From Planctomycetota bacterium (GTDB lineage: Bacteria > Planctomycetota > UBA11346): DNA of 58,472 nt. Positions 1 through 58,472 of this stretch are shown here, one piece after another. The notes under the pieces are model-generated. The model saw nothing but the letters and a program-made list of their open reading frames with translations, was not told where the DNA came from and made no database searches. The stretch spans positions 1-58,472 of the forward strand of contig JACCZE010000230.1 of NCBI GenBank assembly GCA_013696105.1, written 5' to 3'. A program made the position numbers and the translations under genes. Numbering within the stretch: the first letter of the stretch is position 1; each line of letters opens with the position of its first letter.

Positions 1-2185
1 CTTCGGGGCCGGCACCGCCGGCACCGCCGCCCTCGCCCGCGACCTTGGTGAATGCCGGCTCAGGGATCATCGCCTTGCGGCTCAGGCGGAACTTGCCCGT
101 GCGCTGGTCGACTTCCATGAGCTTGACCTGCACCTGGTCGCCTTCGCGCGCGACCTGTCTGAGATCGGAGATGTGCATCCAGTCCCACTCAGAGATGTGG
201 ACCAAGCCTTCGGTGCCGGGGATGAACTCGACGAACGCGCCGAAGTCCTTGATCGCCTTGATCGTCGCGGTGTAGGTCTTGCCGGGCTCGGGGAGCTCGG
301 TCAGGTCGGAGATCCAACCCTTGGCCTTCTCGATCGAGGCGGTGTCCGGCGAGGCGATGGTGATGATGCCATCGTCGTCGACGTTGATCTTGGCGCCGGT
401 CTCCTCCTGGATGCGGCGGATGGTCTCGCCGCCCTTGCCGATGATCTTGCCGATCAACAGCGGATCGATCTGGATCTGGATGATCTGCGGCGCGTACGGG
501 CTGAGCTGGCCGCGCGCAGCCGGGATCGCGGCGTTCATCTTCGCGAGGATGTGCAGCCGGCCCTGACGAGCCTGCTCGAGCGCTTCGCTCATCAGCTGGG
601 CGCTGATGCCCGCGATCTTGATGTCCATCTGCAGGGCGGTGACGCCCTTCTCGGTTCCGCAGACCTTGAAGTCCATGTCACCGTAGTGGTCCTCGTCGCC
701 GAGGATGTCGGTGAGCACCGCGTAGCGCTCGCCTTCCTTGACCAGGCCCATGGCAATGCCCGCGACCGGCGCCTTGATCGGCACACCCGAGGCCATCAGC
801 GCCATCGAGCCGCCGCACACCGAGGCCATCGACGATGAACCGTTGGATTCGGTGATCTCGGACACCAGTCGGATCAGGTACGGGAACTCCTCCTGCGCCG
901 GCAGCACCGACATCAGCGCGCGGCGCGCGAGCGCGCCGTGGCCGATTTCACGGCGTCCGGGACCCGGACGGCCGCCGGTCTCGCCGACCGAGAACGAGGG
1001 GAAGTTGTAATGCAGCAGGAAGCGCTCGTTGTACTTCGGCTTGAGGCCGTCGATCAGCATCTCGTCTTCCGAGGTGCCGAGCGTGCACACCACCAGGCCC
1101 TGGGTCTCGCCGCGCGTGAACATCGCCGAGCCGTGGGCGCGCGGGAGGACGTCGAGATCGATGACGATCGGGCGCACGGTCTTGGTGTCGCGGCCGTCGA
1201 TGCGCTTGCCCTCGAGGATCAGGTCGCGGAAGACCACGTCCTTGGCGTCGCCGTAGGCGGCCTTGATCTCGACCGCGGCCTTGTCCTTCTCGGCCTGCTC
1301 GCCGCCGGCGGTGGGCGCGAGTGCACCGATGATCGCTTCGCGGGCCGCCTTGACGGCGGATGCGCGTTCGTGCTTGTTCTGGGTGAGCAGCGCCTTGCGG
1401 ATGTCGTTGCGGTAGGTGCCGAGGATCTTGTCGACCCAGGGGCTCTGGACGGGCAGGTTGTGGACGGCCTTGGTCTTGCCGAACTTCGCGCGCAGCGCGT
1501 CGATCGCACCGCAGATCGTCTTGATCTGCTCATGTGCGAGCACCAGGGCCTCGACGAGCTTGGACTCGACGATCTCCTGGGCGCCGCACTCGACCATGGT
1601 GATCGCGTCCTTGGTGCCGGCCACGACCAGGTCGAGCGGCGAACCGACGCGCTGCGAAGCGGTCGGGTTGACGATCAGCTGGCCCTCGACCATGCCGATG
1701 CGCACCGCGCCGATGGGGCCGTTGAAGGGGATGTGGCTGCAGACCAGGGCGGCCGAGACGCCGATCATGCTGAGCATGTCGGACTCGTTCTCCTGGTCGT
1801 AGGACAGGACCATCGATTCGCACTTGGTGTCGCGCTTGTAGCCCTCGGGGAAGAGGGGGCGCAGCGGGCGATCGGTCAGGCGCGAGATCAGGGTCTCGTG
1901 GTCCGACGGGCGGGCTTCGCGGCGGAAGAAGTTGCCGGGGATGCGGCCCGCGGCGTAGTGCTTCTCGCGGTAGTCGACCGAAAGCGGGAAGAAGTCGAGA
2001 CCCGGGCGCGGGTCGCCGTCGCAGACGGTCGAGAGCACGATGGTCTCGCCGCAGCGGATCACCACCGCGCCGGCCGCCTGCTTGGCGACGTAGCCGGTCT
2101 CGAGGGTGATGGTCTTGCCGCCGAGCGAGATCTCGACGGTGTGCTTGTGCATGTTGAGGGCTTGGAGCGAGGATTCGCGATCCAT
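1..2185 (-). CDS. pnp: Polyribonucleotide nucleotidyltransferase (PNPase), 3' end runs off the window
   Basis: Minus-strand frame from ATG at 2185 (AAAGGA RBS): MDRESSLQALNMHKHTVEISLGGKTITLETGYVAKQAAG..., with DFFPLSVDYREK, RIDGR, HGSAMFTRGETQ, ESNGSSSMAS, GDMDFKV, then KH and S1 domains; lies downstream of rpsO. Missing from the ORF track because there is no stop in the window. Confidence 0.97.
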   Translation of the reverse strand, partial: MDRESSLQALNMHKHTVEISLGGKTITLETGYVAKQAAGAVVIRCGETIVLSTVCDGDPRPGLDFFPLSVDYREKHYAAGRIPGNFFRREARPSDHETLISRLTDRPLRPLFPEGYKRDTKCESMVLSYDQENESDMLSMIGVSAALVCSHIPFNGPIGAVRIGMVEGQLIVNPTASQRVGSPLDLVVAGTKDAITMVECGAQEIVESKLVEALVLAHEQIKTICGAIDALRAKFGKTKAVHNLPVQSPWVDKILGTYRNDIRKALLTQNKHERASAVKAAREAIIGALAPTAGGEQAEKDKAAVEIKAAYGDAKDVVFRDLILEGKRIDGRDTKTVRPIVIDLDVLPRAHGSAMFTRGETQGLVVCTLGTSEDEMLIDGLKPKYNERFLLHYNFPSFSVGETGGRPGPGRREIGHGALARRALMSVLPAQEEFPYLIRLVSEITESNGSSSMASVCGGSMALMASGVPIKAPVAGIAMGLVKEGERYAVLTDILGDEDHYGDMDFKVCGTEKGVTALQMDIKIAGISAQLMSEALEQARQGRLHILAKMNAAIPAARGQLSPYAPQIIQIQIDPLLIGKIIGKGGETIRRIQEETGAKINVDDDGIITIASPDTASIEKAKGWISDLTELPEPGKTYTATIKAIKDFGAFVEFIPGTEGLVHISEWDWMHISDLRQVAREGDQVQVKLMEVDQRTGKFRLSRKAMIPEPAFTKVAGEGGGAGGAGPE

Positions 2186-2253
2186 GGGAGTCCTTTTCGT
2201 CGGAGCATCGCTCCGACTGGGGCCCGTAGGCCCCGAGGGCCGCTTCCCATGTG

Positions 2254-2303
2254 CCTGTCCAAAGAGCTGTCGATCCGGTGCGATCGGCAGCTTTTTGGAA
2301 AGG
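2254..2303 (-). promoter_or_regulatory. Long hairpin in the rpsO-pnp leader (possible RNase III processing/autoregulation stem)
   Basis: tccaaagagctgtcgatc (2258-2275) and gatcggcagctttttgga (2282-2299) are complementary at 16 of 18 positions; same position as the RNase III stem of the E. coli pnp leader. Confidence 0.45.
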
Positions 2304-2349
2304 GGCGGGGAAACGGCGGGTGGTTGGGAAAACAGAGACGGCAGATTGT

Positions 2350-2385
2350 GAAAGAGTGCGGCCAGCCCCCGAGAGGGCTGGCCGC
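2350..2385 (-). terminator. Intrinsic terminator/hairpin after rpsO
   Basis: gcggccagccc...gggctggccgc 11-bp GC stem (2358-2385) followed on the minus strand by ACTCTTTC, 11 nt after the rpsO stop. Confidence 0.65.
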
Positions 2386-2396
2386 GGAAACGGGTG

Positions 2397-2672
2397 TCAG
2401 ATCTTCTGGCGGATGCCGAGCTTCTCGGTGAGCTTGCGGTACTGCTCGATGTCCGTCTGGTTGATGTACTTGAGCAGCTTCTGCCGCTTGGCGACCATCA
2501 TCAGCAGGCCGCGCCGGCTGTGGAAGTCCTTCTTATGGCCCTTCAGATGCTCGGTCAGGTGGTTGATGCGTTCGCTGAGCAGGGCGATCTGCACGGCCGC
2601 CGATCCGGTGTTCTTGTCGGTGCCGCCGAACTCCTTGATGAGGGTGCCCTTGCGCTCTTTGGTCATGGTCAT
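2397..2672 (-). CDS. rpsO: 30S ribosomal protein S15
   Basis: [15 protein letters not shown]...[48 protein letters not shown]; AAGGA RBS upstream of ATG 2672; rpsO-pnp synteny. Confidence 0.98.
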
Positions 2673-3014
2673 GGTACGCTGTCCTTGGGGTGTTTGCCGA
2701 ACTGAGACCTGGAGGGCGTCGCGTGATCGCGTCTCCACGTCGTGAGGGGCAGCACGGTATCTGCGGGGAGGTGATGAGCAAGGTATCCTATCCCCTGCAT
2801 GGGCTATGGGCTACGTCCACCGTTGCCCTCGAATTCACAGACGGACCTCAGTGGATGCCAATCGGGTTCCTGATTCGAAACCAGCAGAGCAGGCCACCAG
2901 TCCAGGAGGCGGGAGGAGCCCGTGCGTCCTTGACGTGATCGTCCGAGCGATGGGTCGTGCCATCGCTTTGGGTTCGCCGATTGCCAGTTCGCCTTCGCGG
3001 CATCCAATTCCCAT

Positions 3015-3827
3015 ATGCCCAGCTCGCAGATCCCCCCTTTGCACGTCGGTTCCTATGTCTTCCGCAGTCGCCTGCTGGTCGGCACCGGGAAATATCCCGA
3101 CAACGAGACGATGAAGCTCGCGCTCTCGGAATCCGGAGCCGATGTCGTCACCGTCGCGGTCCGTCGTGCGAATCTCGGCGATCGCGGAACCGGCCAGAGC
3201 CTGCTCGACCACATCGGGCCCGAGTATCAGCTGCTGCCGAACACCGCGGGCTGCTTCAACACCGAGGACGCGTTGCGCACCGCCCGTCTCGGCCGCGAGC
3301 TCGGCATCTCGGACATGGTCAAGCTCGAGGTCCTCGCCGATCAGCAGACCCTGCTGCCGCATCCGACGCAGACGCTCGAGGCGACGCGCGTCCTGGCGCA
3401 GGAAGGATTCACCGTCCTGGTCTACACCAGCGACGATCCGGTGCTGGCGCTGGAGCTGGAATCCGCCGGCGCCGCCGCGGTGATGCCGGCGGGTGCGCCG
3501 ATCGGCAGCGGGCAGGGGATCCTCAACCGCAACAGCATGGAGATCATCATCGAGCGCGCGAAGGTGCCGATCATCATCGATGCCGGCGTCGGCACCGCAT
3601 CGGACGTGGCGATCGCGATGGAACTCGGCGCCGCTGGTGTCCTGCTGAACACCGGCATCGCCGGCGCCAAGGATCCGGTGCGCATGGCGCGGGCGATGCG
3701 GCACGCTTTGGAAGCCGGGTACTGGGCGGCAGGAGCCGGGCGCATCGGCCGCAAACGGTATGCCAACGCCAGTTCGCCCGTCACCGGACTGATCGCCTCG
3801 GCGCACGGTGGCATTCTCGGCGAGTGA
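3015..3827 (+). CDS. thiG: Thiazole synthase
   Basis: [44 protein letters not shown](N)ASSP motifs. Confidence 0.96.
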
Positions 3828-3919
3828 TGCCCAGCGGTTGCAACCGCAGGCGGATACGGCGATCAGCGTTCTGCGATCATTCCTCGAACCGCCCGCGCTG
3901 GCGAGCGGAGGCGAGGGAC

Positions 3920-4801
3920 TCAGTTCAGGCAGCCGGCCAGTCGCAGCGCCGTGACCAGCTCCGCCGCGGCGGTGGAGCGGTTCAGCGCATAGATGTGCAG
4001 CCCGGGCGCGCCTGCCTCGAGCAGGTCCTGGCAGAAGGCGACGGTGCAGGCGATGCCGGCCTTGCGCACCGCGATGGGGTCATCGGCCAGCGGCGCGAGC
4101 GTGGCGCGCACCGAGTCCGGGATGGTCGCGCCGCACCGCGCGCAGAAACGCTCGAGCGCGTGGAAGTCGGTGATCGGCAGGATGCCCGGGATGATGCGCT
4201 GCCGTTTGCCGGTGGTGCGCGTGACGTGCTCGACCAGTTCCTGGTACGGCCGTGCCTCGAAGAAACATTGGGTGATCGCCGCGGTGGCTCCGCGGCGGAA
4301 TTTCTCGACCAGCCAATCCCAATCCGCGCTGCGGCTGGGATTGTCGGGATGGCCTTCGGGGAAGGCGGCGCAGACGATGGCGAAGCGGCGGTCGGTGCGG
4401 ATCAGGTCGATCAGGTCGGTCGCGTAGGCGCAGCCACCGTCGGTCGGCGTGAAGCGCGCTTCGCCCTTTGGTGGATCGCCGCGCAGCGCGAGCAGGTTCT
4501 CGATACCGGCGCCGTGGTACTCGTCGAACAGCGCGCGCAGTTCATCCTTGGTGGCATTGACGCAGGTGAGGTGCGCCATCGCGGTCACCCCGGTCTTGGC
4601 CTGGATGTGCTCGACCACTTCGCGCGTCTTCGCGCGCGTGCCGCCGCCCGCGCCGTAGGTCACCGAGATGAAATCGGGACCGAGCGGAACCAGCTGATCG
4701 ATGGTGTCTTCGAGGGTGTACCAGGCGCGTTCGTTCTTCGGTGGGAAGAATTCGAACGACAGGGTCTGGTTCCGGGTCGCGAACAACTGGTCCAGGCGCA
4801 T
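3920..4801 (-). CDS. metF: 5,10-methylenetetrahydrofolate reductase
   Basis: SFEFFPPK, FISVTYGAGG, AHLTC, LALRGDPP, AFPEGHP, ITQCFF, GLHIYALN. Confidence 0.96.
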   Translation of the reverse strand: MRLDQLFATRNQTLSFEFFPPKNERAWYTLEDTIDQLVPLGPDFISVTYGAGGGTRAKTREVVEHIQAKTGVTAMAHLTCVNATKDELRALFDEYHGAGIENLLALRGDPPKGEARFTPTDGGCAYATDLIDLIRTDRRFAIVCAAFPEGHPDNPSRSADWDWLVEKFRRGATAAITQCFFEARPYQELVEHVTRTTGKRQRIIPGILPITDFHALERFCARCGATIPDSVRATLAPLADDPIAVRKAGIACTVAFCQDLLEAGAPGLHIYALNRSTAAAELVTALRLAGCLN

Positions 4802-4827
4802 CGCCGGATGATGCGCCGAGGCATCGA

Positions 4828-4849
4828 TCCATCAAGATGAAACGATGGA
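4828..4849. promoter_or_regulatory. Palindromic operator candidate upstream of metF (SahR/SamR-like)
   Basis: TCCATC-AAGATGAAAC-GATGGA, an ATC-N10-GAT palindrome about 27 nt upstream of the metF start; resembles the ATCAA...TTGAT boxes of SahR-type ArsR regulators of met/SAM-cycle genes (from memory). Confidence 0.45.
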
Positions 4850-4877
4850 CTCACTGCCGCGACGACGATGCTCGCGG

Positions 4878-5066
4878 GTTAGGTCGCCGGGCCGTAGGGG
4901 CGAACCCCTGCATCAACCGTGGCGCAGCCACCGGGCGCCGAGTGGCGGTGGCGGCATAGGATCGGCGCAGCCGATGCCGCCACGATTACGCAGGCGCAGC
5001 CGGAGTGATCGAGCCACGACAAAGCCCGCGGGGTAGGCCCGCCGGGCCGTAGGGGCGAAGCCCCTG
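4878..5066. repeat. REP/BIME-like cluster: two copies of GCCGGGCC-GTAGGGGCGAA(G)CCCCTG flanking three GGC-GCA-GCC mini-hairpins
   Basis: Direct repeats at about 4886-4910 and 5041-5066; GTAG tetranucleotide followed by the hairpin GGGGC-GAA-GCCCC; GGCGCAGCC at about 4921, 4964 and 4993. Confidence 0.7.
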
Positions 5067-5068
5067 AA

Positions 5069-5602
5069 TCAATAGCTCAGCCAGATGCCGCCGAGGGCCA
5101 GCCCGAGGCCCGCCGCCCGATACACCAGCGCATCCGCGGGGCCGATGACCACGGGCTTACGCAGCAGTTGGCTGAGGATGCCGGACTCCGCCCGCCGCAG
5201 CATGCCGGCCATGATGATCATCAGGCAGCCGATCACCACGCTGATCGCGGCGAAGGCCACGACCAGGAAGGACTGGCCCATGAAGGTTCCGACCAGGCCA
5301 TACCCCATTCCGATCGAGATCAGCACCACGGTGGTGTAGAGGATGTCCGCGGGGCGCAGGCTGGCGTAGGCAGCTGGACGATGATCGGGGAGGTGCTCGG
5401 TGATGCGGGCGAGCAAGGCATGGTGGTGCTGCGGATCGAGCGGACGCGCGCCAGCGGTCATCGCTCGGTGGAGGTCGGCGAGCGCCTGGTGCTCGGCGGC
5501 GAGCTGAGGCCGATCGCGCAGCGACCGCTCGGTACCGGCGGCCTCGCCGGCCGTGAGTTCGCCATCGATCAGCCGTTGGGCGAAGAGGGCATCCTGGTTC
5601 AT
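5069..5602 (-). CDS. Membrane protein with anti-sigma-factor-like N-terminus and about 3 TM helices
   Basis: RLIDGELTAGEAAGTERSL resembles the anti-sigma N-terminal YLDGEL motif but lacks HxxxCxxC; C-terminal hydrophobic segments; AGGA RBS. Confidence 0.7.
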   Translation of the reverse strand: MNQDALFAQRLIDGELTAGEAAGTERSLRDRPQLAAEHQALADLHRAMTAGARPLDPQHHHALLARITEHLPDHRPAAYASLRPADILYTTVVLISIGMGYGLVGTFMGQSFLVVAFAAISVVIGCLMIIMAGMLRRAESGILSQLLRKPVVIGPADALVYRAAGLGLALGGIWLSY

Positions 5603-5679
5603 GTTCGGTTGGTCCTACATCCAAGACGAGCAAGGGGGGCGCGATCCAGACACGGGAATAGGTGGCGCAGACATATCTG

Positions 5680-5880
5680 CTACCCCCCACCTACCAGGGT
5701 GACGACCTCGATCCGGTCGCCAGCGGCCAGGGTCCGGCCCGCGTGATCGACCCGGCGAACGATCTGGCGGTTCACCTCGACGGCGACGCGGGTCCCGGGA
5801 AGGGCGAGTCGCGCCAACAGCTCGGAGACCGAACAGGGCTCGGGGATCTCCAGATCCTGGTCGTTCACGGTGACGCGCAT
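5680..5880 (-). CDS. thiS: Sulfur carrier protein ThiS
   Basis: MRVTVND...VAVEVNRQIV...GDRIEVVTLVGGG with C-terminal GG; thiG nearby. Confidence 0.93.
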   Translation of the reverse strand: MRVTVNDQDLEIPEPCSVSELLARLALPGTRVAVEVNRQIVRRVDHAGRTLAAGDRIEVVTLVGGG

Positions 5881-5925
5881 CGTTGGGATTGTCCCCATCC
5901 ACTCGGCTGGGCAATGCGCGGCTGT

Positions 5926-6921
5926 TCACAGCCAGCCCAGTTCACGAGCCTGTTCCTGCACCAGCGGCAGTGCTTCAGTGAGGATCGGCAGTGCTGCATC
6001 GCGACTTCCCAAGCTGAACAGCGCGACCAGCAGGTTCCGCCGAAAGCGTTCGTAGCCGATACGGCGGACGGCACGGCCGGCGAAGACCCGATCGAAGGAC
6101 TCTGCCGTGACCGCGAGCAGCACGGCATCGACATCGCCGCCCACGAGTTTCGGATCTCCGGCAGGGGGTGCGAAACGGTTCCACGGGCAGGCCTCCTGGC
6201 AGAGATCGCACCCGAACCACCAGCCTTCGAAGCGCTCGGCGAGCGCACGCGGGATCACGCCGCGATGCTCGATGGTGAGGTAGCTGATGCATCGCTCAGA
6301 GATCACGCGGCGGTCGACCAGGGCAGCGGTGGGACAGCGACGCTCACAGGACGTGCACGAGCCGCAGCGGTCGGCGGCGAGGCCGCCGTCGCGGCGCTCG
6401 ATCGGCGCTTCGCTCAGGAGGAAGCCGAGGAAACGGTAGCTGCCGGTCTCGGGCGAGATGAGCAGCGCATTGCGGCCGATCCATCCCAGCCCAGCGAGGC
6501 GGGCGATGGTGCGCTCGTTCAGCGGAGCGGAATCCACCACCGCGCGGTGCTCCCAGACCGCGCCCATGCGCCGGTTGATGGCATCGCCGACGCGCGCGAG
6601 CTTCCGGCGCAACAGGTTGTGGTAGTCGCTGCCGGCGGCGTAACGCGCGCGCTTCAGTGCGCCGTCGTGACCATGCGGATGGTACGCCAACGCGACCGCG
6701 ACGATGCTGCGTGCGCTGGGCAGCAGCGCGGTCGGCGTCAGGCGCATCTCCGCGCGCTCCGCCAGCCACTCCATGTCGCCGACGCCGTCGGATAGCAGGC
6801 GTTCGAGTCCCTGCGGATCGAGTCGCGCCGGCGGTTCGATGACCGCCAGCGACTCGAGCCCCTGGACGCGGCACTCCTCGGCGAGCAGCTGCAATGGAAC
6901 CGTCTCGACCGGGATGGTCAT
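5926..6921 (-). CDS. queG: tRNA epoxyqueuosine(34) reductase
   Basis: ARYAAGSDYH, VDSAPLNER, AGLGWIGRN, CGSCTSCERRCP, CISYLTIE, FGCDLCQEACPWN; ATG 6921 overlaps the upstream stop (ATGA). Confidence 0.95.
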   Translation of the reverse strand: MTIPVETVPLQLLAEECRVQGLESLAVIEPPARLDPQGLERLLSDGVGDMEWLAERAEMRLTPTALLPSARSIVAVALAYHPHGHDGALKRARYAAGSDYHNLLRRKLARVGDAINRRMGAVWEHRAVVDSAPLNERTIARLAGLGWIGRNALLISPETGSYRFLGFLLSEAPIERRDGGLAADRCGSCTSCERRCPTAALVDRRVISERCISYLTIEHRGVIPRALAERFEGWWFGCDLCQEACPWNRFAPPAGDPKLVGGDVDAVLLAVTAESFDRVFAGRAVRRIGYERFRRNLLVALFSLGSRDAALPILTEALPLVQEQARELGWL

Positions 6922-7748
6922 CCCCAGACTCCGCACAGGCCGAGCTCGTCGTCGAGTTCGCGGAGCCGGCGGATGCGCCCTCGGCCATGATCGCGTGCGA
7001 GCCGCTGCAGGACCGCGCCGAGGCTCTCCGGTCGACCGAGCGCCCAACCCGATGTCAGGGCGCGGCCGTAGGCGATGCGCGCATCCGCTGAGATCGTCGC
7101 GGCGAAACGCCGCAGGTACCCGACGTGGTGCGGCGCCAATGGTGGCGCGCAGCCAGGTGGCGATTCATCCGCGGGAAAGAGGAATTCGTCTGGACCGATG
7201 CGTAATGGCGGTGCCGCGAGGGTCGGCAGGACTCTACCGGCTGCACGCGCATGCCTGCTGCAGGAGAGCGCCCCCAGCTCGGGTGCGGATTCTTCGAGCC
7301 AAGTGATCGCTGCGAGCACCGCGCGATCATCGGCGATGAAGGTCGAACGGAAGCGGCTCGCCCACATGCGTCCGCGCAGTCCATGACGTCGATTGCGGTC
7401 GCGGCTGTAGCGTTGCAACAAGGTCTGCATGAGTCCACCCAGGCTCGACAACCGCGCACGCAATCGCCCTGGTGTCGGTGATGATCGTGACGACAGCCGA
7501 GCCCAACGGTCGACCAGGGCAGCGTCGGAGTCCGCGGCGGCCTCCTCGTGTCGGATGATCAGGTGCAGTGCGGTCGGGGTCAGCGCGTAGGCGTAGATGC
7601 GCGACTCGAACACCACCCGCACGGTCTCCAGGTGAGCGAGGAAGCGGTCGCATTCGTCCGTCGAGGGAAATACCCGATGACCCGCCGCGGAGCCGACGGT
7701 GACATAGGAGGTCGCGGCGCCGGTGGGATCTTGGAGCCGGGCGACCAT
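6918..7748 (-). CDS. Degenerate Y1/HUH REP-associated tyrosine transposase (RAYT)-like protein, predicted inactive
   Basis: IYAYALTPTALHLII (RAYT: AYCLMxNHxHLL), RLSSLGGLMQTLLQRYSRDRNRRHGLRGRMWASRFRS (RAYT: LSxFMxxLxQxxxxxxNRRHxRxGxLWxxRFKS), AAITWLEES (RAYT: YIxxNP). The first HUH His and the catalytic Tyr are replaced. Confidence 0.75.
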   Translation of the reverse strand: MVARLQDPTGAATSYVTVGSAAGHRVFPSTDECDRFLAHLETVRVVFESRIYAYALTPTALHLIIRHEEAAADSDAALVDRWARLSSRSSPTPGRLRARLSSLGGLMQTLLQRYSRDRNRRHGLRGRMWASRFRSTFIADDRAVLAAITWLEESAPELGALSCSRHARAAGRVLPTLAAPPLRIGPDEFLFPADESPPGCAPPLAPHHVGYLRRFAATISADARIAYGRALTSGWALGRPESLGAVLQRLARDHGRGRIRRLRELDDELGLCGVWG

Positions 7749-7854
7749 CGATGCCACCGTATGTGAATTCGATGACACACAATGAATAAGCAGCTTGCCC
7801 CGTGGTCTGATGTCCTTAACGTCTGTGCCATTACAGCTCTTGAAGGACCAGTAC

Positions 7855-8715
7855 ATGGCGATCCATCCGCTCGCGGTGGTCGATAGTCAGGCGACCGTCC
7901 ACCCCGATGCCACCATCGGTCCATTCTGCTGCGTCCAGGGCCATGTGACCATCGGCCAGGGCGCCGAGCTGCGCAACCACGTCACGGTCTACGGCCGTTC
8001 GACCATCGGTGCGCGCACCATCCTCTTCCCCGGCTGCGTCATCGGCAGCGACCCGCAGGATCTCAAGTTCCGCGGCGAGGACAGCGAGACGGTGATCGGC
8101 AGCGACTGCCGCATCCACGAATTCGTCACCGTCAGCAAGGGCACGGCCGGCGGCGGGATGAAGACGATCATCGGCGACGCCACCCTGGTGATGGCCTATG
8201 CGCACATCGCGCATGACTGCATCCTCGCCGACCACGTGGTGATCGGCAACAACAGCCAGCTCGCGGGCCACGTGAAAGTGGGCCGGAAAGCGGTGATCAG
8301 CGGCATGATCGGCGTGCACCACTTCGCCTCGATCGGCGAACTGTCGTTCGTCGGCGCGATGAGCGGCGTTCGCTTCGACATCCCGCCGTTCATGATCGCC
8401 GAAGGCAACCCCGCCGAACCGCGGAACATCAACCAGGTCGGCATGCGTCGCGACGGGTGGAGCGAAGAGCACATCCGTGCGGTCAAAGATGCGTTCCGGG
8501 TGCTCTATCACGATCGTGGCAACAAAGCCCTCAGCCAGGCGGTTGCCGACTTCAGGGCTACGATGCCCACCGATGCCACCCACCCGGTGAATCGGCTCGT
8601 CACCTGGATCTCGGACCACCTCGAGACCAGCGTCCGTGGACGCGTCCAAGAAGCGACCCGCCAGCCGGCCGCGGGTCTGCGCACCTCGCTGCCCGCGGCC
8701 CAGGCTCAAGCCTGA
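7855..8715 (+). CDS. lpxA: Acyl-ACP--UDP-N-acetylglucosamine O-acyltransferase
   Basis: IHPLAVVD, hexapeptide repeats, PQDLKF, MAYAHIAHDC, LAGHV, GVHHF, DIPPF, NQVGMRR; GAAGGA RBS. Confidence 0.95.
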   Translation: MAIHPLAVVDSQATVHPDATIGPFCCVQGHVTIGQGAELRNHVTVYGRSTIGARTILFPGCVIGSDPQDLKFRGEDSETVIGSDCRIHEFVTVSKGTAGGGMKTIIGDATLVMAYAHIAHDCILADHVVIGNNSQLAGHVKVGRKAVISGMIGVHHFASIGELSFVGAMSGVRFDIPPFMIAEGNPAEPRNINQVGMRRDGWSEEHIRAVKDAFRVLYHDRGNKALSQAVADFRATMPTDATHPVNRLVTWISDHLETSVRGRVQEATRQPAAGLRTSLPAAQAQA

Positions 8716-8791
8716 GCGCTGGATCGCCCTGGCCGGGGCTTGCCCTGGGCATCAGAGGCCTATTCTCAGCACCCCCCGCAGCAGAGGTCAC

Positions 8792-8956
8792 ATGAGCATC
8801 CACGGTTCCTATGTCGGTAAGGGCGGCTTCCTCAAGCACCGCAATGTCCTGTCGCGTGTCGAGCGCATCGAGCGCCTCAAGGTCGACGGCAAGTGGGCCA
8901 AGGACAAGAACTCGATTTTCAACCTGCCCAAGGTCCGCAACATCAAGATGACCTGA
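8792..8956 (+). CDS. PVC-superphylum signature small basic protein (54 aa)
   Basis: MSIHGSY...KHRNVLSRVERIERLK..GKW....SIFNLPKVR matches the Planctomycetes/Verrucomicrobia/Chlamydiae small basic protein consensus (RNVLxRxERI..L...G.W.....LPKV); GAGG RBS. Confidence 0.88.
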   Translation: MSIHGSYVGKGGFLKHRNVLSRVERIERLKVDGKWAKDKNSIFNLPKVRNIKMT

Positions 8957-9052
8957 TTCCGGTCGGGCATCCGCTGACTCGCTGATCGGTCGCCATTCGG
9001 CGGCCGATCGTCGTTTCTGGCGGGCCGCGGCGGGGCGATGGTCTGCGGGCAC

Positions 9053-11089
9053 TCATCCAGGAAGCGACGTGGGGAACTGGGTTCGTCGGCCCGAGAGTTC
9101 GATCCAGCCGCCGACCTGGCCGGTCGGGAAGGACAGGGTCGTCTCTGCGATCCGCACCACGATCTCATCGGCGCGGATCAGCGGCTGAGCCGTCGGCACG
9201 GTGTCGACGCTGGCATCGGTCGCGGTGAGCACGTGGAGGAAGCAGTGCTCCTCAGCCGGCTCGCGCGGAGAGATCTCGATGCGGCATTCCGCCTCGGGGG
9301 CCGCGAACATGTGCGGCGCGCAGGGGAATTTCATGTCGTTGTAGGTGTAGAGCCGGTCCCCTTGGAACAGTTCCCGCGTTGTGCGTTCTGGCAGCACGGT
9401 CTGCACGAAGAGTCGACCGCCGCCATTGGTGATCACCAGCTTTCCATCGCGTTCGACCGGAGGCTTCATCGCGTGCAGCAGCCAGGTCTTCTTGAAGACC
9501 TGGCTGGTCGCGCGTACGCGGTCGAAGATCACGAAGGTTCCCGGCCTGAGGTAGACGATCTGTCGGGTGAACCACGACAGCTTGTGGCGCGAATACGCGC
9601 GTGTGCAGTCTCCGGCGACGTAGACGTGGCTCCCTGCATCCGCAAAGGCCAGCAGCTCGGCGATGTCGCCGAGTTCGCGGTTGCGGTGCCAGTGGTCGGC
9701 GTCGTAGGCGGCGCCATTGTGGCCGAATGCGCTTCCCACCCACGGGTAGGCCTGTCCGCCGTCGTTCGCGCCCTGCGCCGGCTGCGCACGGATGCCGGCA
9801 GGCCAGCGCTCCGCCCAATCGTGGATGAGCATGGAATTGTGGGCGATGGTCCGGATGTAGTAATTGACCTCGTGCTCGCTGTTCCAATCCCAGAAATGGC
9901 CGCCTTCGCCTGCCAGCTCGTGGTCGCGAAAGATGTAGAAGTGTCCGACATCGAGGTGCTGGTGCGAGGTGAAGCGCTTGCCGCACTTGAAGAAGAACCA
10001 CGTGGCATCCTCGCCCCAGGATGAACGCGCATAGGCGTGGCCCGGTCCGGAGCTGAGGTGCGACAGCGTGAAGGCCGCGAGGTCGCCTGTCGGGATGGAA
10101 CGGTCGTCCCACAGGAGATCCATGTAGGCGTTCTCATCCCCGCCGGATAGGGGGGTCGACAGGTTGAACGCATGCACTGCCTGATGGGCCGTGTCGTCTC
10201 GGTAGCGGCTGGCGAGGATACGCCTCGCGTTCAGCGCTTGGTCGCGGTCGTTGTTGAAGGAGCGGCCGCGCGCATCGCCCACGCCCATGGCGCGGCGTGA
10301 TCCGCGCTCGCGGATGCCCGGCAGCATCTCGAACATATTCGCCACCGCCGCCTTCTGATAGAAGCTGGGCACGAGCGCGTGGTAGTCGATGCCGGCGCAG
10401 GTGCGCGCGGTCTCGCAGAAGACCAGCCAGTGGTAGAGCCAGTAGTTGAGGTAGAAGCCCTCGGCGAAGCCGCCGCCGCGTCCGCACAATTCCAGCGCTG
10501 GCGACGCGCGTTCGCGGATGTCGCGGTCGAGCGAGGTGTAGAATTCCTCCGCGCTCGGGTTCTCGTGCATGGTCGCGAGCCACCCCACCCCAAGACCCCA
10601 GTTCTTGTAGGCCCACCAACCATTGTGGAACGGGCTGACCTCCTCGTAGATGTTGCGCAGGTGGCTCTCGTTCATGTAGGCGAAGAAGCGCTGCCGTTCA
10701 GCCTCGGTCCAGTGCGGATGGCAGAGGTCGTAGACGATCGCGCACATGCCGACATCGGCACCGAACACGTCGTGGCCGGTCTTCACCGGAAGGGCGATGA
10801 ACCGGTCGATCGCCAGCTCGATCGCCTGCCGACCGAGCGCGCGGTCATCTTCGATCGCACTCACCAGGGCGAGGCTGACCATCTTGCCGTAGGGAGTGAT
10901 CTGGGCGCCACGCTCGACGCCCGTCGCCGTGGTGATCACGCGATCGCGTGCCACCGCCAATGTGCGGCGGTAGGCGTCCGGCCGCTCCCGCGCGAGCGTA
11001 CGCAGGCGCTCGCGCGAACCGAAGAGGCGGGGGTGGGCCTGCGTCACGGAGGCGAGCGCCTGTGCGAGGTCATCCGTGTGGACTGTCAT
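9053..11089 (-). CDS. Heparinase II/III-like polysaccharide/oligosaccharide lyase
   Basis: Helical N-half with HNGW and EGFYLNY, then ARSSW, SHQHLDVGHF and RTIAHNSMLI motifs typical of the heparinase II/III fold; no clear signal peptide. Confidence 0.75.
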   Translation of the reverse strand: MTVHTDDLAQALASVTQAHPRLFGSRERLRTLARERPDAYRRTLAVARDRVITTATGVERGAQITPYGKMVSLALVSAIEDDRALGRQAIELAIDRFIALPVKTGHDVFGADVGMCAIVYDLCHPHWTEAERQRFFAYMNESHLRNIYEEVSPFHNGWWAYKNWGLGVGWLATMHENPSAEEFYTSLDRDIRERASPALELCGRGGGFAEGFYLNYWLYHWLVFCETARTCAGIDYHALVPSFYQKAAVANMFEMLPGIRERGSRRAMGVGDARGRSFNNDRDQALNARRILASRYRDDTAHQAVHAFNLSTPLSGGDENAYMDLLWDDRSIPTGDLAAFTLSHLSSGPGHAYARSSWGEDATWFFFKCGKRFTSHQHLDVGHFYIFRDHELAGEGGHFWDWNSEHEVNYYIRTIAHNSMLIHDWAERWPAGIRAQPAQGANDGGQAYPWVGSAFGHNGAAYDADHWHRNRELGDIAELLAFADAGSHVYVAGDCTRAYSRHKLSWFTRQIVYLRPGTFVIFDRVRATSQVFKKTWLLHAMKPPVERDGKLVITNGGGRLFVQTVLPERTTRELFQGDRLYTYNDMKFPCAPHMFAAPEAECRIEISPREPAEEHCFLHVLTATDASVDTVPTAQPLIRADEIVVRIAETTLSFPTGQVGGWIELSGRRTQFPTSLPG

Positions 11090-11118
11090 GGCGTCACGCT
11101 AGGCGCGCTTCATGGAAC

Positions 11119-11316
11119 TCAATCCGCCGCCCCAGGCAGCGTCGCGGCCATCGCGTCGGCGATCGCCAGCGCGTCGGCATCGCCCGCTGAACGCAGGGCG
11201 GCGATGACCTTCAGCCGGCGCTCCGGGGTGTGGTGCTGGTTCAGCTTCCACTTCCCTTCCAGCGTCAACGCGTCGATGCGGAAGCAGACGATCGCCTGCA
11301 TCAGCTGTTCGGTCAC
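11119..11316 (-). pseudogene. C-terminal fragment of a PaiB-like FMN-binding protein
   Basis: AIVCFRIDALTLEGKWKLNQHHTPERRLKVIAALR matches the PaiB C-terminus (IVGF.I....IEGKFKLSQN); only 65 aa, and the upstream frame hits the gltD stop after 17 codons. Confidence 0.7.
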
Positions 11317-11367
11317 AAGATGCGATCGAGCGCAAGCGCCGCGACATCGGTGTCGACGTCGGACGGT

Positions 11368-12849
11368 TCAATACGCGAACGCCTCGATGCGCACCTTCGG
11401 CAGCAGCGACTCCTGCTTCATCAGCCAGCTGTCGACGCAGCGCGCGACCTCGCGGCCTTCGCTGATCGCCCACACCACCAGGCTCTGACCGCGACGCGCA
11501 TCGCCCGCGGCGAACACGCCAGGAACGGTGGACATGCGCGTCTCAGCGTCGGTCTGGATGTTGCCGCGCGGATCGAGGGCGCAGCCGATCTGCTCGACGA
11601 TGCCGAGCTTGCGCGGGCCGAGGAAGCCCATCGCCAGCAGCACCAGGTCGCAGCCGAAGGTCTCTTCGGATCCGGCGACCTCGGTGGGCTTGCCTGACGA
11701 CCAATCGAGCTTCACCGTGGTCAGGCCGGTGACCTTGCCGTTCTCGCCGGTGAAGCGTTTGGTCGCCACCGAGTACAGGACGTCGCCGCCCTTCGTGGTC
11801 ATCTCCTCGACCGAGGACGAGATGCGCTTGATGCGCGCCCATTGCGGCCAGGGATTGCCGTACGTGCGCGCGCCGGGTGGCTCGGGCAGCAGCTCGAAGT
11901 TGGTGACGCTCACCGCGCCCTGGCGCAGCGAGGTGCCGATGCAGTCCGAGCCGGTGTCGCCGCCGCCGATGACGATCACCTTCTTGTGCGCGGCATCGAT
12001 GAGCTGCTTCTTGGGATGCAGGAACGCGAGGTCCTCGTCGCCCCAGTTGCGGCGGTTGGACTGCGGCAGGAACTCCATCGCATAGTGTACGCCGTCGAGA
12101 TCCCGGCCCTCGACCGGCAGATCGCGCGGCAGCTCGGCGCCGGTGGCGATGACCACGGCGTCATGGCGGCCCTTGAGCGCGTCCCAGGCGATGGTCACGC
12201 CGACATGGCAGTTGAACTGGAACTCGACGCCTTCGGCGGCGAGCAGATCCACGCGCCGCTGCACCTTCTCCTTGCGCAGCTTGTAGTGCGGGATGCCGTA
12301 CATCATCAGTCCGCCGGCACGGTCGGACTTCTCATAGACCGTGACCTGGTGGCCGGCGCGATTGAGCTGCTGGGCGCAAGCCAGGCCCGCCGGGCCCGAG
12401 CCGATGACGCCGACGGTCTTGCCGGAACGCGTGTGTGGGCGCTCGGGCTTGATCCACCCCATCGCGAAGCCCTTGTCGACGATCGACACTTCGTGCAGCT
12501 TGATCGCCACCGGCGGCTCGTTGATGCCGAGTACGCACGAGTTCTCGCATGGCGCGGGGCAGACGCGGCCGGTGAATTCCGGGAAGTTGTTGGTCGCGTG
12601 CAGTGCCGCCAGGGCTTCGCGCCAGCGACCGCGGAACACCAGGTCGTTCCAATCCGGGATGAGGTTCCCCAGCGGGCAGCCGGTCATGCAGAACGGTACG
12701 CCGCAATCCATGCATCGGCTGGCCTGGGTCTGGACCTGCTCCTCGGAGAACTCCTCGATGTGCTCCTCGTGATTCGCGAGGCGCTGATCGACCGGCAGGT
12801 ACTTCGGCACCTGGCGCGTATGCTTCATGAAACCCTTGGGATCACCCAT
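11368..12849 (-). CDS. gltD: Glutamate synthase small (beta) subunit
   Basis: RCMDCGVPFC..GCP, NNFPEFTGRVCPAPCE, GSGPAGLA, IGGGDTGSDC, GDARRGQSLVVWAI. Confidence 0.97.
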   Translation of the reverse strand: MGDPKGFMKHTRQVPKYLPVDQRLANHEEHIEEFSEEQVQTQASRCMDCGVPFCMTGCPLGNLIPDWNDLVFRGRWREALAALHATNNFPEFTGRVCPAPCENSCVLGINEPPVAIKLHEVSIVDKGFAMGWIKPERPHTRSGKTVGVIGSGPAGLACAQQLNRAGHQVTVYEKSDRAGGLMMYGIPHYKLRKEKVQRRVDLLAAEGVEFQFNCHVGVTIAWDALKGRHDAVVIATGAELPRDLPVEGRDLDGVHYAMEFLPQSNRRNWGDEDLAFLHPKKQLIDAAHKKVIVIGGGDTGSDCIGTSLRQGAVSVTNFELLPEPPGARTYGNPWPQWARIKRISSSVEEMTTKGGDVLYSVATKRFTGENGKVTGLTTVKLDWSSGKPTEVAGSEETFGCDLVLLAMGFLGPRKLGIVEQIGCALDPRGNIQTDAETRMSTVPGVFAAGDARRGQSLVVWAISEGREVARCVDSWLMKQESLLPKVRIEAFAY

Positions 12850-12857
12850 GGCTGGCT

Positions 12858-12931
12858 GTTCTCCGTTCTCCGTTCTCCGTCCTCGGTCCCTTGCTCTCCG
12901 ACGGAGAACCGAGGACGGAGGACCCAGGACC
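12858..12931. repeat. Inverted array of 7-bp CTCCGT(T/C) repeats between gltB and gltD
   Basis: gttctccgttctccgttctccgtcctcggtc ... gaccgag-like/ggagaaccgaggacggaggac arms. Confidence 0.8.
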
Positions 12932-12942
12932 TGTCGACGTCG

Positions 12943-17547
<4,605 letters not shown>

Positions 17548-17573
17548 GGGAGCTTCGCGGTTCGGGTGTCGGG

Positions 17574-18758
17574 TCAGGGAGACGAGGCGGTCGAGGAGGT
17601 AGCGGCGATGAGCGTCGCTGCGCGTGCGCGGAACGAGCGGTAGGGGATCAGCTGTTCGAACGGGGCCGGGCCGACCATGGGTCGGCTGGTCTCCAGGCGC
17701 AGCACCGCGTCGCCGCGGGTGCCCGGCGCGAGGTGGTCCTTCTCCCACAGGCTCGCCAGCGGATTGAGTCCGGTCGCGAGGATCAGGCCCACGCGGCCTT
17801 CGTGCACCGGCACGTTCAGCACCGGCTGGCCCGGCCGGCCGATCATCATGATGCCGGGGAATCCCGCATCGCGGCACTCGTCGTGCAGTTCACGCAGCTG
17901 CGGCAGCGCGCTCATCGGCACCTCGCGGAACGACGCGGTGATCGCGCCAGATCCGGTGCGCGCGGCCTTGCTCACGCTGGTGAAGTTCGCGCGGATGAAC
18001 ACCTCGTTGGGGCTGAGCGTGGTCGAGTCGTAGCGGATCATCTCGAGGAAGTGCTGCGGCTGTCCCGCGTCGACATGCAGCAGACCGCCGAAGATCGGAT
18101 GGCTGGGGATGCCGCGGCGCATCAGCATGCCGGCGAGGGTCAACGAGCACATGGTGCCCAGGCCGATGCAGCCGTCGGGAACCTGGCGTCCGAGGATGTC
18201 GTCGCCGGGCTGCGCGAAGAGCACGCGCGATCCGACCGCGAGCCCGGCAGCGAACACCGCTTCGAGCTCATCGCACAATGGGATCAGGAATTCGCGCGGG
18301 ATGACATAGGCGTTGATCGACACCAGTCCCGCCGACTTCGCCAGGTCGAAGCTCAGCTGGCACATCGTCTCTTCCATGCGATAGAAGATGCTGCCCAGGC
18401 GGCGTGAGACGGTGAGCTCGCGCGCGACCTCGCCGCCGGCCGGAGTGAGTCGATAGCCGCGACGGCCATGGCGTTCGATCAGGCCGATGTCCGCCATCTC
18501 GGCGAGGTACAGCCGGAGCGTGCGCTCGGACAGGTCCAGCCCCAGAGCCGAGAGGTGGTCCATCACGTCGCGGGTGGTGACCAGCTCCTTCCAGGGTTGG
18601 TCGCGCAGGGCGGTCAGGATCGGCTGGAAACGTTCACCGTGCTGCTCGAGATGCTCGCGCAGCTCCGCCGCCGAGACGGAACGTACCGATCGGCTCGACG
18701 AGTCCTCGTCGTCCCCATCGGGTCCGGATAGCGGCAGGTTTTCCGATGTCAGGCTCAT
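17574..18758 (-). CDS. nrpR: NrpR-family nitrogen regulatory repressor (wHTH + NRD/DUF128)
   Basis: wHTH LSERTLRLYLAEMADIGL..HGRRG..LTPAG, then NRD motifs GTMCSLTLAG, GIPS.P.FGGL, ASFREVP, GLNPLA; directly upstream of and co-oriented with gltB. Confidence 0.85.
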   Translation of the reverse strand: MSLTSENLPLSGPDGDDEDSSSRSVRSVSAAELREHLEQHGERFQPILTALRDQPWKELVTTRDVMDHLSALGLDLSERTLRLYLAEMADIGLIERHGRRGYRLTPAGGEVARELTVSRRLGSIFYRMEETMCQLSFDLAKSAGLVSINAYVIPREFLIPLCDELEAVFAAGLAVGSRVLFAQPGDDILGRQVPDGCIGLGTMCSLTLAGMLMRRGIPSHPIFGGLLHVDAGQPQHFLEMIRYDSTTLSPNEVFIRANFTSVSKAARTGSGAITASFREVPMSALPQLRELHDECRDAGFPGIMMIGRPGQPVLNVPVHEGRVGLILATGLNPLASLWEKDHLAPGTRGDAVLRLETSRPMVGPAPFEQLIPYRSFRARAATLIAATSSTASSP

Positions 18759-18768
18759 GGGTGCTGCA

Positions 18769-18794
18769 GATAGCGGCAATGTATTGCCGCTATC
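18769..18794. promoter_or_regulatory. Perfect palindrome, candidate NrpR operator (core GGCA-N6-TGCC)
   Basis: GATAGCGGCAAT-GT-ATTGCCGCTATC, a 12-bp perfect inverted repeat 10 nt upstream of the nrpR ATG; a further half-site GATAGCGGCA at 18727-18736. Confidence 0.7.
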
Positions 18795-18844
18795 GAGCGA
18801 TGTTCGTATGACTTGCCTCCCCCAATGCAAGACACGTCTTCACG

Positions 18845-18890
18845 CTAAATCATAACTTAAGTTATATTATATAAATACATTAAACTTTCG
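18845..18890 (-). promoter_or_regulatory. AT-rich promoter region of the nrpR-gltBD operon
   Basis: Very AT-rich island in GC-rich DNA; minus-strand TATAAT at 18866-18871; palindrome ATAACTTAAGTTAT at 18852-18865. Confidence 0.5.
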
Positions 18891-19034
18891 CTTGGTTGGA
18901 TTCCTGCATGGGGCATCGTATCAGAGCGGCAGCGCCCACTGAGCGGCCTCTTTCCGACCATCCAAAGGGCTCTTCCACAGGTCACAATGCCGGTATTTCA
19001 TGATGACGAGGTCACAGAACGGCAAGTCGCTACC

Positions 19035-20042
19035 TTATCTAATGATGGCAATAGCAGCCAAATGCCCCCCGAAACCCAGACTGAGCTTCCAGATCCGCCG
19101 CGCGTCTCCCGACAATGCGATCGCGAGTTCCACCGCCCCGCTGGCGCCCAGGCAATGACCGATGCTGGGCTTGCAGTGCAGGCGGGGTGCGCGCGCCCAG
19201 GGACCGTCGTCCAGGCCGCGTCGTTCGTAGGCATCGCCGATCCGGGTGCCGGTACCGTGGGTGACGATGAGATCGGGATCCGGGCACGCGCTCCACAGCG
19301 CCTCGAGGCAGGTCGAGAGGGTGCGCGGGTCGACGAAATGAGTCTCGTGGCCGGCGTCGGCGGATCGCACGCCGGCGACCAGCCGCCACGGACCGTCGTC
19401 GGCGAGCGCGACGAATCCCGCCCCCTCGGCGAGCGCGAATCCCGTCGCATCGTCGTTGCACCCGGGGAAGGCTACGGGCGCGAGATCCGCGCAGGTGACG
19501 CCCAACGCCGCGAACCCCGCCAGGATCAGCGGCGTGAGCGAGCGATCCGCCGCGCCGGCGATGCCGCGCGCGCACGCGCCGCGTTCGATCAAGTCGGCTG
19601 CGGCGAGCACGGCGTACAGTCCGGTCGAACAAGCCGCTGCGACCGGGCAGGGGATGCCGTCGACGACGCCGAGACGCCCGGCCACGCGCAGGCTCAATCC
19701 GCCCGCGAACGCAGCCATGAGTCGGCGCGGCTCGCCGGCGCACGCATCGGCGAGGGCGTGCATGTCGCCCTTGCTGGTACTGATCGAACATGCGGTGGGA
19801 CCCGGGAGTTCGGCGATGGATCGCCACGGATGCTCGACCGCGCGCATGGCGGCGGTGATCAGGTCCTCACCGCCGAGCGCCGCGGGGATACGTCCGCACC
19901 AGCCGATCCCCGGTTCGCGGCCGATCGCCCGCACTCCGGTCGTGACAGCCCGCCACGAGGCACGGGCATCCCCCGCCGGGCTGAGGCAATCCCAGGCCGA
20001 TATCGCGACGCGGCGGTAGGTGGTGAGCGGCAGCGCGGACAT
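19035..20042 (-). CDS. Short FabF-like beta-ketoacyl synthase
   Basis: VAAACSTG (Cys), GFALAEGAG, THGTGT (His), IGHCLGASG (His), SLGFGG; start MSALPLTTY at 20042. Confidence 0.85.
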   Translation of the reverse strand: MSALPLTTYRRVAISAWDCLSPAGDARASWRAVTTGVRAIGREPGIGWCGRIPAALGGEDLITAAMRAVEHPWRSIAELPGPTACSISTSKGDMHALADACAGEPRRLMAAFAGGLSLRVAGRLGVVDGIPCPVAAACSTGLYAVLAAADLIERGACARGIAGAADRSLTPLILAGFAALGVTCADLAPVAFPGCNDDATGFALAEGAGFVALADDGPWRLVAGVRSADAGHETHFVDPRTLSTCLEALWSACPDPDLIVTHGTGTRIGDAYERRGLDDGPWARAPRLHCKPSIGHCLGASGAVELAIALSGDARRIWKLSLGFGGHLAAIAIIR

Positions 20043-20278
20043 CCCCGCATGGTTCGCAGCGCCCGGCACGCACAAGCCGATGACCAAAGCGCATCGCACA
20101 CCGCTGTGCGAAACATGCGTTCGAACCGGAGCCTCATGCGCTTGCACCGATTGGCGGAGGTGACAGCCTCGTTTCAACGCATCGGGACTCCTGGTTCCGA
20201 TCGGTTTTTCGCAGTCTGGCCGGCGGGCCGCATCGATTCCCGCCCGTAAGCAGGTGCCAGGACGGCACCACGGGGGCA

Positions 20279-21499
20279 GTGATGAAGGAAGGCGCCAAGA
20301 GCGCGGTGCTGATGGAACTGACGAAGGACCAGCTCGAAACTGGCCTGCGCGGAGTCCCGGTCGGCTACTGCACCACGAGTTCGGTCGAAGCGCAGAAAGG
20401 CCTGTTCTACGTCGGCCGTCCGGTCGAGGAGATCGCCAACAGCGACCCCGAGCAGGTCATCCACCTGCTGCTGCACAAGACGTGGCCCACCGCCGAGCAG
20501 TCGGCCGAGTTCTCGAAGCTGCTCAAGGCCAACCAGGGCGTGCCGCGCGAAGTGCTCGACACCCTCAAGGCCCTGCCGCGCACCGGTCATCCGATGAAGT
20601 GGTTCATCCACGCGATCAATGCCCTGGGCATGGTCGGCGCATGCGGCGATTATCGCCGCGAATGCATCGACCTGATCGCGAAGATACCGGTCATCACCGC
20701 GGCCATCTTCCGCGTCCGCTCGGGTTGGGGCGAGCCGATCGCTCCGCGCACCGATCTCGGCTACATGGAGAACTTCGTCTACATGCTCGGCGTGCCCGGG
20801 CTGGACGCCGACAAGACGCGCAAGCTGACCAAGCTGATGCGCGTGTTCGACGTCGTGCATTTCGATCACGGCGGCGGCAACCTGTCCACCTTCGTCGGCA
20901 AGGCCGTGGCCTCCGGCAAAGCGGACATGTATGAGAGCATGTCCGCCGCGATGGCCGGTCTCGCCGGCCCGCTGCACGGCAAGGCCAACCAGGAATGCCT
21001 GGAATTCGTCCAGGAGTGCGTGGCCAAGGTCGGCGAGAACGTCAATGCCGATGCTGTGCGCGGACTCATCCAGCAGAAACTCGCGAGCAAGGAAGTGGTC
21101 TATGGCTTCGGCCACGCGGTCCTGCGCGTCGAGGATCCGCGCGCCAAGGTGCTGCGCGCCACCGGTGAAGAACTCTGCCCGACCGACATCAACTTCCGCA
21201 TGGTGAAGCTGCTGGCCGAGGTGGTGCCGCCGATCCTCGCCGCCAATCCCAAGATCTCGGATCCGCATCCCAATGTCGACAGCGCATCGGGTTCACTGCT
21301 GATGGCGTGCGGACTCACCGATCCGGATTACTACACGGTGCTGTTCGGCCTCAGTCGCGTGGTCGGCATCGCCGCGCAGATCGTCTATGAACGCTGCGAG
21401 GCCCGCCAAGGCAAGGGCACCCCGATCGTGCGTCCGAAATACTTCTTCAGCCCGCTCGGTACGTCTCAGGGCGAGGCGGAGATCGCCGGGACGGGTTGA
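20279..21499 (+). CDS. gltA: Citrate (Si)-synthase, eukaryote-like type
   Basis: HPM, DHGGGNLS, LAGPLHGKANQE, GFGHAVLRVEDPR, PNVD, YYTVLFGLSR. Confidence 0.92.
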   Translation: MMKEGAKSAVLMELTKDQLETGLRGVPVGYCTTSSVEAQKGLFYVGRPVEEIANSDPEQVIHLLLHKTWPTAEQSAEFSKLLKANQGVPREVLDTLKALPRTGHPMKWFIHAINALGMVGACGDYRRECIDLIAKIPVITAAIFRVRSGWGEPIAPRTDLGYMENFVYMLGVPGLDADKTRKLTKLMRVFDVVHFDHGGGNLSTFVGKAVASGKADMYESMSAAMAGLAGPLHGKANQECLEFVQECVAKVGENVNADAVRGLIQQKLASKEVVYGFGHAVLRVEDPRAKVLRATGEELCPTDINFRMVKLLAEVVPPILAANPKISDPHPNVDSASGSLLMACGLTDPDYYTVLFGLSRVVGIAAQIVYERCEARQGKGTPIVRPKYFFSPLGTSQGEAEIAGTG

Positions 21500-21508
21500 T
21501 CGGAGAAA

Positions 21509-21710
21509 CGTGCTCCGTCCTCGGTCCTCCGTTCTCCGTTCTTTGTTTCCTGTGATGGAATGGTGCGCGAGGGAACGAGTCGGGCGACTGATGACATGTT
21601 CCTGGGTCGAACGGTGGGATTCAATTGCGCTGAATCAGGTGTTCGCTCCCTGATCTAACACAGATCTTATCCCAGAAGACGGAGGACGAAGCACGGAGGA
21701 CCGAGGACAG
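21509..21710. repeat. Two inverted arms of 7-bp CTCCGT(N) repeats enclosing a unique spacer of about 130 bp
   Basis: cgtgctccgtcctcggtcctccgttctccgttct (21509-21542) versus gaagacggaggacgaagcacggaggaccgaggacag (about 21675-21710), between convergent genes. Confidence 0.8.
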
Positions 21711-21716
21711 GGGCAA

Positions 21717-22019
21717 TCAGACCGGCTTCTTCGATCCCTCGACCACGTGCGCGTCGAATGCCTCGGCGATCTCCTGCAGGCGGAATTCGTGCTCGTCCAT
21801 CGCCTGAACGTAGGCGTAGAGGTAGTATCCGTCCTTCGACCGGCTCAGCTCGGTCTTCATCATGCACTCGGGATCCTTGTAGCGGAACGTGTAGGTTCCG
21901 GTCGGTTCGAATCCGAGGTCGGCGAACACTGCGGTGAAATGGTCGAGGTCGTGGGTGAAGTCGACGATCTCCGAGGGATCGAGTGAGATCGCATATTTCC
22001 TGACCGAGATCGTCGCCAT
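21717..22019 (-). CDS. Hypothetical protein (100 aa)
   Basis: MATISVRKYAISLDPSEIVDF...; normal amino-acid composition and GC3-biased codons; fills an otherwise empty space. Confidence 0.7.
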   Translation of the reverse strand: MATISVRKYAISLDPSEIVDFTHDLDHFTAVFADLGFEPTGTYTFRYKDPECMMKTELSRSKDGYYLYAYVQAMDEHEFRLQEIAEAFDAHVVEGSKKPV

Positions 22020-22119
22020 GTTGGGGAAGTGTACCCCTGGCGCAGCGGCACGGCAAGGCGCCCCGCCCATTTCAAACAGCCTGGCTGCGTGCCCGCACCG
22101 ATCAGCTTAATAGCCCGGG

Positions 22120-23397
22120 TCACAGGTCCTTGAAGCGTCCCCGGTAAGCCCACAAGCCCAAGGCTGGATTGGAGATGTAGAAGATCCGCTCGCCATCGAC
22201 GGTGTTCCAGCCATCGACGAGCTTCGCCGGATCGTAGCGCCGCATGGTCCCGGCCAGGTCCGCATAGGCGTAGCCGACGCCCTCGATTTCGGCCCGGGTC
22301 AGATGCCCCGGACAATAGGTCACGGTGAAACGGCCTTCGCTCGATCCATGGATCAGGTGCGCGGCCGCCGACAGGTTTGTGCGCAGATCCTGGTGTTCGC
22401 GCACGAAACGCATGACCTCGGGCGTGGTGCGGTAGCCGTAGGCGCGGATCAGGCGATCGATCTCGGGATCCTCGCCGAAGCCCTTCAATCCCGGCGCGAG
22501 CACCACCAGCTCGCCGCGGTCCGCGATCGCCATGCGCGTGCGGTAGACCGATTTGTTGCCCAGCCACGTGGTGTGGAACTCTTCGGGGTCGAGGTACACC
22601 ACGACCTTTTTCGGCTCCTCGTCGAGGAGCTGGAAGTTCACCTCGAGCGACAGCTTCGCCGCCAGTTCGAAGCACTCGACGCCGTCGCCGATATAGAGTC
22701 CGCGCGTCACCAGGCCACCGGCGCCATCCGAGCCGACGACGGTGAGGACGAACACGATCGGCAGGTGCTTGCACAGCCGCAGCAGCGCTTCGTTCAAGAG
22801 ACGACGCACTGGCGTGTCCGCGCGGCCCATCATCCGCTCCATGCCGTAGGCCGCGCCGATGAAGTGGCTCTCGTTGATGCCCTCGGCGCCGCCGATTCCG
22901 ATGAACAGGTTCTTGGTGTGGTTGGCCATGCCCGCCACCTCGTGCGGCACCACCTGGCCGATCGACAGGATCAGGTCGTGGCCTCCGCCCCACGCGAGCT
23001 TGTTGAGCTGCGCCGGCCAGGGCTTGTCCCAGACGCCGTCGGTGGCTCGGGAGACGAACTCGGCCGGCAGCGAACCGATCGTCACCACGTCGTTGCGCCA
23101 ATCGTGGATGCGGAACAGGTCCTTGGGCACGCCGGCGTACATCTTGGCGATCTGCCAATCCGGCATGGGCGCGTGCGTGCCCAGCGCGGGCAGGACGTCG
23201 GTCAGTGCCGTGCCGAAATGGTCGTAGGTGATGCGCGTCAGGATCCCGGCGCGGCTGTTGAAGCGGGTGAAATCAGGCGGGATGGCCAGCACCTTGCGCC
23301 GTTTGCCGAGCTTCTCGAACGTTGCGGTCATGGCGGCGCGCAGGTCGGCGTCCGTGAGCACGGTGGTGGGGGAGCCCTTCGCGAAGTAGGTGGTCAT
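22120..23397 (-). CDS. LarA (lactate racemase) superfamily protein, probable D-mannonate/D-gluconate 2-epimerase (GntE-like)
   Basis: IPPDFTR, PALGTH.PM, HDWR, VVPHEVAGMANHTKN are LarA-domain motifs; ATGA-coupled to the gluconokinase gene. Confidence 0.8.
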   Translation of the reverse strand: MTTYFAKGSPTTVLTDADLRAAMTATFEKLGKRRKVLAIPPDFTRFNSRAGILTRITYDHFGTALTDVLPALGTHAPMPDWQIAKMYAGVPKDLFRIHDWRNDVVTIGSLPAEFVSRATDGVWDKPWPAQLNKLAWGGGHDLILSIGQVVPHEVAGMANHTKNLFIGIGGAEGINESHFIGAAYGMERMMGRADTPVRRLLNEALLRLCKHLPIVFVLTVVGSDGAGGLVTRGLYIGDGVECFELAAKLSLEVNFQLLDEEPKKVVVYLDPEEFHTTWLGNKSVYRTRMAIADRGELVVLAPGLKGFGEDPEIDRLIRAYGYRTTPEVMRFVREHQDLRTNLSAAAHLIHGSSEGRFTVTYCPGHLTRAEIEGVGYAYADLAGTMRRYDPAKLVDGWNTVDGERIFYISNPALGLWAYRGRFKDL

Positions 23398-24881
23398 CGT
23401 CGGGTCCGCCTCGTGCGCTTCGTGGAATCGGTCGGGTAGAGCGTGCGCTCGAGAGCGGCGAGCTCCACGCGTTCTCGCGCATACGCGCGCGCGTGCGTGC
23501 GCCGTGGTGCGATCGGCTCGCCGGTCGTCGCTGCGATCTGGTCTGCCGAGCGCAGGCGTTCGAGCGCCAATACCGCTGCGCCGCTCAGCGACGATTCGGG
23601 CTCGAGGCTCGGCCGCACCTCGCGTCCGAGCACGTCGGCCAGGCGCTGGAGCGCTCCGCGCGATTTCTGGATGCCGCCGCCGACCGCGATGCGCAGGCGT
23701 GAGCGCGAGCCAGGAAGCAGATCGATGATCGTCGCCAGCCGGTGGAAGCTCGCTTCGGTGGTCGCCTGCAGCACATCCAGCGCGCTGGTCGCCTGGGTCA
23801 GGCCGACGATGGCTCCGCGCAGATCCTCGCGCCAGGTCGGTGCGCGTTCGGCCAGCCAGAACGGCAGCACGCGCAGGCCGTGGTCTGGGCCCGGACGATC
23901 CGCGAGTGCGCGCTCGATCGCGGAGGGGTCCTCGGGCAGGCGCAGCTGGTCCAGACACCATGCGCGCAGCGATCCTGCGTTCGAGATCGCGCCGCCGACC
24001 AGGAACCGGCGCGCATCGACCCGGTAGCAGAACAATCCGAACGGCGCGCGGGCTTCGCCGCGATCGCGCAGGATGCGCACGGCACCGCTGGTGCCGAAGT
24101 TGATCGCCGCCCATCCGCGCCGGGTCGCGCCGACTCCGAGGTTGTTCGCGGCGCCATCGCCGATGGCCGGGTACCAGGCCGCATCGGCGATCTCGGGCCA
24201 GGCGCGGTGCCAACGCCGGTCGAGGCGCAGGGGGGTGTCGGCGATCGGCGACAGGCTCGACTGCGGGACGCCGAAGCGCGCGAGGGAGGGCGCATCCCAC
24301 GACATGGCCTCGGGATCGTAGAGCCCTGTACCCGTGGCCATGCCGTGCGCGCAGCGCAGGCCCGAAGACAGCTGCAGGTACAGCCATTCGGCAGGGGACA
24401 TCCAGCGCGCGACGCGCGAGAACACCCGCGGCTCGGTGCGTTGCAGCCACGCGAGCTTCGCCGGCCAGAAGGATGCGCGCAGCATGCAGCCGGTGCGCTG
24501 GTGGTAGCGCCGCTCGTCGTGATGGCCGCGCAGCCGGGCCGCGTCGTCGCGGCAGCGGCTGTCCGCCCAGGTGATCACCCGCGTCAGCGGACGGCCGTCG
24601 GCGGTGGTGCCTACCAGGCTGTGCCAGAAGCACGAGGTCGCGACACCAGCAATCGCGCGTCCGCGCAGTGTCCGATCGCGACGCGCGGCTGCGAGGGTGC
24701 GGCCGATGCAGGCGCGCACGCCGTCGAGGAGCGCCGCCGGCTCGATCTCGGCGCGGCCATCGCGGTCGGTGATCAGCGCATGCGTCGCCTGCGCGGTGGT
24801 CGTCACGATGCGCACACCGCTCTGATCGAAGAGCGCGGTGCGCGTCGAACTGGTGCCGATGTCGATGGCGAGGATGAGCAT
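23394..24881 (-). CDS. gntK: FGGY-family gluconokinase
   Basis: AIDIGTSS, SCFWHSL, ITWADSR, FWPAKLAWL, GDGAANNLG, GTSGAVR, LFCYRVD, GGAISNAG, LAERAP.W. Confidence 0.85.
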   Translation of the reverse strand: MLILAIDIGTSSTRTALFDQSGVRIVTTTAQATHALITDRDGRAEIEPAALLDGVRACIGRTLAAARRDRTLRGRAIAGVATSCFWHSLVGTTADGRPLTRVITWADSRCRDDAARLRGHHDERRYHQRTGCMLRASFWPAKLAWLQRTEPRVFSRVARWMSPAEWLYLQLSSGLRCAHGMATGTGLYDPEAMSWDAPSLARFGVPQSSLSPIADTPLRLDRRWHRAWPEIADAAWYPAIGDGAANNLGVGATRRGWAAINFGTSGAVRILRDRGEARAPFGLFCYRVDARRFLVGGAISNAGSLRAWCLDQLRLPEDPSAIERALADRPGPDHGLRVLPFWLAERAPTWREDLRGAIVGLTQATSALDVLQATTEASFHRLATIIDLLPGSRSRLRIAVGGGIQKSRGALQRLADVLGREVRPSLEPESSLSGAAVLALERLRSADQIAATTGEPIAPRRTHARAYARERVELAALERTLYPTDSTKRTRRTRR

Positions 24882-24890
24882 GATCAGGGC

Positions 24891-24923
24891 ACGTCCGACG
24901 TCCGACGTCCGACGCCCGACGCC
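24891..24923. repeat. 7-bp CGTCCGA tandem repeat
   Basis: acgtccgacgtccgacgtccgacgcccgacgcc between the SDR and gntK genes. Confidence 0.7.
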
Positions 24924-24939
24924 AGGAAGCGGCGAAAAA

Positions 24940-25740
24940 TCATATCGTCTGCGACAGGAAGCCGCCGTCGACGCAGACGTCGCTGCCGGTGACGAATGCG
25001 GATGCCTGGGCCGATGCCAGGAAGACCGCGGCGCCGATCAGCTCGTCGGCTTCGCCGAAACGGCCCATCGGGGTGTGGCCGAGGATCTGCTGACCGCGAG
25101 CGGTCGGCGTGCCGTCGGCGTTGAACAGCAGCTTCTTGTTCTGTTCGGCGGGAAAGAACCCGGGCGTGATCGAATTCACCCGCACCCCGGAGCGCGCCCA
25201 CTCGCGGGCGAGGAATTTGGTCAGGTTCAGCACCGCGGCCTTGGCCGACGAGTACGACACCACGCGCGAGAGCGGGATGTGCGCGCTCACCGATGCGATG
25301 TTGATGATCGATCCGCGTTTGCGCGCGACCATGCCGGGTCCGAATTCCTGGCACGGCAGCAGCGCGCCGCCGATCAGGTTGAGATCGTAGTTCGCCTTCC
25401 AATCGGCGAGCGAGATGCCTTCGAAGGCCTTGTCGCCGACGACGGTCACCTTGGGATCGTTGCCGCCGGCGGCGTTCACCAGCACGGTCGGATCCCCGAG
25501 ATGCTTGGCGATCTCCTGGTGCGCGCGCTTCAGGCTCGCAGGATCCATCGCGTCGCAGGCGACGAACAACGATGTGCCTCCTGCCTCGCGGATGGCGTGC
25601 GCGCGGGATTCTCCGCGTTCGGCATTGCGGCCGACGACCGCTACCGGTGCTCCAGCGCGGGCCAGACCGCTGGCGAGCGCGCCGCCGAGGACGCCGGTCC
25701 CGCCGATGACGACGGCGATATCCTGGCTCAGATCGAACAT
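24940..25740 (-). CDS. SDR oxidoreductase, probable fructuronate reductase/D-mannonate oxidoreductase (UxuD-like)
   Basis: GGTGVLG, NAAGGN, PLSRVVSYSSAK (YxxxK), PGFFPAEQN, ILGHTPMGRFG, VDGGF. Confidence 0.85.
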   Translation of the reverse strand: MFDLSQDIAVVIGGTGVLGGALASGLARAGAPVAVVGRNAERGESRAHAIREAGGTSLFVACDAMDPASLKRAHQEIAKHLGDPTVLVNAAGGNDPKVTVVGDKAFEGISLADWKANYDLNLIGGALLPCQEFGPGMVARKRGSIINIASVSAHIPLSRVVSYSSAKAAVLNLTKFLAREWARSGVRVNSITPGFFPAEQNKKLLFNADGTPTARGQQILGHTPMGRFGEADELIGAAVFLASAQASAFVTGSDVCVDGGFLSQTI

Positions 25741-25842
25741 GCGTACCCCCGGCGCGGCATTTGAGGCCGAGGCACCGACGCGTCAACCCGGCGAGGTGAA
25801 GCCGCACGCGGCATGCTCAGTGCCCACCACTGCCCGAATCGT

Positions 25843-26151
25843 TCAGCCGTCGCCGAGGGGGCTTGTGAGGTTGCGGCTGCGCTCCTCGACTCCTAGGCCC
25901 GCCTTCTCGAGGACGGTTCGCGCTTCATGCCGGTCCATGCCCAGGATGCGACACCGCAGGATGGCTCCCTGGTGGTAGGCGAGCAGGGTCGCCATCCGCA
26001 CGCGACCGTAGTCGGCGCGATAGGGGCCGTCGTCCACCGCGGCAGGCAGCTGGCCGTATTCCCGCTGCCAGGCGATCGTCACCCGCGTGATGGCGGCAGC
26101 CTGGACCGCAGCCACGAACGCATCGATCGCATCAAATTCACGATAGCTCAT
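25843..26151 (-). CDS. Hypothetical protein (102 aa)
   Basis: ORF with ordinary composition in the space upstream of the SDR, same strand; no family recognised. Confidence 0.6.
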   Translation of the reverse strand: MSYREFDAIDAFVAAVQAAAITRVTIAWQREYGQLPAAVDDGPYRADYGRVRMATLLAYHQGAILRCRILGMDRHEARTVLEKAGLGVEERSRNLTSPLGDG

Positions 26152-26238
26152 TGTCGCATCGGAATGTCTTGATCGCTACCGGCCCGGCCAGTACAAATCC
26201 TGGCTGTGGCGCAGCGGACGACTGAACTTCCGGGACAG

Positions 26239-27012
26239 ATGGAATCAGCACAAGCCGAAGCGGCTACGCTGCTTCGCGGGTGCCGCCGACTCCTGGTCAT
26301 GACCGGGGCGGGCATGAGCGCCGATGCCGGTGTCCCCACCTTCCGCTGCGAAGGGGGATTCTGGAAGAACCACCGGTTCGAGGATCTCGCGCACCCGGAC
26401 GGCTTCAAGCGCGACCCCGACCTCGTGTGGGACTGGTATCGTGAACGTCGCCTGTGCGTGGCCTCGTCGGCGCCCCACCCGGGCCAACGGACCATCGCGC
26501 TGCTGCAGCGCCATTACCCCGAACCCGGCCAGGTGCTGATCGCCACCACCAACGAAGACGACCTGCTGGAGCGAGCCGGAGTCGCGCCGGTCATCCACCT
26601 GCACGGATCGCTGTTCGACACCATCTGCTCGGGCACGTGCGGCTGGCGCTCCTCCGACGACCGCGACAACTCGCTGAGCATGATGCCGTGTCCGCGCTGC
26701 GGTGCGGCGGTGCGGCCGGGATCGGTGTGGTATGGCGAGTCGCTGCCGCGCGCGCCGCTGCAGGCGATCGCGCACTTCAATCCCGATGGCTGCCTGCTGG
26801 TCGGCTCCTCGTGCCTGGTCCAGCCGGCCGCGGCGATCCCATCCGACCTCGTGGCCGCCTCCGCACCCGTGGTCGAGATCAACACCGAAGAGACCTTGTT
26901 CTCTCCCATCGCCAGCTGCAGCATCCGCGGCACGGCGAAGGACGTGCTGCCCGGCATCGTCGACCTGCTGACCTCGCGTACCGTGCAGGATCAGAAGCGG
27001 CGCGTGACCTGA
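26239..27012 (+). CDS. cobB: Sirtuin NAD-dependent protein deacylase (class III/CobB-like)
   Basis: TGAGMSADAGVPTFR, WDWYRERR (Tyr/Arg pocket), HLHGS, Zn Cys pairs, RPGSVWYGE, VEIN. Confidence 0.88.
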   Translation: MESAQAEAATLLRGCRRLLVMTGAGMSADAGVPTFRCEGGFWKNHRFEDLAHPDGFKRDPDLVWDWYRERRLCVASSAPHPGQRTIALLQRHYPEPGQVLIATTNEDDLLERAGVAPVIHLHGSLFDTICSGTCGWRSSDDRDNSLSMMPCPRCGAAVRPGSVWYGESLPRAPLQAIAHFNPDGCLLVGSSCLVQPAAAIPSDLVAASAPVVEINTEETLFSPIASCSIRGTAKDVLPGIVDLLTSRTVQDQKRRVT

Positions 27013-27086
27013 GGCCCCATCGCACCACGTGCGAAGACCACCACCCGCGATGAACGATCCAAGACCAGCCGATCGGCGCGCGACGA

Positions 27087-28430
27087 ATGCCGGATAACCG
27101 AAGCGACCACGATCTCTCGGCCAACGTGCTCGCATCCGCGGCACATCTGCTGCCGCGCGACGGAGCCACCGTGCTGGTCGCCGTCAGCGGAGGGGCGGAC
27201 AGCGTCGTGCTGTGGGACATCCTCGCGCGTGCGCAGCGCTGGACGGTCGTCGCCTACCATCTCGACCATGCGCTGCGCGATGCTTCGGCCGTGGATGCGG
27301 CATTCGTCCTGGCGCTCGCGCAGGATTTCGCCGCCGCCGGCATCGCTACGCGGGCTCTGTGCGAACGTGTCGAGATCGCTCGCCTGGCCGCCGATTGGCG
27401 CTGCGGACTCGAGGCAGCGGGCCGCCGTCATCGCTATGCCCGACTCGAGCAGATTGCTGGCGACGTCACAGCGGCCGCCGTCGTCACCGCGCACCACCGC
27501 GACGATCAGGCCGAGACCGTGCTGATGAACCTGCTGCGTGGTTCCGGTCGTTCCGGCCATCGCGGCATCCCTGCGCTGCGTCGTCTGGGTGCGGTGCCGC
27601 TGATCCGACCCCTTCTGCCGTATGCGCGCTCACGACTGCGGGCATACGCGCGCGAACGCGGACTGTCTTGGCGCGAGGACGCGAGCAACGACGACGAACG
27701 CTTCCGCCGCAACGTGGTGCGCAGGCGCGTCCTACCGGTGCTCGAGGCCGCGTGTCCCGGTACCGCGGAGGCGTTGATCGCGCTCTCCGACGCGCCCGAG
27801 ATCATCGCTGGACCAGCGATCGATGCCGCTGCGGGGGCGATCGCCATCGCGCGTCTGCCCCAATCGCCACATGAGCGCGCCACCGTGTGGCGGCGCATGC
27901 TCATCGATCTCGCGATCGAACCCGGACGAACGCGCATCCGCGAGTTGGAGTCGCTGGTCGGCGGCGTTCCTGGTCGAGCCTACCGTCTCGGAACCTGGCG
28001 CTTCCAGCGCACGCGCGAGACCATCGTCTGGCTGCAGGCGTCTCCTACCGTGTGTTCCGACGAGGTCGCGATCCCGGAGCCGGGCATCTACCGTCGCGGC
28101 GGCCAGGAACTGACCATCCGCCCGGCGCCATCGCCCGCGGATGCGCGGACGCCGAGCGGTGAAGCCTGGCTGTCGGCCGACCGCGTGGCGCTGCCGCTGG
28201 TGTGGCGGCTCGCGGGCGCCACCGAACGCTGGCGACCGCTCGGCTCGCCAGGGGGGCGGACCGTGCGCAAGTACCTCGCCGACCGCAAGGTGCCCGCGGA
28301 CGCACGCGCCGCGGTCGCGGTCGTCGCCGACCGGGATGGCGTGGTGTGGATTCCCGGTTTCGGCATCGCCGAACGGGCGCGCGTCGATCCCGACGCGCCA
28401 CGAGTGCTTCATGGCAAGATCGCGGGGTGA
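27087..28430 (+). CDS. tilS: tRNA(Ile)-lysidine synthetase
   Basis: AVSGGADS, EAAGRRHRY, TAHHRDDQAET, IRPLL, WREDASN, RNVVR, and the TilS C-terminal domain. Confidence 0.95.
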   Translation: MPDNRSDHDLSANVLASAAHLLPRDGATVLVAVSGGADSVVLWDILARAQRWTVVAYHLDHALRDASAVDAAFVLALAQDFAAAGIATRALCERVEIARLAADWRCGLEAAGRRHRYARLEQIAGDVTAAAVVTAHHRDDQAETVLMNLLRGSGRSGHRGIPALRRLGAVPLIRPLLPYARSRLRAYARERGLSWREDASNDDERFRRNVVRRRVLPVLEAACPGTAEALIALSDAPEIIAGPAIDAAAGAIAIARLPQSPHERATVWRRMLIDLAIEPGRTRIRELESLVGGVPGRAYRLGTWRFQRTRETIVWLQASPTVCSDEVAIPEPGIYRRGGQELTIRPAPSPADARTPSGEAWLSADRVALPLVWRLAGATERWRPLGSPGGRTVRKYLADRKVPADARAAVAVVADRDGVVWIPGFGIAERARVDPDAPRVLHGKIAG

Positions 28431-28445
28431 CGCTTAACTGCGCGC

Positions 28446-29201
28446 ATGAGCGCCACCGTCCCCGTCAATGCCAACACGTCCGCTGTCGTCCTTGCCGCAG
28501 GCAAAGGCACGCGCATGGGCTCCGACCTGGCGAAGGTCCTGCATCCGCTCGCGGGGCGGCCGCTGATCGCCCATGTGCTGGATACCTGCCGCGCACTGGG
28601 CGTCGGCCAGGCCGTGGTGGTGGTCGGCTGGCAGCGCGAACGCGTCGAAGAGGCGGTGCGGCCGTGGAAGCCGACGTGCGTGCTGCAGGACCGTCAGTTG
28701 GGCACCGGCCATGCGGTGCTCGCCACGCAATCCTCGGTGCGCGGCGAGGTCGTGCTGGTGCTGTGCGGTGACTGTCCACTGACTCCTCCGGCGCTCCTGC
28801 AGGAGGTGCTGACCAAGCACGCCCGCACGGGCGCGTCCTGCACCGGCGTCGCCGCGCGCATGCAGGATCCCACCGGGTACGGACGCATGATCACCGATGC
28901 GGCCAGCCGTCTCGTCGGTATCGTCGAACACAAGGACGCGAGCCCTGATCAGCGCGCGATCGACCTGGTCAACAGCGGCATCTACGCCTTCCGCCGCGCC
29001 GACCTGTTCCGCTGCCTGGCGAAGGTCCGGCCGCAGAATGCGCAGGGGGAGTACTACCTGACCGACGTGGTGGCCATGCTGGTCGCCGAGGGTGAGCCGG
29101 TCGAACTGGTGGTCACCGACGACGTCGCCTCGGTGCTTGGCGTCAACACTCCGGCGGACCTCGCCACCGCCGAGCGCCTGCGCGCTGGACGCGCGCCATG
29201 A
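28446..29201 (+). CDS. glmU: GlmU-like UDP-GlcNAc pyrophosphorylase, uridyltransferase domain only
   Basis: LAAGKGTRM, QLGTGHA, GDCPL, PTGYGR, IVEHKDA, NSGIY, NAQGEYYLTD, GVNT; ends at 251 aa with no left-handed beta-helix. Confidence 0.88.
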   Translation: MSATVPVNANTSAVVLAAGKGTRMGSDLAKVLHPLAGRPLIAHVLDTCRALGVGQAVVVVGWQRERVEEAVRPWKPTCVLQDRQLGTGHAVLATQSSVRGEVVLVLCGDCPLTPPALLQEVLTKHARTGASCTGVAARMQDPTGYGRMITDAASRLVGIVEHKDASPDQRAIDLVNSGIYAFRRADLFRCLAKVRPQNAQGEYYLTDVVAMLVAEGEPVELVVTDDVASVLGVNTPADLATAERLRAGRAP

Positions 29202-29788
29202 GCCCGGTCACGCACGGCCTCCTGAGCTGGGTGCTCGCCCACACCCCGGGCGTCGCTCCGGCGATCGATCGACGTGGGCGCGCGGCGATCACCATCGCGG
29301 GCCTCGCGCCCGACCTCGATGGGTTCGGCTATCCCTTCCAGCTGCTCACGCGCAACAACGCCGAGCCGTTGGACTGGTTCACGCGCTTCCATCACCACCT
29401 CGCCCACAACCTCCTGGCGACCATCGTCATCGCCGCGCTCGCGTGCGCGTGGGCGCGTGGATCGTGGCGGGTGGCCGTGCTGGCGCTGATCGCCGCCAAC
29501 CTGCACATGGTCTGCGATCTGATCGGCGCCCGCGGACCCGACGGCAACCAGTGGCCGATCCCGTACTGGCAGCCGTTCTCGGACGTGGGTTGGGTCTGGA
29601 CGGGCCAATGGCGGTTGGACTCCTGGCAGAACCTGGTGATCACCCTGTCGGCGCTCGCCCTGAGCGTCGCCATCGCTCTGCGGCACAGTCGTACGCCGGT
29701 CGAGATCGCCTCGATGCGCGCCGATCACGGGGTCGTGGCGACGATCCGACGCTGGTTCAGGCGCACGCCGGTCGACGGCCAGGCCTGA
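29198..29788 (+). CDS. Inner-membrane metal-dependent hydrolase (YdjM-like)
   Basis: MSPVTH, LAPDLD, HHHLAHN, HMVCD motifs with TM segments; ATGA overlap with glmU. Confidence 0.8.
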   Translation: MSPVTHGLLSWVLAHTPGVAPAIDRRGRAAITIAGLAPDLDGFGYPFQLLTRNNAEPLDWFTRFHHHLAHNLLATIVIAALACAWARGSWRVAVLALIAANLHMVCDLIGARGPDGNQWPIPYWQPFSDVGWVWTGQWRLDSWQNLVITLSALALSVAIALRHSRTPVEIASMRADHGVVATIRRWFRRTPVDGQA

Positions 29789-29896
29789 CGGCCTGATTTC
29801 CCCACGGGGACGATATCGGGCCGGTTTTGCATTCGCGCCTCGCGCCATATGCTGCCGCGCCCTCGCACGAATCACCAATCACCGCCCGGAGCCGCC

Positions 29897-30910
29897 ATGG
29901 CCATCAAGGTCCACTACGAGAAGACCGCGAAGATCGCACCCGTCCAGAAGAGCACCGTCGCCGTCATCGGCTACGGCAGCCAGGGCCACGCCCACGCGCA
30001 GAACCTGCGCGACAGCGGAGTGAAGGTGATCGTCGGCAACCACAACCGCACCAGCCCGAACGCGAAGCTCGCGCTCAAGCACGGCTTCCAGGTGCTGCCG
30101 CCGGCCGATGCGGTGAAGAAGGCCGACATCGTCATGTGCCTGGTGCCGGACGAGTTCCTGCCCGAGGTCTACGATCGCGACATCGAGCCGAACCTGCGGC
30201 CCGGCATGATGCTGATGGTCGCCCACGGCTTCAACATCCACTTCGGATTCGTCAAACCGCCGCGCGACATCGACGTGACCATGATCGCCCCCAAGGGCCC
30301 CGGCCACACCGTGCGCAGCGAATACCTCAAGGGCGGCGGAGTGCCGTGCCTGGTCGCGGTCAAGCAGGACGCCACCGGCAAGGCGCTCAATCGCGCCCTC
30401 GCCTACGGCAACGCCATCGGCGGCGCGCGCGCGGGCATCATCGAAACCACGTTCAAGGACGAGACCGAGACCGATCTCTTCGGCGAGCAGGTGGTGCTCT
30501 GCGGCGGACTGAGCGAGCTGATCAAGGCCGGCTTCGAGACGCTGACCGAAGCGGGTTATCCGCCAGAGATGGCCTACTTCGAATGTCTGCACGAGGTGAA
30601 GCTGATCGTCGACCTGATGTACGAGGGCGGCCTGAGCTACATGCGCTATTCGATCTCGAACACCGCCGAATACGGCGACTACGTCTCGGGCCCGAAGATC
30701 ATCACCCCGAAGACGCGCAAGGCGATGCGCAAGATCCTCAAGGACATCCAGAAGGTGAAGTTCGCGAAGGCCTTCCGCAAGGAATGCGCCGCGGGCAAGC
30801 CGTTCATGAACAAGATGCGCAAGAGCGAAGCCAACCATCCGATCGAGCAGGTCGGCCGCAGCCTGCGCAAGATGATGAAGTGGATCGACTCGAAGGAGAC
30901 ACGGAAATAG
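29897..30910 (+). CDS. ilvC: Ketol-acid reductoisomerase
   Basis: [72 protein letters not shown]. Confidence 0.97.
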
Positions 30911-30921
30911 TCGGGCGCCGC

Positions 30922-32475
30922 GTGTCGGCGCGCAGCGCGCTGCTGATCATCGCGCTGCTCGCCGTCTGCGGGCGATCGGCGCTGGCGTCGGATATCGGCG
31001 AGACCGATCGCGCGCTGCTCGCGCGCTCGCTGACCGATGCGTCTGCGGCTGATCTGGTGCGCGCGTCCGATCTGCCGTTCTGCCGCATCGATGCCACCTA
31101 CGACCGGGACCTCCACCGGATAACCGCGCGCCAATCGCTGCGGATGGTCAATCGCAGCGACCAGCCGCTGTCCGACCTCGCCTTCCACACCTATGCCAAT
31201 GCCGTGGTCTATCACGGCGCGAGCATGACCATCACCTCGGCCACGGTCGATGGAACCTCGGCCCGATGCGAAGAGGTCCGCGAACGCACCGCCGTGCTCG
31301 TCACCCTGCCAGGTCCGTTGGCGCCCGGCGCGCAGGCCGACATCGTGCTCGCATTCACCTGCACGCTGTCCACCACAGGCGGGAATTACGGTCTGCTCGC
31401 CAGCAACGACGCGGTCGACTGTTTGTACGGCTGGCATCCCGAACCCGCGGTGCGGCGCGACGGCCGCTGGCAGCTCCATCCCGTCGGCGAGCAGGGCGAC
31501 CCGACTCAGAACGAGATGTTCCACGCGGTGGTGTCGCTGACGTTGCCGAGCGGACTGCAGCTGATGAACTCGGGTTCACAGGTCGGTGACAGCGCAGGTG
31601 CCGACGGCTCACGCACGGTGGTCGTCGCCAGCGCCTTCACCCGCAACGTGGTGCTGGTGATCGGTTCCGGCTTCGAGTCGCTGAAGAAGCAGGTGGGCGA
31701 TACCGAGGTGGTGTCGTGGTTCCATCCCGATGACCAGGCCGGTGGGAAGAGCGCGCTCGATACCGCCGCGGATTCGCTGGCCTTCTTCGAAGAGCACCTC
31801 GGCCTCTACCCGTACCGCGATCTGGATGTGGTCGAGGTGCGCCTGGGTCCCAACGTGGGCGGGATGGAATCGACCGGACTGGTGCTGATCGAGCGCGGGA
31901 GCTACGCCGCCATGCGCATGGCAGGCGATACCGCGGGCATGGAGACCATGCCGTCATTCATGATGGCGACCATCGTCTCGCACGAGGTAGCGCACCAGTG
32001 GTGGTACAACCTGGTGGGAAGCGACTCGTTCCTCTACCCGTGGGTCGACGAGAGCCTGACCAACTGGACCGGTTGCTGGTACCTCGAGCAGCGCGGCGGG
32101 CCGATCAGCCGCGCCGGCGGGTGGCAGATGTGCTACATGGAATGCGCGTCGGTCCCGCGGGCGCGGACCATCCCGATCAACCTCGCCGCCGACGCCTACA
32201 GCCTGCTCGCCTACGGCGGCATCGTCTACGGCCGGGGGGCCTTGATGTACCAGGCGCTGCGCAAGCGAGTGGGCGACGATGCCTTTGTGGCTTTCCTGCG
32301 CGGCTACCACGAACGCTTCCGCTATGGCTATGTTCGCGAATCCGACCTGCTAGCCACCGTGGGGGAGGCCCTAGGAGAGGACATAGCCGCCTGGTTCCGC
32401 GCTACCTGGATCGAAGGCGACGGACTGACCCAGCGCGACATCATGGAAGCGTCCAAGCCCTTGCCACGACGGTAG
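30922..32475 (+). CDS. Secreted M1-family (gluzincin) metallopeptidase
   Basis: Signal peptide after GTG 30922; GGMES exopeptidase motif; HEVAHQWW...WVDESL (HExxH-x18-E); VYGRG. Confidence 0.88.
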   Translation: MSARSALLIIALLAVCGRSALASDIGETDRALLARSLTDASAADLVRASDLPFCRIDATYDRDLHRITARQSLRMVNRSDQPLSDLAFHTYANAVVYHGASMTITSATVDGTSARCEEVRERTAVLVTLPGPLAPGAQADIVLAFTCTLSTTGGNYGLLASNDAVDCLYGWHPEPAVRRDGRWQLHPVGEQGDPTQNEMFHAVVSLTLPSGLQLMNSGSQVGDSAGADGSRTVVVASAFTRNVVLVIGSGFESLKKQVGDTEVVSWFHPDDQAGGKSALDTAADSLAFFEEHLGLYPYRDLDVVEVRLGPNVGGMESTGLVLIERGSYAAMRMAGDTAGMETMPSFMMATIVSHEVAHQWWYNLVGSDSFLYPWVDESLTNWTGCWYLEQRGGPISRAGGWQMCYMECASVPRARTIPINLAADAYSLLAYGGIVYGRGALMYQALRKRVGDDAFVAFLRGYHERFRYGYVRESDLLATVGEALGEDIAAWFRATWIEGDGLTQRDIMEASKPLPRR

Positions 32476-32542
32476 GCCCGACGGGCGGGAGTCGGCCTGA
32501 GGGAGTAGGCGCAGGCTCCGCCATAGGGTATACTCACTGACG

Positions 32543-34207
32543 ATGCGTACCCATGGTCCGACCGCAGAGGGCGTCACTCCCGCCAGCACCGAGCTCGGCG
32601 TGGTCGCCCAGCTCCTGAAACGGCTCGACAAGCTCAACGCCATCGGCATCGCCCTGTCGTCCGAGAAGGACCCCATGCGCCTGGTCGAGCAGATCCTGCT
32701 CGGCGCGAAGGACATCACCAATGCGGACGGTGGCACGGTCTATTCCGTGACCGGCGACGGCACGCTGCGCTTCGAGATGCTGCGCAACGATACCCTCGGC
32801 CTGGTGATGGGCGGTTCGAGCGGCGTGACCATCCCGTACAAGCCGCTGTCGCTGCGCCGCGAGGACGGTTCCGCCAACCACGCCTCGGTGGTCGCGCATG
32901 CGGTGGTCACCGGCGACACGGTGAACATCCCGGACGCTTACCACGCCGACGGCTTCGACTTCGCCGGCACCCGGGCGTTCGACGCCAAGACCGGTTACCG
33001 TTCGACGTCGATGCTGACGGTGCCGATGCGCAACCACGAGGGCGAGATCACCGGTGTGCTGCAGCTCTTGAATGCGCGCACCGACGATGGCACCGTCTGC
33101 CCTTTTTCCGAGTCCGAGCAGCGCCTGGTCGAAAGCCTGGCCTCGCAGGCCGCGACCGCGCTGACCAAGCACGATCTGATCGAGGGCATGCGCAAGCTCT
33201 TCGAGTCGTTCGTCCAGCTCATCGCCACCGCGATCGACGAGAAGTCGCCGTACACCGGCGGCCACTGCCGCCGCGTCCCGGAACTGACCATGATGCTCGC
33301 CGAAGCGGCGGCGCGGGTGAAGGCCGGTCCGCTGGCAGGCTTCAGCATGTCCGAAGGCGACCGCTACGAACTGCACATCGCTTCGTGGATCCACGACTGC
33401 GGGAAGATCACCACGCCCGAATACGTCATGGATAAGGCGACCAAGCTGCAGACCATCTACGATCGCATCGGCCTGATCGAGACGCGCTTCGAGATCATCA
33501 GGCGCGACCTCGAGATCGCATCGCTGCGCGCGCTCGCCACCGCGCCGGCGGACGGACGCGCCGCGATCGAGGCCGACCTGCGCACCGCGCTCGCCGCCCT
33601 GGACGAGGATCTGGCGTTCATCCGCCGCGCCAATACCGGCGGCGAATTCATGAAGCCCGAGGATCAGGAACGCATCCGCCGCGTGGCGATGCGCACGTGG
33701 CGGACCCCGGAAGGGGACCTGCAGCCGCTGCTTACCGACAACGAGGTGCGCAACCTCACCATCGCCAAGGGCACGTTGCTTCCCGAGGAGCGCGCGATCA
33801 TCAACCACCACATGACCGCGACCATCAAGATGCTCGAATCGCTGCCGTATCCCAAGCACCTGCGTCGCGTGCCCGAGTTCGCCGGCGGCCACCACGAGCG
33901 CATGGACGGCAAGGGCTACCCCAAGGGCCTGACGCGCGATCAGATGTCGGTGCAGGCGCGGGTGATGGGCATCGCCGACATCTTCGAGGCGCTGACCGCC
34001 GACGATCGCCCCTACAAGAAGGCCATGAGCCTGAGCATGGCGCTGGGCATCCTCGGTCGCATGGCGGGCGAAGGCCACATCGATCCCGACCTGTTCGACG
34101 TCTTCATCAGCGAAGGCGTGTACCTCGATTACGCGAAGAAGCACCTCAGTCCGGAGCAGATGGATGCGGTCGATCTCGCGAAGATCCCGAATTATCGCAA
34201 GAGTTAG
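32543..34207 (+). CDS. GAF + HD-GYP cyclic-dinucleotide phosphodiesterase
   Basis: GAF (FDAKTGYRSTSMLTVPM), SPYTGGHCRRV, HDCGK, HHERMDGKGYPKG, ADIFEALT.DRPYKK. Confidence 0.92.
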   Translation: MRTHGPTAEGVTPASTELGVVAQLLKRLDKLNAIGIALSSEKDPMRLVEQILLGAKDITNADGGTVYSVTGDGTLRFEMLRNDTLGLVMGGSSGVTIPYKPLSLRREDGSANHASVVAHAVVTGDTVNIPDAYHADGFDFAGTRAFDAKTGYRSTSMLTVPMRNHEGEITGVLQLLNARTDDGTVCPFSESEQRLVESLASQAATALTKHDLIEGMRKLFESFVQLIATAIDEKSPYTGGHCRRVPELTMMLAEAAARVKAGPLAGFSMSEGDRYELHIASWIHDCGKITTPEYVMDKATKLQTIYDRIGLIETRFEIIRRDLEIASLRALATAPADGRAAIEADLRTALAALDEDLAFIRRANTGGEFMKPEDQERIRRVAMRTWRTPEGDLQPLLTDNEVRNLTIAKGTLLPEERAIINHHMTATIKMLESLPYPKHLRRVPEFAGGHHERMDGKGYPKGLTRDQMSVQARVMGIADIFEALTADDRPYKKAMSLSMALGILGRMAGEGHIDPDLFDVFISEGVYLDYAKKHLSPEQMDAVDLAKIPNYRKS

Positions 34208-34373
34208 GGGCGGTGGTCTTGCGAGCGGGTTGGCCACCTTGCCGTGGTGCCTCGCCTCGCAGTCTCCAATGTAGCATTGGACTAGTAGAACCTGGGTCGG
34301 GTGGCGCAACCTGCTGCAGGAAAGTATATTGCCTCTGCAGTCATAGGGAGTCGCGAGGCCCGTAGACATTTCG

Positions 34374-37184
34374 ATGCAAGAAAACACCGCCCACAGGGGA
34401 GACATAGGCATGGACGCCCTCACGGAGGAGATCGATGGGGATCTGCTGCAGAGCTTCGTGGACGGCGAAGCCACCGAGCGGGAACACGCTTTCGCCGGAC
34501 TCGTGCACCGTCATGGCGCCATGGTGGTCGCGGTCGCCCGCAGACATGTCGGCCCGGCCGATGCCGATGACGTCGCGCAGGCGGCCTTCCTCGTGCTCGC
34601 GCGCAAGGCGTCGGCGCTGCGTTCGCATCCCTCGCTCGCGGGGTGGCTGCACCGCGTCGCCCGCAACATCGCCCGCCGGCATCGCGATGCGACCGGGGTG
34701 CGCTCGCGGCGCGAACGTCAGGCGGTGGTCGTGAAGGCCGCAGACGAGCCCGTCGCCTGGCGAGATGACCTCGATGAGGCGCTCGCGCACCTGCCCGAGC
34801 GCTATCGGACGCCATTGGTGCTGCATTACCTCGAGGGCTGCAGCCAGGAGGACGTGGCGCGGACCCTCGATGTGCCCGCGGGCACGCTCGCATCGCTGCT
34901 GAGTCGCGGCCGCGATCTGCTGCGCACCAACCTCGCACGGCGAGGCGTGCGCACGAGCGCGCTCGCGATCCTCGGCGCGGCCGCCCACGACGCCGCTGCT
35001 GCTCAGATACCCGCGTTCGCGCAGCCGCTCGCGGTCGCGATCGTCCGCTCCAAGCCCTTGTCCCCCGGAATCACCTCGCTCGCCAACGGAGAAATCACGA
35101 CCATGGCTCTGCACAACCTGTCGCTCACCTCTGGCATCGCGGCGTCTCTCGTCGCCATCCTCGCCCTCGGTCTATCGTTCGGCCGCGCCTCGGCGCAGGA
35201 GCCGGTGACGCCACCCAAGCCCGCGCCCAAGCCGGCCGCGACCTCCCCGGCCAAGGTCGGCTTCGTGCCCCACATCAAGGTGCTGTCGGACAAGGTCCCC
35301 GACGTGTCCTCGATTGATGCGTGGAAGAAGTCGTACATCACCGAGGGGATGACCGACGAGCAGAAGGGCATGGCGTGCTGGAAGAGCGTGTGGACCTACC
35401 AATACCAGGATGGTCCGCCGTGCGAATTCCTCCAGCACGACGACATCGTGTACGATGCGATCAAGGTCTTCAACGTCTACGGCTACGCCATGTGTGGAAA
35501 CGCCGCGGCGCACATGATGTCGCTCGCACGCAACGTCGGACTCGAAGCGCGCAGCTACGGCATCAACGCGCATAGCGTCGGCGAGCTCAAGTGGGGCGGC
35601 TCCTGGCACCTGCTCGATCCGTCGCTGATCAACTACTTCCCCAAGGCCGACGGCCAGCCCGCGAGCGTGGCCGAGATGACCGCCGGCGTGCAGGAATGGC
35701 TGAAGGCGCATCCCGAATGCATGGACGAGAAGGGCCGCGCCCGGGGCGACAAGATCAAGGAACTGCACGCGCAGGGCGGTTGGATGGGTTGGAAGCAGGG
35801 CCCCGAGATCCTCTCGCGATGCCCGACCTGGGGTGACCGTGGGTGGTACCCGGCGAAGACCCACGGCTGGTACTCGACCATGCAGGAATACGACGGCGGC
35901 GGCGGAGGCACGGGCAACACCCAGTTCCTCTACGAGTACGGAGCGTCCGAAGGGTATCAGGTCGACATCCGTCTGCGTCCGGGCGAGAAGTTGGTGCGCA
36001 ACTGGTCCAACAAGGGCCTGCACGTCAACATGGGCAACGCCAATTGGGGCGCCCCGGGTTGCCTGAACATGACCGTCGATCAGCTGGTCTACAGCCGGGC
36101 CAATGGCGACCTCACCAACGGCCGCGTCGGAAACGGTACCCACGACTACGTCGTTCCGCTCGCCGATGGCACCTTCAAGGCCGGCGCCTGGCAGATGGAC
36201 AACCTCGCCTGCACCGCCGACGACAAGGCCAAGCCGGCGCTCCATGCCAAGAATGCCGCTGATCCCGCGTCTCTGGTGATCCGCATGCCCACCAGCTACG
36301 TCTATCTCACCGGCACCGCCAAGGCTACCGCGGTGGTCGGCAAGGACGGCTCGATCGCAGTCCAGTTCAGCGACAACAACGGTCTGGATTGGAAGGACGT
36401 TTCGACCATCAACCAATCCGGCGAGACCAGCATCGACCTCGCGCCCTTCGCGGTTCGGCGGTACGATTACCTGCTCAAGCTCACCCTGAAGGGCGCGGGC
36501 ACCGGTTTGGATGCACTCACCATCAGCCACGACGTGCAGCATTCGCAGCGCGCCCTCCCGGCGCTGGCCGAGGGTGATAACGCCATCAGCTTCAGCGCGG
36601 GCATGCCGGAACAGACCATCACGGCGGAAGCTGCGACGACCGATGGCCACGAGAAGTACCAGGTCACGCCCAAGGATTTCCACGCGGTCGCCACCGGCTT
36701 GTCGAACTACCGCAAGGTCGAAGGCAAGACCGGCGATCTGACCGTGCCGATCTCGACCCCGGCCGACATGGTCCGACTGCGTTTCGGCGGCTTCTATCGC
36801 AACTGGAGCGACCAGGATTCGTGGGAATACCACGTGTCGTTCGACGATGGCAAGACCTTCAAGAAGGTCTGCGACGCACCCAAGCAGATGGCGGGCTGCA
36901 CCAAATACATCACGGTCAGCGACATCCCCACGGGCACGCGCAAGGCGCTGGTACGCTACGTCGGCAACTCCGCCGCCGCGACCATGCTCTGGAGCTTCCG
37001 CATCGATGCGGATTACGTCGCTCCGAACGCTGGCTTCGCACCGGTCAAGGTGACCTATACGTGGGACGAGAGCGGGCAGGAGAAGACTGACGTCCACATC
37101 GCGACCAAGGCGGAGGACACCTACAAGATCACCTGCGGCGCGAAGACGACGATGAAGTCGATCGCCCTCGAGTTGGCTCCGTAG
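34374..37184 (+). CDS. ECF sigma factor fused via a TM/signal segment to an extracytoplasmic transglutaminase-like domain and a beta-rich region
   Basis: Sigma2 (AFAGLVHRHG, ADDVAQAAFL, LAGWLHRVARN) and sigma4 (LDEALAHLPERYRTPLVLHYLEG...GTLASLLSRGR); hydrophobic segment at aa 244-274 ending ASA-Q; C374/H400/D415 in the pattern CG...HxxxE.....W...D. Confidence 0.85.
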   Translation: MQENTAHRGDIGMDALTEEIDGDLLQSFVDGEATEREHAFAGLVHRHGAMVVAVARRHVGPADADDVAQAAFLVLARKASALRSHPSLAGWLHRVARNIARRHRDATGVRSRRERQAVVVKAADEPVAWRDDLDEALAHLPERYRTPLVLHYLEGCSQEDVARTLDVPAGTLASLLSRGRDLLRTNLARRGVRTSALAILGAAAHDAAAAQIPAFAQPLAVAIVRSKPLSPGITSLANGEITTMALHNLSLTSGIAASLVAILALGLSFGRASAQEPVTPPKPAPKPAATSPAKVGFVPHIKVLSDKVPDVSSIDAWKKSYITEGMTDEQKGMACWKSVWTYQYQDGPPCEFLQHDDIVYDAIKVFNVYGYAMCGNAAAHMMSLARNVGLEARSYGINAHSVGELKWGGSWHLLDPSLINYFPKADGQPASVAEMTAGVQEWLKAHPECMDEKGRARGDKIKELHAQGGWMGWKQGPEILSRCPTWGDRGWYPAKTHGWYSTMQEYDGGGGGTGNTQFLYEYGASEGYQVDIRLRPGEKLVRNWSNKGLHVNMGNANWGAPGCLNMTVDQLVYSRANGDLTNGRVGNGTHDYVVPLADGTFKAGAWQMDNLACTADDKAKPALHAKNAADPASLVIRMPTSYVYLTGTAKATAVVGKDGSIAVQFSDNNGLDWKDVSTINQSGETSIDLAPFAVRRYDYLLKLTLKGAGTGLDALTISHDVQHSQRALPALAEGDNAISFSAGMPEQTITAEAATTDGHEKYQVTPKDFHAVATGLSNYRKVEGKTGDLTVPISTPADMVRLRFGGFYRNWSDQDSWEYHVSFDDGKTFKKVCDAPKQMAGCTKYITVSDIPTGTRKALVRYVGNSAAATMLWSFRIDADYVAPNAGFAPVKVTYTWDESGQEKTDVHIATKAEDTYKITCGAKTTMKSIALELAP

Positions 37185-37321
37185 CGTTCGGGCACCGCAA
37201 ACCATCATCGAACGTCGCCGGTGGCACTGCCGGCGACGGATAGCTCGGCAGGGGTTTCGGCGTGGCGGTCGCAAGAAGGCAACGATCGACCGACCGTTGT
37301 AATGGTCGGACCCGGAATCAG

Positions 37322-37349
37322 GTGCACAACGAGTCAGCGTGATCGTCTA
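37322..37349 (+). promoter_or_regulatory. Possible ECF-type promoter upstream of the small peptide ORF
   Basis: GTGCAC-N16-CGTCTA; a CGTC -10 element and 16-nt spacer are typical of ECF promoters; single site, unverified. Confidence 0.3.
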
Positions 37350-37501
37350 GTATGGTGTGAGCGTGCCGGCGTCCTCGCTGGCCGCAGCTCATTGCGGAGG
37401 GTGCGGAGCCGGGTCACCGGCGCCGTGCCCGTCTGCGCACAACCGAGCATGGCAGGCGATCGCCTCACGCCGCGCTCCACGCGACCCGGAAAGGGCACAC
37501 C

Positions 37502-37636
37502 ATGAAGACCATCTCCACCGAGACCATGCAATCGATCCAGGGCGGCATGCTTTGGTCCGGCCTTTTGTCGGATAATTACCGCTTCACCCCGGCGTGGGCT
37601 GGCCCCGGTAACGTCATTGACATCCGCTGGCTGTGA
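37502..37636 (+). CDS. Double-glycine-leader peptide precursor (bacteriocin/RiPP/pheromone-like), 44 aa
   Basis: MKTISTETMQSIQGG|MLWSGLLSDNYRFTPAWAGPGNVIDIRWL; purine-rich GGAAAGGG RBS 6 nt upstream; hydrophobic residues at -12/-7/-4 and Ser at -11 before GG. Below the ORF-track length cutoff. Confidence 0.7.
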   Translation: MKTISTETMQSIQGGMLWSGLLSDNYRFTPAWAGPGNVIDIRWL

Positions 37637-37824
37637 TGAACCGACGGGGCCGGTGCCGGGGGAGGTTGTCAGCCTGCACCTGCCCGTCCCTGGAATTATA
37701 GAGGATTCAGCCGCCTCTCAGGCGTGTGGCGCATAGTGCCCTGGTGCCGGCAACAGTTCCTGGCGCCAGGGCGTCCAGCATCGCCTCACGCGTGGTGGGC
37801 ACGCCGGGCGCGCGCGGGAGCCGC

Positions 37825-37926
37825 ATGGCGATGCATGAACCGCTTCGCGACCCACCGGGCCACAGCGACGAGCAGGAACTTCCGGAAGAGGAATTTGAAC
37901 ATAGGGCCTCCGCAGCTTGGGATTAA
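37825..37926 (+). CDS. Possible small acidic peptide (33 aa)
   Basis: GGGAG RBS then MAMHEPLRDPPGHSDEQELPEEEFEHRASAAWD; no family recognised. Confidence 0.3.
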   Translation: MAMHEPLRDPPGHSDEQELPEEEFEHRASAAWD

Positions 37927-37936
37927 CCAGCTGATT

Positions 37937-39262
37937 CTAGCGGGTTATCAGCTGCGTCACCTCTGCGAGCTTGGAATCCCTCGACGCGGGGGTGTCGGCT
38001 TCCAGGTTCAGCCGGACGACGGGCTCGGTGTTGGACGCGCGCAGGTTGCACCACCAGGTCGGAAACCGGACGGTGACGCCGTCGAGTTCGCTGACCTTGG
38101 CGTCAGGCATGGAGCGGATGCGATCCATCACCACTTTCGCATCGGGCACCTTGAAGTTGATCTCGCCGGTGTGGTAATACTTCTGCAGGGGAGCCATGAG
38201 CGATGAGAGGCTCTGGCCCTGGGCAATGATGTTCCCCAGAAGGAGGAAGGCATAGAGGCCGGAATCCGCGCCGTAGAAATCGCGGAAGTAATAATGGCCG
38301 CTGAGTTCGCCGGCGAACGACGCGTGGTGCTCCTTCATGGTCTGCTTGATGAAGGTGTGGCCGACCCGGGTTTCGACCGGGGTGCAGCCGAGCGAGTGGA
38401 TGAATTCCGGGACCACCTTCGAACTGCGGAGGTCGTAGACCATCGCGCTCGGGCCCTCGACCGTGGCGAAATGCTTGGCCAGCAGGGCGGTGACCAGATC
38501 GCAGGGCACGATGCCACCGCGCTCGTCGACCAGCGCGCAGCGGTCGCCGTCACCGTCGAAGCCGGCGCCGAAGTCGGCATTCTCTGCTTTCACCCGGGCG
38601 ATGAGGTCCTTGAGATTCTCGGCCTTCAGCGGATTGGCCTCGTGCCGCGGGAAGCGACCGTCGGGGTCGAAGTACATGGGAATGAGGGTGATGCCGGTGA
38701 GCTTGGGCAGCAGCGCCTGGAACATCGTGCCGATGATGCCGTTGCCGCCGTCGACCACGACCTTCAGTGGTCGGGTTGGCGTGAACAGCTTGGCCAGCAG
38801 CTGCGCATAGGCGTCGATGGTGACCGCCTCCTCGACGCGACCTCCGTCCTTCTTCATCACGTTCTTCGAGCGGGCGACCTCCTCGATCTCCTCCATGCCG
38901 GTCCCGGCGCCGACCGGCTTGAAACCAGGCGCGGTGATCTTGACACCGCCGTAGGCGGCCGGGTTGTGGCTGGCGGTGATCTGGGCCCCGCCCGCGGTAT
39001 CCAGGTGGTGCATGGCGAACGTGACGCCGGGAGTCGACAGCATGCCGACGTCGACGACCACCACTCCGGCATCGACGAGGCCGTTGATGAATGCGGCTTT
39101 GAGCATCGGCCCGGACACGCGCATGTCGCGTCCGACCGTGTATCGCTTGCCCGCGAGCCCGAGGACCTGGGCGGTGGCGTTGCCGATGCGGTAGGCGAGG
39201 TCTTCGTCCAGTTCCTGGGGATAGAGGCCGCGGATATCGTAGGCTTTGAAGGGATCGGGCAT
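37937..39262 (-). CDS. Phosphomannomutase/phosphoglucomutase
   Basis: FKAYDIRG, GRDMR, ITASHNP, FDGDGDR, GELSGH, LRASNTEP; start MPDPFK at 39262. Confidence 0.95.
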   Translation of the reverse strand: MPDPFKAYDIRGLYPQELDEDLAYRIGNATAQVLGLAGKRYTVGRDMRVSGPMLKAAFINGLVDAGVVVVDVGMLSTPGVTFAMHHLDTAGGAQITASHNPAAYGGVKITAPGFKPVGAGTGMEEIEEVARSKNVMKKDGGRVEEAVTIDAYAQLLAKLFTPTRPLKVVVDGGNGIIGTMFQALLPKLTGITLIPMYFDPDGRFPRHEANPLKAENLKDLIARVKAENADFGAGFDGDGDRCALVDERGGIVPCDLVTALLAKHFATVEGPSAMVYDLRSSKVVPEFIHSLGCTPVETRVGHTFIKQTMKEHHASFAGELSGHYYFRDFYGADSGLYAFLLLGNIIAQGQSLSSLMAPLQKYYHTGEINFKVPDAKVVMDRIRSMPDAKVSELDGVTVRFPTWWCNLRASNTEPVVRLNLEADTPASRDSKLAEVTQLITR

Positions 39263-39276
39263 GGGAGGATGGGGGC

Positions 39277-39372
39277 CGGTGGTTGGTGGATGGTGGTCGG
39301 TGGTCAGGAGCGTACGGACGTCCCTGGTTGGTACGGGCCGACGGGTGAACCACAAACCACAAACCACCAACC
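39277..39372. repeat. Inverted array of 7-bp GGTGGT(T)/AACCAC(A/C) repeats in the divergent pgm-purL spacer
   Basis: ggtggttggtggatggtggtcggtggtc ... aaccacaaaccacaaaccaccaacc. Confidence 0.75.
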
Positions 39373-39442
39373 CGGCGCCCCTCCGGCGCCACCCCGCCAC
39401 GACTTGCCGCCCCCACCGGCGCTCCACACTACCGCCGCACCC

Positions 39443-42319
39443 ATGGCAACCCATCGCATCGACATCGTCGCGGCCTCGCCAGCGACGGACCACCACCTGG
39501 CGCACGAAGCGAAACTGTTGGGGCTGGACCACATCCGGGATATCCGCCGCAGTCGCTATTACCTGGTGCAGGGGCAGGTGGACGTCCGCGCTGCGACCAG
39601 GCTGGCTGAGACCCTGCTCTGCGACCCCGTGATCGAGCGCGCCGTTCTGACACCGCCTCCGGTGCAGGGTCGTCGGGTCATCGAGGTCCAGCGCAAGACC
39701 GGGGTCATGGATCCCGTCGAAGCCTCGATCATCAAGGGCGCCGCCGATCTCGGCATCACGCTGACCCTGGTGCGGGTCGGTACCCGCGTCGAGCTGGCTG
39801 GCGGAAGCGACGACGATCTCGCGCGACTGGCCTGGAAGTCCCTCGCCAACCAGGCGATCGAAGAGGTCGCCATCGACCCGTCCGAACCGGTGCGCTTGAA
39901 GGCTCCCGGCGGCACCGACCGCCACCCGCGGACCGAGGTCGATATCGCCAAGCTCGACGATGCCGGATTGGTCGAGCTGTCGCGAGCCGGCACGCTCAGC
40001 CTCACCCTCGAGGAGATGCGCGCGATCCAGGAGCACTTCCGCGCCGCTGGACGCATACCCACCGACATCGAGCTTGAGTCCCTCGCCCAGACCTGGTCCG
40101 AGCATTGCGTGCACAAGACGCTCAAAGGCGTGGTCGAGTATACCGGACCGACGGGGGTCGACGGCCCGACCGCGACCATCGTCATCGACAACCTGCTCAA
40201 GCAGACCATCGCGCGCGCAACCACCGAGCTGGCTGCCCCCTGGTGCCTGTCGGTCTTCAAGGACAACAGCGGGGTCATCGCCTTCGATGACCACTACGGC
40301 GTCTGCATCAAGGTAGAAACCCACAACCGGCCATCGGCGATCGAGCCCTACGGCGGCGCGAACACCGGTCTAGGAGGGGTGGTCCGCGATGTCATCGGCA
40401 CCGGCGTCGGCGCCAAGCCCATCTTCAGCACCGACGTCTTCTGCTTCGGCGAGCTCGATGCGGATGCGGCCGATCTTCCGCCCGGCACCATCCACCCGCG
40501 GCGCCTGATGCGCGGCGTGGTGTCCGGAGTACGCGACTACGGCAATCGCATGGGCATCCCCACGGTCAACGGCGCGATCCGCTTCGATCGCCGGTTCGTC
40601 GGCAATCCCCTGGTCTTCTGCGGCACGGCCGGACTGATCCCGCGCGCGGCGGTCGAGAAGGCGGCACTGGTCGGCGACCACATCCTGGTGATCGGCGGCC
40701 GCACCGGTCGCGACGGCATCCATGGCGCGACCTTCAGCAGCGCCGAGCTGACCCACGAATCCGAAGTGGTGTCCAGCGGCGCGGTGCAGATCGGCAACGC
40801 CATCGAAGAGAAGAAGGTCCTCGACACCATGCTCCAGGCCCGCGATGCGGGCTGCTTCAGCGCCATCACCGACTGCGGCGCGGGCGGGCTATCGAGCGCC
40901 GTCGGCGAGATGGCGGGCGAACGCGGATGCCATGTCCACCTCGATCGCGTGCCGCTGAAGTACGCCGGACTGAGCTACACCGAGATCTGGATCAGCGAGT
41001 CGCAGGAGCGCATGGTCGCCGCGGTTCCCGAAGCGAAACTGAAGCAGGCCCTCGCGATCTTCGCCGCCGAAGGCGTGGATGCGACCGCGATCGGCATCGT
41101 CACGGATACCCACCGCCTGGAGCTGTTCTACCACGGTGAACAGGTCGGCGATCTCGCGATGCACTTCCTGCACGACGGCGTCCCGCGGCTCAAACGCACG
41201 GCGCGTTTCACGCCGCACGCCGAAGCCGACGCGCACCTGCCGCCGTGCGCGGACATCGCCGACGCGCTCGCGCGCGTGCTCTCGCGGCCGAATGTCGCAA
41301 GCAAGGAATGGGTGATCCGCCAGTACGACCACGAGGTCCAGGCGGGTTCGATCGTCAAGCCGCTGGTCGGTGCGACCCACGACGGACCCAGCGATGGCGC
41401 GGTGGTCGCTCCGCTGGTGGGGAATAACCGCGGGGTCGCGGTGGCCTGCGGCCTGAACACCAACTTCAGCGACTGGGACGCCTACCACGCCGCCGCAGCC
41501 GGCATCGAAGAAGCGCTGCGCAACCTGGTCTGCGTCGGCGCGCCGCTCGGGCAGGTGGCGATCCTCGACAATTTCAGCTGGGCCAAGTGCACGGATCCGG
41601 AAGTGTTCGGCGCGCTCGTGCGCGCGTGCCAGGCGTGCTACGACCTGGCGATGTACTTCGGTACGCCCTTCATCTCGGGCAAGGACAGCCTCTCGAACGA
41701 GTTCACCTACCACGGCCTCACCATCCGCATTCCGCATACGCTTCTGATCACCGCGATGACGGTGATGCCGGACATCGCCAAGTCGGTGACCATGGATGCG
41801 AAACGCGCGGGCGACTCGGTGATCCTCGTCGGCCGCACGCGCAACGAGCTCGGCGGCAGCGAGTACCTGGCGATGCTCGGCGTCCCCGGCGGCATCGTGC
41901 CCAAGCTCGATCGCGCCCTCTCGCTGCCGATGCTCGAGGCCGTATCGGCGTGCTGCCAGGCCGGCGTGGTCTCGGCCGCGCACGATTGCTCCGATGGCGG
42001 CCTCGGCGTCACCCTCGCCGAGATGGCGTTCTCCGGCGGCCTGGGCATGGACATCGACGCGGACCGCGCGCCTCGCGACGGCATCGCGCGACTCGATCAG
42101 CTGCTGTTCAGCGAATCCAACAGCCGCATCGTCATCACCGTCCCCGCAGCGCGACTGGCCGAGGCCGAGCGGCTGCTCGCGGATGTCCCGCATGCGGTCA
42201 TCGGGCAGGTCACCGCCGGGCCGCAGCTGGTGATCCGCGGCCTCGGTGGCGCCTGCCGCGCCCCGCTGGCGGATCTGAAGGCGGCGTGGCAGCGACCGTT
42301 GAGCATCATGGAGGGGTGA
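39443..42319 (+). CDS. purL: Phosphoribosylformylglycinamidine synthase subunit PurL with fused N-terminal PurS-like domains
   Basis: QTWSEHCVHK, KVETHNRPSAIEPYGGA, GGRTGRDGIHGA, DCGAGG, SESQERM, QYDHEV, FISGKDS, HDCSDGG; N-terminal LLCDPV and GVMDP PurS-like repeats; no PurQ domain. Confidence 0.95.
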   Translation: MATHRIDIVAASPATDHHLAHEAKLLGLDHIRDIRRSRYYLVQGQVDVRAATRLAETLLCDPVIERAVLTPPPVQGRRVIEVQRKTGVMDPVEASIIKGAADLGITLTLVRVGTRVELAGGSDDDLARLAWKSLANQAIEEVAIDPSEPVRLKAPGGTDRHPRTEVDIAKLDDAGLVELSRAGTLSLTLEEMRAIQEHFRAAGRIPTDIELESLAQTWSEHCVHKTLKGVVEYTGPTGVDGPTATIVIDNLLKQTIARATTELAAPWCLSVFKDNSGVIAFDDHYGVCIKVETHNRPSAIEPYGGANTGLGGVVRDVIGTGVGAKPIFSTDVFCFGELDADAADLPPGTIHPRRLMRGVVSGVRDYGNRMGIPTVNGAIRFDRRFVGNPLVFCGTAGLIPRAAVEKAALVGDHILVIGGRTGRDGIHGATFSSAELTHESEVVSSGAVQIGNAIEEKKVLDTMLQARDAGCFSAITDCGAGGLSSAVGEMAGERGCHVHLDRVPLKYAGLSYTEIWISESQERMVAAVPEAKLKQALAIFAAEGVDATAIGIVTDTHRLELFYHGEQVGDLAMHFLHDGVPRLKRTARFTPHAEADAHLPPCADIADALARVLSRPNVASKEWVIRQYDHEVQAGSIVKPLVGATHDGPSDGAVVAPLVGNNRGVAVACGLNTNFSDWDAYHAAAAGIEEALRNLVCVGAPLGQVAILDNFSWAKCTDPEVFGALVRACQACYDLAMYFGTPFISGKDSLSNEFTYHGLTIRIPHTLLITAMTVMPDIAKSVTMDAKRAGDSVILVGRTRNELGGSEYLAMLGVPGGIVPKLDRALSLPMLEAVSACCQAGVVSAAHDCSDGGLGVTLAEMAFSGGLGMDIDADRAPRDGIARLDQLLFSESNSRIVITVPAARLAEAERLLADVPHAVIGQVTAGPQLVIRGLGGACRAPLADLKAAWQRPLSIMEG

Positions 42320-42384
42320 GGCCGCTCGCAGGGGGCCAGTCGCCTGGTTGCAGTAAGGGACCCGGACCCACACTGCTGCCCCCC

Positions 42385-43893
42385 ATGCTGGCCTTCTATC
42401 TCATCGCAGCCGCCGTGCTGCTGCTCCTGAACGCATTCTTCGTGCTCGCCGAATTCGCCGCGGTCAAGGTGCGCGGTTCCAAGATCGAGGAGATGGTCAA
42501 CCAGGGCAACGCCCGCGCCAAGCTCGTCCAGCACATCAACGAGAACCTCGACGAGTACCTGTCGGTCTGCCAGGTGGGCATCACCTTCGCCTCGATCGCG
42601 CTCGGCTTCGTCGGCGAGCCGATGGCGAAGATGCTGATCCAGCCGATGGTCGAAAACGTCGCGGGCGCCTACTCCGAACAGGTTTCGCACACCATCGCCA
42701 CCGTCATCGGCGTCTTCATCGTCTCGGCGATCCACATCCTCTTCGGCGAACAGATCCCCAAGCTCATCGCGCTGCGCCTGTCCGAACGCGCGGCGACCTG
42801 GACGGCCGTGCCCTTGCGCGTCTCGCGCGCGATCTTCTTCGTCCCGCTCTGGCTGCTCAACGGCGCCTCGCAGCTGATCCTGCGCGTGTTCGGCCTGCAC
42901 AAGACCGGCGAGGGCGAGGAGCATTCCGAGGACGAGCTGCGCATCATCCTCGACCGCTCGCAATCGACCGGCGTGATGTCGTTCCGCCGGCTGCTGTTCA
43001 TGGAGAACATCTTCGAGCTCGGCGAGTTGAAGGTCGTCGACGCCATGCGCCGCCGTACGAGCGTGCGTTTTCTCCACCAGCATGCGCCCTGGGACATGAA
43101 TCTCGAGGTGCTGCGCAGCTACCGCTATTCCCGGTTCCCGCTCTTGGACAATGAGCACGCCGAGAAGCCATTCGGCATCATCCACGTGAAGGATCTGCTC
43201 CTGCAGCCGGCGGCGGAGCCCGATCTGGAGAAGCTCGCCCGGCCCTACCTGATCACCTCCGAGTCCACTCCGCTCGAGAACCTGCTCGCGGACATGCAGC
43301 GCCGGCGCACCCACGTCGCCATCGTCATCGGTGCCGAGGGGGTTTGGACCGGCTTCATCACCATGGAAGACATCATCGAGGAGATCATCGGCACGGTGAC
43401 TGACGAATTCGAGGCCGATGCTCCGATAGAACTCGGCGATGTCATCACCACCGGGCGCATCGTGCTCGGAGTCGAAGCGAAGACCCTAGCGGCGGCGATC
43501 CGCATCGCGCTCGGCCGGATCCCGGTCGGAGACCTCGGCCAGGATACCGAGACCGTGATCAAGGCGGTGCTCGAACGCGAGCGCATCGCCGGTACCTACC
43601 TGGGCAAGGGGGTCGCCCTGCCGCACGCGCGTATTCCCGGGCTCCCCAAGCCGATCCTGCTCTTCATCCGCTCCGACGAAGGCATCCCGGTGGAGGGCAC
43701 CAGCGAGCGCGCGAATCTCCTGTTCGTCCTGCTGACGCCCGCGGGCATGGCCCGTGTCCATCAACGCCTGCAGGCGCGCATCGCCGGGATCCTCGAGAAC
43801 AGCGAGTACGTCGAAGACCGCCTGCGCAACGCCGAGACCCCGGCCGAGGTGCTGGATGTCATCCGTACGGGTGAGCAGGCCAGCCTCGACTGA
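42385..43893 (+). CDS. CNNM/CorB-family (DUF21 + CBS pair) transporter with a C-terminal PTS EIIA domain
   Basis: NAFFVLAEFA, CQVGIT, GEQIPK, YSRFP, GIIHVKDL, GFITMEDIIEEIIG; then VLERERIAGTYLGKGVALPHAR. Confidence 0.88.
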   Translation: MLAFYLIAAAVLLLLNAFFVLAEFAAVKVRGSKIEEMVNQGNARAKLVQHINENLDEYLSVCQVGITFASIALGFVGEPMAKMLIQPMVENVAGAYSEQVSHTIATVIGVFIVSAIHILFGEQIPKLIALRLSERAATWTAVPLRVSRAIFFVPLWLLNGASQLILRVFGLHKTGEGEEHSEDELRIILDRSQSTGVMSFRRLLFMENIFELGELKVVDAMRRRTSVRFLHQHAPWDMNLEVLRSYRYSRFPLLDNEHAEKPFGIIHVKDLLLQPAAEPDLEKLARPYLITSESTPLENLLADMQRRRTHVAIVIGAEGVWTGFITMEDIIEEIIGTVTDEFEADAPIELGDVITTGRIVLGVEAKTLAAAIRIALGRIPVGDLGQDTETVIKAVLERERIAGTYLGKGVALPHARIPGLPKPILLFIRSDEGIPVEGTSERANLLFVLLTPAGMARVHQRLQARIAGILENSEYVEDRLRNAETPAEVLDVIRTGEQASLD

Positions 43894-43948
43894 CGACGGC
43901 TCAGCATGCACGCGCTTGCTCGCATCGCCCACCATCGACACTGGTGGG

Positions 43949-44485
43949 ATGCCCCAGTTCGGCGGTGAGACCGTCATCTCGAAGGACGTCAAGCTGATCC
44001 TCATGGATTGCTTCGAGACTCTCGTCGAGCTCGATGACCGGCGCTACGTGCCCAGGCAGGGCATCGGCGATTTCCTGCGCCATTTCGTCCGCGATGCCAA
44101 GGTGCCCGTGGTGGTGGTCAGCGACGCCGGCGAGGACCTGCTGAAAGCAGCCTTGGCTCAGGCCAATCTGCGTCATCTCATCACCGCCATCTACCATGCC
44201 GGCAATGCATCAGAGCCGTTGGACGGCGGCCGCACGCGCAAACGCCTCGATGTGCCGTTGCGCGACTTCAAGGTCCAGGCGGCAGACGCCGTCTTCATCG
44301 GCGACAGCCCGCTCGACGCGCAAGCCGCCCAACACCACGGCGTGCCCTTCATCCGCGTGCCGCGCAGCGAGGACGCGATGTTCAGCTTCACCACCCTGGT
44401 GACCGGTCCGAGCCGCTATCGCAGTGTGGACTTCTCGAACGTCCTGGAGGAGCGCTATCGCAAGGAACCCGAGAAGGAGGAATGA
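43949..44485 (+). CDS. HAD-superfamily hydrolase
   Basis: LILMDCFETL (motif I), VVVVSD, AVFIGDSPLDAQAA. Confidence 0.8.
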   Translation: MPQFGGETVISKDVKLILMDCFETLVELDDRRYVPRQGIGDFLRHFVRDAKVPVVVVSDAGEDLLKAALAQANLRHLITAIYHAGNASEPLDGGRTRKRLDVPLRDFKVQAADAVFIGDSPLDAQAAQHHGVPFIRVPRSEDAMFSFTTLVTGPSRYRSVDFSNVLEERYRKEPEKEE

Positions 44486-44780
44486 GGACAGGGGTGCTCC
44501 GTCCTCCGTCCTCCGTGCTCCGTCTCCTTTGAATTCGTCCTTCGCGCCGATACCCATCAACGAGACCGGCCTCCGACCCCGAGACGGAGGACGGAGGACC
44601 GAGCACGGAGCACGTTCCCCGTAGGAGTTACCGAGGACAGCGAGTCTCCGGGTTCTCCGTGCTCCGTCTCCTTTGAGTTCGTCCTTCGCGCCGATACCCA
44701 TCAACGAGACCGGCCTCCGACCACGAGACGGAGGACGGAGGACCGAGCACGGAGCACGGTCCCTCCAGCACGGAGCACGT
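44485..44780. repeat. Tandem duplication of a 104-bp MITE-like unit with heptamer-repeat terminal inverted repeats
   Basis: 44511-44614 and 44655-44758 are identical except at 2 positions; each starts CTCCGTGCTC and has GAGCACGGAG near its end. Confidence 0.88.
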
Positions 44781-44831
44781 ATCCCCCAGGCCCTCCCTTC
44801 CCTTGCGCGAACCACCATCGATTCTCGCCCC

Positions 44832-45479
44832 ATGGCCTTCGCGGTGCATCCGATCCCGACCTGCCTGATCCAGTCCGTCGGCATGCTCATCCTGCGTCCG
44901 CTGGTGCTGTTCACCTTCCGCACCAGGGTCAGGCGCGCGCGCGGTTCGGACGCGACGCCCTGCGTGTACGCGGCGAACCACCGCAGCTTCTTCGACCCGC
45001 CGTTCGTCGGCATGTGGGTGCGCGAACCGTTGTCGTATTTCGCGCGCGGGGACCTCTGGAAGAACCACTTCTTCCGCTTCATCCTCGGGATGATGCACGG
45101 CATCCCGGTCGATCGGGAGCATCCCGGCATGTCGAGCATGAAGGGGGCGGTGGAGCGTCTGCGCTCGGGCATCTCCGTCCTGGTGTTCCCGGAAGGCACG
45201 CGCACGCGATCGGGCAGGGTGGGTCCGATGCGCGACGGCCCTGCGCTGTTCGCCCGCCGCGCCGGTGTCCCCGTGGTGCCGGTCTACGTCCATCGTACCG
45301 AGTTCTGCTGGCCGCGCGGAGGGGTGGTGCCGCGGCTGTCCGGCGGCCGGCTCGAGATCCGTTTCGGATCGCCGCTCATCGCTCCGCGGCGATTGCCTCC
45401 ACGTGAACAGGACGCCTGGGTGACCCGGCGGCTCCAACGCTGGATGCTCGCGCAGGAACGCGACCTCTACCGCTCGTGA
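44832..45479 (+). CDS. plsC: 1-acyl-sn-glycerol-3-phosphate acyltransferase
   Basis: ANHRSFFD (HX4D), PVDR, VFPEGTRT, VPVVPV. Confidence 0.9.
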   Translation: MAFAVHPIPTCLIQSVGMLILRPLVLFTFRTRVRRARGSDATPCVYAANHRSFFDPPFVGMWVREPLSYFARGDLWKNHFFRFILGMMHGIPVDREHPGMSSMKGAVERLRSGISVLVFPEGTRTRSGRVGPMRDGPALFARRAGVPVVPVYVHRTEFCWPRGGVVPRLSGGRLEIRFGSPLIAPRRLPPREQDAWVTRRLQRWMLAQERDLYRS

Positions 45480-45525
45480 TCGGCTCTGGCGTTGCACTGC
45501 CTGCTGCGCGAGGACACTGCGCGCG

Positions 45526-47100
45526 ATGGACTCCACCGCCCCCCGACCCGTCGATTACGAGGCTCGCCTCCCCGAGGGTCAGCGGTGGCTGAACCGCACC
45601 TGCGAGAACTGGATCTTCGCGTTCCTGGTCGCGATGGCGATCCGCCATTTCGTGATCGAAGCTTTCCGCATCCCCACCGGATCGATGGAGCCGATGCTCT
45701 ACGGCGACCCCGGCTTCCTGAAGGGGGACCATGTCGTCGTCGACAAGTTCTTCGTGCGCTTCACCGGCGTCGATCGCTGGGACGTCACCGTGTTCCAGTT
45801 TCCCCAGCCCGAGATCGAGGGTAGCAACAACGACGCGCGTCCCGCCGTGGCCGCGGACGGCAAGCGGCTCGACAAGCCCTTGATCAAGCCGCTGATGTAT
45901 CGGAATTTCGTCAAGCGCTGCGTCATCCTGCCAGGAGACACCTTCTTCATCGCGAACGGGAACGTGTACCTCAAGCAGGGCGATGGTTTCCAGGTGGCTC
46001 GCAAGCCGCCGAAAGTCCAGGAAGCGTTGTGGCATGAAGTCTATCGCTCCGGCGCGCAGGCCGGTCACCTGCCCTGGAATGGGAGCGGCGGCAGCACCGT
46101 GGCCGCTCGTGACGGGAGCGCGATCGACCTCACGCTCGTCCCGGGTGGCTCGGTCGCCTTCACCCAGCCGTTCCGCAACCTCTACGTGAAGCCCGGGGCG
46201 GTGCGCGTGAAGCGCCTGCCATCGACCGATGACGGCATGGTGGTCGATGTCGCGATGACCCGTCCGCAGTTCACCTACGATCGTGGTGTGATCGGCAACA
46301 TCTGGGACCTCGATCACTGGGAGGTGCAGCGCCTGACCAGCGCGGACCTGGATAACGGCGGGTACGGCACCCAGCTGAACCACTATCAGAAGGAGTGGGT
46401 CGGCGATGTCCGTATCACCGCGCGCATCGCTGCGCTCACCGGTGCGTGCGATCTCATCCTCCGTCATGGCCGCAAGCTCGGCGGACGGCTGCATGTCACC
46501 CAGAACGGCTGGTCCCTCCACGGCACCGATGAACTCGCATCCGAGAAGCCGCTCGCGCAGGGGGCCGACCAGCTCGTCGGTCATGCGGTGTCGATCATCC
46601 ATCTCGACGACCGGCTCGTCGTCGCCGTCGATGGGATGGAGAAGGCCCAGGTCGACGTACCCCAGGTCGACCCCAATCGCCTGCGCACCGAGTTCGCGGT
46701 CGAAGGTGAGGGCTCTCTTTCCCTGGCCGAGGTGACCGTCGAGCGCGACATCCATTACACCAGCAGCTGGGTCCTGACCAATGCCGTGGACGAGAGGCGG
46801 TCGTTCGAAGCCAAGCTCGCCAGCGATCGCCTATCGAGCGAGGAGCGCGACAAGCAGCAGAGCAGACTCGATGACATCGGCCGGATCCGGCTGCAGTTCA
46901 AGGCCAATGATGACGTGTCCGCCTGGGGATGCAGCCCCGAGACCGCGGTCACCGCGCCGAAAGGCGCCTACCTGATGCTCGGCGACAACAGTCCCACGAG
47001 CTGGGATGGACGCGCCTGGGGGTGGGTCCCGGAAGTGAATCTGCGCGGGCATGCCATCGCTGTCGTCCTGCCGCCCAATCGTTGGCGGGTGGTGAAATGA
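45526..47100 (+). CDS. lepB: Signal peptidase I with a large internal insertion
   Basis: EAFRIPTGSMEP (Ser), NFVKRC (Lys), YLMLGDNSPTSWDGRAWG. Confidence 0.92.
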   Translation: MDSTAPRPVDYEARLPEGQRWLNRTCENWIFAFLVAMAIRHFVIEAFRIPTGSMEPMLYGDPGFLKGDHVVVDKFFVRFTGVDRWDVTVFQFPQPEIEGSNNDARPAVAADGKRLDKPLIKPLMYRNFVKRCVILPGDTFFIANGNVYLKQGDGFQVARKPPKVQEALWHEVYRSGAQAGHLPWNGSGGSTVAARDGSAIDLTLVPGGSVAFTQPFRNLYVKPGAVRVKRLPSTDDGMVVDVAMTRPQFTYDRGVIGNIWDLDHWEVQRLTSADLDNGGYGTQLNHYQKEWVGDVRITARIAALTGACDLILRHGRKLGGRLHVTQNGWSLHGTDELASEKPLAQGADQLVGHAVSIIHLDDRLVVAVDGMEKAQVDVPQVDPNRLRTEFAVEGEGSLSLAEVTVERDIHYTSSWVLTNAVDERRSFEAKLASDRLSSEERDKQQSRLDDIGRIRLQFKANDDVSAWGCSPETAVTAPKGAYLMLGDNSPTSWDGRAWGWVPEVNLRGHAIAVVLPPNRWRVVK

Positions 47101-47331
47101 CCCGAACGGCTGCCCTCACCGGTTTCCCCCCGGTTCTCCACCATGAGATGCAATTGAAACAGCTTCTCGCGGCGTGTTACGTTTGTTCGGGGGAGATATC
47201 CCCAAGGCCCTGTAAATACAGCATAAGATGAGTTATTACCCATATATAGGGCTTGAATCAGGGGCTCGGTCCCGGGTCTTCACGCCTGCGCGCGATCGCA
47301 GCGATGCTCGTGGACCCTCGAGTTCTCCACA

Positions 47332-48051
47332 ATGAATCTGTTTTCAGTGAACGGATTGTCAAAAAGGTTCGGGAACCGCTTCGTGGTCTCCGGATTCAAC
47401 ATGTGGGTGAATCCCGGCGAGATCGTCGGCCTGCTCGGCGCGAATGGGGCCGGCAAGAGCACCACCTTCCGGATGGTCGTCGGCTTGTTGCGGCCGGACG
47501 CCGGTTCCATCCATTTCGATGGGCGCGACGTGACGCGCATGCCGATGTACGCGCGCGCTCGGCTGGGGATGGGCTATCTCGCCCAAGAGCCCACGGTCTT
47601 CTCGCAGCTCTCGGTCGCCGACAACGTGCGCATCATCCTCGAGCAGCACTATCCGCGGTCGGAACATGCCAAGCGCGTCGATCAGCTGCTGAACGAACTC
47701 GGTCTGAACCACTTGCGCGACAATCTCGCTCGCGGCCTCTCGGGCGGGGAACGTCGCCGCCTCGAGATCACCCGGGCCCTCGTGGTCGAGCCCAAGCTGC
47801 TGTTCTTCGATGAGCCGTTCGCTGGCGTCGACCCCAAGAGCCGCGCCGATATCACGGCGATCATCCACTCCCTGCGCAAACGGGGCGTGGCGGTGCTGAT
47901 CACCGACCATCATGCGGAAGCCATCCTCGGCATGGTCGACCGCCTCTACGTGATGAAGGCCGGCAGCAACCTCGCCGAGGGCTCCCCGACCGAGATCGTG
48001 GCCAATCAGTCGGTGCGCCAAGAGTACCTGGGCGAGCATTTCCGCCTATGA
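47332..48051 (+). CDS. lptB: LPS export ABC transporter ATP-binding protein
   Basis: GLLGANGAGKST, MPMYARARLGMGYLAQEP, LSGGERRRLEITRAL, DEPFAGVDP, LITDH, VRQEYLGE.F. Confidence 0.93.
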   Translation: MNLFSVNGLSKRFGNRFVVSGFNMWVNPGEIVGLLGANGAGKSTTFRMVVGLLRPDAGSIHFDGRDVTRMPMYARARLGMGYLAQEPTVFSQLSVADNVRIILEQHYPRSEHAKRVDQLLNELGLNHLRDNLARGLSGGERRRLEITRALVVEPKLLFFDEPFAGVDPKSRADITAIIHSLRKRGVAVLITDHHAEAILGMVDRLYVMKAGSNLAEGSPTEIVANQSVRQEYLGEHFRL

Positions 48052-48124
48052 ATCCCCGTCTGATTCCGCGCAATGAGAGCCATGCCCGCTCGCTACCGCC
48101 CCGGGATCGCAGCGCGAGGCGCTC

Positions 48125-49066
48125 ATGGCTGCGTTGACCTCGGCGCGCGTCCACGCCATCGTCAGCGAGAGCGCGCGGCTGCGCGACGAGGCTCTGGCTG
48201 AGATCTGCGCCGACTGGACCGGGCCGGTCAAGCGCTCGAGCGAACCGGCCGATCTGCAGACCCTCCTCCTGGACCTCGATACGCCGTCGCTCTTCGACCC
48301 GCCGGCGCTGTGGATGGTGCGCGCAGACGACAAGTATCTCAAGCGGCACAACGAACTGCTCGCCGACGCGGTCGCGAAGCCGGTCGCCAATGGCGTGCTG
48401 CTGCTGGTCGCCAGCGCCCTGGATGGCAAGTCCAAGCTCGCGAAGGCGCTGACCGCCCGCGAGGTCCTGTACCTGCCTGGCAGCCCGGGTCCCAAAGACG
48501 TCGGCGAGTGGCTGACGGGTCGGTTGGCCGGTGTTCCCCATGGCGTCGAACGTCCGCGCGAGGTGGCCCATGAGCTCATCGAGCATGTCGGACCTGATAT
48601 CGATGCGCTGCTGGCGACGGTGGATACCGCCGTGCTGTATTGCTGGGGGACGCCGCTGACGGTGGAAGCCGTCCGCGCGGTCACCGACGGGACCGCCGAG
48701 CGTCCGATCTACGAATTCACGGCCGCCGTGCTCGAAGGTCAGGCGTCGCGGGCCATCAGCCTCCTGCATGCAGGCGGGGGGATCGGAGCCCAGCAGGCCC
48801 TATCGGCCTTGACTTCGGAGGCGCGCAAGCTGATCGCCTGCTGCGACACCAGCGATGACGCCGAGGCCGCGGCGTGGGCGGGCATGCGGGGTCGGTCGAA
48901 CCTCTATTATGCGCGAAAACGCGCCCGCGATCTCGGCAAGGCCACCCTGTCCCGGCTGCTCCATGGCATGATCCTGGCCCAACGCCAGTTGCGCCAGTCC
49001 GGCCACGACCCCGACACCACCCTCGAGGTCTTCGCCCTGAACGCCCAACGGGTGATCAGGCGATGA
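48125..49066 (+). CDS. holA: DNA polymerase III delta subunit
   Basis: LDTPSLF, and LTVEAVRAV...IYEFTAAV motifs; size 313 aa; divergent sequence. Confidence 0.75.
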   Translation: MAALTSARVHAIVSESARLRDEALAEICADWTGPVKRSSEPADLQTLLLDLDTPSLFDPPALWMVRADDKYLKRHNELLADAVAKPVANGVLLLVASALDGKSKLAKALTAREVLYLPGSPGPKDVGEWLTGRLAGVPHGVERPREVAHELIEHVGPDIDALLATVDTAVLYCWGTPLTVEAVRAVTDGTAERPIYEFTAAVLEGQASRAISLLHAGGGIGAQQALSALTSEARKLIACCDTSDDAEAAAWAGMRGRSNLYYARKRARDLGKATLSRLLHGMILAQRQLRQSGHDPDTTLEVFALNAQRVIRR

Positions 49067-49160
49067 GCCGGGTGTCACTCAATCGCGGAGATCGTTCGCC
49101 GGATACCCCTAGAGATCGCGATGTCGCAAGTACGCTTTCGGTCGCTCGAGGGTTCGCGGC

Positions 49161-50306
49161 ATGAATGTGTATTTCTGCGATAGCTGCGGGGTGAGGGTCA
49201 CCGATGTCGACCTCCACAGCGGGCATGGCATGCGCCGGCGCAACGATGTCATCTGCGCGACCTGCATCGATCTGGGCCACGGCAAGGATTGGATGCAGAA
49301 GGGCCAGGCCCCGGTGCTCGCGGCCGTCGGCGCCGGGGTGGCAGAGGACGCCGACCAGCAGCGCGCGGCGCAGCGACCCTCGTCGCCGATCATCGCGGTC
49401 GCCCGCGATCGCGCGCGCACCGTCGAGGAAGAGGAAGAGCCCGCGGCCGTAGCCCCGGTGGTGATGCGCGCCGACCTGTCGGCACATGTCGTCGAAGGGG
49501 TTCCCGATCTCGACGATGATTCCGCCACCGCCAAGGTCCCGATCCTGCATCAGAATCTGGCGTCCACCGCCGCCGGCTTCGCTGCGCTCGGTCAGCCAGT
49601 GGACGAGTCCAGGTCGTCCGATGACGATGACCTCGAAGAGACCCCGGTTCCGCAGAAGCCGGATGACACCGGCGCGGAATCCATCCTCGCGCCCACGGCC
49701 GCCCCCGCTCCGGGCGTATCCCCATTCGAATCGAGCAAGGACGCGCCGGACACGGACCGCGAGAAGGAAGAGACGCGCATCCCGTCCTCTCCCGACACCG
49801 AAATCGCGCACAAATCCAGCGATCGCCTGAGCAAATCGCAGAAGAGCGCACGAGGCAAGACCTCGGCGTCGCGCGCAGGCAAGCCCGGGAAGTCGACCTC
49901 GCGGCGGGGGAAATCCAGCAACCAGCAGATCCTGATCATGAGCGCCGTCACCGGCGTCCTGATCCTGATCATCGGCGTCCTGGTGATCGTGAAGGCGAGC
50001 AATCGCGGACCCAGGACGCCACAGACGATCGTCGAGGACCTGACCAAGAAGATCCGCACCGAGGTCAAGGCGGCAGCCACCACCGCCAAAGCCGCGCTGC
50101 AGAGCAAGGATCCGGCCGCTCTCCAGGATGCCCGGACGAAGCTCATGGCGCTCCAGGCGGACGTCAACACCTTCAATATCGCCGCGCAGAAGGCGAGTTG
50201 GAGCGAGGACAATGTCGAGACCTTCCTCGAACGCGACGTTCACTACCAGGACGTCAAGACGATGCTGCGTTTGGTCAACGACGAGCTGGTGAAACAGCGT
50301 AAATGA
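49161..50306 (+). CDS. Zinc-ribbon / low-complexity / single-TM hypothetical protein
   Basis: N-terminal CDSC...CATC, an acidic then basic disordered linker, TM ILIMSAVTGVLILIIGVLVIV, helical C-terminus. Confidence 0.8.
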   Translation: MNVYFCDSCGVRVTDVDLHSGHGMRRRNDVICATCIDLGHGKDWMQKGQAPVLAAVGAGVAEDADQQRAAQRPSSPIIAVARDRARTVEEEEEPAAVAPVVMRADLSAHVVEGVPDLDDDSATAKVPILHQNLASTAAGFAALGQPVDESRSSDDDDLEETPVPQKPDDTGAESILAPTAAPAPGVSPFESSKDAPDTDREKEETRIPSSPDTEIAHKSSDRLSKSQKSARGKTSASRAGKPGKSTSRRGKSSNQQILIMSAVTGVLILIIGVLVIVKASNRGPRTPQTIVEDLTKKIRTEVKAAATTAKAALQSKDPAALQDARTKLMALQADVNTFNIAAQKASWSEDNVETFLERDVHYQDVKTMLRLVNDELVKQRK

Positions 50307-50313
50307 CCGCCGC

Positions 50314-51534
50314 GTGACCGACCAGGCGACCTCCGCCCGGGACGCAGCATTCCAGGCACTCGATGATCTCTCCGGCGGGCGCATCGACCGGCTCGACGAG
50401 CGCTTCGATCGCATGCGCGCGCTCGATGATCGCGATGCGGGACTCGCACGCGAACTCGCGCTCGGCGCCGTGCGCTACCAGCGGCTCTACGATCACCTCG
50501 CCGCCCGCTTCCTCAAGCGCGGGCCGCAGCCGCCGCCGCTGATGATCGCGTTGCGCCTGGCCTGCCACCAGCTGTTCGCGCTCGACCGTGTTCCTCCGCA
50601 TGCGGCCGTGCACGAGACCGTCGAGTCGCTGCGACGCGCGGGCCACCGCAAGCTGGTTCCGGTGGCGAACGCGGTGATGCGGCGATTGTCCGAGATGCGC
50701 CAGGACACCCGCATCGGCGATGGGCCGCTGGGTCGTATCGCCGCCGAGGACCAGCCCGATCAGGCCGCGGTGCGCCACAGCGTGCCCGATCGCCTGCTGG
50801 ACGATCTGCGTCCGGTGCTGCCCGACGGGAACGAGGATGCGCTCGCAAGCCTCAATCTCGTGCCGCATCTGTGCACGCGCACCCGTCCGGGCAGGCCTCA
50901 GCCGTCGGGCGCGAGCGTCCTCAAGCGCGATGGGGCGCTGACCTGGTGGGACGATCCGCAGGAGGCGCTGCGCGGACCCGTGGCCGACGGGATATGCGTG
51001 GTCCAGGACGCGGCGCAGGGCGACGTCGTGCGCATGAGCGGCGCGCGCCCCGGCGATCTGGTGCTCGATTGCTGCTCCGCTCCCGGCGGAAAGGCCGTCG
51101 CCCTCGCGGATCGCGGCTGCCGCGTGATCGCTGCCGATCTGTCCATCGTCAAGCTGCGCTCGATGCGCGAGCCGGCGATCCGTCTCGCGCAGGACGGCTG
51201 CGCTCCGGCCCTGGCCGCGGGGGCCTTCGATGTCGTGCTCGTCGATGCGCCGTGCTCGAACTCCGGCGTCATCGCACGCCGACCCGAAGCGCGCTGGCGC
51301 TACGAGCCCAAGCAGATCGCTTCGCTCGAGCGGCTGCAGGGCGCGCTGCTGCGCGCCGGCGCGGCGCTGGTCGCCCCTGGCGGCCGGTTGGTGTACAGCA
51401 CCTGCAGCCTGGTCCCGCGCGAGAACCAGGCGATCGCGCATCGCCTCGTTGGATGGCGGCTGCTGATGGAACAACTCTCGTGGCCCGACGCCTGGCGTGG
51501 CGGCGGATACGTCGCGGTCCTGGTCCGCAGCTGA
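50314..51534 (+). CDS. rsmB: RsmB/Sun-family RNA m5C methyltransferase with NusB-like N-terminal domain
   Basis: ELALGAVR, VPPHAAVHETV, VQD, DCCSAPGGK, DAPCSNSG, YSTCS. Confidence 0.9.
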   Translation: MTDQATSARDAAFQALDDLSGGRIDRLDERFDRMRALDDRDAGLARELALGAVRYQRLYDHLAARFLKRGPQPPPLMIALRLACHQLFALDRVPPHAAVHETVESLRRAGHRKLVPVANAVMRRLSEMRQDTRIGDGPLGRIAAEDQPDQAAVRHSVPDRLLDDLRPVLPDGNEDALASLNLVPHLCTRTRPGRPQPSGASVLKRDGALTWWDDPQEALRGPVADGICVVQDAAQGDVVRMSGARPGDLVLDCCSAPGGKAVALADRGCRVIAADLSIVKLRSMREPAIRLAQDGCAPALAAGAFDVVLVDAPCSNSGVIARRPEARWRYEPKQIASLERLQGALLRAGAALVAPGGRLVYSTCSLVPRENQAIAHRLVGWRLLMEQLSWPDAWRGGGYVAVLVRS

Positions 51535-51597
51535 GCGTCGGGTTGCTTTCACCCCCACCGGGATAAAGTCCGCGCTCACCTCGACTTCGGAGCATAA

Positions 51598-52647
<1,050 letters not shown>

Positions 52648-52666
52648 GTCCGCGCGGGGCGGCGGA

Positions 52667-52738
52667 CGGTTGGTGGTTGGTGGTTGGTGGTTGGTGGTTG
52701 GGTGCTTTGTGGTCACCACCAACCATCCACCACCAACG
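52667..52738. repeat. GGTGGTT heptamer tandem repeat with inverted arm downstream of gap
   Basis: ggttggtggttggtggttggtggttggtggttgg ... caccaccaaccatccaccaccaac. Confidence 0.8.
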
Positions 52739-52820
52739 CGCCGGAGTCGCCCGTGCCACCTTCCCTCTCCGGGGGTAGTACCCGGGCGCCTAGACGCTAC
52801 ATAACCATCAGGACCAAGGC

Positions 52821-53582
52821 ATGAAGCTGATCGTCTGCGAGAACCGCGAGGCCTCCGCCGATCTCATCGCCGGGATGCTGGTCACCGCGATCGCCAAGAA
52901 TCCGCGCATCCGGCTCGGCTTGTCGGCTGGCCGCACCAGCCTGCTCGCCTACGAGGAGCTGGCTTGCCGCTATCATGAGAACGGCGGCTTCAGCTTCGCC
53001 AAGGTCACCGCCTTCACGACCGACGAATACGTCGGGCTGACGCCCGAGGACCGTCGCAGCACGCGCTCGATCATGAACGCGCACCTGTTCCGGCAGGTCG
53101 ACATCCCGCGCGAGCAGACCTTCACGCCCCGCGGCGACGTCCCCAATCTCGAAGCCGAGTGCAAGGCCTTCGATCTGCTGATCGAAGCGCGCGGCGGTCT
53201 GGATCTGGTCGTGCTGGGCCTGGGGCATAATGGCCACGTCGGCCTCAACGAGCCCGGGAGCTCACCCAAGAGCCGCACGCGCCTGGTCGAGCTGACGCCG
53301 TCGACGCTCGCGGCCATCTCCGGCGGCGAGCGCTTCCGCAACCTCGATGCGACGCCGGCGAGCGCGATCTCGATGGGCATGACCACGATCCTCGAGGCGA
53401 CGCGCGTGCTGCTGGTCGTCACCGGCCTGGGCAAGGCCGAGGCGCTGCACCGCATGGTCGAGGGCCGCGTCGGCCCGGGCGTGCCCGCCAGCCTGCTCAC
53501 CGGTCACCGCGACCTCACCGTCGTGGTCGACCGCGACGCCGCGTCCAAGCTCGAATCGCGGCACCTCGAGCGCGCGACATGA
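52821..53582 (+). CDS. nagB: Glucosamine-6-phosphate deaminase
   Basis: DEYVGL, GGLDLVVLGLGHNGHVGLNEPGS, AISMG, PASLL..H. Confidence 0.9.
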   Translation: MKLIVCENREASADLIAGMLVTAIAKNPRIRLGLSAGRTSLLAYEELACRYHENGGFSFAKVTAFTTDEYVGLTPEDRRSTRSIMNAHLFRQVDIPREQTFTPRGDVPNLEAECKAFDLLIEARGGLDLVVLGLGHNGHVGLNEPGSSPKSRTRLVELTPSTLAAISGGERFRNLDATPASAISMGMTTILEATRVLLVVTGLGKAEALHRMVEGRVGPGVPASLLTGHRDLTVVVDRDAASKLESRHLERAT

Positions 53583-55528
53583 GCACCAGGCCGATCACAT
53601 CGGCGGAACCGGACTCTGCCGCCACCGGACGCCTGTCCGTTTTGAAGGTGCCCGATGCGCCGAAGACCCTCGTGGAGCTCGCGGCGCGCATCGGCGCGAA
53701 CTCCGAGCTGGTCGAAGCCGCGCGTCAGGTGGCCAAGCGGAAGGACAACGTCCTCGGCCTGCTGCTGCGCGAGCTCACCCGCGAGGAGATCGCCGTGATG
53801 GAGGACCGCGGCTGCCGCGCCTCCGATTGGAACCTGGTGCAGGTCGCGCAGGATTTCGATAGCTTCCGCGTGCGCCGCACGCACTTCAAGGGCGCCTGCG
53901 TGGTCGGCCGTTTCGGTGGCGAGATCGAGGTCTCGCCCGGCCTCTCACTGCCCACCGGCATCTACGACTGCACCCTGGTCGCCTGCCAGATCGGCAACGA
54001 CTGCCTGCTCGAGAACGTGCGTTTCGCCGCCAACCTGATCATCGAACGCGAGGCGGTGCTGTTCGACGTCGGCTCGATCACCTGCACGGGATCGTCCTCC
54101 TTCGGCTGTGGACAGCTGCTGCCCCTGGCCGGTGAAACTGGCGGCCGCGAGGTCCCGATGTGGGCCGAGGGCACCGTCGACACCCTGGCCATGGCGACGC
54201 GCCAACGCGGCGATGCCACCGGCCAAGCCGCGCTGCGTGACGCCGTGGCGAAATACACCGCCGCGGTGAAGAGCCCGGTGGCGTGGGTCCGCCGCAAGGC
54301 GCGCGTGCTGCACAGCAACCGCGTCCGCGACGCCTACATCGGCATGGGTGCGGTGGTCGATAACGCCCTTGATCTTTCCAATTCGACCGTGCTCTCGAGC
54401 GTCGACGAACCCACCGAGGTCACGGGCGGCGCCGCCGTCACCGACTCGATCCTGCAATGGGGCGTGAAGATCACCGGCAACGCCATCATCCGCCGCAGCG
54501 CGATGCTCGAGCACAGCGCCGCCGATGAGCACGCTGCGGTCGAGAGCAGCGTCATCGGCCCGAACACCACCATCTCCAAGGGCGAGGTCACCGCGACTCT
54601 GCTCGGCCCGTTCGTCGGCTTCCATCACCAGAGCCTGCTCATCGCCGCCTACTGGCCCGAAGGCAAGGGCAACATCGCCTACGGCGCGATGGTGGGTTCC
54701 AACCACACCGGACGCGCCCCCGACCAAGAGATCTGGCCCGGTGAGGGGGCGTTCTTCGGCCTCGGCTGCGCGATCCGCTTCCCCACCGATTTCAGTGAAG
54801 CTCCGTACATGGTCATCGGCATGGCCGTGAGCACGCTGCCGCAGCGGGTGCGCTTCCCATTCAGCCTGATCACCGTCCCTGCCGAGACCATCGACGAGGC
54901 GGCCAAGGTCCCGCGCGCCTACAACGAGCTGATCCCGGCGTGGGGCCTGTACTCCAACGCCTACGGCCTGGTGCGCAGTGAGCTCAAGTTCCGCCAGCGC
55001 GACCACTCGCGCCGGCACGACATCGACTACAAGGTCCTGCGTCCGCACATCATGCGCCTGGTGCAGGACGCCTACGACCGCCTCACCGCGGTGAAGACGA
55101 TCAAGACCGCCTACCTCGACACCGACATCGAAGGCATCGGCAAGAACTTCCTACGCGAAGCGACTCGCTTGAAGGCGATCCAGTACTACGGCCAAGCGTT
55201 GACTCGCTACGCCCTGCGCCTGCTCCTGAACGAGCGCGAAGGCAACCTGCAGATCCCGGGCTCGGCCGAGATCGCCCACGAACTCGCCGACCGTTTCCTG
55301 CCGAAATCCGATTTCGACGTGCGCATGCGCCGCCTGGTCGAGATCGAACGCGACAACGCCAAGCTCGTCCAGCAGAGCAAGCACCAGGACGACGAACGCG
55401 GTGCCCGCGTCATCCCCGGTTACGCCGACGCCCACACCTCGGCCGAAAAGGACCGCTTCGTCGAAAGCGCCTGGGACCGCGTCAAGCGCACCGAGGAGCG
55501 GGTCGCCGCGGTTGGCGTCCGCATCTGA
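53579..55528 (+). CDS. DUF4954-like protein with left-handed beta-helix-like region
   Basis: RELTREEI..MEDRGC..SDW, ETGGREV, GEV...LLGPFVGFHHQSLLIAA.WPEGKGN..YGA.VGSNH; ATGA overlap with nagB. Confidence 0.75.
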   Translation: MSTRPITSAEPDSAATGRLSVLKVPDAPKTLVELAARIGANSELVEAARQVAKRKDNVLGLLLRELTREEIAVMEDRGCRASDWNLVQVAQDFDSFRVRRTHFKGACVVGRFGGEIEVSPGLSLPTGIYDCTLVACQIGNDCLLENVRFAANLIIEREAVLFDVGSITCTGSSSFGCGQLLPLAGETGGREVPMWAEGTVDTLAMATRQRGDATGQAALRDAVAKYTAAVKSPVAWVRRKARVLHSNRVRDAYIGMGAVVDNALDLSNSTVLSSVDEPTEVTGGAAVTDSILQWGVKITGNAIIRRSAMLEHSAADEHAAVESSVIGPNTTISKGEVTATLLGPFVGFHHQSLLIAAYWPEGKGNIAYGAMVGSNHTGRAPDQEIWPGEGAFFGLGCAIRFPTDFSEAPYMVIGMAVSTLPQRVRFPFSLITVPAETIDEAAKVPRAYNELIPAWGLYSNAYGLVRSELKFRQRDHSRRHDIDYKVLRPHIMRLVQDAYDRLTAVKTIKTAYLDTDIEGIGKNFLREATRLKAIQYYGQALTRYALRLLLNEREGNLQIPGSAEIAHELADRFLPKSDFDVRMRRLVEIERDNAKLVQQSKHQDDERGARVIPGYADAHTSAEKDRFVESAWDRVKRTEERVAAVGVRI

Positions 55529-55545
55529 AGACGTCGATCGCGGAT

Positions 55546-58472
55546 GTGCCGAAGTGCTCGATTTTTACCACCCGCTACAGCATCGATGGCTCGGCGATCA
55601 CGCCGCTGTCACCGATCTACGAAAAGCCGATCAAACTCGCGACCACCACCACGCTGCGCTCGCAGTCCTTCCTCGACGGCGTCGCCAGCGCCGAGGTCTC
55701 GGTCACCTACATCATCACCGGGGTGAACAACGTCGGCGCCACGCCGGTGTTTTCGCCCCTGCCCGGGTCGTTCACCGCGCCGACCGCGGTCACCATCACC
55801 TCGACCACGCCCGGCACCACGCTCCACTACACCGTAGACGGTTCCGAACCGACCACCGCGAGCCCGACCTACGGCGCTCCGGTCGCCATCGGCGCCAACA
55901 CCACGCTGCGCGCGCGCGGCTTCGCCAACGGCTACTTCGAGGGCGCGGTCGCGGTGGGGGTGTACACCTTCCAGGTCGCGCAGCCGACCGCGGACCAGGA
56001 TCCGGCCATCGTCCACCCGGGCCCCATCGACGTCACCCTGGCCAGCGCCACGCCGGGCTCGGCGATCTTCTACCGCTTTGATGGCGTCACGCCCGACCAG
56101 GCCACCGGCATCGCCTACACCGGTCCCATCCGCCTCGCCGCCAGCGCCACCATCACCGCGCGCGCGTTCAAGATCGGCTGGACCGAGAGCGCCTCGCTGA
56201 TCGCGTCCTACACCATCAACCAGGGCGTGAACGCGCCGCCGTCGTTCACCGGCGGCGCCGACCAGACCGTGGCCGAGGACGCCGGCGCGGTCAGCGTCGC
56301 CGGCTGGGCCACCGCCATCAGCCCCGGCCCCGCCGCGGAGTCCTATCAGACGGTCTCGTTCCAGGTCACCGTCGACCTGCCTGCGCTCTTCGCGGTGCAG
56401 CCCGCGGTATCCTCCGCCGGCACCCTGACCTTCACCCCCGCCGCCAACGCCTACGGCACCGCGGTGGTGTGGGTGAACGCCCGCGACAACGGCGGCGCGG
56501 CCAACGGCGGCGTCGACGTCAGCCAGAACCACCGCCTCGAAATCGTCGTCACGCCGGTCAATGATGCGCCCTCGTTCACCACGGGCGCCGACCAGGTCGC
56601 GCTCGAGGATTCCACCGCCGCCACCGTCGCCGGTTGGGCCACCGCGATCAGCGTCGGCCCCGCCAACGAAGCCGGGCAGACGATCGCGTTCCAGGTGACG
56701 GCCGCGGATCCGGCCCGCTTCAGCGTCGCGCCCGCGATCGACGCGGCCGGCACGCTCAGCTTCACCCCCGCGGCCAACGCCCAGGGCACCACCGTGATCA
56801 CCGTGCGCGCCCAGGACAGCGGCGGCGTCGCCACCGGCGGCGTGGATCTCAGCCCGGCGCAGACGTTCAGCATCACCCTCACCGCGGTCAACGACGCGCC
56901 GTCGTTCACCAAGGGCGCGGATCAGACCGTGCTCGAGGATGCGCTCGCGCAGTCGATCAGCGGCTGGGCGACCGCCATCGCCAGCGGGCCGGCCAATGAG
57001 GCGGCGCAGGTCGTAAGCTTCTCGGTGACCAGCGACAACGCCGCGCTGTTCGCGGTCGCTCCGGCGCTGTCGGCGACGGGTGTGCTCAGCTTCACCGCGG
57101 CGGCCAACGCCAACGGCGTGGCGGTCATCACCATCGTCGCCAACGATGACGGCGGCACCGCCAACGGCGGTATCGCCGCGAGCGCGGCGCAGACCGCGAC
57201 CATCACCGTGACCCCAGTCAACGATGCGCCGTCGTTCACCAAGGGCGCGAACATCGCCGTGCTCGAAGACGCGGGCGCGCAGTCGCTCAGCGGATGGGCG
57301 ACGGCGATCGCCGCCGGTCCGGCCAATGAGGCGGCGCAGGTGGTGTCGTTCAGCGTGACCACCGACAATGGCGCGTTATTCGCGGTCGCGCCGGCGCTGT
57401 CGCCGGCCGGAGTCCTCGGCTTCACCCCAGCGGCCGACGCCACCGGCGTGGCGATCATCACCATCGTCGCCAACGATGACGGCGGGGTCGCCAACGGCGG
57501 CATCGCCGCGAGCGCGGCGCAGACCGCGACCATCACCGTGACCGCGGTCAATGACGCGCCGGTCGCCGTCGCCGATGCCTACGCCGCGTTCGAGGATACG
57601 GCTTTGGTGATCGCCGCCGCCAACGGCGTGCTCGCCAACGACATCGACCCCGATGACGCGCAGCTGCTGGCATCGCTGGTCGCGGCGCCGCTGCACGGCG
57701 TCCTGGATCTGGCCGCCGACGGCGGCTTCAGCTACCTGCCTGCGGCCGGATACGCCGGCCCCGATGCGTTCTCCTACCGCACCAGCGACGGAGCCGGCGA
57801 TTCGGATCCGGTCGCCGTCGCGATCACCGTGGCGAGCGTGAACGATGCGCCGAGCTTCGCCAAGGGACCCGACCTGACCGTCGCCGTCAGCGATGGCGCG
57901 CAGACCGTACCGGCGTGGGCCACCGCGATCTCCGCCGGTCCCGGGGAAGGGGGCCAGGCCCGCGACTTCCAGGTGACGAACGATCATCCCGAGTTCTTCG
58001 CGGCGCAGCCCGCCATCGCCGCCGATGGCACCCTGACCTTCACCCCGTCCGCCGCCGGCACGGCCCTGGTCTCGGTGCGCCTGCATGACAACGGCGGCAC
58101 CGCCAATGGCGGCATCGATCTCAGCGCGGTCCAGACCTTCCTGATCACCATCACCGGCGGCGGTGGCAACGGTGATCCGGATCCGGATCCCGTCGCCCCG
58201 GTGATCGGAGCGGTGACCATCGCCATCACCGGCGGTCTGACCGGCGATCAGCAGGATGCGACCAGCGGCGACCATTTCACCAAGAACGCCTCGGTCACCG
58301 TCACGGTCACGGCCAATGCCAGCCCCGGGACGATCGACGGCCTGAGCGTGCTCAGCAGCGATGGCCAGAGCGTCCCGTGTATCGGTGGCCAGTGCACCTT
58401 CACGCCCAGCGCCGAAGGCCGCATCACGCTCACCGGCTCGGCGATCGCCAGCAATGATGGCCTGACCGTGTC
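55546..58472 (+). CDS. Large surface/adhesin-like protein with CHB_HEX_C/FN3-associated and Ig/cadherin-like (VNDAP) repeats; 3' end off window, start uncertain
   Basis: Open frame from about 55546: RYSIDGS...YEKPIKL, HYTVDGSEPT, YRFDGVTP, then repeated ~110-aa units VNDAPSFTKGADQTVLEDAGAQS.SGWATAI..GP.NE and GVLANDIDPD; no stop before the window end. Confidence 0.88.
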   Translation, partial: MPKCSIFTTRYSIDGSAITPLSPIYEKPIKLATTTTLRSQSFLDGVASAEVSVTYIITGVNNVGATPVFSPLPGSFTAPTAVTITSTTPGTTLHYTVDGSEPTTASPTYGAPVAIGANTTLRARGFANGYFEGAVAVGVYTFQVAQPTADQDPAIVHPGPIDVTLASATPGSAIFYRFDGVTPDQATGIAYTGPIRLAASATITARAFKIGWTESASLIASYTINQGVNAPPSFTGGADQTVAEDAGAVSVAGWATAISPGPAAESYQTVSFQVTVDLPALFAVQPAVSSAGTLTFTPAANAYGTAVVWVNARDNGGAANGGVDVSQNHRLEIVVTPVNDAPSFTTGADQVALEDSTAATVAGWATAISVGPANEAGQTIAFQVTAADPARFSVAPAIDAAGTLSFTPAANAQGTTVITVRAQDSGGVATGGVDLSPAQTFSITLTAVNDAPSFTKGADQTVLEDALAQSISGWATAIASGPANEAAQVVSFSVTSDNAALFAVAPALSATGVLSFTAAANANGVAVITIVANDDGGTANGGIAASAAQTATITVTPVNDAPSFTKGANIAVLEDAGAQSLSGWATAIAAGPANEAAQVVSFSVTTDNGALFAVAPALSPAGVLGFTPAADATGVAIITIVANDDGGVANGGIAASAAQTATITVTAVNDAPVAVADAYAAFEDTALVIAAANGVLANDIDPDDAQLLASLVAAPLHGVLDLAADGGFSYLPAAGYAGPDAFSYRTSDGAGDSDPVAVAITVASVNDAPSFAKGPDLTVAVSDGAQTVPAWATAISAGPGEGGQARDFQVTNDHPEFFAAQPAIAADGTLTFTPSAAGTALVSVRLHDNGGTANGGIDLSAVQTFLITITGGGGNGDPDPDPVAPVIGAVTIAITGGLTGDQQDATSGDHFTKNASVTVTVTANASPGTIDGLSVLSSDGQSVPCIGGQCTFTPSAEGRITLTGSAIASNDGLTV

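Follow-up and report, generated by a model that had tools for sequence, protein, structure and literature searches.

A double-glycine-leader peptide gene in a planctomycete genome, probably encoded in trans to its PCAT exporter and preceded by the same promoter-like motif

Does a 44-codon open reading frame lying among housekeeping and regulatory genes encode a secreted peptide and, if it does, which transporter would carry the product out of the cell? The question was raised by a stretch of 58,472 nucleotides from a Planctomycetota bacterium (assembly GCA_013696105.1, contig JACCZE010000230.1, positions 1 to 58,472 of the forward strand; hereafter the window), for which an initial annotation had proposed an overlooked gene at 37502-37636 (+) for a peptide with a double-glycine (GG) leader. 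Peptides of this kind and their exporters, peptidase-containing ABC transporters (PCATs), are textbook matter in Firmicutes, Enterobacteriaceae, Bacteroidota and cyanobacteria. A search of the literature on GG peptides, bacteriocins and class II microcins found no description of them for Planctomycetota, and the main text of one account of class II microcins contains no mention of "planctomyc", with supplements that may list such taxa (PMC12219008). We consider it likely, with a probability of roughly 0.85, that 37502-37636 is a real gene and that its 44-aa prepeptide is a substrate of the single PCAT of this genome, encoded in trans on another contig, C140.

The assembly that carries the window (G000) comprises 4.33 Mb in 481 contigs, with 66.9% G+C and an estimated completeness of 79%, and the sequencing runs that hold window DNA are labelled as soil metagenome. 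Run X1 covers the ORF without differences and may be the source of the window DNA, and runs X2 and X3 have no coverage over it. The relatives named below are G001 and G002, which belong to the same genus as G000, and G015, which belongs to another genus of the same family.

Translation bears out the ORF as it had been claimed, with 44 codons starting at an ATG and followed by a TGA stop (37634-37636). The prepeptide consists of the leader MKTISTETMQSIQGG (37502-37546, + strand, 15 aa), with cleavage predicted after Gly15, and the core MLWSGLLSDNYRFTPAWAGPGNVIDIRWL (37547-37633, + strand, 29 aa), the predicted mature secreted peptide. As had also been claimed, the ORF lies in the gap that follows an ECF-sigma fusion, the 752 bp between the stop of that 936-aa fusion (37184) and the end of a minus-strand phosphoglucomutase-type gene (37937). 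The start is constrained from upstream, the initiating Met being codon 48 of a 91-codon open frame in which no ATG, GTG or TTG precedes it. The ribosome-binding site of the initial annotation corresponds to a purine-rich, Shine-Dalgarno-like GGAAAGGG at 37488-37495 (+) that ends 6 nt before the ATG and is, taken alone, weak evidence; AGAAGGAA is found 5 nt before the ATG of a 54-aa peptide gene on C140. The exact 44-aa sequence is present in a public protein collection (P0001) and in the ESM Atlas, so some gene caller must have predicted it earlier.

The neighbours of the gene encode the ECF-sigma fusion, a GAF-HD protein, a phosphoglucomutase-type protein and a PurL-type protein (FGAM synthase), and are housekeeping or regulatory in character. 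The fusion (34374-37184, + strand) has N-terminal ECF-type Sigma70_r2 and r4 domains followed by a long extension. That the window holds neither a transporter nor a modifying enzyme for the peptide agrees with our searches, which found no C39 domain in the window and, in the annotation of the neighbours, no modifying enzyme, receptor kinase or immunity gene adjoining the prepeptide gene. Nor does a histidine kinase or response regulator adjoin it, the partners looked for beside a ComC-type pheromone gene.

Base composition and codon usage are those of a coding sequence, more clearly in one part of the ORF than in the other. The ORF has GC1/GC2/GC3 values of 0.44/0.51/0.80 (GC3 is 0.86 in the flanking genes), and this gene-like pattern is absent from its other two frames. 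On a codon log-odds score trained on 1,057 long ORFs it reaches 0.317 bits per codon, which places it at the 18th percentile among true coding windows; of the genome's 4,922 ATG-started ORFs with 38-52 aa, just 1.9% attain that value. Among the 13 ORFs of at least 25 aa in the gap, three score positive, namely the prepeptide ORF, the shadow antisense to it and a minus-strand ORF of 38 aa. Taken by parts, the leader scores 0.721 and the core 0.122 bits per codon, the latter a weak value.

GG leaders span about 15-30 aa from the initiator Met, terminate in Gly-Gly (or Gly-Ala/Ser) and carry hydrophobic residues at positions -4, -7 and -12 (and -15) from the cut site. The proposal that the window leader fits the consensus cleaved by C39 peptidases holds good, with I12, M9, I4 and M1 at -4, -7, -12 and -15 and a terminal GG. 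When scored with TIGR01847, the NCBIfam profile for bacteriocin-type signal sequences, as the initial annotation had suggested, the leader obtained 15.7 bits, which is exactly the curated cut-off. Across the six frames of G000 this cut-off is reached at two places, the present ORF and C140:13712-13756, both with 15.7 bits. It is reached in two of 61 genomes, G000 and G050 (a single further place among the 60 relatives), so the empirical false-positive rate of the profile lies far under its nominal E of 0.23 per genome. Taken singly, the leader scores are marginal, with per-genome E values of 0.12-0.23.

An independent profile, an HMM made from six G015 leaders only, was run on 82,735 stop-to-stop six-frame segments of G000. 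The top rank among the 82,735 went to the window ORF with 14.0 bits, and the second to the 54-aa peptide of C140 with 12.9 bits; the third-ranking segment had 9.6 bits, and a 53-aa peptide from the same C140 locus came eighth with 7.8 bits. In a whole-peptide search of G000 the best non-self match of the prepeptide was again the C140 54-aa peptide, aligned from residue 1, and the two leaders are 60% identical. The ten GG leaders of the window, C140 and G015 are all 15 residues long and hydrophobic in the same four columns (nine were aligned, and the seventh leader of G015 was added by reading its sequence), and the window leader keeps every position common to the nine transporter-linked leaders. 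A nine-leader model, which is circular for its own members, was run over 48 family genomes and reached scores from 22.9 bits upwards in G000 and G015 only, with 14.8 and 13.3 bits in two other genomes. Two Pfam models fell short of their cut-offs: Pfam ComC (PF03047) gave 14.7 bits on the leader only, against a cut-off of 20.4, and Pfam Bacteriocin_IIc stayed below its cut-off on the prepeptide. The nearest ESM Atlas clusters carry the names "Excreted peptide", "Peptide pheromone VP1" and "Bacteriocin-type signal sequence", at scores of 0.81-0.86, under the lead level of 0.9. Judged by these comparisons, the leader is more than a chance resemblance, and the prepeptide has the sequence features that were tested for in a GG-leader PCAT substrate.

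A genome-wide search for a C39 ABC transporter, likewise suggested at the outset, returned a single PF03412 match in G000, which lies in an ABC protein of 833 aa on C140 and scores 123.7 bits; since the assembly is 79% complete, a second transporter could exist. The protein aligns over residues 31-741 with PCAT1 of Clostridium thermocellum (PDB 4ry2; E 1.4e-155), its closest solved relative, the catalytic motifs DCGAA and HF being in register, and also matches ComA (8hf4; E 7.8e-124). Q16, C22, H99 and D115 are invariant in an alignment of six planctomycete C39 domains, and by these signatures the exporter looks functional. A 428-aa HlyD protein is encoded directly after it on the same strand, and 15 OEP-family matches lie elsewhere in G000.

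The C140 locus (L004 7373-13648) is complete, with a 601-aa ECF-sigma fusion divergent from the 833-aa PCAT and the HlyD gene and, on the strand of the latter two and directly downstream of them, two GG-peptide genes, the kind of paralogous GG-leader ORFs for which a search had been proposed. The first, the 54-aa peptide, consists of MKTISNEDMSKVEGG and a 39-aa core and lies 3.4 kb from the only C39 domain; the second, after the 54-aa gene, is the 53-aa peptide, MKNIPESEMVHIAGG followed by a GxxxG-rich core. An orthologous PCAT in G015 is 77% identical, and the order there is a C39-ABC protein of 827 aa, an HlyD protein of 428 aa, the GG-leader genes and an OEP/TolC-type gene. The GG-leader genes of G015 (L046 6928-8460, - strand) comprise six that start with ATG and a seventh, first in the array, that probably starts with GTG. 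Across 37 family genomes, G000 included, a C39 match above 100 bits in a transporter-length frame was found in G000 and G015 only. The presence of a single intact PCAT with an HlyD partner on C140 lends support to the suggestion that the window peptide would be exported in trans by a C39 ABC transporter.

The complex of the C140 C39 domain with the 44-aa prepeptide was predicted in three runs alongside three controls. It scored 0.57 (0.60, 0.57 and 0.51 in the individual runs) against 0.06 for the best control, with a partner pLDDT of at least 51 and a contact agreement of at least 83%. In the calibration of the tool, 58 of 80 solved complexes and two of 110 mismatches came up to the mark; among those that did so at 0.60 or under were seven of the 80 solved complexes and both of the mismatches. 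The prediction is weak support for binding, and since solved PCAT-substrate complexes exist, its pass may reflect likeness to these rather than binding.

A second tie between the peptide gene and the exporter goes beyond what the initial annotation had proposed. Alignment of the ECF-PCAT intergenic regions of G000 and G015 yields one conserved block, GGTGCA-N17-CGTC followed by [CT]A.T and oriented toward the PCAT, and in the C140 copy the CGTC ends 138 nt before the listed PCAT start. The window has the bipartite motif GGTGCA-N17-CGTC-TAGT at 37321-37351 (+), oriented toward the prepeptide gene, with its core GGTGCA-N17-CGTC at 37321-37347 and the end of CGTC 154 nt before the ATG. The window copy and C140:17822-17849 (-) agree at 17 fixed bases, AGGTGCACAA-N11-GATCGTC, while their flanks differ, which suggests that the motif has been maintained. 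The exact pattern occurs at two places in G000, both strands considered, where composition would lead one to expect 2.6e-4. Searched for in 61 genomes, a looser version, GGTGCANA-N15-CGTCYANT, has three sites, which lie upstream of the prepeptide ORF and of the PCATs of G000 and G015, a count that is not fully blind since one position was relaxed from W to N after the window site was known; a reversed-pattern control gave two matches.

The architecture of the motif, a -35-like hexamer, a 17-nt spacer and a CGTC -10 element, is one that we take to be that of an ECF-type promoter, and together with its position it suggests a putative ECF-sigma-type promoter. Position likewise points to the fusion divergent from the PCAT operon as the sigma factor that would read it. 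This fusion is 601 aa long in G000 and its counterpart in G015 561 aa, with 31% identity over the full length (E 4e-43). In a phylum sample its C-terminal domain was found in G000 itself and in none of 300 other genomes; G015 is apparently outside this sample, and its fusion matches that of C140 in pairwise comparison. Sigma factors abound in G000: region 2 of sigma-70 is matched 44 times, and roughly one match in four falls in an open frame of more than 480 aa. A specific link between the 936-aa fusion of the window and the 601-aa fusion of C140 was considered and rejected, as the two have only the sigma domain in common. A scan for sigma-70 promoters gave no sites, and Rfam gave no matches over 37100-38000 at E up to 1.

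Conservation of the gene was looked for in closer relatives. In G001 and G002 the prepeptide gene is absent from the syntenic site: the G001 flanks are syntenic and the gap holds enolase-superfamily and amidohydrolase genes, and in G002 a histidine kinase gene and a GAF-HD gene adjoin the phosphoglucomutase gene. Since neither genome has the PCAT, the leader type or the motif, the whole GG-peptide system appears to be lineage-specific within the genus.

The core is, as initially described, rich in Trp and free of Cys, with three Trp and no Cys in 29 residues. Its computed mass is about 3,350 Da and its pI 5.7, and it is short, neutral and aromatic-rich, without a membrane-spanning stretch. The prepeptide had no significant match in 60 related genomes (best E 0.034), and a weak match in G015 was rejected, falling as it did within an unrelated 120-aa ORF. 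A word search of 5.8 billion proteins recovered the prepeptide itself only, and HMMER against 1.84 billion representatives recovered itself and 17 long repeat proteins (18 entries at E 0.001 or below). The 17 were rejected as homologs of the core: their scores are summed over repeats, the individual stretches scoring at most 18.2 bits and mostly 2-8 bits. Six of them were inspected. Five (P0003, P0008, P0014, P0015 and P0017) consist of regularly spaced RF[IT]PAWAG, VHPRVGG and SSPRGRG units and look like what we assume to be multi-frame translations of CRISPR-like repeat arrays, and the sixth is a repeat-domain protein. Spurious CRISPR-type entries of this sort can give misleading summed HMMER scores for short queries.

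Conservation of the core is an expectation of the initial annotation that was disappointed, no frame-preserving homolog being found in 60 relatives or in public protein collections, an outcome that it had named as counting against the gene. The core is, on these searches, a new sequence unrelated to known ones. Its isolation counts for little, since the transporter-linked C140 53-aa peptide is a singleton without homolog too, and since no similarity was found among the ten GG-peptide cores of the window, C140 and G015.

Two explanations compete with a functional gene. One is that the leader and the promoter are truly PCAT-related and the core is the drifted remnant of a decaying copy that yields no active peptide. 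The drop in codon score from leader to core would fit such a remnant, as would a singleton core with no immunity or receptor gene found nearby, and the retention of two peptide genes on C140, against seven in G015, fits erosion of the system in this lineage. Even so, the frame is intact, the leader has lost none of the positions common to the nine transporter-linked leaders, the fixed bases of the motif are identical between differing flanks as if maintained, and singleton cores are normal here, the C140 53-aa peptide being an example; we regard decay as decidedly improbable. The other, a random open frame in G+C-rich intergenic DNA that happens to begin with a leader-like 15-mer and from which nothing is made, is more improbable again, for although the leader E-values are marginal, the core lacks homologs, the ORF is missing at this site in both same-genus genomes and spurious ORFs abound in high-GC DNA (55 ORFs of at least 25 aa overlap 35000-40000), chance would have to produce at once the top genome-wide rank against the independent G015 leader profile, a similarity, aligned from the first residue, to the peptide encoded next to the single PCAT, a coding-type GC3 with a codon score in the top 1.9%, and an exact 17-base bipartite match to the PCAT operon block, 154 nt upstream and correctly oriented.

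The preferred reading is that the 44-aa prepeptide is a genuine PCAT substrate. Its leader, the transporter and the motif are features of the DNA itself, from which we infer co-regulation, cleavage and export along the following lines. Transcription would proceed from GGTGCA-N17-CGTC as an ECF-sigma-type promoter that also precedes the PCAT-HlyD-peptide operon, so that cargo and exporter would be switched on together, most likely by the ECF-sigma fusion divergent from that operon. The product carries a 15-aa GG leader of the length and pattern of the nine transporter-linked peptides of G000 and G015. By analogy with the PCAT1, ComA and CvaB families, cleavage after Gly15 would be the work of the C39 domain, with its intact Gln, Cys, His and Asp residues, and the ABC/HlyD pair would export the 29-aa core together with an outer-membrane factor. 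The result would be a compact candidate regulon of one ECF-sigma fusion, the PCAT/HlyD pair and three peptides. More generally, when a cargo gene lies at a distance from the gene of its exporter, a promoter motif common to the two can link them in addition to the leader, which offers a practical route to orphan secreted peptides in metagenome-assembled genomes.

Set against known systems, the system itself is of an ordinary kind, while its host and layout are unusual, the unusual points being a cargo encoded in trans, a promoter motif that ties it to the exporter, and the Planctomycetota host. Class II microcins, as the main text of one account presents them, are exported by a PCAT together with an MFP (membrane-fusion protein) and TolC, carry a GG signal of 15-18 aa and have mature masses of about 5-10 kDa (PMC12219008). 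Measured against the same account (PMC12219008), the window peptide resembles them (microcin V, with CvaB, CvaA and TolC, among them) in its 15-aa N-terminal GG signal, in cleavage and export from a two-membrane cell by a PCAT together with an MFP and an outer-membrane factor, here predicted from the genes, and in unmodified, highly diverse cores. The corresponding machinery in G000 would be the adjacent PCAT and HlyD genes of C140 and one of the OEP matches elsewhere. Unlike the class II microcins as described there, the predicted core is of 3.35 kDa rather than roughly 5-10 kDa and falls outside their size range (PMC12219008). Further differences are that no adjacent immunity gene was found, that the gene is on another contig than the exporter, that the host is a planctomycete, and that an ECF-type promoter motif is common to cargo and exporter. 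Bacteroidetocins, on the same description, are likewise small and PCAT-dependent, with a 15-aa GG signal, and occur outside Enterobacteriaceae, but are encoded near their PCAT, unlike the window gene (PMC12219008); they share no sequence similarity with it and belong to another phylum.

In size the window peptide is closer to the GG pheromones of Gram-positive bacteria than to class II microcins. The ComC and BlpC pheromones of streptococci and lactobacilli likewise have a GG leader, are exported by a PCAT (of the ComA or BlpA type) and measure some 17-30 aa when mature; they differ in that the window gene has an ECF-sigma fusion as its neighbour and a two-membrane host cell. The PCAT1/CtA system belongs to a monoderm, has no HlyD or outer-membrane partner, and has its cargo CtA beside the transporter, unlike the window case. 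For the regulation, the nearest parallel is MibX/MibW, an ECF sigma/anti-sigma pair that controls microbisporicin with auto-induction, as outlined in one source (PMC4973701). There too a ribosomal peptide and genes for its export or biosynthesis are placed under an ECF sigma factor (PMC4973701), an arrangement that we infer for the present system. MibX and MibW are, in that outline, separate proteins of an actinomycete lanthipeptide cluster (PMC4973701), whereas here the sigma domain is fused to a membrane-spanning protein.

What the peptide would do outside the cell is less certain than its export. A narrow-spectrum antagonistic peptide, like the class II microcins, has something approaching an even chance; the hydrophobic, bacteriocin-like character of both C140 cores speaks for an antagonistic system. 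A signalling role is a reasonable possibility that stays plausible given a core that is short, uncharged and without a membrane-spanning stretch, and given the lack of an evident immunity gene; some other role, or none, seems unlikely. One specific form of signalling can be set out, in which the peptide would be the diffusible signal of a sensing circuit with a membrane-spanning ECF sigma fusion at its centre, in place of a two-component system. The sigma fusion divergent from the PCAT would read the motif and drive both the exporter and the distant peptide gene, and would itself be activated from outside by the exported peptide. Additionally, another ECF-sigma fusion, whose outer domain measures 650 aa, is encoded directly upstream of the peptide gene, a placement that could in this case reflect a sensor-ligand pairing; with 44 sigma-70 region 2 matches in the genome, a sigma gene would by rough estimate border only about 2% of intergenic regions. 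We hold this circuit to be improbable. If true, it would be a one-protein quorum-sensing loop in Planctomycetota.

Several observations on the surrounding DNA may be added. Between the convergent peptide gene and minus-strand genes lies a G+C-rich hairpin (37738-37772, no strand assigned) with a stem of some 13-14 bp and a 9-nt loop. The fold of 37630-37800 has an MFE of -85 kcal/mol (z = -2.05), with six of 200 shuffles at least as stable. The hairpin has no U-tract and may, on this modelled fold, act as a terminator; a consensus scan for intrinsic terminators gave no sites.

The 38-aa minus-strand ORF of the gap, MFKFLFRKFLLVAVARW..., is located at 37786-37902 (-), where it follows closely on the phosphoglucomutase-type gene and faces the peptide gene in convergent orientation. 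It has GGAGG 4 nt before its ATG and coding-like usage (0.337 bits per codon, GC3 0.82). No Pfam family matches it and no significant relative was found in 40 genomes, on which ground it was rejected as a conserved partner of the prepeptide. Its product could be a small membrane-associated protein; that it might be an immunity factor is pure speculation.

The 936-aa ECF-sigma fusion belongs to an expanded family, G001 having 13 further DNA matches to this stretch on eight other contigs at 64-81% identity. At window positions 32543-37936, compared with G001:C125 and G002:C9, the gene content between the GAF-HD and phosphoglucomutase-type genes differs in all three genomes: an ECF fusion and the peptide gene in G000, an ECF fusion followed by the enolase-superfamily and amidohydrolase genes in G001, and the histidine kinase in G002. 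On this comparison of gene content, the interval is a local hotspot of gene turnover.

The two exporter loci have features of their own. The end of the C140 locus has two inverted repeats at about L004 7230-7350, and its peptide region has a G+C content of 0.55-0.58 against about 0.67 for the contig. In the GG-peptide array of G015, three Pro-rich cores are visibly related to each other. Also in G015, L046 1-2200 is low in G+C (0.53-0.63 against about 0.75) and contains repeated cassettes, including several short ORFs that share the end ...PGDAGR and two near-identical copies of an ORF of about 120 aa; the region looks like a series of exchangeable cassettes, for instance of genes for immunity or toxin tips.
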